This document shows positions 1-16,426 of a DNA stretch of 16,426 nucleotides, in pieces. The position numbers and the translations under genes were made by a program. Numbering within the stretch: the stretch's first letter is position 1; every line of letters begins with the position of its first letter. This DNA comes from a virus (taxonomy: Duplodnaviria > Heunggongvirae > Uroviricota > Caudoviricetes): IMG/VR virus record IMGVR_UViG_2609459799_000005. The stretch is one strand, 5' to 3'. The notes beneath the pieces were generated by a model that was not told where the DNA came from, did not search any database, and was given only the letters and a program-made list of their open reading frames with translations.

Positions 1-517
1 GTGGTATCGATATCCATGTACCACACTGGTAGGTTTCAAAAAACACAATAACCAATTGTATTTGAAGCAAAAAACAAGACTTTGAGATGTTTTTTTGTAC
101 CTTTTTTTTATGTTTTTAACTGTCTGATTTTATTGAAATCTTTTTTAGTTTTGCAGAAGGAATTTTTTACTTGATTGTAACTTTTTCGTTTTTTTGGGGC
201 TAATTGACGCGCAATGCTGGGCGGGGAGCGCACAGCCAAAAAAACCGAAATTGACCGCTAATTACTGCCAATCATCATCGCTCTGATTGAGCGTAAATCA
301 TTCAGGTTATTCAGTTCTTCCTTCTGCTCTCGCTGACGTCAATAAATCCCATCATTGCGATCAACCTCATCCTTAACCATTGATGCGAGCAGTTCTTCCA
401 GTTTCTGCGCTGATATCGAAGCATACCAGGCTATTTCAATATCGCTATGCTGCGGCAGCATTTAACCCCTTGTAATTCATCGCCATAATTGATTTAATTC
501 ACAAATAAAACTATAAC

Positions 518-1186
518 ATGGTGAAATCAATGAAAAAAAACACAGATGATGGGGCTAAAATTTACACACCACTTACCCTAAAGCTTTATGACTGGTGGGT
601 TTTGGGAGTATCAAATCGGCTTGCATGGGGATGTCCTACAAAGGAACACCTTCTTCCACACTTTCTGGAACATGTAGGTAACAACCATCTGGATATTGGT
701 GTTGGAACTGGGTTTTACCTTACTCACGTACCTGAGAGTAGTCTGATATCTTTAATGGATTTGAACGAAGCTAGCCTGAACGCGGCATCTACAAGGGCTG
801 GGGAATCAAAAATTAAACATAAAATTAGCCATGATGTTTTTGAACCTTATCCCGCGGCGTTACATGGTCAATTTGATTCCATTTCCATGTTTTACCTTCT
901 TCACTGCCTGCCTGGAAATATATCTACAAAAAGCTGTGTAATACGCAATGCGGCGCAGGCCTTAACTGACGATGGAACTCTATACGGAGCCACAATTCTT
1001 GGCGATGGAGTTGTGCACAATAGCTTCGGTCAAAAACTGATGCGCATTTACAATCAGAAAGGCATCTTTTCAAACACAAAAGATTCCGAAGAAGGCTTAA
1101 CACATATACTCTCAGAGCATTTCGAGAATGTTAAAACCAAGGTTCAAGGTACTGTAGTAATGTTTTCCGCTTCAGGGAAAAAATAG
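518..1186 (+). CDS. Putative class I SAM-dependent methyltransferase-like protein (prophage moron); likely true start at the internal Met near 530
   Basis: 222-aa ORF in an AT-rich island. Gly-rich motif DIGVGTGFYL resembles SAM-binding motif I. A GGTGA Shine-Dalgarno precedes the second ATG (MKKNTDD...). Sits downstream of tfa, as ybcY does in DLP12 (from memory, not verified). Confidence 0.55.
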   Translation: MVKSMKKNTDDGAKIYTPLTLKLYDWWVLGVSNRLAWGCPTKEHLLPHFLEHVGNNHLDIGVGTGFYLTHVPESSLISLMDLNEASLNAASTRAGESKIKHKISHDVFEPYPAALHGQFDSISMFYLLHCLPGNISTKSCVIRNAAQALTDDGTLYGATILGDGVVHNSFGQKLMRIYNQKGIFSNTKDSEEGLTHILSEHFENVKTKVQGTVVMFSASGKK

Positions 1187-1193
1187 CATCCAA

Positions 1194-1226
1194 CCGCAGC
1201 ACGTTCTTGCTTAAGACGTGCTGCGG
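1194..1226. terminator. 11-bp perfect stem-loop between convergent methyltransferase-like gene and tfa
   Basis: ccgcagcacgt / acgtgctgcgg inverted repeat with an 11-nt loop. The U-tract is displaced on both strands, so terminator function is uncertain. Confidence 0.4.
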
Positions 1227-1240
1227 CATAATCCCAATGA

Positions 1241-1825
1241 TTACTCCCTGACAGGGTTCGTAGGCCACTCAATATCAGGTGCAGTTGATGTATCAACACG
1301 GTTCAGCAACACCCGATACTTTTTCCAGGCTTCCAGCAACGAGATTTCTTCCTCTGTTGCAATTTCCAGATCTGCAGCATCCTGAAGCGGCGCAATATGC
1401 TCGCTGGCTACCTGCATCAGGCTGTTTTTTGTTTCTTCCGCCTCCCGGATCCGGAACAGTTTTTCTGCTTCCGTATCCTTCACCCAGGCTGTGCCGTTCC
1501 ACTTCTGAAACTCCCCTTCCGGCGATAACCAGGTAACATTTTCCGGTAACGGACCGAGTTCAGAAATAAATAACTCGTCCCCTGACGCTACGTCATAAAC
1601 CGTTTTACCCCGATGGTCTTCAACGAGATGCCACGATGCCTCATCACTGTTGAAAACAGCCACAAAGCCAGCAGGAATATCTGGTGGTGCAATATCGGTA
1701 CTGTTTGCTGGCAGACCTGTATGAGGCGGAATATATGCGTCACCTTCACCAATAAATTCATTAGTTCCGGCCAGCAGATTATAAATTTTTATGGTCCGTG
1801 CTTGTTCACTCATTCTGAATGCCAT
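1241..1825 (-). CDS. tfa: Tail fibre assembly protein Tfa (lambda Tfa-like)
   Basis: 194-aa product [39 protein letters not shown]... is near-identical over its length to lambda Tfa as I recall it. The start overlaps the stf stop (ATGA overlap at 1825). Confidence 0.9.
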
Positions 1826-4800
1826 TATGCAAGCCTCACAATATAGTTAAATGCGATGTTTTTGACGGTGTTTTCCGCGTTACCCGCAGCGTTAACGGTG
1901 ATGGTGTGTCCATGTGAACCAATCGCAACGGAGTGCGTATGCGCACCAATACCTACAGTATGTGCATGTGCGCCAGAACTTGCTGCAGTACCAGACAGCG
2001 AGTGGGTATGAGCACCTGCTGACTGTGTCTGAATACGTTGATAATACGATCTATAGGAAGAAGTCTCCGGCCTTACTTGATACTGTGAATCCTGGACATA
2101 AGTGAACCCACCGCCATCATAAAATGCTAACGCAGAACCGCCGCCTCCTGGCCAACGAATACCATTACCATGAGTATGATCACCGGCAGACCCCGTAGAG
2201 CCACTCAGACTGTGCGTATGCGCCCCGGTGTTATTCGTGGATTTAGTGCCGTAATCAAACGACGATGTGGTTTTCGTCCCCAAATCCGTACTGGATGCGC
2301 TGGCGCTGTGGGTGTGCGATTTAATGCCGTCCTGTTCCTGAGACAATACGGCTCGATCACTGGCGGGCTTGCCCTTAATCGTCCAGCCACGCATATCAGG
2401 AATAACGCCTGACGGATAAGCCACTGCAAGTTTCGGGTAAGCAGATTTGTCAAAAGTCTGCCCCTGCATCAGGGCATAACCAGACGGAACGGTATCTGAT
2501 GGCCACGGGATTGGTGCACCGACTGGGTAGCTTTCTGGTGGAAGATTTTTCGAGGTATAAACTTCTGCCCAGTCTTCCTCAAAACCATAACCGTCTCTTG
2601 AAGAACGGTAGAACAGACCACCATTTCTGTAATGCGCCTTCATCTGCAGGGTCCGGCAACTTCCGACTCCGGTATAGAAGTTAACCAGAATATAGCTGTC
2701 GCCAGAGCGGGTGACATTGTAAGCGCCTGATTCGGCATTCCAGGGAACGGCTCCATCCGAATCCGCATAAGCCCCCGTCGAACGTCGGGCAAATGCACCA
2801 ATATTTTCCGGCGTGAGGTTAATATCCGCCGAGCCATCAAACTTAACACCGTTAATTTTTGGGTCTGCCGCAAGTTTCGTCGCGGTATCGGCGTTCCCCT
2901 TCAGTGCCCCGGTGATCCCATCAGTAACAGACAACGGACCTGAAATAGTCCCTCCAGTTGTTGACAGCGCTCCAATATCTGATGGTGTAGGTTTCTGATG
3001 TGAGCTATACATCGTATAAACAACACCATCGGTAACGCTGGAAGGCTTACTCGCTGAATATGTTAGCGAGGTATAAATAGAAACTGACGCATTTGTAGTA
3101 CAATCCCAATGGATATTTACACTCGTCGCATAATTGCCAATCTCAACGTAAATATCATATATATCGCCGGATGTGTTGATCCAGGCGAAATTCGTTAATC
3201 CGACGGCTGTACGCTTCCACAAAGCTCCGGTAATCCCTTTGGGGTTTCCATTGCCTGCTCGTAGAACCAGTTCAGATATACCTGCCTGTTGAGGTGCCCC
3301 CACGTTAAATCCAGCGCCACCAATCAATGCGATGTAAACGATGGAACTCGCTTGTGGCATGGTAACCGTTGCCAGTTTGAACCACCCTGCCCCGCCAGAG
3401 AAAGAGATCGTTACTGAATTTAAAGTGCCAATATCTTTCGGTGTTAATGTTATATCCGCAGTCAGTGCTTTCCCGTTAACTTTTCGGTTAGATGGTACCC
3501 TGCCATTCGCATTGTCATTCGCTGCTTTAACTGCCTTCGGTGTCGCGGCAAGCGTTTCAGATGTGCTGTTGGTTGCACTGCTGAGCTGTACTATCCCCTT
3601 TTTCGTCGTGCTCGCATCCTCAAGCGCCACGGCGGATGCAATATCCTCTGCCCGTTTTGCCGCTGTCTCGGCGCGCGTTGCCGCGGATTCCGCCGTACTT
3701 TTGCTCTGAGCTGCCGCCGTCGCACTGCCAGCTGCCTCTGTCGCCTTCGTGGATGCCGTCGTGGCGCTGCCCTTTGCTGCTGACGCCTGTCTGGTCGCCT
3801 CATCTTTTGAAGCAGACGCAGATGATGCCGATGACGCCGCTGAACTGGCTGACGATGCGGCTGCCGCCTTAGAGGAAGCAGCATTGTCTGCTGAAGTCTT
3901 TGCATTTGTTTCAGAGGTTTTTGCTGCAGAAGCAGACCTCGCTGCTGCAGTGGCTTGCTCAGTGGCTTTGCCAGCCTTCGTTGTGGCTGTTGAAGCGGAT
4001 GATGCGGCGCTTTCTGCCGATTTTCCGGCGGCGGTGGCACTGGCTGAGGCCTGCCCGGCACTTGTTGACGCGGCACTGGCAGATAATGCAGCCGCTGTTT
4101 TTGAACCTGCCGCAGTTGAGGCGCTCTGTCCCGCTGCTGTTTCAGAAGACTTAGCGTTCGTCTCGGACGTTTTTGCCGCCTTCGCGGAATTTCCTGCCGC
4201 CGTTGCCGAGGAAGCTGCACTACTGGCACTTGATGATGCATTCGTTTCTGAAGATTTCGCTGCCTCTTTTGAGGCCGCCGCACCCCGTGCCGAGGTGGCA
4301 GCTTCTGACGCCTTCGTGGTCGCTGTGGATGCAGAAGTGGCTGCCGATTTTTGTGATGCTGCGGCATTCGTTTCTGACGTTTTCGCGGCACTGGCGCTGG
4401 TAGCTGCCGCGCTTTTTGATGACTCTGCAGCAGCAGCACTTTTTGCTGCTTCACGGGCCTTTGTCGATGCCGTTCCTGCGCTGGAAGACGCTGACTGAGC
4501 CGACGACGCGGCCTGTCCGGCTGACGTGCTGGCGGCACGTGATGAGGCTGCAGCATCGGTTGCATGAGTTGCCGCCTCGCTGGCTGATGCACTGGCATCG
4601 CTGGCTGATTTTTTCGCGGCTGCCGTATTCTGTGCAACCGCGGAGGCGTTACGTGACACCTCTTCTACCATCTGCTCAAAGCGGCGCAGTGCCTCCGGTC
4701 GGACATCATCCTCCGTCATGGCACCGAGAAAATCATTCAGCGTACCTGGTCTGGAACCTTCATAGACGGTAATGGTCCCGGCATGTGAAGGCGGAAAACC

Positions 4801-4995
4801 TTCAACCAGCAGGGTGACGCTGTACTGACCATGCTCAACATCCATGCTGTAACGTCCGGCTTCATCCGGATTTTCAGAGGCCACCGTGTTCACCACCACC
4901 GTGCTGCTGGTTCGTCTGGCCTTCAGCACAATGGTGCAGTTCTGTACTGGTTTTCCTGTGCCATCTTTAAGCACGCCAGAAATTTTTACTGTCAT
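1825..4995 (-). CDS. stf: Side tail fibre protein Stf (lambda Stf-like, mosaic)
   Basis: 1056 aa. N-terminus [28 protein letters not shown]... matches lambda Stf. Long Ala/Ser/Thr-rich repeat tract with reiterated KTSETNA units. C-terminal His-rich GAHTHS / HxH motifs typical of Stf and gp37-type fibre tips. Shine-Dalgarno GGTGGAAAAG precedes the ATG. Confidence 0.9.
3590..4640 (-). repeat. Imperfect tandem repeat tract inside stf encoding the Ala/Ser/Thr-rich fibre shaft
   Basis: Reiterated GCx-rich units; peptide units such as [18 protein letters not shown] and [11 protein letters not shown] recur. Alternative frames on both strands give long spurious ORFs. Confidence 0.6.
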
Positions 4996-5010
4996 ACTTT
5001 TCCACCAATA

Positions 5011-5040
5011 AAAAAAGCCCGCAGCAGTGACGCCACGGGC
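5011..5040 (-). terminator. Rho-independent terminator downstream of lom remnant, upstream of stf
   Basis: On the minus strand a 7-bp stem (aagcccg / cgggctt) with a 14-nt loop is followed by a run of six T. Confidence 0.6.
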
Positions 5041-5146
5041 TTCAGGACAGTGTAACTTTACGTTTCCTCAAACGCAGTTCACCCCATAAGGTGGATGAAC
5101 CTGCGTATCATAACAATATTTACAGAAGATAAATCGGCGTCTGTTG

Positions 5147-5434
5147 TCAGAAACGGTATCCGATACCAACAATAAATGCATCCGTTCGCCAGTCGCCACT
5201 ACCGGAACCTTCATAAGCGACATCAATGGCCACGGATTCGGTCGGGTTAAACTGCACGCCAGCTCCCCACGCCAGAGACGTGTTGCTGTGGCGACAGTCA
5301 TCACTTCCGGTCAGCACATCGTGCTTTTTCCCCTTGTTGTCAGTTACGCGGAGATAATCCCCGGAGAAAGTCGACACACGGCTGTAAGCCACACCCGCCA
5401 TCGCATACGCGCTGAACCATTCATTCAGCTGCGC
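5147..5434 (-). pseudogene. lom: C-terminal fragment of outer-membrane protein Lom (Ail/Lom family); N-terminal half deleted
   Basis: Frame reads ...SAYAMAGVAYSRVSTF...SLAWGAGVQFNPTESVAIDVAYEGSGSGDWRTDAFIVGIGYRF, matching the Lom C-terminus (AYEGSGSGDWRTDGFIVG). The reading frame opens only 11 codons upstream of the internal Met and overlaps the J stop. Confidence 0.7.
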
Positions 5435-7316
5435 TCACCTCCACCGTCAGGTGCTGCACTGCCGGTGGGATGACGCTGTTCAGGGAACCTGACTGCGGCT
5501 CAAAGCGGGCACCGTTATCCACGATGGCTTCTTTTTCCGGTACGTGCTGCACCGCCGTGATGGCAAAGGTGCCGTCCGTGTTTTCCCGGATGGAGACACA
5601 GCGGAACAGGCGACGGCGCAGTGACGGCAGGGAGAGTCCCCACACCCCGTATGTCTCCACACCATCAGGCAGGGTACTGACCTGTATCCGGTCCGGCGCG
5701 GGGTGTGCGGTGATGTCCACACTCACCGGCTTACCGCTGCCGTTAATCAGGTTCACCGCCGATGTACCTGTCTCCGGCAGGGTAACCTCACGGTCCAGCG
5801 TCAGGGTGCGGGTGGCAGCATCAATGGACAGGACACGTCCGCCGGTCAGGGTCCCGGCATAGTCATTATCACAGATTTCAATAATGTCACCGGGTGTGTG
5901 CCGCAGCCCCTGAGACCCGAGCGTGAAATCCACCGTCTGCGTTTCCAGCAGTTCGGTCTTTATCACCCACAGTCCGGCACGGTGGGCCTGACCGCGGCTG
6001 GTACAGCCGAACGCGTCCATCTTCAGCAGGTTGCGTCCGTAGCGCAGTATGGCTTCCGGGTCTTCCACCAGTTCCGTGGAGGTCTGCCAGCCGTTCTGCG
6101 GGTCGGTGTAATTCACCTCCACCGCCGTGTGCCGGTCCTTCAGGGCACTGAAGCTGTAGCGGAATCCCACGCCGTTATCATCCACCACCACATCGCTGTT
6201 GGTGTACGGCCACACCACATCCGACGGGCGGTCCTGAACGAACGTCAGCGTCTGACCGTTCCATACCGGCATACAGCGCATCGCAGAGCAGAAATCACTG
6301 AGAACGTCCCACGCCTTACGCTGTTGTGCCAGGTACGCATTAAAGGTCATCCGCGGCTCGGTCCCCCCGAAACCATCCGGGACCGTCTGGTCGCAGTACT
6401 GCCCGATGGCATACAGCGCCCACTTGTCCACATCCGCCGCCCCCAGACGTTTTCCCATGCCGTAGCGCGGGTGAGTCAGCATGTCCCACAGACACCAGGC
6501 CGGGTTGTTGCTGTATGCCGGTTTCAGACTGCCGTCCCAGATACCACTATACGTGCGTTTTTCCGGGTCATAGTTTGACGGCACCTGGATGATGCGACCG
6601 CGGATATGGTAGTTCACCGTCATCTGCTGGCCGCCGAACTGCTCCGCATCCACCTGCAGCCCCACAATGGCCGTGTTCGGGTAGCACTGTTTCACATCGA
6701 TGATTTCGGTGTATGACGACCACAGCGTCTTATTCTGCAGCTGGTCCGTGGTGCTGTCCGCCGTCTCCCTGACCATCCGGATGTTAAAGGGCCGGGGAGG
6801 CAGATTATCCAGAATCACCGAGGCCAGGAACTGTGAGGTGGTCTTGCCGTTAATGGTGACGTCCTTTTCTGTCACCCAGTTACCGTTACGCTGTAACTGA
6901 ATCAGCAGGCGGACGGATGCCGGGTTACGGTCACCCTTTGAGGTGGTCTCCACCAGTGACTGCACCCCGAAGGTAACCCGCAGGCGGTCAATGTTCGCGG
7001 ACGTAATGGTGCGCGTCACCGGTTTTGCCTTCGTCACTTCCACGCCCAGTCCGGTTTCAGCTCCGGAGGACTCAAAGCCTTCCGGTGGTGTCTGCTCCTG
7101 CTCCCCGGCGCGCCAGACCGCCGTCACACCGTGTATCACGGGATTGCCGTCCGTGTCCGTCAGTGGGGTTTTGTTCACCAGAATACTCTGCAGTCCCTTC
7201 ACCGGACCTTCTATCGGTCCCTCACCAATCGCATCAATCACGCTCATCATCTGCGTGGATTTGAGATTATCCTTCGCCTCACGAGGCGTGTGTGCCTTAC
7301 CGCCACCTTTTCCCAT
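5421..7316 (-). pseudogene. J: Tail tip / host specificity protein J, N-terminal 631 aa only (C-terminal receptor-binding part deleted)
   Basis: MGKGGGKAHTPREAKDNLKSTQMMSVIDAIGEGPIEGPV... is collinear with lambda J (about 1130 aa) up to ...PPAVQHLTVEV, then stops and abuts the lom fragment. Shine-Dalgarno GGGGAAGG precedes the ATG. Confidence 0.85.
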
Positions 7317-7420
7317 ACAGCCTTCCCCTGAATAAATTAACCGCCACTTGCCATTCCGTACAGAAGTCGGATATCCTTCGCCCGAAAAGCATGAAACACA
7401 TTTCTGCCATGCTAAAGAGA

Positions 7421-7448
7421 AACCCCGGTATCAGCAGATACCGGGGTT
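7421..7448. terminator. Strong 12-bp stem-loop (bidirectional terminator-like) in the I-J insert
   Basis: aaccccggtatc-agca-gataccggggtt perfect hairpin, followed by ttctttc on the plus strand and tctcttt on the minus strand. Confidence 0.5.
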
Positions 7449-7521
7449 TTCTTTCATGCCCACCGATAATCCTGTTGGTTAAAACCGGTAATGGCATAAA
7501 AATTCTGAATATCTTCACATT

Positions 7522-7549
7522 TTCACACACTGACTGTGGCGCTTATAAT
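7522..7549 (+). promoter_or_regulatory. Sigma70-like promoter candidate (TTCACA - 16 bp - TATAAT) reading toward the terminator at 7621-7654
   Basis: Near-consensus -35 and perfect -10 hexamers with a 16-bp spacer in an AT-rich insert. Predicted start site near 7556. Confidence 0.3.
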
Positions 7550-7620
7550 TTCGCTGCGTTAGTGTTTTTTTGCCCGAGTAACAAAAACAACTCCTTAACA
7601 TTGATCTTCATTTGTCTGTC

Positions 7621-7654
7621 CCCGCAGCTCCGCGATCACTGCGGGATTTTTTTA
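7621..7654 (+). terminator. Rho-independent terminator on the plus strand
   Basis: cccgcag-N11-ctgcggg stem-loop followed by attttttta. Confidence 0.55.
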
Positions 7655-7658
7655 TGTT

Positions 7659-8339
7659 TTATCCCTGTCGCCCGATAACCACGACCGTTCCGCCCCCACC
7701 TTCATCACGGGTGCTGATGTCCTGGGATATACGGCGGGAGCCAACCAGCATTTCCCCGTAAGGCACCGGCATCGGGTTCCCCTGGGCAATCATGTTATCC
7801 AGCGAGGAAAAGTACGTGTTCTGTCTGCCGTTATCCGTTGCGCGGTAATCCGGTGTTTTTGCCTTCGGGGCCAGCATCTGGGCCACACCGCCCAGAATCA
7901 TGCTGGCTCCAAGTGAAAACAGCATCGTGGTGGCAGAAAAACCACCGGCTGCCAGGGCTGAACCCCATAACGCCATTGATGCCCCGGCAGTGAAGAAAGA
8001 GCCCACGATGGCTGCCGCCCCCAGCACAATCTGCAGTCCACCCTTTCCGGCCCCGGCCAGTCGCGGCACAATATGGATGACCGTTCCCTCACCCAGCTGT
8101 TCGTGAAGACGGGCGTACACCGCCTCCGGTGCCGTGTCATAACCGGCAATACGTATCTGGTACCAGCCTTCGTTCATCTGACGGCGAAAGCCCGGCACCT
8201 GTAACGACAGCGCCCGGATGGCTTCCGCTGCCGTGTTCACATACAGGCTGAGGCGGCGGCCAAATCGTTGTAAATCCCCGTGAAGGCAGATGCGTGCCAG
8301 TGGCGGTGACGCCAGACAGAATGCGTTCGTCGTTGCCAT
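7659..8339 (-). CDS. I: Tail assembly protein I (lambda gpI-like)
   Basis: 226 aa. Conserved blocks ARICLHGDLQRFGRR, WYQIRIAG, VIHIVPRLAGAGKGG, LFSLGASMILGGVAQMLAPKAKTP and NTYFSSLDNMIAQGNPMPVPYGEM match lambda gpI. Shine-Dalgarno GGGAGAGG upstream. Confidence 0.85.
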   Translation of the reverse strand: MATTNAFCLASPPLARICLHGDLQRFGRRLSLYVNTAAEAIRALSLQVPGFRRQMNEGWYQIRIAGYDTAPEAVYARLHEQLGEGTVIHIVPRLAGAGKGGLQIVLGAAAIVGSFFTAGASMALWGSALAAGGFSATTMLFSLGASMILGGVAQMLAPKAKTPDYRATDNGRQNTYFSSLDNMIAQGNPMPVPYGEMLVGSRRISQDISTRDEGGGGTVVVIGRQG

Positions 8340-8393
8340 TTTTCGGAATACCTCTCCCGTTTACTCAGTTGTTCAGGCAGATGGTGAAGCAGC

Positions 8394-8885
8394 TCACCGT
8401 TGCCGCAGTAAATGGCGGCATGGTTCGGTATGGGTCTGTACCTGGCAGAGGTCATCCAGATCATCGTCACGTCGTACCATATCCCGGGCAGGGTTGAAGG
8501 CGTTGGCCGCCACCTCCACAGTCGGGGCCAGAATCGTGTAACCCGCCGCCTGCCGCCAGTTCAGTAACAGTGCAGTCATCATGATCCCCGCGGCCAGCGT
8601 GGACTTCGAGTTTTTCTTGGGGATAAGGATAAAAACTTCCTTGATATGGCGTACACCGGTCTGCGCATCGTAGGAGCCAAACAGGGCCGCCACCAGGTCA
8701 AACACCCACGGTGCACAGGACTCCCCGAACGTAGGGCTACCAGGTGCATCCACAATCCGCAGTTGTTTAAAAATCGCCAGGGCATGTGCGGCCTCGTCCG
8801 GATAAATCGGAGCCGGAATAATCGACAGCCCCTTTTTCAGGCGCTCTGCCCAGTCCGGGCAGGCTGTGCTCCATACAGGTATCAT
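8394..8885 (-). pseudogene. terL: Terminase large subunit, N-terminal fragment of about 163 aa (Terminase_1/HK97-type)
   Basis: Start overlaps the terS stop (ATGA). Contains a deviant P-loop-like segment (ILIPKKNSKSTLAAGIMMTALL) as in HK97-type TerL N-termini. The ORF ends after 163 aa, where full TerL is 450 aa or more, and gene I begins 55 bp downstream. Confidence 0.7.
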
Positions 8886-9445
8886 CCGTTGCCCTCATTA
8901 TCGTTATTCACCACCAGTCGGGGTGGCGGTGGCACCGCAAAACGGTTAGCCGCTTTTTTCGCGGCATCACCTTTTGCCGATTTTTTCCCGGTATCCCCTT
9001 TTTTATGGTGCGTGAACTGCGCCAGACGCCAGGCCGCATCCAGTGCCAGTTTCGGATCAATGCAGAGGTTTTCCACCAGGATCCGCCCCATGGCTTTCAC
9101 CGGATCGGGAAGACCATCCTCCATATATTCAATACCAGGAGACATCACCGCGGACGGTGGCATCTCCGGATTGTTTTCGTCCGGCTGTGGTATTGCAGCC
9201 GCCTCACGGCGACGGGGTTTATCCTCCTGCTCTGATTTTTTCTGCCGGTAAACAGGAACCTCATCCACCTCCACCGTCTCGCACTGTTTACGGGCTATAA
9301 ACGCGAGCACCTCCGGATCTTTTGCCAGCTGCGAGCCTTTAACCCTGGCTGTCTTCGCCGAATAACCGGCGGCAATGGCTGACGCTGTTTTGTTTTTCCC
9401 GGACATGAGCGCCAGCGCAAATTTTCGTTTTTGCGTTGTCAGCAC
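8882..9445 (-). CDS. terS: Terminase small subunit (Terminase_2/P27-type, N-terminal HTH)
   Basis: 187 aa. N-terminus MLTTQKRKFALALMSGKNKTASAIAAGYSAKTARVKGSQL... fits the conserved TerS signature (L-T-x-KQ-x-F ... A-A-x-x-AGYS-x-K-T-A). Immediately followed by terL. Confidence 0.75.
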   Translation of the reverse strand: MLTTQKRKFALALMSGKNKTASAIAAGYSAKTARVKGSQLAKDPEVLAFIARKQCETVEVDEVPVYRQKKSEQEDKPRRREAAAIPQPDENNPEMPPSAVMSPGIEYMEDGLPDPVKAMGRILVENLCIDPKLALDAAWRLAQFTHHKKGDTGKKSAKGDAAKKAANRFAVPPPPRLVVNNDNEGNG

Positions 9446-9519
9446 AGCCTCCTCCCGGGTCCAGAACGCACTCAGCCGGGTATGGTTCAGCCCATTTTTC
9501 CCGGCGTCTCATGCCGCAA

Positions 9520-9641
9520 ATGTTAACTGCTGCCTGGTTAACATTTGCTGAAAAAGCCTGTTAACATTTTTTCCGCACAACAAACTGAATAATAAAGATA
9601 AAAACCGCAAAAATGCCCGGGCAGCCAGTTAACATGTTAAC
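9520..9641. repeat. Array of GTTAACAT octamers (5 copies) including the interrupted palindrome ATGTTAAC-N9-GTTAACAT and an 18-bp perfect palindrome CAGTTAACATGTTAACTG; candidate cosB-like or operator site
   Basis: Copies at about 9520-9527, 9537-9544, 9560-9567 and 9628-9641 (two abutting). Lies in the AT-rich HNH-terS intergenic region where HK97-like phages carry cos. Confidence 0.5.
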
Positions 9642-9734
9642 TGCCCTGAAACGGGAATTTTTTCTCTGCGTGAGAGGGGGCGCGGTGTCCAAAGCGATCG
9701 TTTTTTACGCCGGATGATACCCCCCCGGGTTGGG

Positions 9735-10100
9735 TTACAGTCCGATGATGTCGTCCTCTCTGCCACTACCTCCGGACACCTCCGGCAGCGTCGGGTCCGG
9801 CATACCACTCGCCGCTTCACGAGCAGACTTTTGTCGATGGCATTCGGCACAGAGCGTCCAAAGATTCGTCTCCTCATTACCACCACCGAACTGAAGTGCA
9901 ATTCGGTGATCGAGTTCACTGTCACAGAGGTCAACCACACGACCACAGATACAGCACTGCCCGGCGTCCCTCAGCCAGATATGACGCTTGAGGGAAACAC
10001 GTGCACTGCCACTGACACGACGCTGCTCCCCCTTCAGAATATTCACCCGTCGGGTATTCAGTGTTTTGATTCTGCTCTGGAGTGTACGAAGCTCAGCCAT
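9735..10100 (-). CDS. HNH homing-type endonuclease (terminase-associated)
   Basis: 121 aa with CxxC...DHRIALQFGGGNEETNLWTLCAECHRQK, a zinc-binding HNH motif. Gene order HNH-cos-terS-terL is typical of HK97-like packaging modules. Confidence 0.85.
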   Translation of the reverse strand: MAELRTLQSRIKTLNTRRVNILKGEQRRVSGSARVSLKRHIWLRDAGQCCICGRVVDLCDSELDHRIALQFGGGNEETNLWTLCAECHRQKSAREAASGMPDPTLPEVSGGSGREDDIIGL

Positions 10101-10141
10101 GTAAAATCCCCGTCATATGGCAATCAGTAAAGGAAATAAAT

Positions 10142-10342
10142 ATGTCATCGAAAAACCGGACCCGCAGAACCACAACCCGCAATATCCGTTTCCCCAATCA
10201 CATAATTGAACAGATCAACATCGCCCTTGAGCATAAAGGGTCCGGTAACTTTTCAGCGTGGGTTATTGAAGCCTGCAGGAGAAGGCTGGCAACAGATGCA
10301 ACGCATCTGCGCCCGGCCAGCATGACAAATAACGAGAAATGA
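10142..10342 (+). CDS. Small ribbon-helix-helix-like protein (DUF3950/YlcI-like), transcribed against the late operon
   Basis: 66-aa ORF from the internal ATG, preceded by Shine-Dalgarno AAGGA. NIRFPNHIIEQINIALEHKGSGNFSAWVIEACRRRL resembles a beta-strand/helix RHH DNA-binding fold. The YlcI assignment is from memory, not verified. Confidence 0.55.
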   Translation: MSSKNRTRRTTTRNIRFPNHIIEQINIALEHKGSGNFSAWVIEACRRRLATDATHLRPASMTNNEK

Positions 10343-10540
10343 ACGTTCGGTTTCTTCCACCATCGCACCGGACAGGCGACTATGAGGGGACAACGCCGCG
10401 CTCCGTTAACGCGGTAAACCCCGGTGTGTATCGTTTTTGATTATCCCCGCACACTCGCGCAGAGGAGTCTCCCTGTCGGGCTGCGGTCTCTGTTAATGCA
10501 GGAATACGGCGACAATACCGCGCATGGATAATAAGGTCGC

Positions 10541-10765
10541 TCAACACACTGGTTGTAATGCAGCGGATACCATGCGGCATTTAGCGGCATTCATCGTACA
10601 CTCCACGGTTAGCTCTTCATTCGTGGCATTCACCTGAAAGGTCCGGGAGTGTAATTGCGTACATTTACCACTGAACGAACCTTCAACAAGAACACGACCA
10701 CGCTGCAAAATACGGAACGGAATTGTTCCCTGAAAAGGTTCTACGGTTACCCGTAATTTCTTCAT
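10541..10765 (-). CDS. Hypothetical 74-aa protein translationally coupled to Rz
   Basis: ATG overlaps the Rz stop (ATGA). No signal peptide or recognisable motif. A bor-like or moron function is possible but unsupported. Confidence 0.4.
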
Positions 10766-11256
10766 GTATCCTCCGGATAATAAAAAGCCAGCTTAGTGCA
10801 CTGAGTGCGGATATATTCCTGCGCCCCTTCCAGCTGCTTCTGCATTGTCATCAACCGTTCTCTGAGGATGAAATAATCCCGTTCAGCGGTGTCTGCCAGT
10901 CGGGGGCCGGTTGCATTATCCACGCTGGAGGTGCCGGTGGCTTCACGCACGGTACCGGGGCAGGTGGCGTTGACCCGCAGGCGCTTACGACCAGCGGCAA
11001 CATCAGCGCGCAGAGTTTCATTTTCAGCTCTCGCATCGGCTAATTCCTTCGTGTATCTGGCATCAAGCGCAGCGACATCTCGCTGGCGCTGCTGCATGTC
11101 AGTAATAGTGGCATTCGCCAGTTTCAGCTCACTGACTTTTTTATCGCGCTGCGCTTTGTAGGTGATGGCGTTATCGCGGTAATGATTCAGCCCCAGACTA
11201 AGCACACCACAGGCTACCAGCATGACAATAATCACCACACACAGAACACGGTTCAT
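10762..11256 (-). CDS. Rz: Rz i-spanin (inner-membrane spanin subunit)
   Basis: From the internal Met: [39 protein letters not shown]...[25 protein letters not shown], collinear with lambda Rz. The 28-codon N-terminal extension in the ORF track is judged spurious. Confidence 0.85.
10851..11036 (-). CDS. Rz1: Rz1 o-spanin lipoprotein, embedded in Rz in an alternative frame
   Basis: [51 protein letters not shown] has a lipobox (VSAC) and a Pro-rich body closely matching lambda Rz1. The true start is probably the Met at about 11021. Confidence 0.85.
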
Positions 11257-11257
11257 A

Positions 11258-11344
11258 TCACCACCAACGGATTGCCCAGACCAGAACAGCAATGGCCACA
11301 ATACGAATGGCAAATGCCATTGCCCGAATAAGTTCAGCACTCAT
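11258..11344 (-). CDS. Candidate small hydrophobic peptide b (28 aa, [28 protein letters not shown]); stop overlaps the Rz start region
   Basis: ATG ORF whose TGA lies 1 nt upstream of the Rz ATG (TGATATG). Paralogous to peptide a (9 identical and about 10 conservative positions; several codon differences are synonymous). Weak Shine-Dalgarno. Confidence 0.3.
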
Positions 11345-11355
11345 CTTTTTAAAGT

Positions 11356-11472
11356 TCACGATTTCAGCGCAATGACCAGTTTTGCCAGCCCATATAGCAT
11401 CGGAGACACAGCAATACCAACAGCCACCCACTTAATAGCAAAAGCCAGCGCTCTGCTGATGTCATCAGTCAC
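11356..11472 (-). CDS. Candidate small hydrophobic peptide a (about 38 aa, GTG start, (M)TDDISRALAFAIKWVAVGIAVSPMLYGLAKLVIALKS)
   Basis: C-terminal part of the TTG-initiated 90-aa ORF in the track. Start chosen at a GTG preceded by GGGG; shares the motif RAxAFAI(K/R)xVA with peptide b. Confidence 0.3.
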   Translation of the reverse strand: MTDDISRALAFAIKWVAVGIAVSPMLYGLAKLVIALKS

Positions 11473-11474
11473 TG

Positions 11475-11606
11475 TCACCCCAGCAGCCCCGACGAAGACA
11501 ACATCACCCAGGCGAGGGACAGAAAAAGAGCAACCAGCATTAGTGAAAATGAAATACCGACAATCACACACAGGACCTTTGCCGGCGTTATGAGTTTGTC
11601 TGACAT
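11475..11606 (-). CDS. Candidate small membrane peptide (43 aa, MSDKLITPAKVLCVIVGISFSLMLVALFLSLAWVMLSSSGLLG)
   Basis: ATG preceded by a strong Shine-Dalgarno AAGGGG with a 5-nt spacer. One predicted transmembrane helix. Below the 60-aa cutoff of the ORF track. Confidence 0.35.
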   Translation of the reverse strand: MSDKLITPAKVLCVIVGISFSLMLVALFLSLAWVMLSSSGLLG

Positions 11607-11608
11607 AG

Positions 11609-11704
11609 CTACCCCTTAATTGCCACAATTAACTGGGATACTACCCATAAAAAAGGGATGCTCCAGACCAGCAAAAATTTCCAGTTTGGTAATTGACTAA
11701 TCAT
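11609..11704 (-). CDS. Candidate small membrane peptide (31 aa, MISQLPNWKFLLVWSIPFLWVVSQLIVAIKG)
   Basis: ATG preceded by AGGGAG with a 9-nt spacer. Its stop TAG lies inside the Shine-Dalgarno/start region of the next small ORF. One predicted transmembrane helix. Confidence 0.3.
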   Translation of the reverse strand: MISQLPNWKFLLVWSIPFLWVVSQLIVAIKG

Positions 11705-11775
11705 GAGTCGCAACTCCCTAATCAGTTTGCTAAAATCAATCAAGGCAGCCTCCCATAGCTTACTGCCATAAAAAC

Positions 11776-11808
11776 AAAACCCCGCTTGCTGCCAACAAAC
11801 GGGGTTTT
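11776..11808 (-). terminator. Rho-independent terminator immediately downstream of the endolysin gene (stem-loop usable on both strands)
   Basis: aaaaccccg-N15-cggggtttt, followed on the minus strand by ttttgtttttat. Confidence 0.6.
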
Positions 11809-11898
11809 TACTTTTATTCACTTACGTTTCGCCAGTTCGCAGGATTTCGTGTTATCCGCCCGCGTGGCCATGCCTTATTTTTCAGCAAAATATTCTGC

Positions 11899-12432
11899 TT
11901 ATCTGTCGATACCCCAGCACGCCAGCGCGCTCTCCTGGTCACGACGGGATACCTGACCGTAGCAGTTGTTTGAACGAATACGGCAGTCTCTGCCACCGTC
12001 CTTAATCCACCAGCGAATCGCCTCACACGCTCCCCTGCGGTCACCAGCATTCAGCCGCTTATAAAACGTCGACGGGAAACACTTACCGGGGCCAATGTTA
12101 TAGGGACAGAATGACGCTATACCCGCTTTCTGTGGTTCGGTCAGTGGAACTTTAATATTGCGCTCCACCCATGCCAGCGCCTTATCCCGTTCAATGGCAT
12201 TAACCTGGTCGCATTTTTCCTTCGACAGTTTCATGCCCGGAATAACAGGTTTACCATCCACCATTGTGGCACCGCGGCAGATGGTCCAGATACCCGCACC
12301 ATCACGGTATGCCGTTGTGTGGTTACCTTCTTTTTCATCCAGAAACTGGTCGAGAATATCAGGCGCAGGCGCACCGATGGCAATCAACGCCAGAACGGCA
12401 GCCGACAGGCCATATTTGATTTTGGTGTTCAT
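11899..12432 (-). CDS. R: Phage endolysin (lysozyme), probable SAR-type with N-terminal hydrophobic segment
   Basis: 177 aa. YGLSAAVLALIAIGAPAP hydrophobic N-terminus, then EGNHTTAYRDGAGIWTICRGAT... typical of lambdoid prophage lysozymes (RrrD-like, from memory). Confidence 0.9.
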   Translation of the reverse strand: MNTKIKYGLSAAVLALIAIGAPAPDILDQFLDEKEGNHTTAYRDGAGIWTICRGATMVDGKPVIPGMKLSKEKCDQVNAIERDKALAWVERNIKVPLTEPQKAGIASFCPYNIGPGKCFPSTFYKRLNAGDRRGACEAIRWWIKDGGRDCRIRSNNCYGQVSRRDQESALACWGIDR

Positions 12433-12488
12433 GGATATTTATCAGGATTTATCGGTTCCGAATCCCTGGATATGTTAAATCTTCAGCC

Positions 12489-12515
12489 CGCCAGCGGTAG
12501 GACACTGGCGTTTTT
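12489..12515 (+). terminator. Terminator-like hairpin on the plus strand between the endolysin start and the divergent 104-aa gene
   Basis: cgccag-N10-ctggcg followed by ttttt. Could be an attenuator or leader element, or a stop for transcription antisense to R. Confidence 0.4.
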
Positions 12516-12560
12516 CCTGATGGCTGAAATATATCTGACAATTTCAGTAGAGGATTAACC

Positions 12561-12875
12561 ATGCATAACGATCAACATAATTATGATTTATGCCTGCAAG
12601 CCATAAATGAGCGGGTAAAATCAGAGTGCCTCTTACTCCTCCCACAAGAACACGATGCAGTAAAATCCATTCAGGCTGAGCCGTATGGACATCTCACACC
12701 TGTGACTCTCGGCATTATCGCCAGAGCATTAACACAGCCCATGCTTATGCGTATTAAGACCAATATAAATAACTGGTTGAATGAAGAATTAAGCTACCTT
12801 GATTGTGAGTGGGACAATCATTACGCAAAAACACAAAAAGAACGCATCTTCAGTCGATTATCCAGCAACAGATAA
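12561..12875 (+). CDS. Hypothetical protein (104 aa), AT-rich moron occupying the position where a holin gene is expected
   Basis: ATG with Shine-Dalgarno GAGGA and a 7-nt spacer. Roughly 40 percent GC against about 53 percent in flanking phage genes. No transmembrane segment or recognisable motif. Convergent with the nanS-like gene and divergent from R. Confidence 0.5.
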   Translation: MHNDQHNYDLCLQAINERVKSECLLLLPQEHDAVKSIQAEPYGHLTPVTLGIIARALTQPMLMRIKTNINNWLNEELSYLDCEWDNHYAKTQKERIFSRLSSNR

Positions 12876-12884
12876 CGAGCCACC

Positions 12885-14594
12885 TTATATACGCCCTTTC
12901 AGATAAGTCATCCCCGGCTGCATCCAGTCAACAGGTGCTTTCTTAAAGGGCGTATTCCCGAACTCGCCCAACTTTGTGTTTCCTGCTTTCTTGTGATGCA
13001 TCAGATTCAGTTTGCCGTCTGTGGTCTGGGTGAAGAACGACATCAGGAACGGGTTACCAGTCCCGGTCATCGCCACGACGTCAGGTAACGCTACATCGGT
13101 ATACAGATAAATTCCCAGACCGAACTGGTTGTTGGTCAGTGCGCCTGACAGTCGAAACTTACAGCTCAGTCTGCCACCCCGTGTCAGCAGGGAGACTGCG
13201 TCATCCACCGGGCGCGTCAGGGACCAGGCTTTATTGCTCTGCTTGGTGATCTTAAATACACCATCTGACAACTGAATTCCGCCATTCTTAATGCTCCAGC
13301 CCTGCGCAGCAGCATCTCCGGCTGTCGGCAACAGGGAGATTGTGCGTACGGATGCATCTTCAGACGGCCCCGATGGCGTGTCGCCGCCGGGCGAGGGTTT
13401 GATTTCCGGTGCCTTACCACTAATGAAGGCTAAGGTGCGACCGGCTACGTTCAGAATAGCAGTTGCCATACGATCGGGAATAATGCCACGACGCGCCCAT
13501 GAGCTGAAATGCGTCGGGCGATTTGATGATACCCAGTTTTTGTTCGTTCGGGATGCCGAACCGTAATAACCAGACCCGACAATATCAGGATCTTCTGACG
13601 GGTTGTTTGTCGGTGTATTAACTCCGCTACCATCGGTCATAAAGGGAACAAAATAAATCTGCTGGGATTCTTTACCTTTATATGCACCATATACCACTTC
13701 ATATTGTGTACCGTGTTCTTGTTTCCACGCGTATGTCGTGTCGCCACAAATCCAGGGGACTGATGCCGGACTTCCACCGTGACACTGCGCCGCCAGCCCG
13801 GCAAGGTCAGCACGGAACTGCTGTACCATTGCAAGAAATGCTGCTGGCTGCTGGGCGTAACTGGCATTCTTCATATCGAATTCCCCCTGCATCCAGCATA
13901 TCGCCAGCAAAACGTTTTTCGGGTTTTTCTGCAATGCTGCCTTCGTGCGGAAAAGCAGATCCTGATATAACGGCTTACCCACTCCCCAGCGAGCCGAATC
14001 CTGACTGGCCCCCGTGGACTCGCTGAATGTCCCCTCCGTGCCCTGGGTGAATGCCGAACCACCACGACAGCATGGTACCAGCAGGATCCCCGCATTATTA
14101 GGGATATACGGAAGCAGTTTTTTGGCAATATGTAAGCCCTGTCCGACACAGCCGTACTGCCCTTTGCTCAGGTCAGCCCGGGGATGGTTAATCGTACTCA
14201 TATCCTGAACATCATGCAGACAATGGTCAGCAGGAATGATGTCGTTAAATACGCATACTTCACCACCGGGAGTCACTGTGTTACGACGGGCCAGTTGCTT
14301 AATGCGCGGATGGGGCGCATCGTATGAATCCGGAAGCGGAAGCCCTTCACCGTAAGCCATGGCATTAGACTGCCCGGCCAGTACGATGACGTAGTACCAC
14401 TCCGGCTCAGTTGCACCACTGACGACCACATCACCTTCTGCGACAATCGCCTGAATAAGTGCTGCGCCATCATCCGTATACGAAGAAAACGGCCCGCCGT
14501 ATGGTTGCCATCCTTCACGAATTTTTTGAGCAAGTGCATCAGCAAGGTCTGACGGCGATACCGCCCTGACAACATCATAGTGTTTAAATGCCAT
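12885..14594 (-). CDS. nanS: Prophage sialate O-acetylesterase (NanS-p-like; N-terminal DUF1737-like region plus SASA/SGNH-type esterase domain)
   Basis: 569 aa. YYVIVLAGQSNAMAYGEG carries the GQSN catalytic-serine motif of 9-O-acetylesterases. Position between the tRNA module and the lysis genes mirrors nanS-p in EHEC lambdoid prophages. Confidence 0.8.
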   Translation of the reverse strand: MAFKHYDVVRAVSPSDLADALAQKIREGWQPYGGPFSSYTDDGAALIQAIVAEGDVVVSGATEPEWYYVIVLAGQSNAMAYGEGLPLPDSYDAPHPRIKQLARRNTVTPGGEVCVFNDIIPADHCLHDVQDMSTINHPRADLSKGQYGCVGQGLHIAKKLLPYIPNNAGILLVPCCRGGSAFTQGTEGTFSESTGASQDSARWGVGKPLYQDLLFRTKAALQKNPKNVLLAICWMQGEFDMKNASYAQQPAAFLAMVQQFRADLAGLAAQCHGGSPASVPWICGDTTYAWKQEHGTQYEVVYGAYKGKESQQIYFVPFMTDGSGVNTPTNNPSEDPDIVGSGYYGSASRTNKNWVSSNRPTHFSSWARRGIIPDRMATAILNVAGRTLAFISGKAPEIKPSPGGDTPSGPSEDASVRTISLLPTAGDAAAQGWSIKNGGIQLSDGVFKITKQSNKAWSLTRPVDDAVSLLTRGGRLSCKFRLSGALTNNQFGLGIYLYTDVALPDVVAMTGTGNPFLMSFFTQTTDGKLNLMHHKKAGNTKLGEFGNTPFKKAPVDWMQPGMTYLKGRI

Positions 14595-14787
14595 GAATCC
14601 TCCCGGCCGGGATAATATTGTGAGTAAAATGAGGAGCGGGCTGAAGTCCGGAAGCTACAGGACAATGGCAGAAGAGAGACAATAGCCCGCAATACGAAAA
14701 GGCCGCGCTATTGCGCAGAGTGATTACTGTCGGATATTATTCGCCAGCTGAAATATTACTTCACGTTTTGTTGTTTATTCCTTGCCG

Positions 14788-14815
14788 CCCGCGTCTCCCT
14801 GCGCGGGATTTTTTT
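14788..14815 (+). terminator. Rho-independent terminator on the plus strand in the tRNA-nanS gap
   Basis: cccgcg-N8-cgcggg followed by seven T. Confidence 0.5.
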
Positions 14816-14820
14816 GTCCA

Positions 14821-14845
14821 TAAGAAAGCCCCTCCGGAGAGGGGC
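14821..14845 (-). terminator. Rho-independent terminator on the minus strand downstream of the tRNA module
   Basis: gcccctc-cgga-gaggggc, followed on the minus strand by tttctta. Confidence 0.5.
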
Positions 14846-15082
14846 TGGAGAGTGGCGCTATGTGCCATTGCATGGTGCCGGGTGCCTCCCGGTGAATTCA
14901 GTACCAGCACCTGAATCCGCGATTATCCCATATACCTACTCGCTGATTGCCCCTCCGCACAGGGGGATTCACCATGCCAGTTTCTTTTAACAAACTCCCC
15001 GCAAAACAGACAACTGTCAACCGTCTGAATTGTGAGACATTTAAAAAAAAGGCCCGCAAAAGCGAGCCAGGGAAAATAAGTG

Positions 15083-15159
15083 TGGCGCGTTGTACTGGAT
15101 TCGAACCAGTGACCGATTGCTTAGAAGGCAATTGCTCTGTCCGGCTGAGCTAACAACGC
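15083..15159 (-). tRNA. tRNA-Arg (anticodon UCU), phage-encoded
   Basis: Manual fold: acceptor GCGTTGT/ACAACGC, D-stem GCTC/GAGC, anticodon stem ATTGC/GCAAT with loop CTTCTAA, T-arm ACTGG-TTCGAAT-CCAGT, discriminator G, encoded CCA. Confidence 0.85.
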
Positions 15160-15172
15160 ATGATGCAGATAA

Positions 15173-15249
15173 TGGACCGCCATCGGGGACTCGAACCCCG
15201 CGCAACCAGCTTCGAAGGCTGGCGCTCTATCCTGATGAGCTAATGGCGG
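15173..15249 (-). tRNA. tRNA-Arg (anticodon UCG), phage-encoded
   Basis: Manual fold: acceptor CCGCCAT/ATGGCGG, D-stem GCTC/GAGC, anticodon stem CCAGC/GCTGG with loop CTTCGAA, T-arm CGGGG-TTCGAGT-CCCCG, encoded CCA. C1:G72 and a U discriminator are unusual. Confidence 0.75.
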
Positions 15250-15256
15250 TATGTGA

Positions 15257-15332
15257 TGGTGGCCCTTGCTGGATTTGAACCAGCGACCTGGCGATTATGA
15301 GTCGCTCGCTCTCACCACTGAGCTAAAGGGCC
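15257..15332 (-). tRNA. ileZ: tRNA-Ile2 (anticodon CAU, lysidine-type), phage-encoded
   Basis: GGCCCTTTAGCTCAGTGGTGAGAGCGAGCGACTCATAATCGCCAGGTCGCTGGTTCAAATCCAGCAAGGGCCACCA is very similar to E. coli tRNA-Ile2 (ileX). First gene of the three-tRNA module found downstream of Q in Stx-type lambdoid phages. Confidence 0.85.
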
Positions 15333-15381
15333 GCGCGCAGAATAATAACGTTACGGAATTAATACTGCAATCTCATCCGTT

Positions 15382-16426
15382 TCAAACGATTAAATCCTGA
15401 ACTTCCCTGACTGTCTGCTCAAAACGTCCGGTCTCCAGCTCAACACCAATCGCACGACGCCCCAGTGCCATCGCCGCTTTTACCGTTGAACCCGACCCCA
15501 TGAAAAAATCCGCAACCAGATCACCAGGACGACTACTTGCGCTGATTATCTGCTGCAGCATTTCTGCCGGTTTTTCGCACGGATGTTTCCCTGGATAGTA
15601 CTGCACCGGTTTATACGTCCACACATCGGTGTACGGCACCTGCGCCGTCACACCAAAATACCGCCGCAGATGCTTATATTCACTCTGCAGCTCCACATAC
15701 TGCCGGTTCAGTGACGTATACGTATCCACCAGCTGGTGGTGGGGCTTTTCCAGTTCACCGCGCTGATGTTTCTCTTCTGCCACCCGGGCAAACAGCGACT
15801 GTAATTTCAGATAATCGCTTTCGTTCGGTAGCTGCCACTGACTGGCACTGAACCAGTGCGACACCATGTTTTTCTTTCCTGTGGCATCTGCAATCTGTTT
15901 TGCCGTTATCCCCAGGGCCGCGCGCGCATCACGAAAGTAAGAAATCAGCGGGGCCATCACATGCTGTTTCAGTGCACTGCCCTTCGCCGCATACCCGGCA
16001 TCTTTCGGACGATACGGCCCCTGATAATGTTCCGCGAACAGAATGCGCTCTGTGGCGGGGGAATACGCCCGCAGGCTTTCCTTGTTGCATCCGTTCCAGC
16101 GTCCGGACGGCTTCGCCCAGATAATATGGTTCAGCACACTGAAGCGTTCACGCATCATGATTTCGATATCAGATGCCAGGCGATGACCACAGAACAGGTA
16201 AAGACTTCCGGCAGGTTTCAGCACCCGCCAGAACTGCGCCAGACACTGGTCCAGCCACTTCAGGTAATCATCGTCGCCCTTCCACTGGTTATCCCAGCCT
16301 TCAGGCTTCACTTTAAAGTACGGCGGGTCCGTGACTATCAGGTCAACAGAATTTTCGGGTAACGACCGGATAAATTCCAGGCAGTCGGCGTTGATTAACT
16401 CACAACTGGATATTTTTACAGTATTA
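15382..16426 (-). CDS. DNA amino-methyltransferase (N6-adenine or N4-cytosine, beta-class); 5' end lies beyond the window edge
   Basis: The frame stays open to the window edge and the upstream translation gives ...DCLEFIRSLPENSVDLIVTDPPYF (catalytic DPPY motif IV). C-terminal FFMGSGSTVKAA is the SAM-binding FxGxG motif. The ORF-track start at 16311 is a GTG internal to the gene. Confidence 0.85.
   Translation of the reverse strand, partial: NTVKISSCELINADCLEFIRSLPENSVDLIVTDPPYFKVKPEGWDNQWKGDDDYLKWLDQCLAQFWRVLKPAGSLYLFCGHRLASDIEIMMRERFSVLNHIIWAKPSGRWNGCNKESLRAYSPATERILFAEHYQGPYRPKDAGYAAKGSALKQHVMAPLISYFRDARAALGITAKQIADATGKKNMVSHWFSASQWQLPNESDYLKLQSLFARVAEEKHQRGELEKPHHQLVDTYTSLNRQYVELQSEYKHLRRYFGVTAQVPYTDVWTYKPVQYYPGKHPCEKPAEMLQQIISASSRPGDLVADFFMGSGSTVKAAMALGRRAIGVELETGRFEQTVREVQDLIV

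Follow-up and report, generated by a model that had tools for sequence, protein, structure and literature searches.

The gap between tail genes I and J of a defective lambdoid prophage very probably carries pasB, a known Hfq-dependent small RNA gene

The window analysed here is the whole of a 16,426-nucleotide stretch of viral DNA (IMG/VR record IMGVR_UViG_2609459799_000005, Caudoviricetes), and the feature of interest is the intergenic gap between two genes of its tail operon, the tail assembly gene I and the host-specificity gene J (Table 1). Read along the minus strand from high to low coordinates, the window holds three tRNAs, STnc100, a sialate esterase gene and the lysozyme and Rz genes, next a terminase small-subunit fragment and a 163-aa terminase large-subunit fragment, and then almost directly gene I, which has the same length as in the PPompW phages. 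In relatives J is intact (3474 bp, 1157 aa) and is followed by lom; in the window it ends at codon 631. The prophage is defective and heavily deleted, being without head genes and having a truncated J. The gap itself had been described in a first-pass annotation, made from the letters of the DNA, as an AT-rich insert of about 340 bp, and this description holds, with a length of 342 bp and a G+C content of 0.44-0.47 versus 0.56-0.62 in the flanks.

Table 1. Features of the I–J gap and its flanking genes (positions in the window)
Feature	Position	Strand	Details
Host-specificity gene J, N-terminal 631 codons	5421-7316	-	Pfam FNIII-A_GpJ and Phage-tail_3; truncated
I–J intergenic gap ("long form")	7317-7658		342 bp; from the ORF list and Pfam
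J-proximal "long-form" module	7317-7492		176 bp; not in the E2348/69 or Sakai gaps
Weak promoter-like site TTGCCA-18-TATCCT	7348-7377	+	9/12 matches; speculative transcript of ~70 nt
12-bp perfect hairpin	7421-7448		Stem 7421-7432/7437-7448, T-rich on both sides; resembles a two-way intrinsic terminator
Invariant upstream block AATTCTGAATATCTTCACATTT	7501-7522	+	TTCTGAA and TCTTCACATTT are invariant columns in the alignment of BLAST-derived relatives
Sigma-70 type promoter TTCACA-16-TATAAT	7522-7549	+	-35 at 7522-7527, -10 at 7544-7549; consensus scan, 11/12 matches
Putative extra 5' segment GCGUUAGUGUUUUUUU of a ~98-nt primary transcript	7556-7570	+	Placed from the -10 position only
pasB gene body, probably the PasB-2 allele	7571-7653	+	83 nt, as annotated in E2348/69
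Likely seed UCCUUAACAUUGAUCUUCAU (this allele)	7591-7610	+	PasB nt 21-40; single-stranded in all folds
Allele-defining base	7597	+	PasB nt 27: A here, C in E2348/69; sole mismatch of the alignment
Rho-independent terminator and Hfq-binding 3' end	7621-7653	+	7-bp G+C stem 7621-7627/7639-7645; U7 at 7647-7653
Tail assembly gene I	7659-8339	-	226 aa, intact; Pfam Lambda_tail_I PF06805, E 2.3e-16

The same annotation supposed that I and J are normally contiguous, which is wrong for this group of phages, as a gap of ~240 bp with the same promoter-terminator unit is found in every aligned relative. The peculiarity of the window gap is an alternative, longer J-proximal module and not the presence of a gap. 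The E2348/69 and Sakai gaps are 240 bp long and have another hairpin, CAGGCA(C/T)CC-loop-GG(G/A)TGCCTG, with a T-run on the tail-operon strand, and relative to E2348/69 the J-proximal 75 bp are replaced in the window by 176 bp of unrelated sequence, which form a module with another hairpin. The latter is the 12-bp perfect hairpin that had been noticed at the outset, and its folding energy of -28.7 kcal/mol on the plus strand and -32.5 kcal/mol on the minus strand (z ~-6.8 on either strand) was equalled by none of 200 shuffled sequences. The long module is near-invariant in 43 viral-contig loci, where it is combined with several different PasB bodies, and hence the gap is a mosaic. The long form is the commoner gap context in E. 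coli. Sakai prophage Sp10 was considered as a carrier of the long form and rejected, since Sp10 lies at ttcA and not at ompW and its gap holds sodC. The left 176 bp would be a separate module with a two-way terminator. Of the two terminators originally assigned to the insert both structures are present, but the J-proximal one belongs to that module and lies outside the small RNA.

The right half of the gap carries a complete transcription unit that runs against the tail operon. The TTCACA-16-TATAAT promoter was recovered exactly where it had been predicted, in a consensus scan that returned three promoter-like sites in 1.4 kb compared with 0.8 expected, and its -10 element is kept as (T/A/G)ATAAT or TATCAT in 10 of 10 aligned relatives. 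A plus-strand terminator near 7629-7645 with its T-run was also called by a consensus scan, and both the scan and folding confirm the previously proposed hairpin plus T-run (7621-7654). The terminator ends 5 nt short of the gene I stop codon. Distant relatives retain its stem by means of compensatory changes (CCCACAG/CTGTGGG in locus L019 and CUCCCGU/ACGGGAG in a paralogue), and every variant that was folded has a 3' hairpin with a U-tail and an unpaired seed. RNAalifold analysis of 51 variants recovered the terminator only, with no conserved 5' structure. The conservation of both promoter and terminator across relatives (at least 50 distinct) indicates that their co-occurrence is more than chance.

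The body of this unit corresponds to a small RNA that has already been described. PasB (E2348CN_0006) is an Hfq-dependent sRNA of prophage PP6 in the EPEC O127:H6 strain E2348/69 (Pearl Mizrahi et al., 2021; PMC8550237), where it is an 83-nt transcript of the minus strand of NC_011601.1 (1466343..1466261), antisense and located between E2348C_1436 and E2348C_1437 (table S6, PMC8550237). Pairwise alignment of this interval with 7571-7653 on the plus strand of the window gives identity at 82 of 83 nt, and the identity to the E2348/69 locus extends upstream past the promoter to ~7493. The E2348/69 locus, when retrieved, proved to be flanked by a gene for a 'tail assembly protein' and by gpJ in the same layout as in the window, with the promoter, terminator, strand and I–J position all alike. 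Moreover, the published Northern probe for PasB, AATCCCGCAGTGATCGCGGAGCT (table S6, PMC8550237), is the reverse complement of the window plus strand at ~7628-7650. The window thus matches PasB in sequence, in its I–J position, in lying on the opposite strand, in having its own promoter and in having a Rho-independent terminator with a U-tract of at least 4, which is the RIL-seq sRNA criterion. We are therefore highly confident that the gap holds pasB, a free-standing small-RNA gene of lambdoid prophages whose layout is typical of sRNAs that act in trans with Hfq. The prediction of a plus-strand sRNA antisense to the late operon was right, and what it had found is an element already known and not a new gene.

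A considerable amount is known about this RNA from the work on E2348/69. Northern analysis gave a PasB band of the predicted size with Hfq-dependent stability, the RNA was more abundant in overnight static LB than in mid-log Eagle's medium, and in the hfq mutant its level changed relative to wild type by log2 values of -6.8 and -2.4 in the two conditions (PMC8550237). RIL-seq linked PasB to 37 distinct partners, of which 30 are CDS or 5'UTR, and counted 258 chimeric fragments under the activating and 1820 under the non-activating condition; PasB is the second RNA in 99-100% of its chimeras and ranks 15th among all RNAs (PMC8550237). Its U-tract is 7, and no sRNA or non-coding RNA is among its partners (table S5, PMC8550237). 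No regulated target or phenotype of PasB has been published, and a later preprint describes the role of these Pas RNAs as one that 'has not been elucidated' (Zhu, Shabalina & Storz, 2026; 10.64898/2026.05.13.724894). Expression, size, Hfq dependence and chimera partners were shown by others; the present analysis adds the identity, conservation and architecture of the unit, and in addition we infer a seed, a mechanism at napF and a 98-nt precursor.

The one mismatch between the window and E2348/69 bears on the question of alleles. A PasB-2 allele is defined by a single change at position 27 (10.64898/2026.05.13.724894), and as the preprint names the position without the base, the allele in the window is most likely, judged by position, PasB-2. 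According to the same authors the most prevalent form of PasB is another than that of E2348/69 (10.64898/2026.05.13.724894). In our viral-contig sample the PasB body of the window occurs 15 times and that of E2348/69 six times.

The length of the transcript was the less accurate part of the initial prediction. An sRNA is indeed present, but the annotated PasB is 83 nt and not about 100 nt, and a 98-nt form is only predicted. Transcription would be expected to start ~7 nt past the -10 element, at ~7556, whereas the published 5' end at 7571, which derives from read coverage and Northern size, lies 22 nt past it. This difference points either to processing or to an imprecise coverage-based end. 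The sequence CUGCGUUA followed by a U-run is conserved across the PasB family, and a 98-nt primary transcript could plausibly be reconciled with the published 83-nt form by cleavage within that U-run.

Upstream of the promoter lies a block that is conserved in its own right and is distinct from the -35 element. There are two copies of TTCACA, an invariant one at 7514-7519 and one at 7522-7527, 16 bp from TATAAT, that is present only in PasB-type variants. Written as AAT-TCTGA-ATATCT-TCACA-TTT, the block resembles a CRP site (TCTGA-N6-TCACA), which makes it a putative one, and its variable positions fall within the central spacer of the CRP-like sequence. Control by cAMP-CRP would fit with the higher level of PasB in overnight LB than in a glucose-containing medium. 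The centre of the CRP-like sequence is 32.5 bp before the -10 compared with 29.5 bp for class II promoters, and CRP control of pasB may be regarded as a lead.

The unit is widespread. Comparison of I–J junctions in related prophages, proposed earlier as a check, showed it to be conserved in the same slot, with the promoter, seed and terminator together in the I–J gap of 10 of 10 aligned phages. A BLAST search against phage genomes found the whole gap at 100% identity in 13 records, mostly PPompW prophages, and its right half (7493-7658) at 74-99% identity in ~130 further Stx-type and other lambdoid phages. Viral contigs yielded 51-59 distinct PasB-family units. These have a constant order in which TTCTGAA-NN-TCTTCACATTT, at 7503-7522 in the window, is followed by the -10, the conserved 5' sequence with its U-run and a variable AAC/AAU-rich body, and then by CUCCUUA, UUAAUCUUC(A/G)U and the terminator CCCGCAG...CUGCGGGA with U7. 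Some gaps have two units in tandem (L014, L029, L055, L069). Of 5426 complete E. coli genomes, 1445 have the full 342-bp gap, 870 of them with an identity of at least 99%, and the records listed for these 1445 genomes show no annotated feature beneath the gap match. None of the 5426 genomes matches the 16.4-kb window as a whole, in the sense of a colinear match over more than 80% of its length. A search of 7317-7658 against Rfam, also proposed earlier, placed the gap in no family at gathering thresholds; the best sub-threshold matches score 27 bits, where the threshold is 48, and reflect a resemblance to terminators, and Rfam 15 has no PasB model. Beyond E. coli, an exact-pattern scan of species-representative genomes, which by its nature gives a lower bound, had hits only in E. 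albertii and in two very small contigs from unrelated assemblies, which are probably E. coli contamination, in agreement with the reported range of PasB in Escherichia and Shigella (10.64898/2026.05.13.724894). The pasB unit of the window is identical to copies in complete phages. Its integrity inside a defective prophage agrees with the remark that PasB often sits where adjacent phage genes have decayed (10.64898/2026.05.13.724894).

The family includes sRNAs that were described under other names. EcOnc22, EcOnc23 and EcOnc24 are Hfq-CRAC sRNAs of the O157:H7 Sakai prophages Sp15, Sp14 and Sp11, respectively, and EcOnc22 runs at ~85 nt on Northern blots and loses stability when Hfq is missing (Tree et al., 2014; PMC4104026). 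For EcOnc22 and EcOnc23 the Hfq-binding peaks map within the Sp15 and Sp14 I–J gaps, and the reverse complement of a 23-nt core of the probe shared by EcOnc22/23/24 matches the plus strand of both gaps (L011 and L012) exactly, at a position homologous to the PasB seed. The full 33-nt probe, machine-read from the PDF, had no match within 3 mismatches, and the remaining mismatch is a text-extraction or design difference. EcOnc22/23/24 have in common with the window unit the I–J slot, the orientation, the invariant upstream block, the -10, the motif UUAAUCUUCAU and the CCCGCAG/CUGCGGGA-U7 terminator, with ~74% identity over 166 bp, but they differ in having another 5' body, 8 nt shorter, and no good -35. 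Taken together, the shared slot and motifs and the exact match of the probe core place PasB and EcOnc22/23/24 in one family in one conserved slot. This link is drawn here and is stated in neither of the Pas papers, as the earlier one lists no EHEC homologue for PasB (table S6, PMC8550237) and the term 'EcOnc' is absent from the preprint (10.64898/2026.05.13.724894). EcOnc10/11/12 were also considered as I–J sRNAs and rejected, EcOnc10 mapping to the lysis region of Sp12.

Two further systems provide a useful comparison. AgvB and AsxR (RF02702 and RF02703) are like PasB in being short, Hfq-bound, prophage-encoded and convergent with phage late genes, and in combining a variable 5' portion with a conserved 3' one. 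They differ in their site, a moron site downstream of PR' near stx and not the space between I and J, and in their action as sponges of other sRNAs, which are not among the PasB partners in table S5 (PMC8550237). Identity of the gap element with AgvB or AsxR was rejected on the basis of this location and the lack of an Rfam match. The second system is the I–J gap of Sakai Sp10, which holds a sodC moron that is also transcribed against the tail operon. Where the PasB promoter would be, this gap has the gene for a Cu/Zn superoxide dismutase together with that gene's own terminator, and a PasB-like body and terminator are still there downstream of sodC. The example of Sp10 makes it evident that the I–J gap serves as a slot for cargo read in the direction opposite to the tail genes.

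How PasB might act was approached through its published partners. The RIL-seq partners of PasB include E2348C_2648 (71 fragments), napF.5UTR (70), map (67), hflX (55) and fabR (50), with the napF.5UTR chimeras significant in 3 of 3 libraries (table S3, PMC8550237). Using the non-activating-condition partners of that table, we predicted duplexes between eight target regions and the unstructured 50 nt of PasB, and the paired positions concentrate on PasB nt 21-40, a region that includes the family-conserved CUCCUUA and UUAAUCUUCRU blocks. Four of the eight duplexes clearly beat shuffled controls (napF, z -3.1; map, -2.5; gshA, -1.9; caiF, -1.7), and the remaining four were no different from shuffles. 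For napF, PasB nt 23-39 (CCUUCACAUUGAUCUUC) are predicted to pair with GGAAGGUCAAUGUGAAG, a stretch made up of the Shine-Dalgarno sequence, the GUG that is annotated as the start and the second codon, in 16 contiguous pairs with one G·U and with a free energy of -26.6 kcal/mol, or -29.3 kcal/mol on a wider target stretch. Occlusion of the napF Shine-Dalgarno sequence and GUG would be the best-supported single interaction. As a target of the whole family napF was rejected, since the median z is -0.75 over 49 variants and only the PasB-type ones stand out. In the window allele the A at nt 27 is opposite the G of GUG and the predicted napF energy is -22.9 kcal/mol, a loss of ~6 kcal/mol. The sole difference between the common allele and the E2348/69 allele that has been studied probably lies within the seed, and because nt 27 falls inside the seed and duplex, the window allele and the E2348/69 RNA probably differ in how strongly they pair with their targets.

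We propose the following mechanism. From its own sigma-70 promoter pasB would be transcribed opposite to the tail operon as far as the intrinsic terminator, giving a 98-nt primary transcript and the published 83-nt form, and PasB would bind Hfq via the terminator and its U7 tail. It would then act in trans, with nt 21-40 (7591-7610 in the window) pairing with mRNAs transcribed from both the core genome of the host and mobile elements, and at napF such pairing would block initiation and so repress translation of the periplasmic nitrate reductase operon.

An additional reading, compatible with a role in trans, is that the gap mainly serves late-operon control in cis, with a terminator before J that stops non-Q-modified transcription and an antisense RNA that tunes read-through, processing or stability of the J message. 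The earlier suggestion of an element governing read-through into J belongs here, and it stays viable in that either hairpin, of the long or the short form, can serve as a terminator for the tail-operon strand. Both forms of the gap have, between the pasB promoter and J, a strong hairpin with a T-run on the tail-operon strand even though the two sequences are unrelated, a C-G pair of the short-form hairpin has changed to T-A in a compensatory manner, and the position of PasB makes it a perfect complement of the late transcript. However, lambdoid late transcription is Q-antiterminated and ignores terminators such as the I–J hairpins. No minus-strand promoter-like site was found by the scan in 7300-7800, even at 8/12 matches, a natural variant (L110) has cleanly lost the hairpin, and in the window the unit is intact although the prophage has no head genes and a truncated J. 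The RIL-seq chimeras of PasB are, moreover, mostly with unlinked mRNAs (PMC8550237). We consider it improbable that cis control is the main role of the gap.

Still less likely is that the left module encodes a second plus-strand sRNA of ~70 nt, which would start from the TTGCCA-18-TATCCT site and end at the long-form hairpin and its U-run. The site is followed after ~45 nt, on the same strand, by a very strong hairpin of terminator type, the tandem gaps mentioned above show that two sRNA-like units can occupy one I–J gap, and the module is near-invariant across its 43 loci. Yet the promoter is a weak one, of a kind that chance would be expected to supply at a stringency of 9/12, the hairpin is equally good on the opposite strand, no published sRNA maps to the left module, its near-invariance gives no covariation signal, and its Rfam matches are sub-threshold and terminator-driven.

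The notion that the gap encodes a small protein can be dismissed almost with certainty. There is a 22-aa minus-strand ORF at 7543-7611 (MKINVKELFLLLGQKNTNAAKL), with a Shine-Dalgarno-like GGGGA upstream and a first eight codons that look conserved, and a 128-aa plus-strand ORF at 7292-7678, but no ORF in the gap has a Pfam or PHROG match, and the family indels are not multiples of three. The ATG of the 22-aa ORF is ACG in 4 of 10 relatives, its length varies from 15 to 41 aa and its frame is broken past ~9 codons. Its start corresponds, as the reverse complement, to the conserved AUCUUCAU. The conservation that it seems to show belongs to the sRNA seed on the opposite strand. A type I toxin-antitoxin system was rejected on the same grounds of a lost start codon and a frame that is not kept, and the original view that the transcript has no convincing ORF extends to the small ORFs of both strands.

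A regulatory RNA gene that has been validated experimentally was in this case predicted from raw sequence alone. As pasB is unannotated in the RefSeq records listed and missing from Rfam, it will keep being 'rediscovered'. The new points are modest, namely the link between PasB and the EcOnc22/23/24 family, an allele difference inside the probable seed and a testable napF site, to which the invariant upstream block adds some residual novelty, and the family link, seed polymorphism and napF site leave the classification of the element unchanged. A broader reading that joins these points, which we put forward as speculative and on the whole unlikely to hold in full, is that in lambdoid prophages of E. 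coli the I–J gap is a fast-evolving cassette dedicated to sRNAs. PasB and EcOnc22-24 would then be alleles within a single family, in which the upstream control block is invariant and possibly a CRP site, the 5' body hypervariable and the seed semi-conserved, and they would diversify by seed changes such as that at nt 27, by tandem duplication and by moron replacement as with sodC. PasB and PasB-2 would shut down napF via its ribosome-binding site, and the conserved terminator on the tail-operon strand would keep J strictly Q-dependent. If true, this reading of the cassette and of napF would tie a prophage remnant to the anaerobic respiration of its host in the gut.

Upstream of the pasB promoter, a block lying 5' of the -35 element is constant across all relatives save for two central bases, and we take it to resemble a CRP site (TCTGA-N6-TCACA-TTT). 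The spacing from this putative site to the -10 element is 3 bp greater than in class II promoters, and its position would be -61.5 if the published 5' end of PasB, 7571, were the genuine start site. The 5' end predicted from the -10 element is instead at ~7556, 15 nt away from the published one, and the intervening GCGUUAGUG-U7 is conserved across the PasB family, which suggests that PasB is made as a precursor that is then processed.

The prophage that carries this unit has undergone extensive deletion. Fragments of the small and large terminase subunits almost abut tail gene I, and hence all of the head genes and most of the tail genes are absent. In addition, gene J ends early, at codon 631, and lom is missing by comparison with the relative L153. 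The exact gene layout of the window was found in no complete E. coli genome of the collection searched.

A match to the STnc100 sRNA adjoins three tRNA genes, of which Met-CAT is annotated as ileZ in Sakai, with a gene for a NanS-type sialate esterase downstream. In Stx-like phages this is the moron region that normally lies from Q to the lysis genes. There is also a strong match to IS009 within the tail fibre assembly gene, and IS009 is a typical neighbor of PasB (Pas preprint, 10.64898/2026.05.13.724894).

Positions of features in the window prophage
Feature	Position	Strand	Detail
Tail fibre assembly gene	1241-1825
IS009 Rfam match	1284-1482	-	223 bits (threshold 117)
Gene J, ending at codon 631	5421-7316	-
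CRP-like block	7501-7522		22 bp
Fragments of the terminase subunits	8394-9445		small, 187 aa; large, 163 aa
NanS-type sialate esterase gene	12885-14594
STnc100 sRNA match	within 14816-15332	-	139 bits
tRNA genes Met-CAT, Arg-TCG, Arg-TCT	within 14816-15332	-

Exact matches to PasB from promoter to terminator occur in very small contigs assigned to two unrelated organisms, Parendozoicomonas haliclonae (L155, 460 bp) and Streptomyces flavalbus (L157, 3.4 kb), most likely representing E. coli or phage contamination of both assemblies. Among the relatives, four viral contigs (L014, L029, L055, and L069) each have two PasB-like units in tandem within a single I–J gap. Of these paralogues, the one upstream has a distinct seed, GACUAUUCGU, and a distinct terminator, CUCCCGU.../...ACGGGAG. 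At another locus (L060, around 5771, minus orientation) the spacer of the PasB promoter is interrupted immediately 3' of TCTTCACATTTTCACAAACTGA by the end of an IS629-like insertion element of the IS3 family. The long-form gap of L110 has a PasB body identical to that in the window, and the 7421-7448 hairpin is not needed for keeping the locus, since it has been cleanly deleted there with a TTTCT repeat on either side.

In the O157 Sakai prophage Sp10 (L154, 48485-49335), the Cu/Zn superoxide dismutase gene sodC occupies the I–J gap and is transcribed against the tail operon. Its insertion has replaced the PasB promoter, and a PasB-like body and terminator remain just 3' of the sodC terminator, an arrangement that could give rise to a 3'UTR-derived RNA consisting of the PasB-like body.

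What the first reader, a model, noticed from the sequence alone, without database searches (positions are those of the whole stretch)
9520..9641. GTTAACAT octamer array with an 18-bp perfect palindrome in the HNH-terS intergenic region
Five copies of GTTAACAT (both orientations) lie within about 120 bp, arranged as ATGTTAAC-N9-GTTAACAT plus CAGTTAACATGTTAACTG. This is the signature of a dimeric DNA-binding protein site array. The location matches where HK97-like phages carry cos, so these may be TerS recognition (cosB-like) elements; alternatively an operator for the nearby RHH protein or an HNH target.
Basis: partly seen in the sequence, partly recalled or inferred. Interest (0 to 1): 0.5.

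Follow-up and report, generated by a model that had tools for sequence, protein, structure and literature searches.

The report
Packaging-signal repeats next to phage cos
The GTTAACAT repeats are real and sit just inside the DNA end of a very common E. coli prophage family, where they most likely act as docking sites for the small terminase that starts DNA packaging; this is an uncharacterised example of a known kind of signal.

Summary
There are five exact GTTAACAT octamers, an 18-bp perfect palindrome and a 12-nt-arm inverted repeat between HNH and terS, which are both on the minus strand.

A close relative, Stx1 phage Lys8385Vzw, has ends mapped with PhageTerm. These place the cos cut 32 bp from the palindrome, so the array spans +32 to +155 of the first-packaged end and terS starts at +230.

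Across more than 70 non-redundant relatives (Enterobacterales, Acinetobacter, Pseudomonas, Bordetella, Burkholderia-type), (G)TTAAC copies recur at this spot. They usually overlap the terS start codon.
- The N-terminal Leu codon is TTA in 62 of 71 lineages, against 6% of other Leu codons in terS.
- Where the terS start has moved away, the sites stay next to cosN.
- Loci with the same cosN block and a 64-74% identical TerL, but a TerS whose N-terminal helix-turn-helix is replaced, lack TTAAC and carry other repeats there.
- One locus has ATGTACAT at the same positions and an altered helix-turn-helix.

The best reading is a cosB-like recognition array for an SF6/SPP1-type TerS. Binding itself is untested. 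The RHH-operator and HNH-target ideas are not supported. This is a new member of a known kind, of moderate interest.

The parts
9735..10100 (-). HNH endonuclease gene (121 aa), the last gene before cos
   Evidence: Pfam HNH PF01844, 31.1 bits against a cut-off of 21.4. Annotated as HNH endonuclease in related records.
9720..9726 (-). G7 run on the right-end side of cos, conserved in relatives and in HK97
   Evidence: Read from the sequence. The same G-run is seen in distant loci and at the HK97 right end.
9675..9684 (-). Inferred cosN: the 10-nt 3' cohesive end, CGCGCCCCCT on the minus strand
   Evidence: Lys8385Vzw has PhageTerm-mapped 3' cohesive ends CGCCCCCCCT. Its record ends ...GGACACCGCCCCCCCT and starts CTCACGCAGAG.... 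The Acinetobacter phages fEg-Aba01/fLi-Aba03 have CGCCCCCCAT at the homologous position, confirmed on a gel.
9653..9674 (-). Left-end conserved block CTCACGCAGAGAAAAAATTCCC (+1 to +22, includes an A6 tract). It is shared by loci with different TerS DNA-binding domains.
9626..9643 (.). Proximal site pair: the 18-bp perfect palindrome CAGTTAACATGTTAACTG (+32 to +49). It sits where relatives have the terS ribosome-binding site and start codon (GTAAAC ATG TTA AC).
9568..9625 (-). 58-bp AT-rich spacer with T-tracts at +62, +71, +79 and +91, possibly an intrinsic bend. It has no IHF consensus.
   Evidence: L152 has a spacer of the same length but unrelated sequence.
9560..9567 (-). Third site, ATGTTAAC on the minus strand (+108 to +115)
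9516..9548 (.). Distal site pair: the perfect inverted repeat GCAAATGTTAAC-N9-GTTAACATTTGC (+127 to +159), which contains octamers 4 and 5
8882..9445 (-). terS (187 aa): a small terminase with an SF6/SPP1-type N-terminal helix-turn-helix. It is the proposed reader of the sites.
   Evidence: Pfam Terminase_2, 36 bits against a cut-off of 26.1. Profile hits to solved TerS DNA-binding domains. AF2 N-terminal domain pLDDT 84-91, superposing on SF6 G1P DBD 4ZC3 with TM 0.84 and rmsd 1.6 A.
8394..8885 (-). Truncated terL remnant (163 aa; intact relatives are about 553 aa). The prophage in this window cannot package itself.
   Evidence: Pfam TerL_ATPase, partial match. Similarity switches at about 8420-8428. 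Intact arrangement seen.

Best explanation
The array is the cosB-like part of the cos site of a large family of lambdoid E. coli prophages, including the Stx phages BP-4795, 2851, 1717 and Lys8385Vzw. These phages package DNA with an HK97-type TerL plus HNH nuclease and an SF6/SPP1-type small terminase.

Shown: the virion left end of a near-identical phage begins at window position 9674 (minus strand), with a 10-nt 3' overhang at 9675-9684. The five GTTAAC(AT) sites therefore lie at +34/+42, +110, +133 and +148, between the nicking site and terS (+230). The (G)TTAAC motif recurs at this position throughout the TerS family. It is kept at synonymous codon positions. It stays beside cosN when the terS start moves. 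It is replaced by other repeats when the TerS N-terminal HTH domain is replaced or altered.

Inferred: the flexibly tethered N-terminal HTH domains of the oligomeric TerS bind the proximal palindrome and the distal three sites. The 58-bp T-tract spacer lets the DNA bend or wrap, so that both clusters contact one TerS assembly. This anchors TerL and HNH over cosN, 32 bp away, to make the staggered nicks and start packaging towards terS.

The five-site, 124-bp layout is a lineage-specific expansion of a simpler ancestral site that overlaps the terS start codon.
For: Position:
- Lys8385Vzw has PhageTerm 3' cohesive ends CGCCCCCCCT. Its record starts CTCACGCAGAGAAAAAATTCCCGTTTCAGGGCAGTTAACATGTTAACTGG and ends GGACACCGCCCCCCCT.
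- The homologous cut in Acinetobacter phages was mapped and confirmed on a gel.

Conservation:
- In 71 non-redundant lineages, TTAAC/GTTAA density is 27.9 per kb in -75..+15 of terS against 1.5 per kb in the flanks.
- GTTAA is the second most enriched 5-mer in the non-coding 45 nt upstream, 72 observed against 4.8 expected.
- The N-terminal Leu codon is TTA in 62 of 71 lineages, against 40 of 664 elsewhere in terS.
- Loci whose terS start is displaced keep the sites next to the cos block: the window, L019, L020, L323 and L332.

Covariation:
- Among loci anchored on the same cos block, 52 of 52 with an HTH-type TerS have at least 2 hits within 70 nt, and 0 of 4 with an Arg/Gly-type TerS do.
- The Arg/Gly-type loci carry TTCAAAT x2, AATCAGCAAATGG x2 or other repeats instead.
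- They share the TerS C-terminal domain, 62% identity, and a TerL that is 64-74% identical.
- L152 has ATGTACAT x4 at offsets 6/67/22, against the window's 6/68/23. Its HTH changes I24K, A25R and V35N fall in model helices 2 and 3.

Reader protein:
- Pfam Terminase_2 and an SF6 DBD-like fold.

Constraint among close relatives:
- 0 of 38 motif positions vary.
Against: - No binding or packaging experiment exists for this family.
- In HK97 itself, the mapped TerS site is a single 15-bp element at +15 to +29 that includes an A/T tract. The equally conserved A-tract block at +12 to +17 could therefore be part or all of the TerS contact here.
- The site spacings (8, 68, 23 and 15 bp between hexamer centres) fit no simple dimer geometry.
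- The motif-swap case (L152) is a single locus.
- The statistics are not corrected for shared ancestry.
- The evidence for a bend in the spacer is weak (16 of 2000 and 116 of 2000 shuffles), and there is no IHF consensus.
Confidence: 0.78

Rival explanations
1. The octamers are fossils of former terS starts or translation-initiation features. ATG-TTA-AC encodes the invariant Met-Leu-Thr N-terminus, so the E. coli copies would be non-functional leftovers of duplications or insertions that moved the start 183 bp downstream.
For: The palindrome sits exactly where relatives have the SD and ATG TTA ACA. Every minus-strand ATGTTAAC opens a short MLT... reading frame.
Against: - Copies occur upstream in non-coding form without an ATG in many lineages: GTTAACC, AGTTAAA x3, CGTTAAC x3, GTTAATCG.
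- Similarity between the copies does not extend beyond about 12 nt.
- The copies are invariant among 58 close relatives.
- The 24-codon frame shows 4 synonymous and 6 non-synonymous variants, so it is not a gene.
- The motif disappears when the TerS HTH is replaced, and changes at all four sites in L152.
Confidence: 0.07
2. The array is a transcriptional operator or promoter. It would be bound by the neighbouring RHH-like YlcI/YnfO (DUF3950) protein, or by a host regulator such as ArcA (TGTTAA repeats), to control terS or an antisense transcript.
For: - The elements have dyad symmetry.
- A DUF3950 gene lies at 10142-10342, divergent from HNH.
- A weak sigma-70-like match, TTAACA-18-TAACAT, is built from two octamers on the + strand.
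- TGTTAA resembles the ArcA half-site (from my own knowledge).
Against: - YlcI homologues are absent from all 20 and all 80 distant loci that keep TTAAC arrays.
- The motif tracks the TerS N-terminal domain.
- The motif is kept in GC-rich Bordetella- and Burkholderia-type phages.
- The spacings in the window (8, 68, 23, 15) do not match the 11-bp direct repeats of ArcA boxes.
- The promoter match is 9 of 12 only.
Confidence: 0.07
3. The sites are read by TerL or by the HNH nuclease, as an accessory cleavage or termination element comparable to lambda cosQ/I2, and not by TerS.
For: HNH and an HK97-type TerL accompany the array in most loci. HNH proteins stimulate cos cleavage in HK97.
Against: - Loci with the same cos block and a 64-74% identical TerL lack TTAAC when TerS has a different N-terminal domain.
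- The mapped nicks lie 32 bp outside the array.
Confidence: 0.05
4. The inverted repeats act as RNA hairpins in the late transcript, for example as processing or attenuation signals.
For: The leader folds somewhat better than shuffles, z = -2.4. The 12-nt arms would give a stable stem.
Against: - No terminator-like site and no Rfam family.
- In other lineages the copies are direct repeats that cannot pair.
- The motif covaries with a protein domain, not with pairing partners.
Confidence: 0.03

Closest known systems
Phage lambda cosB (R3-I1-R2-R1, bound by gpNu1)
   Same: It lies just inside the left end, between the nicking site and the small-terminase gene. It spans about 120 bp, has several short repeats in both orientations, and has a bend-prone segment between a proximal and a distal group. 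Its specificity is set by the TerS N-terminal HTH.
   Different: The TerS sequence and the motif are unrelated. Lambda has a 12-nt 5' overhang and no HNH. Lambda uses an IHF site, and none is found here. Binding is not demonstrated here.
HK97 cos and its small-terminase site (+15 to +29; PMC11331095)
   Same: The layout is HNH-cos-terS-terL, with a 10-nt 3' overhang, a G-run on the right-end side and an A/T tract just inside the left end.
   Different: HK97 gp1 shows no sequence similarity to this TerS. HK97 uses one 15-bp site that DNA threads past, not an array of short repeats. HK97 has no GTTAAC array.
SPP1/SF6 G1P small terminase and its pac boxes
   Same: The N-terminal HTH DNA-binding domain is homologous: Pfam Terminase_2, and TM 0.84 to 4ZC3. 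There are multiple contact points on DNA flanking the cut.
   Different: SPP1 and SF6 package by headful (pac) with no cohesive ends. Their boxes are different sequences. Their in vitro binding is weak and poorly specific.
Mapped cos ends of Stx1 phage Lys8385Vzw (PMC7946995) and of Acinetobacter phages fEg-Aba01/fLi-Aba03 (PMC7354433)
   Same: They have the same TerS family and the same cos block. Lys8385Vzw carries the same five-site array.
   Different: Those papers report only the cohesive-end sequence. I found no mention of the repeats or of a TerS site in the passages I read.
PaP3 small terminase binding a 20-bp cos oligonucleotide (PMC7672466)
   Same: It is a cos phage with an HTH-type TerS. 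Adjacent HTHs are proposed to grip a short cos segment.
   Different: It has a different sequence and a single site, and it is only a weak match to this TerS.

Membership tests
cosB-type small-terminase recognition subsite of a cos site | Lies just inside the first-packaged end, between the nicking site and terS | tested here: met
   The ends of the near-identical phage Lys8385Vzw place the array at +32..+155 and terS at +230.
cosB-type small-terminase recognition subsite of a cos site | Several copies of a short motif, more than chance would give | tested here: met
   5 copies against 0.44 expected. The motif family is enriched 18-fold across 71 lineages.
cosB-type small-terminase recognition subsite of a cos site | The motif changes when the TerS DNA-binding domain changes, while cosN and TerL stay the same | tested here: met
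   52 of 52 HTH-type loci against 0 of 4 Arg/Gly-type loci. The C-terminal domain and TerL are shared. L152 shows a motif swap.
cosB-type small-terminase recognition subsite of a cos site | TerS binds the sites physically | not testable with these tools
   Needs EMSA, footprinting or a structure.
cosB-type small-terminase recognition subsite of a cos site | The sites are needed for packaging initiation | not testable with these tools
   Needs cos-plasmid transduction or mutant phage.
Lambda-style cosB specifically | An IHF site between proximal and distal repeats | tested here: not met
   No WATCAANNNNTTR match with up to 1 mismatch in 9446-9734. There are only phased T-tracts, with weak support.
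HK97-type cos packaging system | An HNH nuclease gene directly upstream of cos, with terS and terL downstream | tested here: met
   terL is truncated in this window.
HK97-type cos packaging system | 10-nt 3' cohesive ends | tested here: met
   Met by homology to mapped relatives: 9 of 10 nt identical to the Lys8385Vzw overhang. Not measured for this prophage.
HK97-type cos packaging system | A small terminase homologous to HK97 gp1 | tested here: not met
   BLASTP finds no significant similarity, E = 0.91.
Terminase_2 (SF6/SPP1-type) small terminase | Pfam PF03592 above its gathering score | tested here: met
   36 bits against a cut-off of 26.1, residues 2-57.
Terminase_2 (SF6/SPP1-type) small terminase | N-terminal helix-turn-helix DNA-binding fold | tested here: met
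   AF2 residues 1-56 have pLDDT 84-91. Foldseek hit to 4ZC3 with TM 0.84 and rmsd 1.6 A.
Terminase_2 (SF6/SPP1-type) small terminase | Ring oligomer (about 9 subunits) | not tested
   The single-sequence model is unreliable beyond residue 57.
Operator of the adjacent YlcI/YnfO (DUF3950) protein | The regulator gene co-occurs with the motif | tested here: not met
   Found in 75 of 80 close loci but in 0 of 20 and 0 of 80 distant loci that keep the motif.
Known structured RNA or intrinsic terminator | Match to an Rfam model or to a terminator pattern | tested here: not met
   No Rfam hit at E <= 1. No terminator-like site.

The most novel reading that the evidence does not exclude
The cos sites of this widespread group of HNH-dependent packaging systems are modular. 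A constant core (cosN plus A-tract) is read by TerL and HNH. It is joined to an exchangeable cassette made of the TerS N-terminal DNA-binding module and its matching repeats: GTTAAC, TGTACA, TTCAAAT or AATCAGCAAATGG. These cassettes would define packaging-specificity groups among co-resident prophages. Any element that keeps the right repeats, including defective prophages such as this one (intact cos, terS and HNH, but no terL or head genes), could then be packaged in trans by a helper of the same group. In most members the TerS site also overlaps the terS start codon, which could couple TerS occupancy to its own expression.
Probability: 0.3. Interest if true: 0.6.

Novelty: new member of a known kind. 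Interest (0 to 1): 0.4.

Why it matters
This cos region, unannotated in the records I inspected, is present in 1277 of 5426 complete E. coli genomes, with up to seven copies per genome, and in many Shiga-toxin phages.

Knowing which bases the small terminase reads would have three uses:
- It would allow prediction of which co-resident or defective prophages can be packaged by which helper.
- It would help explain the mobilisation of virulence genes in prophage-rich STEC strains.
- It would give phage engineers a compact packaging signal.

How HTH-type small terminases recognise DNA is still unsettled. A 2022 review describes it as elusive and controversial. The one TerS:DNA complex I came across, HK97, is of a different type. 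A family with a short, clear repeat and natural specificity swaps is a convenient test system. The concept itself, a cosB, is well established.

Tried and rejected
- Mapped ends in the closest phage records: all 94 hits are prophage-derived or rotated records. The phi330 note was uninformative.
- Phage D3 as a second mapped relative: it has a different TerS family and no TTAAC.
- More examples of the ATGTACAT variant: none in IMG/VR, phages or E. coli genomes, so it remains a single case.
- IHF site in the spacer: none.
- Bend by T-tract phasing: only weakly supported.
- RNA explanations: fold z = -2.4, no terminator, no Rfam hit.
- Small-protein idea (24-aa MLTGCPGIFAVFIFIIQFVVRKKC from the palindrome ATG): 4 synonymous and 6 non-synonymous variants, so rejected.
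- Alignment of the window and L152 spacers: no convincing homology.
- Pfam on the Arg/Gly-type TerS: no family found.
- Single-sequence AF2 of TerS: only residues 1-57 are reliable, so ring geometry could not be assessed.
- ArcA box idea (from my own knowledge): the spacings do not fit.
- Literature search for GTTAAC with terminase or cos: nothing relevant.

Full report
**Observation.** GTTAACAT occurs five times in the window, all between 9520 and 9641, against 0.44 expected; no shuffle of 200 reaches five. Five of the nine GTTAAC hexamers in the window are here. CAGTTAACATGTTAACTG (9626-9643) is a perfect palindrome. The coding strand is the minus strand. An HNH gene lies at 9735-10100, and terS at 8882-9445 (Pfam Terminase_2) has a GTG start behind a GGAGGAGG ribosome-binding site. 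Below, positions are counted on the minus strand.

**What the element belongs to.** The 289-bp spacer is 95-100% identical in 94 phage records, mostly Stx-converting lambdoid phages such as BP-4795, 2851, 1717 and YYZ-2008. It is also present in 1277 of 5426 complete E. coli genomes, at up to seven places per genome, and is not annotated. In an intact copy the order is HNH, spacer, TerS, TerL, capsid, portal. In this window terL is cut after about 155 codons and joined to tail genes, so the prophage is defective.

**Where the DNA is cut.**
- A paper on the Stx1 phage Lys8385Vzw reports PhageTerm-mapped 3' cohesive ends, CGCCCCCCCT.
- Its record begins CTCACGCAGAGAAAAAATTCCCGTTTCAGGGCAGTTAACATGTTAACTGG and ends GGACACCGCCCCCCCT. 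This is the window sequence with a few substitutions.
- The same junction follows independently from Acinetobacter phages fEg-Aba01 and fLi-Aba03. Their 10-nt 3' end, CGCCCCCCAT, was mapped and confirmed by heating and cooling restriction digests.
- By homology, the window's overhang is therefore 9684-9675 (CGCGCCCCCT) and the left end starts at 9674.
- The palindrome is at +32 to +49. The other octamers are at +108, +131 and +148. terS starts at +230.
- This is the position of cosB in lambda and of the TerS site in HK97 (+15 to +29).

**Conservation in distant relatives.** TerS homologues of 37-65% identity were collected from 20 bacterial genomes and about 240 viral contigs, and from isolated phages of Salmonella, Acinetobacter, Burkholderia, Bordetella and Pseudomonas.
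- Nearly all share a G-run, a GGACACCGC-type right end, and the left-end block C(T/A)CACGC(A/G)CAGA(A/T)6-8TCCC. One or more (G)TTAAC copies follow.
- In most Enterobacterales the sequence is GT(A/T)AAC ATG TTA ACA, so the site pair overlaps the terS start codon. The window's palindrome occupies exactly that position.
- Other lineages show TGTTAA-N5-TTAACA around the ATG, three CGTTAAC copies 13-14 bp apart, or three AGTTAAA direct repeats.
- Over 71 non-redundant lineages, the density of TTAAC/GTTAA is 27.9 per kb next to the terS start against 1.5 per kb in the flanks.
- In the non-coding 45 nt upstream, GTTAA is the second most enriched 5-mer after the A-tract.
- The N-terminal leucine codon is TTA in 62 of 71 lineages, but in only 6% of other leucine codons in terS. 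The DNA itself is therefore under selection, not only the peptide.
- Where the terS start lies further downstream (this family, L019, L020, L298, L319, L323, L332), the sites remain next to the cos block. In L323 and L332 they no longer contain an ATG.
- These counts are not corrected for shared ancestry.

**Who reads the sites.** A scan anchored on the cos block alone, which is unbiased with respect to TerS, gave 59 distinct loci.
- All 52 with an HTH-type TerS have at least two TTAAC/GTTAA hits within 70 nt. None of the 4 with an Arg/Gly-rich N-terminus and no HTH do.
- Those four, plus two shorter loci, carry other repeats at the same place: TTCAAAT x2, AATCAGCAAATGG x2, or TTTGATT...AATCAAA.
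- Their TerS keeps the C-terminal domain, at 62% identity. Their TerL is 64-74% identical to TerL of TTAAC-bearing loci.
- One locus, L152, has the standard cos block followed by ATGTACAT four times, at +34, +40, +107 and +129. The offsets are 6/67/22, against 6/68/23 in the window. The spacer has the same length but a different sequence.
- The L152 TerS differs from the otherwise conserved HTH at I24K, A25R and V35N. In the model these lie in helices 2 and 3 of a four-helix domain. That domain superposes on the SF6 G1P DNA-binding domain with TM 0.84 and rmsd 1.6 A (sequence-level support).
- The repeats therefore track the TerS N-terminal domain, not TerL, cosN or the start codon.

**Mechanism.** The position, the conservation and the covariation are shown. 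The following steps are inferred from established terminase biology (lambda gpNu1/cosB; SPP1/SF6 G1P; HK97).
- The HTH domains of an oligomeric TerS bind the proximal palindrome and the distal three sites.
- The T-tract spacer bends or wraps the DNA. Support for phasing is weak, and there is no IHF consensus.
- The complex places TerL and HNH on cosN, 32 bp away, to make the staggered nicks and begin packaging towards terS.
- The uneven spacings argue for flexibly tethered domains and against a rigid dimer.
- A caveat: the conserved A-tract block at +12 to +17 corresponds in position to part of the HK97 TerS site, and it may also be contacted.

**Rival explanations.**
- Fossil starts or translation features: this does not explain the non-coding copies, their invariance among 58 close relatives (0 of 38 positions variable, P = 0.0066), or the covariation. 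The 24-codon frame opened by the palindrome shows no coding constraint.
- Operator of the adjacent YlcI/YnfO protein: the gene is absent from all 100 distant loci that keep the motif.
- RNA structure: modest fold z-score, no terminator and no Rfam hit.

**Comparison and novelty.** The element works like lambda cosB. It combines an HK97-type nicking system with an SF6/SPP1-type TerS DNA-binding domain. It fails membership of the HK97 TerS family and lacks lambda's IHF site. The two papers that mapped ends in this family report only the overhang in the passages I read. A search for GTTAAC with terminase or cos found nothing relevant. As far as I could check, the recognition motif is undescribed. 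It is a new member of a known kind.

Noticed in passing
window 8394-8885 and about 8420-8428: terL is truncated after about 155 codons and joined to the tail K/I region (tail assembly protein I at 7659-8339). The prophage has lost its head genes and most tail genes but keeps an intact HNH, cos and terS, so it could only be packaged by a helper.
   Followed up: partly
L152:1060-1200 (IMGVR_UViG_2816332609_000004): This locus has the same cos block and the same site geometry, but every site reads ATGTACAT instead of GTTAACAT. Its TerS HTH is altered (AAKRAGYS, ARNKG). It looks like a natural specificity swap, but only one example was found.
   Followed up: yes
L283, L394, L292, L377, L282, L369 (just after the CTCACGC.CAGAAAA block): These small terminases share the C-terminal domain of this family but have an Arg/Gly-rich N-terminus (MAGVKGRSGG..GAGRP) in place of the HTH, and no Pfam match. 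Different short repeats (TTCAAAT x2, AATCAGCAAATGG x2) occupy the place of the TTAAC sites.
   Followed up: partly
L277 (phage PPompW_132418), equivalent to window about 9720-9723: An IS110-family element, ISEc20, abuts the G-run of cos in the PPompW prophages. HNH and the lysis genes are missing beyond it, and tRNA genes and Q follow instead.
   Followed up: no
window 9561-9635, minus strand: The ATG of the palindrome opens a 24-codon hydrophobic frame (MLTGCPGIFAVFIFIIQFVVRKKC) that ends in the TAA of the third octamer. Variants among relatives are 4 synonymous and 6 non-synonymous, so it is probably not a gene.
   Followed up: yes
window 9538-9567, + strand: A weak sigma-70-like match (TTAACA-18-TAACAT, 9 of 12) is formed by two of the octamers. 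It points antisense to the late genes.
   Followed up: no
window 10142-10342, + strand: A YlcI/YnfO-family (DUF3950) gene lies divergent from HNH, against the direction of the late operon. It is confined to the close E. coli relatives among the loci examined.
   Followed up: partly
L001 (phage phi330, PV189401), equivalent to window about 9613-10083: That record annotates a + strand hypothetical ORF across the HNH gene instead of the HNH gene itself. The ORF (window 9714-10130 +) has no Pfam match.
   Followed up: partly
L007, L011, L014-L016, L021, and the HK97 right end (L104:700-790): Many relatives, and HK97, have an AT-rich segment with AATGAT/ATCATT-type repeats between HNH and the G-run. 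In the window's family it is absent, and the HNH stop codon lies 8 nt from the G-run.
   Followed up: no
window 12885-14594, minus strand: A 569-aa SASA-family carbohydrate esterase with DUF1737 and DUF6645 domains. Such esterases are typical of Stx-phage late regions.
   Followed up: no
window 9446-9734 against E. coli genomes: The cos spacer occurs at 2999 places in 1277 of 5426 complete genomes, up to seven per genome, six of them on plasmids. It carries no annotation.
   Followed up: partly

What the first reader, a model, noticed from the sequence alone, without database searches (positions are those of the whole stretch)
11258..11704. Cluster of four tandem tiny hydrophobic ORFs, two of them paralogous, inserted between endolysin and Rz
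In lambda-type lysis cassettes the R stop overlaps the Rz start. Here about 640 bp sit between them, beginning with a strong terminator right after R. The insert holds four consecutive small ORFs (31, 43, about 38 and 28 aa), each with one predicted transmembrane helix. Two have strong Shine-Dalgarno sequences (AGGGAG, AAGGGG), and the last ends 1 nt before the Rz ATG, implying Rz translation is coupled to it. Peptides a and b align from their start codons (MTDDISRALAFAIKWVAVGI / [20 protein letters not shown]), and several codon differences are synonymous (GCG/GCA, GCT/GCC, GTG/GTC), which suggests selection on the peptide. They could be toxin-like membrane peptides, lysis regulators (antiholin or minimal holin), or a new moron family. 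None was in the ORF track, which cuts off at 60 aa.
Basis: partly seen in the sequence, partly recalled or inferred. Interest (0 to 1): 0.7.

Follow-up and report, generated by a model that had tools for sequence, protein, structure and literature searches.

The report
Small membrane-protein genes in lysis cassette
Between the cell-wall-degrading enzyme gene and the outer-membrane-disrupting gene of this defective E. coli prophage lie four real, conserved genes for tiny membrane peptides. They are common in Shiga-toxin and other lambda-like phages and are already catalogued as 'hypothetical proteins', but nobody has shown what they do.

Summary
On the minus strand, between endolysin R (11899-12432) and Rz (10762-11256), there is a strong terminator followed by four butt-joined small ORFs. 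Each has one hydrophobic helix, and the last stops 1 nt before the Rz ATG.

Two details need correcting. The ORFs are also not unannotated: RefSeq calls them hypothetical proteins, and they fall in PHROGs 6632 (a), 4906 (b) and 1115/4493 (c, d).

All four have their lowest dN/dS in the proposed frame (0.15-0.43). The c/d paralogy is significant. A b homologue in O157 Sakai (XECs191) has weak published Ribo-seq support.

The cluster is a mosaic. About 390 nt (a's 3' end, b, c, most of d) replace about 43 nt of a simple 45-aa a-type gene that in SPN3UB and CP-1639 sits alone before Rz.

The families occur after three unrelated endolysin types, mostly just upstream of the spanin, but occasionally elsewhere.

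Function is unknown. My best guess is late-expressed accessory membrane proteins of the lysis module. Cargo or pure translational-coupling roles remain open. The sequences are catalogued but uncharacterised; interest is moderate.

The parts
11899..12432 (-). Endolysin R: a lysozyme with a hydrophobic N-terminal stretch, which I read as R21/SAR-type.
   Evidence: PF00959 at 2.8e-25 and phrog_7 'endolysin'. The N-terminal hydrophobic stretch LSAAVLALIAIGAPAPDIL has KD 1.88. The SAR assignment is an inference from that feature and was not tested.
11776..11808 (-). Strong, roughly symmetric intrinsic terminator hairpin that opens the inserted module.
   Evidence: 15-bp stem plus T-run; -21.4 kcal/mol, z = -4.07. 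A similar hairpin precedes a-, c- and d-type genes in SPN3UB, SEN34, CP-1639, the Salmonella prophages L098 and L095, and L104.
11609..11743 (-). It has an amphipathic N-terminal helix followed by one TM helix, and belongs to phrog_6632 in its 'IKG' C-terminal variant.
   Evidence: phrog_6632 scores 1.3e-12 for the 70-aa GTG-start form (PGAP's call) against 6e-5 for the 31-aa form. tblastn finds 60% identity over residues 1-43 in Salmonella phages. 74 protein clusters occur across Enterobacteriaceae genera and Providencia, with modal length 45 aa. dN/dS is 0.29 for codons 2-27. The AF2 model has mean pLDDT 81 with helices 4-17 and 20-43. The ORF is disrupted in L088 (stop codon) and L061 (frameshift).
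11475..11606 (-). ORF b, 43 aa: a single TM helix, predicted N-in, phrog_4906. It starts 2 nt after a's stop, with an AAGGGG SD formed by a's last codons.
   Evidence: phrog_4906 at 4.5e-21. 204 protein clusters, all E. coli/Shigella, with lengths overwhelmingly 43-49 aa. The ORF is intact at 58-100% aa identity; dN/dS is 0.43, the lowest of the six frames. It sits just upstream of Rz in VT2-Sakai and phiON-2011. The Sakai homologue XECs191 has Ribo-seq support. AF2 pLDDT is 86 with helix 3-38.
11356..11472 (-). ORF c, 38 aa from GTG 11472 (40 aa from GTG 11478, which overlaps b's TGA; PGAP calls a 51-aa CTG-start form). It carries the core of the phrog_1115/4493 family but lacks the family's usual N-terminal MKNGLELKAP extension.
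   Evidence: phrog_1115 at 6.4e-25. 69 clusters in E. coli and Salmonella; the core AFAIKWVAVGIAVSPMLYGLAKLVIALKS is nearly invariant. Core dN/dS is 0.15, with variable sites by codon position 10/1/17. It is 95% nt-identical to the O157-type c gene.
11258..11344 (-). ORF d, 28 aa: a short paralogue of c with an '...IRWW*' C-terminus. Its stop lies 1 nt before the Rz ATG.
   Evidence: The c/d alignment beats 4999 of 5000 shuffles. phrog_4493 at 3.8e-6. An intact variant with 5 conservative substitutions sits before Rz in L092. A full-length d-type with a c-like N-terminus occurs in phiSTEC1575-Stx2k. dN/dS is 0.31 from 6 sequences. L008 carries an in-frame codon insertion.
11254..11269 (-). Conserved junction CGT TGG TGG TGA T ATG: the last codons of d (R-W-W-stop) plus the Rz start codon. 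GGUGGUGA is a probable Rz ribosome-binding site and recombination joint.
   Evidence: The same junction follows a-type genes in SPN3UB and CP-1639, and follows the d-type gene before a 60-aa lipoprotein gene in L104. Homology to CP-1639 and SPN3UB resumes at 11272-11277. The RBS role is inferred, not tested.
11273..11662 (-). The mosaic segment (a's 3' part, b, c and most of d). It replaces about 43 nt of a simple a-type gene.
   Evidence: Against CP-1639 and SPN3UB, blastn homology runs from R through the terminator to 11663 and resumes at 11272-11277. The subject gap is 43 nt against about 390 nt in the window.
10762..11256 (-). Rz i-spanin, with the Rz1 o-spanin embedded at 10851-11036.
   Evidence: PF03245 at 4.4e-51 and PF06085 at 1.7e-21.

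Best explanation
Shown:
- The interval is a mosaic array of genes from three catalogued but uncharacterised families of tiny single-pass membrane proteins: a (phrog_6632), b (phrog_4906) and c/d (phrog_1115/4493).
- These families populate the endolysin-to-spanin junction of lambda-like (pro)phages of E. coli, Salmonella and relatives.
- They evolve by swapping N- and C-terminal halves and whole genes.

Inferred:
- No promoter follows the terminator. The genes are therefore probably made only when Q-antiterminated late transcription reads through it, at the same time as holin, endolysin and spanin.
- Ribosomes probably pass from one cistron to the next. a's last codons form b's SD, b's stop overlaps or abuts c's GTG, and d's R-W-W-stop codons form the Rz ribosome-binding site.
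- The peptides insert in the inner membrane (a and b N-in).
- They most likely act as dispensable accessory factors that tune the timing or efficiency of envelope disruption through helix-helix contacts in the membrane. This would resemble other non-essential lysis-cassette membrane proteins such as P2 LysA.

In this particular window the prophage is a remnant without a holin gene, so the cluster is probably idle here.
For: Real genes:
- The proposed frame has the lowest dN/dS of the six frames for all four ORFs: a 0.26-0.29, b 0.43, c 0.15, d 0.31.
- ORF lengths are kept across 58-100% aa identity in 204 (b), 69 (c) and 74 (a) protein clusters.
- The Sakai b homologue has Ribo-seq support: LB translatome 12.6 RPKM, coverage 0.55, RCV 0.43 (PMC5597208).

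Link to the lysis module:
- 76 of 87 analysed sequences (the window plus 86 loci; 80 of the loci were selected for b) show R-a-b-c-d-Rz.
- Other layouts include R-ant-b-Rz in VT2-Sakai, phiON-2011 and L100; R-c-b-Rz in an O157-type prophage (L089) and PhiR5_2; endolysin-a-Rz in SPN3UB; and R-c-Rz in Salmonella.
- The same families follow unrelated endolysins: GH108 (L094) and M15 peptidase (L104).

Late expression:
- No sigma-70-like promoter lies on the minus strand between the terminator and a.
- Cistrons are separated by -4 to 11 nt.
- The RWW*-ATG junction is conserved.

Other support:
- Membrane insertion is supported by KD 1.9-2.9 and helical AF2 models.
- Positional precedent: P2 lysA lies between endolysin K and spanin lysB and is annotated 'nonessential; affects timing of lysis'.
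- Phages deposited as complete genomes with E. coli C or K-12 listed as host (PhiR5_1, PhiR5_2, the PhiR12 series) carry the genes.
Against: - No experiment or homology links any of the four peptides to lysis.
- Pfam, NCBIfam, PADLOC and PDB give nothing, apart from one sub-threshold NCBIfam hit for c (E 0.16).
- The families are absent from K-12 Qin and, from my own knowledge, from lambda, 21 and P22. They are therefore dispensable.
- They are not confined to lysis cassettes. An a-type gene sits in the baseplate operon of Salmonella phage SEN34. Two tandem c-type genes sit between a NanS-p-like gene and a DUF1353 gene in a Salmonella remnant.
- The same slot carries clearly non-lysis cargo (the ant antirepressor) in Stx phages.
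- Association with three endolysin types and several holin types argues against a specific partner.
- ORF a is broken in 2 of 86 analysed a copies.
- The dN/dS values rest on 4-11 sequences and non-independent pairs.
- The Ribo-seq signal is weak, comes from uninduced cultures, and may suffer from multi-mapping among Sakai's many lambdoid prophages.
Confidence: 0.4

Rival explanations
1. Mobile cargo unrelated to lysis. Each 'terminator + small membrane-protein gene' unit would be a moron-like passenger that lands in permissive junctions of late operons. It would serve some other purpose, such as superinfection exclusion at the inner membrane, modulation of a host membrane protein, or a benefit to the lysogen.
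For: - The units travel with their own hairpin and a shared leader (CTGCACCTTGAnGAAGGCAAGGGAGAAC). They appear in a baseplate operon (SEN34) and beside a NanS-p-like gene and DUF1353 (L095) as well as in lysis cassettes.
- The R-Rz slot also hosts ant.
- Presence, absence and copy number vary freely.
- L093 keeps a duplicated 3' end of R after the inserted c gene, which is a footprint of insertion by recombination.
- XECs191 reads came from uninduced cultures.
Against: - No promoter was detected, and the terminator is upstream rather than downstream.
- The genes are tightly butt-joined to Rz or the next gene.
- The overwhelming majority of occurrences lie between endolysin and spanin.
- There are no PADLOC hits.
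Confidence: 0.25
2. Cis-acting bridge. The ORFs would matter mainly because translating them delivers ribosomes, and an RBS, to Rz after foreign DNA separated Rz from R. The peptides themselves would be by-products.
For: - Rz is normally coupled to R by a 4-nt overlap, as in K-12 Qin.
- Every variant ends with an ORF stopping within a few nt of the Rz ATG.
- The conserved CGN-TGG-TGG-TGA-n-ATG joint resembles an SD.
- a's terminal AAG GGG supplies b's SD.
Against: - Pure coupling predicts open frames with dN/dS near 1. Observed values are 0.15-0.43 and frame-specific.
- Residues far from the junctions are conserved across genera: the a N-terminus and the c core.
- a-type and c-type genes occur where no Rz follows.
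Confidence: 0.15
3. Toxic membrane peptides of the type I toxin or minimal-holin kind. They would depolarise the membrane on their own and serve addiction, abortive infection, or as back-up holins.
For: Size (28-45 aa), a single very hydrophobic helix and short polar ends resemble Hok, Ibs and TisB-type toxins in general form (the resemblance is from my own knowledge of those families). Cassettes with SAR endolysins need only depolarisation for lysis.
Against: - No antisense or adjacent sRNA family was found (Rfam), and no promoter.
- Up to 12 matching places occur per genome without any recognisable antitoxin.
- There is no similarity to pinholin at profile level.
- The peptides remain intact in this holin-less remnant without obvious harm.
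Confidence: 0.07
4. Chance ORFs in hydrophobic-looking filler DNA that do not encode anything.
For: - The ORFs are very short.
- d has no clear SD.
- Start codons for a and c are ambiguous, and pipelines disagree on them.
- a is disrupted in two loci.
Against: - Selection is frame-specific in all four.
- Hundreds of protein clusters have fixed length.
- Indels are in-frame.
- There is Ribo-seq support for b.
Confidence: 0.03

Closest known systems
PHROG families phrog_6632, phrog_4906, phrog_1115/phrog_4493/phrog_3246, and the RefSeq clusters WP_001043230, WP_001280935, WP_042004856, WP_032140280
   Same: The four ORFs are members. E-values range from 4e-6 to 6e-25 for the four short peptides (1e-12 for a in its longer form), and identical proteins are annotated in hundreds of E. 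coli genomes.
   Different: These are catalogue entries with 'unknown function', so they say nothing about mechanism. Their models often include spurious N-terminal extensions produced by gene callers.
XECs191, a 'novel small gene' of E. coli O157:H7 Sakai (Huecker et al. 2017, PMC5597208)
   Same: It is a b-family homologue (MMGWLMISDKLITLVKSLCVLVGISFLVMLVAIFFSTAWRVLTLSGLVG). It was predicted to be an inner-membrane protein with 1 TM and passed the paper's Ribo-seq thresholds in LB.
   Different: It is about 65% identical to the window's b and sits after ant in a Stx-type prophage. It appears only in supplementary lists of 465 candidates and no function was studied.
Phage P2 LysA
   Same: It is a membrane-protein gene lying between endolysin (K) and i-spanin (lysB), annotated as non-essential and affecting lysis timing.
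   Different: It is 141 aa with several hydrophobic segments. It shows no sequence similarity to a-d (shuffle tests: 416-1233 of 2000 shuffles score as well).
Phage Mu releasin gp25 (DUF2730; PMC9239132)
   Same: It is a small single-TMD protein encoded within a few genes of a SAR endolysin, and it helps release that endolysin.
   Different: It is 99 aa, N-out/C-in, with a 73-aa acidic cytoplasmic domain, and belongs to Pfam DUF2730. None of a-d hits that family, and they are half the size or less.
S21-type pinholin and its antiholin form (PF04971)
   Same: It is encoded in the same cassettes (L001, L089, L100). c shares a short KWVAVGIAVS / QWAAIGVLGS resemblance with pinholin TMD2.
   Different: Pinholins have two TMDs and 68-71 aa. 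hhalign gives probability 1.7% over 11 columns. The only hybrid found (P0062) is on a single 554-bp contig with a 10-nt shared word.
Lambdoid morons (for example bor, lom, HK97 gp15)
   Same: They are optional, horizontally shuffled small genes inserted at gene boundaries of late operons, and often encode membrane proteins.
   Different: The classical moron has its own promoter upstream and a terminator downstream. Here no promoter was found, the terminator is upstream, and the genes are coupled to Rz.

Membership tests
PHROG small-protein families 6632 / 4906 / 1115-4493 | A significant HMM match over most of the peptide | tested here: met
   a: 1.3e-12 (70-aa GTG-start form). b: 4.5e-21. c: 6.4e-25. 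d: 3.8e-6. All.
Mu releasin (DUF2730) | A match to DUF2730, with an N-terminal TMD plus a roughly 70-aa acidic cytoplasmic domain | tested here: not met
   No Pfam hit at E <= 1. The peptides are 28-44 aa with no soluble domain. gp25's features are taken from PMC9239132.
Class II holin / pinholin (PF04971) | Two TMDs, about 68-71 aa, and a match to the family profile | tested here: not met
   No Pfam hit. Each peptide has one hydrophobic segment. hhalign of the c family against pinholins gives probability 1.7%.
i-spanin (Rz, PF03245) | An N-terminal TMD followed by a periplasmic coiled-coil domain of about 100 aa or more | tested here: not met
   The tails after the TMD are 2-14 residues long. 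There is no PF03245 hit.
P2 LysA-like lysis-timing protein | Sequence similarity to LysA | tested here: not met
   Local alignment scores lie within the shuffle distribution for all four peptides.
P2 LysA-like lysis-timing protein | A non-essential gene between endolysin and spanin whose loss changes lysis timing | not testable with these tools
   The position matches. The phenotype needs genetics.
Moron | Its own sigma-70 promoter upstream | tested here: not met
   No promoter-like site lies on the minus strand between 11808 and 11743. The consensus scan is crude, so a weak or non-sigma-70 promoter is not excluded.
Moron | A factor-independent terminator downstream of the gene | tested here: not met
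   The strong terminator lies upstream of a. d runs directly into Rz. Four weak 5-bp-stem matches to the scan's terminator-like pattern, at 11459-11445, 11324-11309, 11311-11295 and 10729-10714, lie downstream of ORF a's start: three are inside c and d and the last is beyond Rz. I judged them not credible as terminators.
Type I toxin-antitoxin | A cis- or trans-encoded antisense RNA controlling a toxic small ORF that has its own promoter | tested here: inconclusive
   No Rfam family falls in 10.7-12.5 kb and no promoter was found. Novel sRNAs cannot be excluded, and toxicity was not tested.
Anti-phage defence systems (PADLOC) | A match to any defence-system protein model | tested here: not met
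   0 families at E <= 1.

The most novel reading that the evidence does not exclude
The a, b and c/d peptides may form a previously unrecognised class of minimal, combinatorially shuffled transmembrane-helix regulators of phage lysis. Each 28-45-aa helix would dock onto holin, SAR-endolysin or spanin transmembrane segments to set the lysis clock. In Stx phages such as 933W and VT2-Sakai, the b gene just upstream of Rz would thereby influence when, and how much, Shiga toxin is released.
Probability: 0.25. Interest if true: 0.65.

Novelty: already known. Interest (0 to 1): 0.38.

Why it matters
As sequences these genes are already catalogued, so the value lies in what the comparison shows.

- About a third of complete E. 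coli genomes carry conserved, selected and probably translated micro-membrane-protein genes, mostly in or beside phage lysis cassettes. Major Stx phages are among the carriers.
- In many phage records these genes are unannotated or mis-started, and they have never been studied.
- If they tune lysis, they would affect burst timing and Shiga-toxin release.
- If they are cargo, they are an unusually compact example of mosaic evolution, with N- and C-terminal halves and gene-boundary RBS joints being swapped.

Either way they are cheap to test genetically. Practically, the analysis gives better start sites (a is 44 aa from TTG 11743). It also warns that the longer pipeline calls (70-aa a, 51-aa c, 90-aa PHROG models) are probably artefacts.

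Tried and rejected
- Pinholin origin of c. A shuffle test gave z = 3.6-4.5 against S21-type holins, and a holin-N/c-C hybrid protein exists (P0062). However, hhalign gave probability 1.7% over 11 columns. The hybrid rests on one 554-bp contig with only a 10-nt shared word. Rejected as unsupported.
- Mu releasin and P2 LysA membership. There is no DUF2730 hit and no similarity to LysA.
- Pfam, NCBIfam, PADLOC, and PDB sequence searches with the b and c profiles. Nothing, apart from one sub-threshold NCBIfam hit for c (MFS_OXA_tail_dom, E 0.16).
- Rfam on the whole window. Nothing in the interval.
- Promoter scan. No minus-strand site lies between the terminator and a.
- Exhaustive HMM search of 1.84 billion representatives with the b profile. 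Only 28 clusters were found, with no informative larger relatives.
- K-12 counterpart. Qin has R and Rz overlapping with no insert.
- Literature. Accession and term searches found no functional study. Only the Sakai Ribo-seq list mentions a homologue.
- The 123-aa plus-strand ORF 11222-11593, antisense to b-d. Its frames show no reduced dN/dS beyond the expected antisense echo, and it is not annotated. Rejected.
- The small peptides plus the 60-aa lipoprotein in L094 and L104 as a miniature spanin. Both partners are far too short to span the periplasm. Left as an open oddity.
- Fold search was not run, because single helices give meaningless fold matches.
Full report
**What is there.**
- The genes in this part of the window are on the minus strand.
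- R (11899-12432) is a PF00959 lysozyme with a weakly hydrophobic N-terminal stretch. Rz (10762-11256) carries an embedded Rz1 at 10851-11036.
- R and Rz are separated by 642 nt. In K-12 Qin the homologous rrrQ and rzpQ overlap by 4 nt.
- The gap opens with a 15-bp-stem terminator at 11808-11776 (-21.4 kcal/mol, z = -4.1).
- Four butt-joined ORFs follow: a (stop at 11609), b (11475-11606), c (11356-11472 or 11478) and d (11258-11344). d's TGA is followed by one T and then the Rz ATG.
- Each ORF has one 19-residue segment with KD hydropathy of 1.9-2.9.
- AlphaFold2 with family alignments models a as a short helix (4-17), a Leu-Pro break and a long helix (20-43). It models b as a single helix 3-38.

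**The paralogy holds.**
- c and d align from their starts with a score that 1 of 5000 composition-preserving shuffles reaches.
- Six of the nine identical residues use different codons.
- Both peptides hit phrog_4493 and phrog_3246.
- Bridging forms exist. P0048 (MNAELLRAAAFAIKWVAVG...LKS) has a d-like N-terminus on a c body. Phage phiSTEC1575-Stx2k encodes a longer d-type with a c-like N-terminus (MKGIEVETPASLDLTRAAAFAIRLVAVAVLIWAVRWW).

- ORF a is probably 44 aa, starting at TTG 11743 with GGGAGG 5 nt upstream. tblastn with the longer form finds 60% identity over residues 1-43 in Salmonella phages SPN3UB, FSL SP-016 and SEN34.
- A profile search finds 74 clusters in Escherichia, Salmonella, Citrobacter, Enterobacter, Klebsiella, Trabulsiella and Providencia. 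The modal length is 45 aa and the N-terminus [IF]DFSKLIRE[LI]R.M is conserved.
The 'AGGGAG' is therefore Arg-Glu codons.
- The ORFs are not unannotated. PGAP calls them hypothetical proteins, and they belong to PHROGs of unknown function.

**Are they genes?**
- I collected 11 (b), 10 (c), 6 (d) and 4-5 (a) distinct DNA variants from the fetched loci.
- The proposed frame has the lowest Nei-Gojobori dN/dS of all six frames for every ORF: b 0.43, c core 0.15, d 0.31, a 0.26-0.29, and 0.17 for the RWW-type a genes.
- Third-position changes dominate; for c the variable sites by codon position are 10/1/17.
- ORF length is fixed over 58-100% identity in 204 b clusters.
- Among 22 near-identical 706-bp intervals the ORFs carry 11 SNPs (6 synonymous) and one indel.
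- Disruptions are rare. a has a stop in L088 and a frameshift in L061, while L008 has an in-frame codon insertion in d.
- Published Ribo-seq of O157:H7 Sakai lists a b homologue, XECs191, among 465 intergenic candidates. Its LB values are transcriptome 30.0 RPKM, translatome 12.6 RPKM, RCV 0.43 and coverage 0.55, against thresholds of 1 RPKM, 50% coverage and RCV 0.25 (PMC5597208).
- That signal is weak, comes from uninduced cultures, and may be affected by multi-mapping.
- The dN/dS samples are small and the pairs are not independent.

**Distribution and anatomy elsewhere.**
- The 463-nt a-d segment is 100% identical to E. coli 55989. Some part of it occurs in 1842 of 5426 complete E. coli genomes, and the whole in 590.
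- In the phage collection 281 records match, mostly Stx-converting phages.
- Arrangements are modular:

| Arrangement | Where |
|---|---|
| R-a-b-c-d-Rz | 76 of 87 analysed sequences (window plus 86 loci); 80 loci chosen for b |
| R-ant-b-Rz | VT2-Sakai, phiON-2011, L100 |
| R-c-b-Rz | O157-type prophage L089, PhiR5_2 |
| a-b-c-b2-Rz | L045 |
| R-X-c-d-Rz | L092 |
| R-c-(remnant of R's 3' end)-Rz | L093 |
| endolysin-a-Rz | SPN3UB |
| a-Rz | CP-1639 |
| R-c-Rz | Salmonella |

- The families also follow unrelated endolysins. GH108 with two other holins is followed by c, b and a 60-aa lipoprotein (L094). An M15 peptidase is followed by a d-type gene and the same lipoprotein (L104).
- Exceptions to the lysis context exist. 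An a-type gene sits in the SEN34 baseplate operon. Two tandem c-type genes lie between a NanS-p-like gene and DUF1353 in a Salmonella remnant.

**How the window's cluster arose.**
- Against CP-1639 and SPN3UB, homology runs from R through the terminator into a as far as 11663. It resumes at 11272-11277, the last codons of d, and continues into Rz. The subjects have 43 nt where the window has about 390.
- The cluster is therefore a replacement inside a simple a-type gene that ended in ...IRWW*.
- a keeps the ancestral 5' half with an alternative '...LIVAIKG*' end, whose AAG GGG supplies b's SD.
- c is 95% identical to the O157-type c gene but has lost that family's own N-terminal extension.
- d brings back the RWW* end.
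- N-terminal modules (IDFSKLIREL... or MKNGLELKAPVTDD...) and C-terminal modules (...LVIALKS*/...LIVAIKG* or ...IRWW*) occur in all four combinations.
- The CGN-TGG-TGG-TGA-n-ATG-AAC-CG joint is shared before Rz and before the lipoprotein gene. I infer that it is both an RBS and a recombination joint.

**Mechanism.**
- *Shown:* these are small, selected, helical, hydrophobic proteins whose genes are chained to Rz behind a terminator, with no detectable promoter.
- *Inferred:* they are expressed late by Q-dependent read-through, translated by coupling, and inserted in the inner membrane (a and b N-in by the positive-inside rule).
- *Most likely role (about 0.4):* dispensable accessory factors of envelope disruption. 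This rests on their strong but not exclusive residence between endolysin and spanin, and on the positional precedent of P2 lysA.
- *Rivals:* unrelated mobile cargo (0.25), a cis-acting bridge for Rz translation (0.15), toxin-like peptides (0.07), and noise (0.03).
- In this window the prophage is a remnant, so the cluster cannot be doing lysis work here. It has no holin. TerL is cut to 163 aa and directly followed by the tail-assembly gene I, and J and Lom are truncated.

**Comparison with known systems.**
- The ORFs are members of the PHROG and RefSeq families named above.
- They are not members of DUF2730 releasins, pinholins, i-spanins, LysA or any PADLOC family.
- They do not have the canonical moron layout.

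**Verdict.** The unanswered functional question, and their presence next to Rz in major Stx phages, give the finding moderate interest.

Noticed in passing
window 12433-12884 and the whole window: No holin gene lies upstream of R. tblastn with S21-type holin and YdfR finds nothing. Instead a 104-aa plus-strand ORF (12561-12875, phrog_1853) and a NanS-p-like esterase gene (12885-14594, phrog_143) abut R. The lysis cassette here is incomplete.
   Followed up: partly
window 5147-9445: The prophage is a deletion remnant. It has a TerS gene (8882-9445) and a 163-aa TerL fragment (8394-8885) directly followed by tail-assembly gene I (7659-8339). J is truncated (5421-7316, 631 aa) and only the C-terminal 84 aa of Lom remain (5147-5401). 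The head genes and most tail genes are missing.
   Followed up: partly
window 14816-15332: An STnc100 sRNA (Rfam, 139 bits) and three tRNA genes (Arg-tct, Arg-tcg, Met-cat) sit between a DNA methylase gene and the NanS-p-like gene. I recognise this as the layout found around stx in Stx phages, but no stx gene is present here.
   Followed up: partly
window 1284-1482: There is a full-length Rfam 'IS009' match (223 bits) on the minus strand, lying inside the tail-fibre assembly gene (1241-1825).
   Followed up: no
window 10541-10765: A 74-aa ORF (phrog_2571, unknown function) overlaps the Rz stop by 4 nt, and a homologue follows the lysis region in Salmonella prophages (L097, 69 aa). L094 also has a 69-aa ORF at the same position, but it matched a different family (phrog_3909).
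   Followed up: partly
L094 8107-8289; L104 1886-2068: In lambdoid prophages with GH108 or M15 endolysins and no recognisable Rz/Rz1, the small peptides are followed by a conserved 60-aa lipoprotein-like gene. It reads MNRKHWTHRMPRT..LVGC, has three further Cys, and belongs to phrog_7528. It starts at the same RWW*-ATGAACCG joint. How these phages disrupt the outer membrane is unclear.
   Followed up: partly
P0062 (single 554-bp ENA contig): A 59-aa protein joins the N-terminal half of an S21-type pinholin to the C-terminal half of peptide c at a shared QW/KW-VA-VG motif. It is either a microhomology recombinant or an assembly chimera.
   Followed up: partly
L045 (IMG/VR UViG 2548876865_000013): A variant cluster, a-b-c-b2-Rz, has a second, 58%-identical b paralogue (MSRKLIMLGEILWVIVCISFSATLIALLLSMAWMTLNSAGLVG) in the position of d.
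   Followed up: partly
L093 1430-1504: A 75-nt duplicate of the 3' end of the lysozyme gene (NCYGQVIRRDQESALACWGIDQ*) remains between an inserted c-type gene and Rz. This is a footprint of insertion by recombination at the R/Rz boundary.
   Followed up: partly
L092 approx. 1920-2070 (minus strand): A further small hydrophobic ORF (MTPKAANIAGIILALSAMIGAIGFAVAAIAYVCR), unrelated to a-d, precedes the c-type gene in strain VTB97448v. This suggests that more micro-protein families use the same slot.
   Followed up: no
window 1825-4995: The 1056-aa tail-fibre gene has a long Ala/Ser/Thr-rich low-complexity region. It generates several long spurious ORFs in other frames and on the opposite strand.
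   Followed up: no

Follow-up and report, generated by a model that had tools for sequence, protein, structure and literature searches.

A very probable holin deletion masked by an in-frame esterase fusion in the lysis cassette of a lambdoid prophage remnant of Escherichia coli

The window described here, meaning the whole stretch of 16,426 nucleotides in the virus record IMGVR_UViG_2609459799_000005, is an entire 16.4-kb contig that corresponds to the late region of a lambdoid (Stx-phage-like) prophage adjoining ompW. Its minus strand encodes a DNA methyltransferase (15382-16311), three tRNAs (15083-15332), an ORF related to NanS-type sialate O-acetylesterases, the endolysin R, a group of small hydrophobic ORFs and the spanin genes Rz/Rz1; a 104-aa gene is located between the esterase and R on the plus strand. 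The tRNAs, Arg(tct), Arg(tcg) and Met/Ile(cat), are clustered upstream of the esterase as in Stx phages, and no stx genes occur between them and the esterase (14595-15332). Past Rz, the minus strand carries genes for an HNH endonuclease, the small terminase subunit, a fragment of TerL, tail gene I, a fragment of J and tail-fibre genes. Near the end of the prophage, a class I SAM-dependent methyltransferase of 222 aa (518-1186, plus strand, 40-43% GC) is encoded opposite the adjacent tail-fibre assembly gene and looks like another accessory (moron) gene.

The structural gene set is incomplete: TerL is reduced to a 163-aa fragment adjoining tail gene I, J is 631 aa long with half of it missing, and there are no portal, capsid, head-tail, tail-tube or tape-measure genes. 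When the window was compared with a relative whose integration site is also ompW-yciE, positions 1-413 proved to be the chromosomal ompW flank, and further junctions were revealed at about 5425 (lom'-J') and at 8430-8491 (K'-TerL'). The element is a remnant, non-inducible for virion production, from which no virions are possible. An earlier sequence-only reading had proposed, as one of two possibilities, a lysis-defective, domesticated prophage in which the holin had been exchanged for a cargo gene; the truncated terL and J bear out the defective state, and the cargo swap does not stand, as discussed below.

Between the start of R (12432) and the stop of the esterase ORF (12885) the only minus-strand ORFs are of 37, 33 and 30 aa, and no PHROG match was found for any of them. 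Relatives carry at this side of the cassette a holin gene, S, whose product matches Pfam Phage_holin_2_1 (PF04971), the P21 holin S family; no ORF of this kind (about 70 aa, two transmembrane segments, charged C-terminus) occurs upstream of R in the window. The whole window was searched by tblastn for P21-type S, lambda S and two other holins of relatives, four types in all; nothing better than E ~0.5 was obtained, and S itself gave nothing at E<=1e-5, its best match at E<=10 being a chance one. The earlier statement that no minus-strand ORF of 60 aa or more precedes the endolysin is correct, the longest having 37 aa without PHROG or holin match; a short or non-canonical holin ORF that it might have overlooked in 12433-12884 was sought by ORF list, PHROG and tblastn, and was not found. 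From the nanS-like esterase to the endolysin, the cassette is devoid of a holin gene. The interval has a GC content of 42.3%, as compared to 52.2% for the window, so that the island of roughly 40% GC previously described is indeed GC-poor, although its value is close to rather than quite 40%.

A hairpin occurs between R and the 104-aa gene (outer stem span 12482-12528). Its inner stem, CGCCAG...CTGGCG (12489-12510), encloses a loop of 10 nt and is followed by five T on the plus strand. The predicted energy is -20.5 kcal/mol on the plus strand (z -2.7) and -22.5 kcal/mol on the minus strand (z -4.3). The structure had been described as terminator-like, and the hairpin is real, but the consensus terminator scan did not call it (loop of 10 nt, only five T), which leaves a weak terminator candidate on the plus strand. 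On the minus strand the hairpin would form part of the late mRNA, about 60 nt ahead of the start codon of R; given that folding is better on this strand, it may belong to the leader of the R late mRNA. It recurs with changed bases in alleles of the 104-aa gene with 77-78% identity (L031 and L033 among the loci compared) and in locus L034; alleles with 48-53% identity lack it and have instead, about 80 nt ahead of the ATG, a perfect TATAAT.

The 104-aa gene (12561-12875, plus strand) has a GAGG Shine-Dalgarno 7 nt upstream of its ATG, in agreement with the earlier description of a plus-strand gene with a good ribosome-binding site. It corresponds to orf6 of Stx2 phage 86 (WP_000551290, PHROG 1853), and the protein matches phrog_1853 over residues 1-103 (E 8.4e-50), a family without annotated function that is also matched by a 53%-identical paralogue. 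No match was obtained in Pfam, NCBIfam, PADLOC or PDB sequences, consistent with the previous remark that no motif could be recognized. The gene shows conserved length and a pairwise dN/dS of ~0.15-0.25 (where dS is unsaturated), from which it can be concluded that it is a real gene under purifying selection. It has some features of a moron: a GC content of 42.3% against 52.2%, location on the opposite strand and absence from the syntenic relatives L002 and L004.

The endolysin R (11899-12432, minus strand, 177 aa) is intact. It matches Pfam Phage_lysozyme (PF00959, 2.8e-25) as well as R21 (3HDE) and RrrD (4ZPU), is 100% identical to R of E. coli 55989 and 97% identical to R of phage 86. The catalytic residues E35/D44/T50, spaced E-8aa-D-5aa-T, align with those of R21, and the N-terminus, MNTKIKYGLSAAVLALIAIGAPAP, is a weakly hydrophobic segment rich in Gly/Ala/Ser and preceded by basic residues (KD19 1.88 at residue 9). 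The triad and this segment together indicate that R is probably a signal-anchor-release (SAR) endolysin, an assignment made from sequence features. The spanins are also preserved as a two-component system: the i-spanin Rz (10762-11256, minus strand, 164 aa; Pfam Phage_lysis, PF03245, 7e-51) is intact and 100% identical to its counterpart in L002, and the o-spanin lipoprotein Rz1 (10851-11036, minus strand; Pfam Rz1, PF06085, 1.7e-21) is embedded in it in another frame. Inside the late operon, directly after the R stop and before the small ORFs and Rz, the terminator scan identified a strong terminator-like hairpin of 15 pairs with a T run (11776-11808, minus strand).

Three tiny hydrophobic ORFs that are annotated in relatives are located between R and Rz on the minus strand, encoding 43 aa (11475-11606), 51 aa (11356-11511) and 28 aa (11258-11344); a possible fourth one of 31 aa (11609-11704) occurs within the same cluster (11258-11821). 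The three match PHROGs 4906, 3246, 1115 and 4493, all without annotated function. The 51- and 28-aa peptides look paralogous, since both match phrog_4493 and phrog_3246, and homologues of the 43-aa ORF are found directly upstream of Rz in many relatives. The sequence-only reading had suggested that small membrane ORFs downstream of R could supply the holin function, in which case they would act as holin or releasin and the cassette would be complete without S. Their nature as single-pass hydrophobic peptides (KD19 1.9-2.9) inside a lysis cassette fits this idea, and helpers of SAR endolysins other than holins do exist, such as releasin gp25 of phage Mu (PMC9239132). Nevertheless, relatives with a retained S (55989, L002 and L004) have identically annotated small ORFs, with a sequence identity of up to 100%, and S accompanies the 43-aa ORF in 24 of 25 IMG/VR loci, so that the small ORFs do not co-vary with the loss of S. 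The Pfam search, including holin families and DUF2730, gave no match for the 43-aa ORF or for the 90-aa frame containing the 51-aa ORF; the 28-aa ORF was scanned against PHROGs only and did not match a holin or releasin family. The ORFs, with just 28-51 aa, do not resemble a Mu-type releasin, in which an N-terminal transmembrane segment is combined with an acidic cytoplasmic domain of about 70 aa, and the peptides lack the charged C-terminal tail typical of holins. Argued from this co-occurrence, the small ORFs do not seem to be a holin substitute, and the proposal is highly improbable.

What happened to the holin gene is apparent from intact relatives, a comparison that had been recommended as a check. 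In E. coli 55989 and in the Stx2-converting phage 86 the order is nanS, S (a class II, P21-type pinholin), orf5 (YdfR/DUF1327), orf6 on the opposite strand and R: both S and orf5 occupy the site, and the 104-aa gene is there as well. Positions 12433-12956 of the window are identical to phage 86 at 524/524 nucleotides, covering orf6, which is the 104-aa gene with 100% identity, and the 3' end of orf5. By exact-match extension from both flanks and by alignment, a deletion junction with a 3-bp microhomology (ATT) was located at 12954-12956. The exact match of the left flank runs to 12956 (orf5 codon 247) and that of the right flank starts at 12954 (esterase codon 547). The missing segment amounts to 1,329 bp with respect to 55989 and to 1,330 bp with respect to phage 86, the difference of 1 bp being due to the frameshift that makes orf5 a pseudogene in 55989. 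It comprises the 73 codons at the 3' end of the esterase, the entire S gene and residues 1-246 of orf5, and its left end is 78 bp past the stop of the 104-aa gene. The junction falls just outside the interval on which the sequence-only reading focused, inside the apparent 3' end of the esterase ORF. In 55989, orf5 (L001, 3579-4394) has a 1-bp deletion relative to phage 86 and is annotated as a truncated YdfR-family pseudogene, which points to a decay of orf5 independent of the deletion in the window.

As a result of the deletion, the esterase ORF is a chimeric NanS'-'Orf5 reading frame of 569 aa (12885-14594, minus strand), recognized by Pfam, tblastn and the position of the orf5 stop codon. 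It is composed of residues 1-547 of a NanS-p-like sialate O-acetylesterase followed in frame by the last 22 codons of orf5. In tblastn, residues 1-547 are 100% identical to 55989 and the tail corresponds to orf5 residues 241-268; the remnant of the orf5 3' end (12876-12953, minus strand), which belongs to its C-terminal domain (phrog_1085) and is 100% identical to phage 86 through 12956, is read as the tail of the fusion. Because the joint is in frame and the stop codon of orf5 is used, the ORF looks intact. Pfam recognizes DUF1737 and SASA, as in NanS-p proteins, and DUF6645 at profile positions 1-81 of 119 only; this domain is truncated, 73 residues having been replaced by 22 from orf5. The C-terminal domain of NanS-p is a lectin-like module (PMC10462455), and the fusion has lost part of it.

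The arrangement could be explained by a simple series of steps. The ancestral cassette would have contained nanS, S, orf5 (DUF1327/YdfR with a C-terminal extension), orf6, R, the small membrane ORFs and Rz/Rz1. One deletion by illegitimate recombination would have joined nanS codon 547 to orf5 codon 247 over the 3-bp microhomology and, as the frames happened to match, a 569-aa fusion ORF would have been created that hides the scar. The 104-aa gene, an accessory gene resident in cassettes of this type, would have been spared by the deletion. With high confidence, the holin was lost by this 1,329/1,330-bp deletion in the course of ordinary prophage decay, the 104-aa gene being a resident and not a replacement. 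Judged by comparison with relatives, the loss of the holin appears as one of at least three deletions in the prophage. The cassette type from which the window derives had already been deposited with phage 86.

The distribution of the fusion also bears on whether the arrangement without holin might be an assembly artefact, through collapse or chimerism of the contig. The window comes from a draft assembly and is short, and several near-identical lambdoid cassettes are present in E. coli genomes (median 3 places per genome), repeats that can mislead assemblers. However, an exact-protein look-up retrieved the 569-aa fusion from at least four E. coli assemblies (four listed; five contigs in all), namely GCA_000704545.1 (JNRF01000053.1, E. 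coli 3-020-07_S3_C1), from which the window itself comes, two sibling assemblies and GCA_011317395.1, with identical gene order in the four. Three of them probably come from one sampling series; in GCA_011317395.1, from an unrelated project, the fusion is located on a 281-kb contig. Moreover, the homology at the junction is just 3 bp, which offers no repeat for an assembler to collapse, and an artefact can practically be discounted. The junction 31-mer was not found in exact scans of GTDB representatives, IMG/VR and JGI metagenomes, nor does any of the complete E. coli genomes span the 12954-12956 junction, from which the deletion allele is considered rare. The locus of GCA_011317395.1 (L086) is 100% identical to the window from nanS to about window position 11216, inside Rz, and about 93% identical to the end of Rz. 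Beyond Rz it is unrelated to the window, with a DUF1441 gene, a GpA-type terminase and then an integrase; compared with window positions 10600-14594, a recombination breakpoint inside Rz joins the same module to another backbone. This identity followed by divergence indicates that the holin-deleted module exists in nature and was carried into, or kept in, a mosaic backbone.

The context of the 104-aa gene was surveyed in 80 IMG/VR loci with homologues, 73 of which had enough upstream and 61 enough downstream sequence. R was found within 600 nt on one side in 71/73 loci and P21-type S on the other side in 59/61, the other two having a different holin. Replacement of the holin by the 104-aa gene as cargo in a swap event is suggested by its GC of 42% versus 52%, by its opposite orientation and by the relatives L002 and L004, where S, ydfR and R occur but the gene does not, which implies that it was acquired at some point. 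Such a replacement is scarcely credible, given that the gene coexists with an intact S in phage 86 and in 55989, where it adjoins orf5 and R, and with S in those 59 loci, that its acquisition predates and is independent of the holin loss, and that this loss maps to a single clean and separate deletion of 1.33 kb. The earlier wording, by which the 104-aa gene had taken the place of the holin, does not hold.

The deletion reading leaves the 104-aa gene as a resident neighbor of the lysis genes, and its family proved to be narrow: in a set of 5.8 billion proteins it forms 13 clusters at 90% identity. When 1.84 billion representatives were searched with a profile, 21 matched; the short ones were all relatives of the same kind, and three giant proteins matched the profile in multiple stretches. 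All named matches are from E. coli, and a family search of GTDB species representatives found none. Among 5,426 complete E. coli genomes, alleles of the window type are present in 95 and a paralogue of about 50% identity (49-53%) in another 628, so that the family occurs in ~13% of these genomes. Among deposited phage genomes the gene is confined to phage 86 and the Stx2_12E129 prophages, and in RefSeq it is always annotated as a hypothetical protein. A literature search on the accession numbers of the protein found no mention, and a paper on gene expression in Phi24B lysogens mentions phage 86 only for other genes.

The gene is always antisense at the holin-endolysin junction, beside three unrelated holin types, and its link to the holin position holds across holin families. 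In L034 (3525-4318) a distant homologue (~48-52% identity) is divergent from a phrog_1350 holin, and in L043 (144-950) a homologue in the same identity range is convergent with a 90-aa ORF that has two predicted transmembrane segments. No sign of co-evolution was observed when alleles of the gene were compared with S, as alleles of ~49% identity pair with identical S. The C-terminal ~150 aa of orf5 (phrog_1085) constitute a separable domain or gene (L003, 3918-4724; L034, 4340-4816; L037-L046). This domain may or may not be accompanied by the DUF1327/YdfR part and in some cases forms a gene by itself; in several allele groups it converges with the 104-aa gene, the two stops being separated by 10-25 nt. 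The phrog_1085 domain and the 104-aa protein may form a two-gene module.

The AF2 model of the 104-aa protein (pLDDT 88.4) contains five helices and yielded no significant fold match. The maximum 19-residue Kyte-Doolittle mean is 1.16 and there is no transmembrane segment, so neither the sequence nor the soluble five-helix bundle of the model has the character of a holin or antiholin; a small cytoplasmic five-helix protein is predicted. A consensus scan found no sigma-70 site upstream and no terminator downstream of the gene, and the upstream regions aligned across alleles do not share a -10/-35. In intact relatives its stop codon is 10 nt from that of the convergent orf5. In the lysogen the gene would have a transcript of its own, antisense to the late operon, and our best guess is that the product is a lysogen-expressed accessory (moron) protein that acts by binding to proteins. 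It may have a part in the control of lysis: the gene might silence leaky holin expression by convergent transcription, or the protein might bind a lysis protein or, alternatively, work with the convergent C-terminal domain of orf5 as a two-gene accessory module. That PHROG 1853 is a lysogen-expressed factor functionally tied to lysis control is a speculative proposal, and rather an unlikely one.

The cassette can be compared with several known systems. In phage 86 (AB255436 / NC_008464) it consists of nanS, S, orf5, orf6, R, ant and Rz/Rz1. The window shares with it an identical orf6, orf5 3' end and R upstream region as well as the order and strands of the remaining genes; it differs in the 1,330 bp that it lacks (nanS 3' end, S and orf5 residues 1-246), in the small hydrophobic ORFs that occur instead of ant between R and Rz and in the absence of stx upstream of nanS. 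With phage 21 (S21, R21, Rz/Rz1) it has in common the E35/D44/T50 triad and weakly hydrophobic N-terminus of R and an Rz with embedded Rz1. Unlike phage 21, it is devoid of the pinholin partner, and cassettes of this type carry a YdfR-family gene and an antisense gene between S and R.

Cryptic E. coli prophages of the DLP12, Qin and Rac type offer another parallel, as piecemeal internal deletions have left isolated late genes in them; the window likewise shows truncated TerL and J, no head or tail-shaft genes, and remaining lysis genes that are intact. DLP12 and Qin keep their holins, essD and essQ in the K-12 annotation. What the window has lost, in contrast to these prophages, is specifically the holin; the deletion is recent, and its flanks remain 100% identical to those of intact relatives. 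[quoted passage not shown] The window resembles Mu in having a SAR endolysin and spanins without a holin; it differs in the absence of any DUF2730 match in Pfam and in that the lack of a holin is secondary, resulting from a deletion, and not a designed system.

The holins of Stx-type phages are pinholins of the P21 family (PMC10462455). According to PMC9239132, SAR endolysins that lack a holin partner escape spontaneously, at a low rate, and lysis becomes later, broader and less synchronous. Without its pinholin, the SAR endolysin of the remnant would leave the membrane only spontaneously and, provided that transcription of the late operon persists (Q and the late promoter pR' lie outside the contig), lysis would be late and asynchronous, but not abolished.

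In terms of annotation, what seems to be a holin-less cassette is a scar masked by an in-frame fusion; the sequence alone suggests a replacement, and comparison with intact relatives resolves the missing holin at once. In biological terms, routine prophage decay has left a SAR endolysin and spanins without their pinholin trigger. The residual interest resides in the 104-aa protein as a conserved, E. coli-restricted family encoded antisense in the lysis cassettes of many EHEC/EAEC prophages. If its involvement in lysis control were true, the survival of the gene in this remnant would represent domestication and not chance.

Follow-up and report, generated by a model that had tools for sequence, protein, structure and literature searches.

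A small RNA dyad and esterase leader module very probably occupies the interval between the tRNA cluster and the nanS-p-type gene of a stx-negative lambdoid prophage

We suggest that the 488-bp interval between the tRNA cluster and the esterase gene (15082..14595) of the prophage analysed here is very probably the standard sRNA dyad and esterase leader module of lambdoid prophage late regions. The window, the whole stretch of DNA that was analysed, is 16,426 nt long (IMG/VR record IMGVR_UViG_2609459799_000005). Such elements have been described before and are common, and a near-identical ortholog has been characterised by experiment. The assignment of the window copy is based on homology, on conserved structure together with the fit to an RNA family, on published probes that match exactly and on the position of the cargo junction, while transcription, Hfq binding and the sizes of ~222 and ~271 nt come from the near-identical orthologs only.

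ARAGORN and Pfam bore out the order given in the first-pass annotation of this DNA (methylase, tRNA-Ile2/Arg/Arg, gap, nanS-like gene, lysis genes). The minus strand carries, in this order, a DNA methylase, tRNA-Ile2(CAT)/Arg/Arg, the 488-bp interval, a nanS-p-type esterase and the lysis genes, and the lysozyme and Rz genes downstream of the esterase were identified by Pfam annotation. The features of this region are:

15382..16426, minus strand: DNA methyltransferase (N6_N4_Mtase; Pfam PF01555, E = 5e-40), ORF 16311..15382, 5' end beyond the window
15083..15332, minus strand: phage tRNA cluster (ARAGORN and Rfam tRNA matches)
15332..15257, minus strand: tRNA(CAT; ileZ-type Ile2) (ARAGORN)
15249..15173, minus strand: tRNA-Arg(TCG) (ARAGORN)
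15159..15083, minus strand: tRNA-Arg(TCT) (ARAGORN)
15041..15068, minus strand: intrinsic terminator of the tRNA cluster (hairpin 15068..15051), stem-loop GGCTCGCTTTTGCGGGCC followed by T8 (terminator scan)
15038..15045, minus strand: unoccupied cargo (moron) junction of ~5-8 nt, where Stx2 phages carry the 1332-bp stx2 cassette
14816..15033, minus strand: STnc100-family sRNA gene, EcOnc05 ortholog (Rfam RF02076 match 15006..14816; predicted 5' end ~15033)
14818..14846, minus strand: Rho-independent terminator of this sRNA, AGCCCCTCTCCGGAGGGGCT followed by TTTCTTAT (terminator scan), identical with the STnc100 terminal helix
14623..14815, plus strand: convergent antisense RNA, ortholog of EcOnc08/EcOnc21 (Sp4) and of EcOnc42 (Stx1 phage Sp15), placed by the probe match and the terminator at 14788..14815
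14703..14718, minus strand: hairpin with a T-rich tail in the esterase leader (terminator scan)
12885..14604, minus strand: nanS-p-type sialate O-acetylesterase of 569 aa with its SD, ORF 14594..12885 (Pfam DUF1737, SASA and DUF6645; PF08410, PF03629, PF20350)

The CAT tRNA is annotated as tRNA-Ile (ileZ) in RefSeq relatives and in the genome of E. coli O157:H7 Sakai. Sakai prophages Sp4 and Sp5 carry the same tRNA set, annotated ileZ/argN/argO, so the tRNA module is phage-borne and not host-derived. The tRNA-cluster terminator is kept upstream of stx2A in Stx2 phages. The esterase SD sequence GGGAGGA is located at 14604..14598, and the window protein has the DUF1737 plus SASA esterase architecture of NanS-p (Pfam).

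The minus strand of the interval matched the Rfam family STnc100 (RF02076) at 15006..14816 with 139.2 bits against a gathering cut-off of 47 (E = 3.3e-31), and the match is full-length, covering model positions 1-206 of 206. The northern probe for EcOnc05 (Tree et al. 2014) matches exactly at 14914..14948 of the plus strand, placing the RNA on the minus strand. The closing helix, the internal hairpins and the 3' Rho-independent terminator expected of the family are all found. RNAalifold analysis of six copies detected 57 pairs, 6 of them with compensatory changes, in a conserved multibranch core, comprising the GCAUGGUG/CACCAUGC closing helix, a CCCCU hairpin, the GGNUUCAG hairpin (two compensatory pairs), a CCGGG hairpin and the terminator. 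The MFE of the sRNA corresponds to z = -2.42. Judged from this match and the probe, the predicted minus-strand RNA belongs to STnc100 and is orthologous to EcOnc05. STnc100 is a repeated family in related strains: 11 transcribed copies are reported in EDL933, one of which (STnc100_4, 191 nt) was confirmed by northern blot, and the copy downstream of stx2 is EcOnc27/sRNA103.

The central segment of the six-copy alignment is variable with large indels, and together with the compensatory pairs this pattern fits RNA rather than coding sequence. It bears on the alternative that the interval encodes at least one small protein and is conserved as coding sequence, for which there are several indications: in relatives, PGAP places a partial pseudogene for a 'hypothetical protein' on the strand opposite the sRNA, the ORF at 14947..15153 (plus strand) matches phrog_27294 (function unknown) with E = 9e-46, and ribosome footprints were observed on some EDL933 STnc100 copies. 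However, the ORFs of the interval are all at most 77 aa, mostly with TTG or GTG starts, and the others at most 32 aa; a search of these small ORFs against Pfam gave no match, and the phrog_27294 match is the sole PHROG or Pfam match among them. The matching ORF runs antisense across tRNA-Arg(TCT) and the tRNA terminator, and it is probably an over-annotation, the family having been built from over-called ORFs on the conserved tRNA region. Variation between copies keeps the base pairs and not the reading frame. We consider a small protein highly improbable here, in agreement with the earlier view that the interval holds no credible ORF.

A simple sigma-70 scan found no minus-strand promoter for the sRNA. 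Its 5' end would lie at ~15033, based on the ~222-nt northern size of the ortholog and on a weak TTAAAT -10-like hexamer at 15044..15039; a start set by this hexamer predicts ~216 nt, compared with ~222 nt for EcOnc05. The equivalent hexamer in Sp5, TGTAAT, predicts 234 nt, near the published 235/247 nt. Since PasD2, a distant relative, starts at the GCAUGGUG motif, the RNA may also have a 5' end at 14977, produced by processing or from another start.

On the opposite strand, the northern probe for EcOnc08/21/42 matches the minus strand exactly at 14741..14707, which places this RNA on the plus strand. Its putative 5' end is uncertain, either ~14623, following an ATGCCA-17-GATAAT promoter-like site with its -10 hexamer at 14611..14616, or ~14545, if the RNA has 271 nt; the sole plus-strand promoter-like site predicts ~193 nt rather than 271 nt. 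Apart from the terminator, the putative 271-nt RNA folds no more strongly than expected (z = -0.14). Plus-strand positions 14762..14815 have 92.6% identity with E2348C_1409.E2348C_1408.IGR, an sRNA candidate from RIL-seq in EPEC. AsxR and AgvB (RF02703/RF02702) were considered as candidates for the plus-strand RNA and rejected, the covariance models giving no hit at E <= 10 in 14690..14860, and the sequence being unrelated; AsxR of Sp5 scores 88.1 bits, compared with none at the same position in the window. On this comparison, the predicted plus-strand RNA is not a member of the AsxR/AgvB family, though it has the same position.

The hairpin at 14703..14718 in the esterase leader is kept in Sp5 (L006 ~6708..6735). 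It is common to the window and the Stx2 phage Sp5, although the convergent sRNA partners differ. It may act, on one strand or the other, as an attenuator or as a site for Hfq or RNase.

The closest characterised relative of the module is found in Sakai prophage Sp4, with which window positions 15348..14487 align at 95.3% identity over 864 nt with 2 gaps. Sp4 has ileZ1-argN1-argO1 followed by a 489-bp gap and ECs1088. For Sp4, Table S2 of Tree et al. 2014 (Mol Cell, PMC4104026) lists EcOnc05 on the plus strand (peak 1179806..1179914, ~222 nt) and, on the minus strand, EcOnc08 (1179938..1180010) and EcOnc21 (1180016..1180101); EcOnc08/21 measures ~271 nt on northern blots, and the Stx1 phage Sp15 has a homolog, EcOnc42. 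According to the same study, EcOnc05 and EcOnc08/21 bind Hfq and were detected in uninduced lysogens by Hfq-CRAC and northern blots, and Sp3, Sp4, Sp5, Sp9, Sp10, Sp11, Sp15 and Sp17 carry convergent sRNAs at their moron site, which follows PR'. Such convergent pairs have been termed sRNA dyads (review PMC7873438). Projected through the alignment, the CRAC peaks fall at ~14944..14836 (EcOnc05), 14812..14740 (EcOnc08) and 14734..14649 (EcOnc21) of the window. Both published probes match exactly on the correct strands, and, as in the dyads, the pair lies downstream of PR'/Q and ahead of the lysis genes, its convergent terminators separated by a few nt.

The terminator scan detected 5 terminator-like hairpins in the interval, compared with 1.3 +/- 1.3 in shuffles, among them the opposed hairpins at 14846..14827 (minus strand) and 14788..14807 (plus strand). 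The two opposed intrinsic terminators described at first pass thus exist, but instead of bordering a slot, each closes one of two convergent sRNA genes. The probe matches and the Sp4 alignment assign them as the 3' ends of two known convergent RNAs. The suggestion that any small RNA here would be co-regulated with late transcription holds for the presence of sRNA, while dependence on late transcription is not needed, the orthologs having been seen in uninduced lysogens.

The interval had been read as an empty cargo site, and in its full form this reading takes the whole ~490 bp as an empty, terminator-flanked slot in place of stxAB, with no function beyond insulation. The absence of stxAB, the flanks homologous to Stx phages and the enrichment of terminator-like hairpins would agree with it. 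However, Stx1 and Stx2 phages carry this ~450 bp too, after stxB, and stx therefore does not take its place. STnc100 was found 75 nt after stx2B in a Stx2a phage (L001), after stx1B in a Stx1 phage (L002), and also in the stx-negative phi296, in E. coli 55989 and in FDAARGOS_1059. In Sakai Sp5 it follows stx2B directly (207.7 bits, L006 6423..6628), and the convergent AsxR (6630..6682, minus strand of L006) abuts it. In addition, the interval scores three times the threshold of a curated sRNA family and corresponds to RNAs that were detected experimentally. The alignment to Stx phages refutes the empty slot, which we regard as extremely improbable; STnc100 and the convergent RNA lie inside the ~490 bp, and the slot is confined to 15045..15038.

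The position of this junction was determined from the alignment to the Stx2a phage L001. The methylase-tRNA segment is 93.7% identical over 1388 nt; window positions 16426..15042 align to L001 783..2168, and the alignment resumes from window position 15039 onward at L001 3501 onward. The 1332 bp between the aligned L001 flanks consist of the stx2 promoter, stx2A, stx2B and 41 nt. The junction at 15045..15038 is bounded by the T-run of the tRNA terminator and by the beginning of the sRNA module. It reads GGCTCGCTTTTGCGGGCC-T8-AAATG-TCTCACAATTCAG in the window, Sp4, 55989 and FDAARGOS_1059, while in Stx2 phages the similarity breaks off behind the T-run and resumes at TGTCACAATTCAG. The flanks of the Stx-phage locus (methylase and ileZ-argN-argO on one side, sRNA module and nanS-p on the other) are homologous in the window, and stxA and stxB are missing from their place between the tRNAs/PR' and the esterase. 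The proposal that the window represents a stx-negative relative of Stx phages was thus confirmed, with flanks homologous to the Stx2a late region and a clean junction. The search for stx remnants by tblastn (Stx1A/B, Stx2A/B) and blastn (both cassettes) gave chance-level matches only (best E = 0.54 and 0.25, respectively).

A recent precise deletion of the toxin cassette, rather than a lineage that never carried stx, would also produce such a junction. The junction coincides exactly with the end of the Stx2 cassette, the left flank matches Stx2c and other Stx2 phages at 100% identity only as far as 15045, i.e., up to the T-run, and Zhu et al. 2026 argue for repeated stx loss near Pas sRNAs. 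Against a recent loss, there is no stx remnant or scar, and the identical junction is present in Sakai Sp4, in 55989 and in ~1000 complete genomes of many pathotypes: a 121-nt junction-spanning probe is intact in 1015 of 5426 complete E. coli genomes (~19%), and the whole 488 bp is covered at >=80% in 973 complete E. coli genomes. In addition, the junction of the stx-negative phi296 differs by 27 extra nt in common with the Stx1 phage, suggesting several independent junction types. We consider recent loss quite unlikely, and lean towards an old, widespread stx-free allele or lineage, on account of its breadth across genomes and the absence of a scar.

The motif AAATGTTAAAT(G/A)C was observed just upstream of the sRNA module in phi296 (L003 2830..2873) and in the Stx1 phage (L002 3320..3349), and is missing from the window and from Stx2 phages. 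This distribution suggests at least three distinct types of cargo-site junction.

The prophage outside the module is decayed, and the window is a mosaic, no complete E. coli genome covering 80% or more of it. The remaining genes of interest are:

11899..12432: lysozyme, no holin left
10762..11340: Rz, no holin left
8882..9445, minus strand: TerS
8394..8885, minus strand: N-terminal ATPase fragment of TerL, 163 aa
7659..8339, minus strand: gpI-like
5421..7316, minus strand: gpJ-like, shortened, 631 aa

Relative to E. coli 55989, a 1326-bp deletion (L005 5975..7300; joint at window 12954..12956) takes the last ~50 esterase codons, the class II holin gene and ydfR, and the esterase is C-terminally shortened (569 aa vs 621 aa). 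Window 5421..9445 has no portal, capsid or tail-shaft genes, and the terminase remnants there lie directly before the tail-tip/fibre genes. The missing head and tail-shaft genes indicate that the prophage is defective. An intact tRNA-sRNA module in a prophage without holin and head genes is consistent with host retention of this segment, though it does not prove it.

Several other features of the window were observed. The tail-fibre-assembly (Caudo_TAP) ORF at 1241..1825 contains a full-length match to Rfam IS009 (RF02111; 223 bits, 1284..1482, minus strand), an RNA reported in the literature as prophage-associated. A 104-aa ATG ORF (12561..12875, plus strand) lies between the esterase and lysozyme genes on the opposite strand; in 55989 it is annotated as the hypothetical protein WP_000551290.1, and Pfam gave no match. 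PasA and PasC were sought between the esterase and lysozyme genes, and none was found. Beyond the tail-fibre genes, the ORF at 518..1186 (plus strand) encodes a class I SAM-dependent methyltransferase, likely cargo of the prophage end.

The proposed order of elements met by late transcription on the minus strand would be the intrinsic terminator of the ileZ-argN-argO cluster; the putative ~215-nt STnc100-family sRNA gene (EcOnc05 ortholog) with its own Rho-independent terminator; the EcOnc08/21/42-type RNA, which would converge from the plus strand, end at the opposed terminator and be antisense to the esterase leader; and the leader and SD of the nanS-p-type esterase. The site used by the stx2 cassette in Stx2 phages is the one between the tRNA terminator and the STnc100 sRNA, unoccupied in the window, and the unoccupied junction of a few bases points to a stx-negative relative of the Sp4 type. 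Both RNAs would be transcribed from their own promoters in the lysogen and, by analogy with RIL-seq results on the related PasD RNAs, would regulate mRNAs of the host and the prophage in trans and in an Hfq-dependent manner. After induction, Q-modified polymerase starting at PR' would pass the four terminators and reach the esterase and lysis genes; since the prophage is defective, this late transcription may have ceased.

If the plus-strand RNA has ~271 nt, it would start inside the esterase coding sequence (~14545) and would be complementary to the start codon, the SD and the whole leader. A role as cis-antisense regulator of the nanS-p esterase, beyond that of a trans-acting Hfq sRNA, is a tentative idea that we regard as unlikely; if true, it would couple esterase expression to the lysogenic state.

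Taken together, these results correct an annotation habit, as empty-looking intervals in prophage late regions often hold conserved pairs of Hfq-binding sRNAs, and such pairs link prophages to host regulation (AsxR, AgvB, EcOnc27 and the Pas RNAs). The stx2 cargo junction is narrowed to ~8 nt that separate the terminator of the tRNA cluster from the sRNA module, and the ~19% frequency of the unoccupied allele provides a baseline for studies of stx gain and loss.

Among the known systems, the stx locus of 933W, Sp5 and Sp15 has the same Q-dependent late region, methylase, ileZ-argN-argO, esterase and lysis genes with flanks homologous to the window, whereas in the window stxAB and the stx promoter are absent and the cargo junction is closed. 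PasD1/PasD2 of EPEC E2348/69 (Pearl Mizrahi et al. 2021; Zhu, Shabalina and Storz 2026 preprint) have the 5' GCAUGGUGAAUCC..GGAGGGGC motif in common with the window sRNA, and common ancestry of PasD with STnc100 has been reported, but PasD has another 3' half, seed (CUUGUGAG) and terminator, and only ~40 nt align. PasD was accordingly rejected as an assignment for the minus-strand sRNA, PasD2 aligning over the first ~40 nt only, and the sRNA was assigned to STnc100/EcOnc05. AsxR/AgvB resemble the plus-strand RNA of the window in being convergent and abutting the STnc100 terminator (AsxR in Sp5), but their conserved 42-nt 3' region is missing from it, and they have 51-60 nt, compared with ~271 nt for the Sakai ortholog of the window RNA.

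EcOnc27/sRNA103 (STnc100 of the Sp5/933W type) shares with the window sRNA the RNA family, the GCAUGGUG...CACCAUGC closing helix, three internal hairpins, the terminator and the place relative to the esterase gene. The window sRNA differs in its central variable region, which is ~20-25 nt shorter and of unrelated sequence (columns 92-142 of A1), and is preceded by the tRNA terminator, whereas EcOnc27/sRNA103 is preceded by stx2B. The EcOnc05 and EcOnc08/21 dyad of Sp4 is ~5% divergent from the window copy, and the window prophage is more decayed than Sp4, having lost holin and head genes, but the position, the strands and the terminator pair of the dyad are the same in both.
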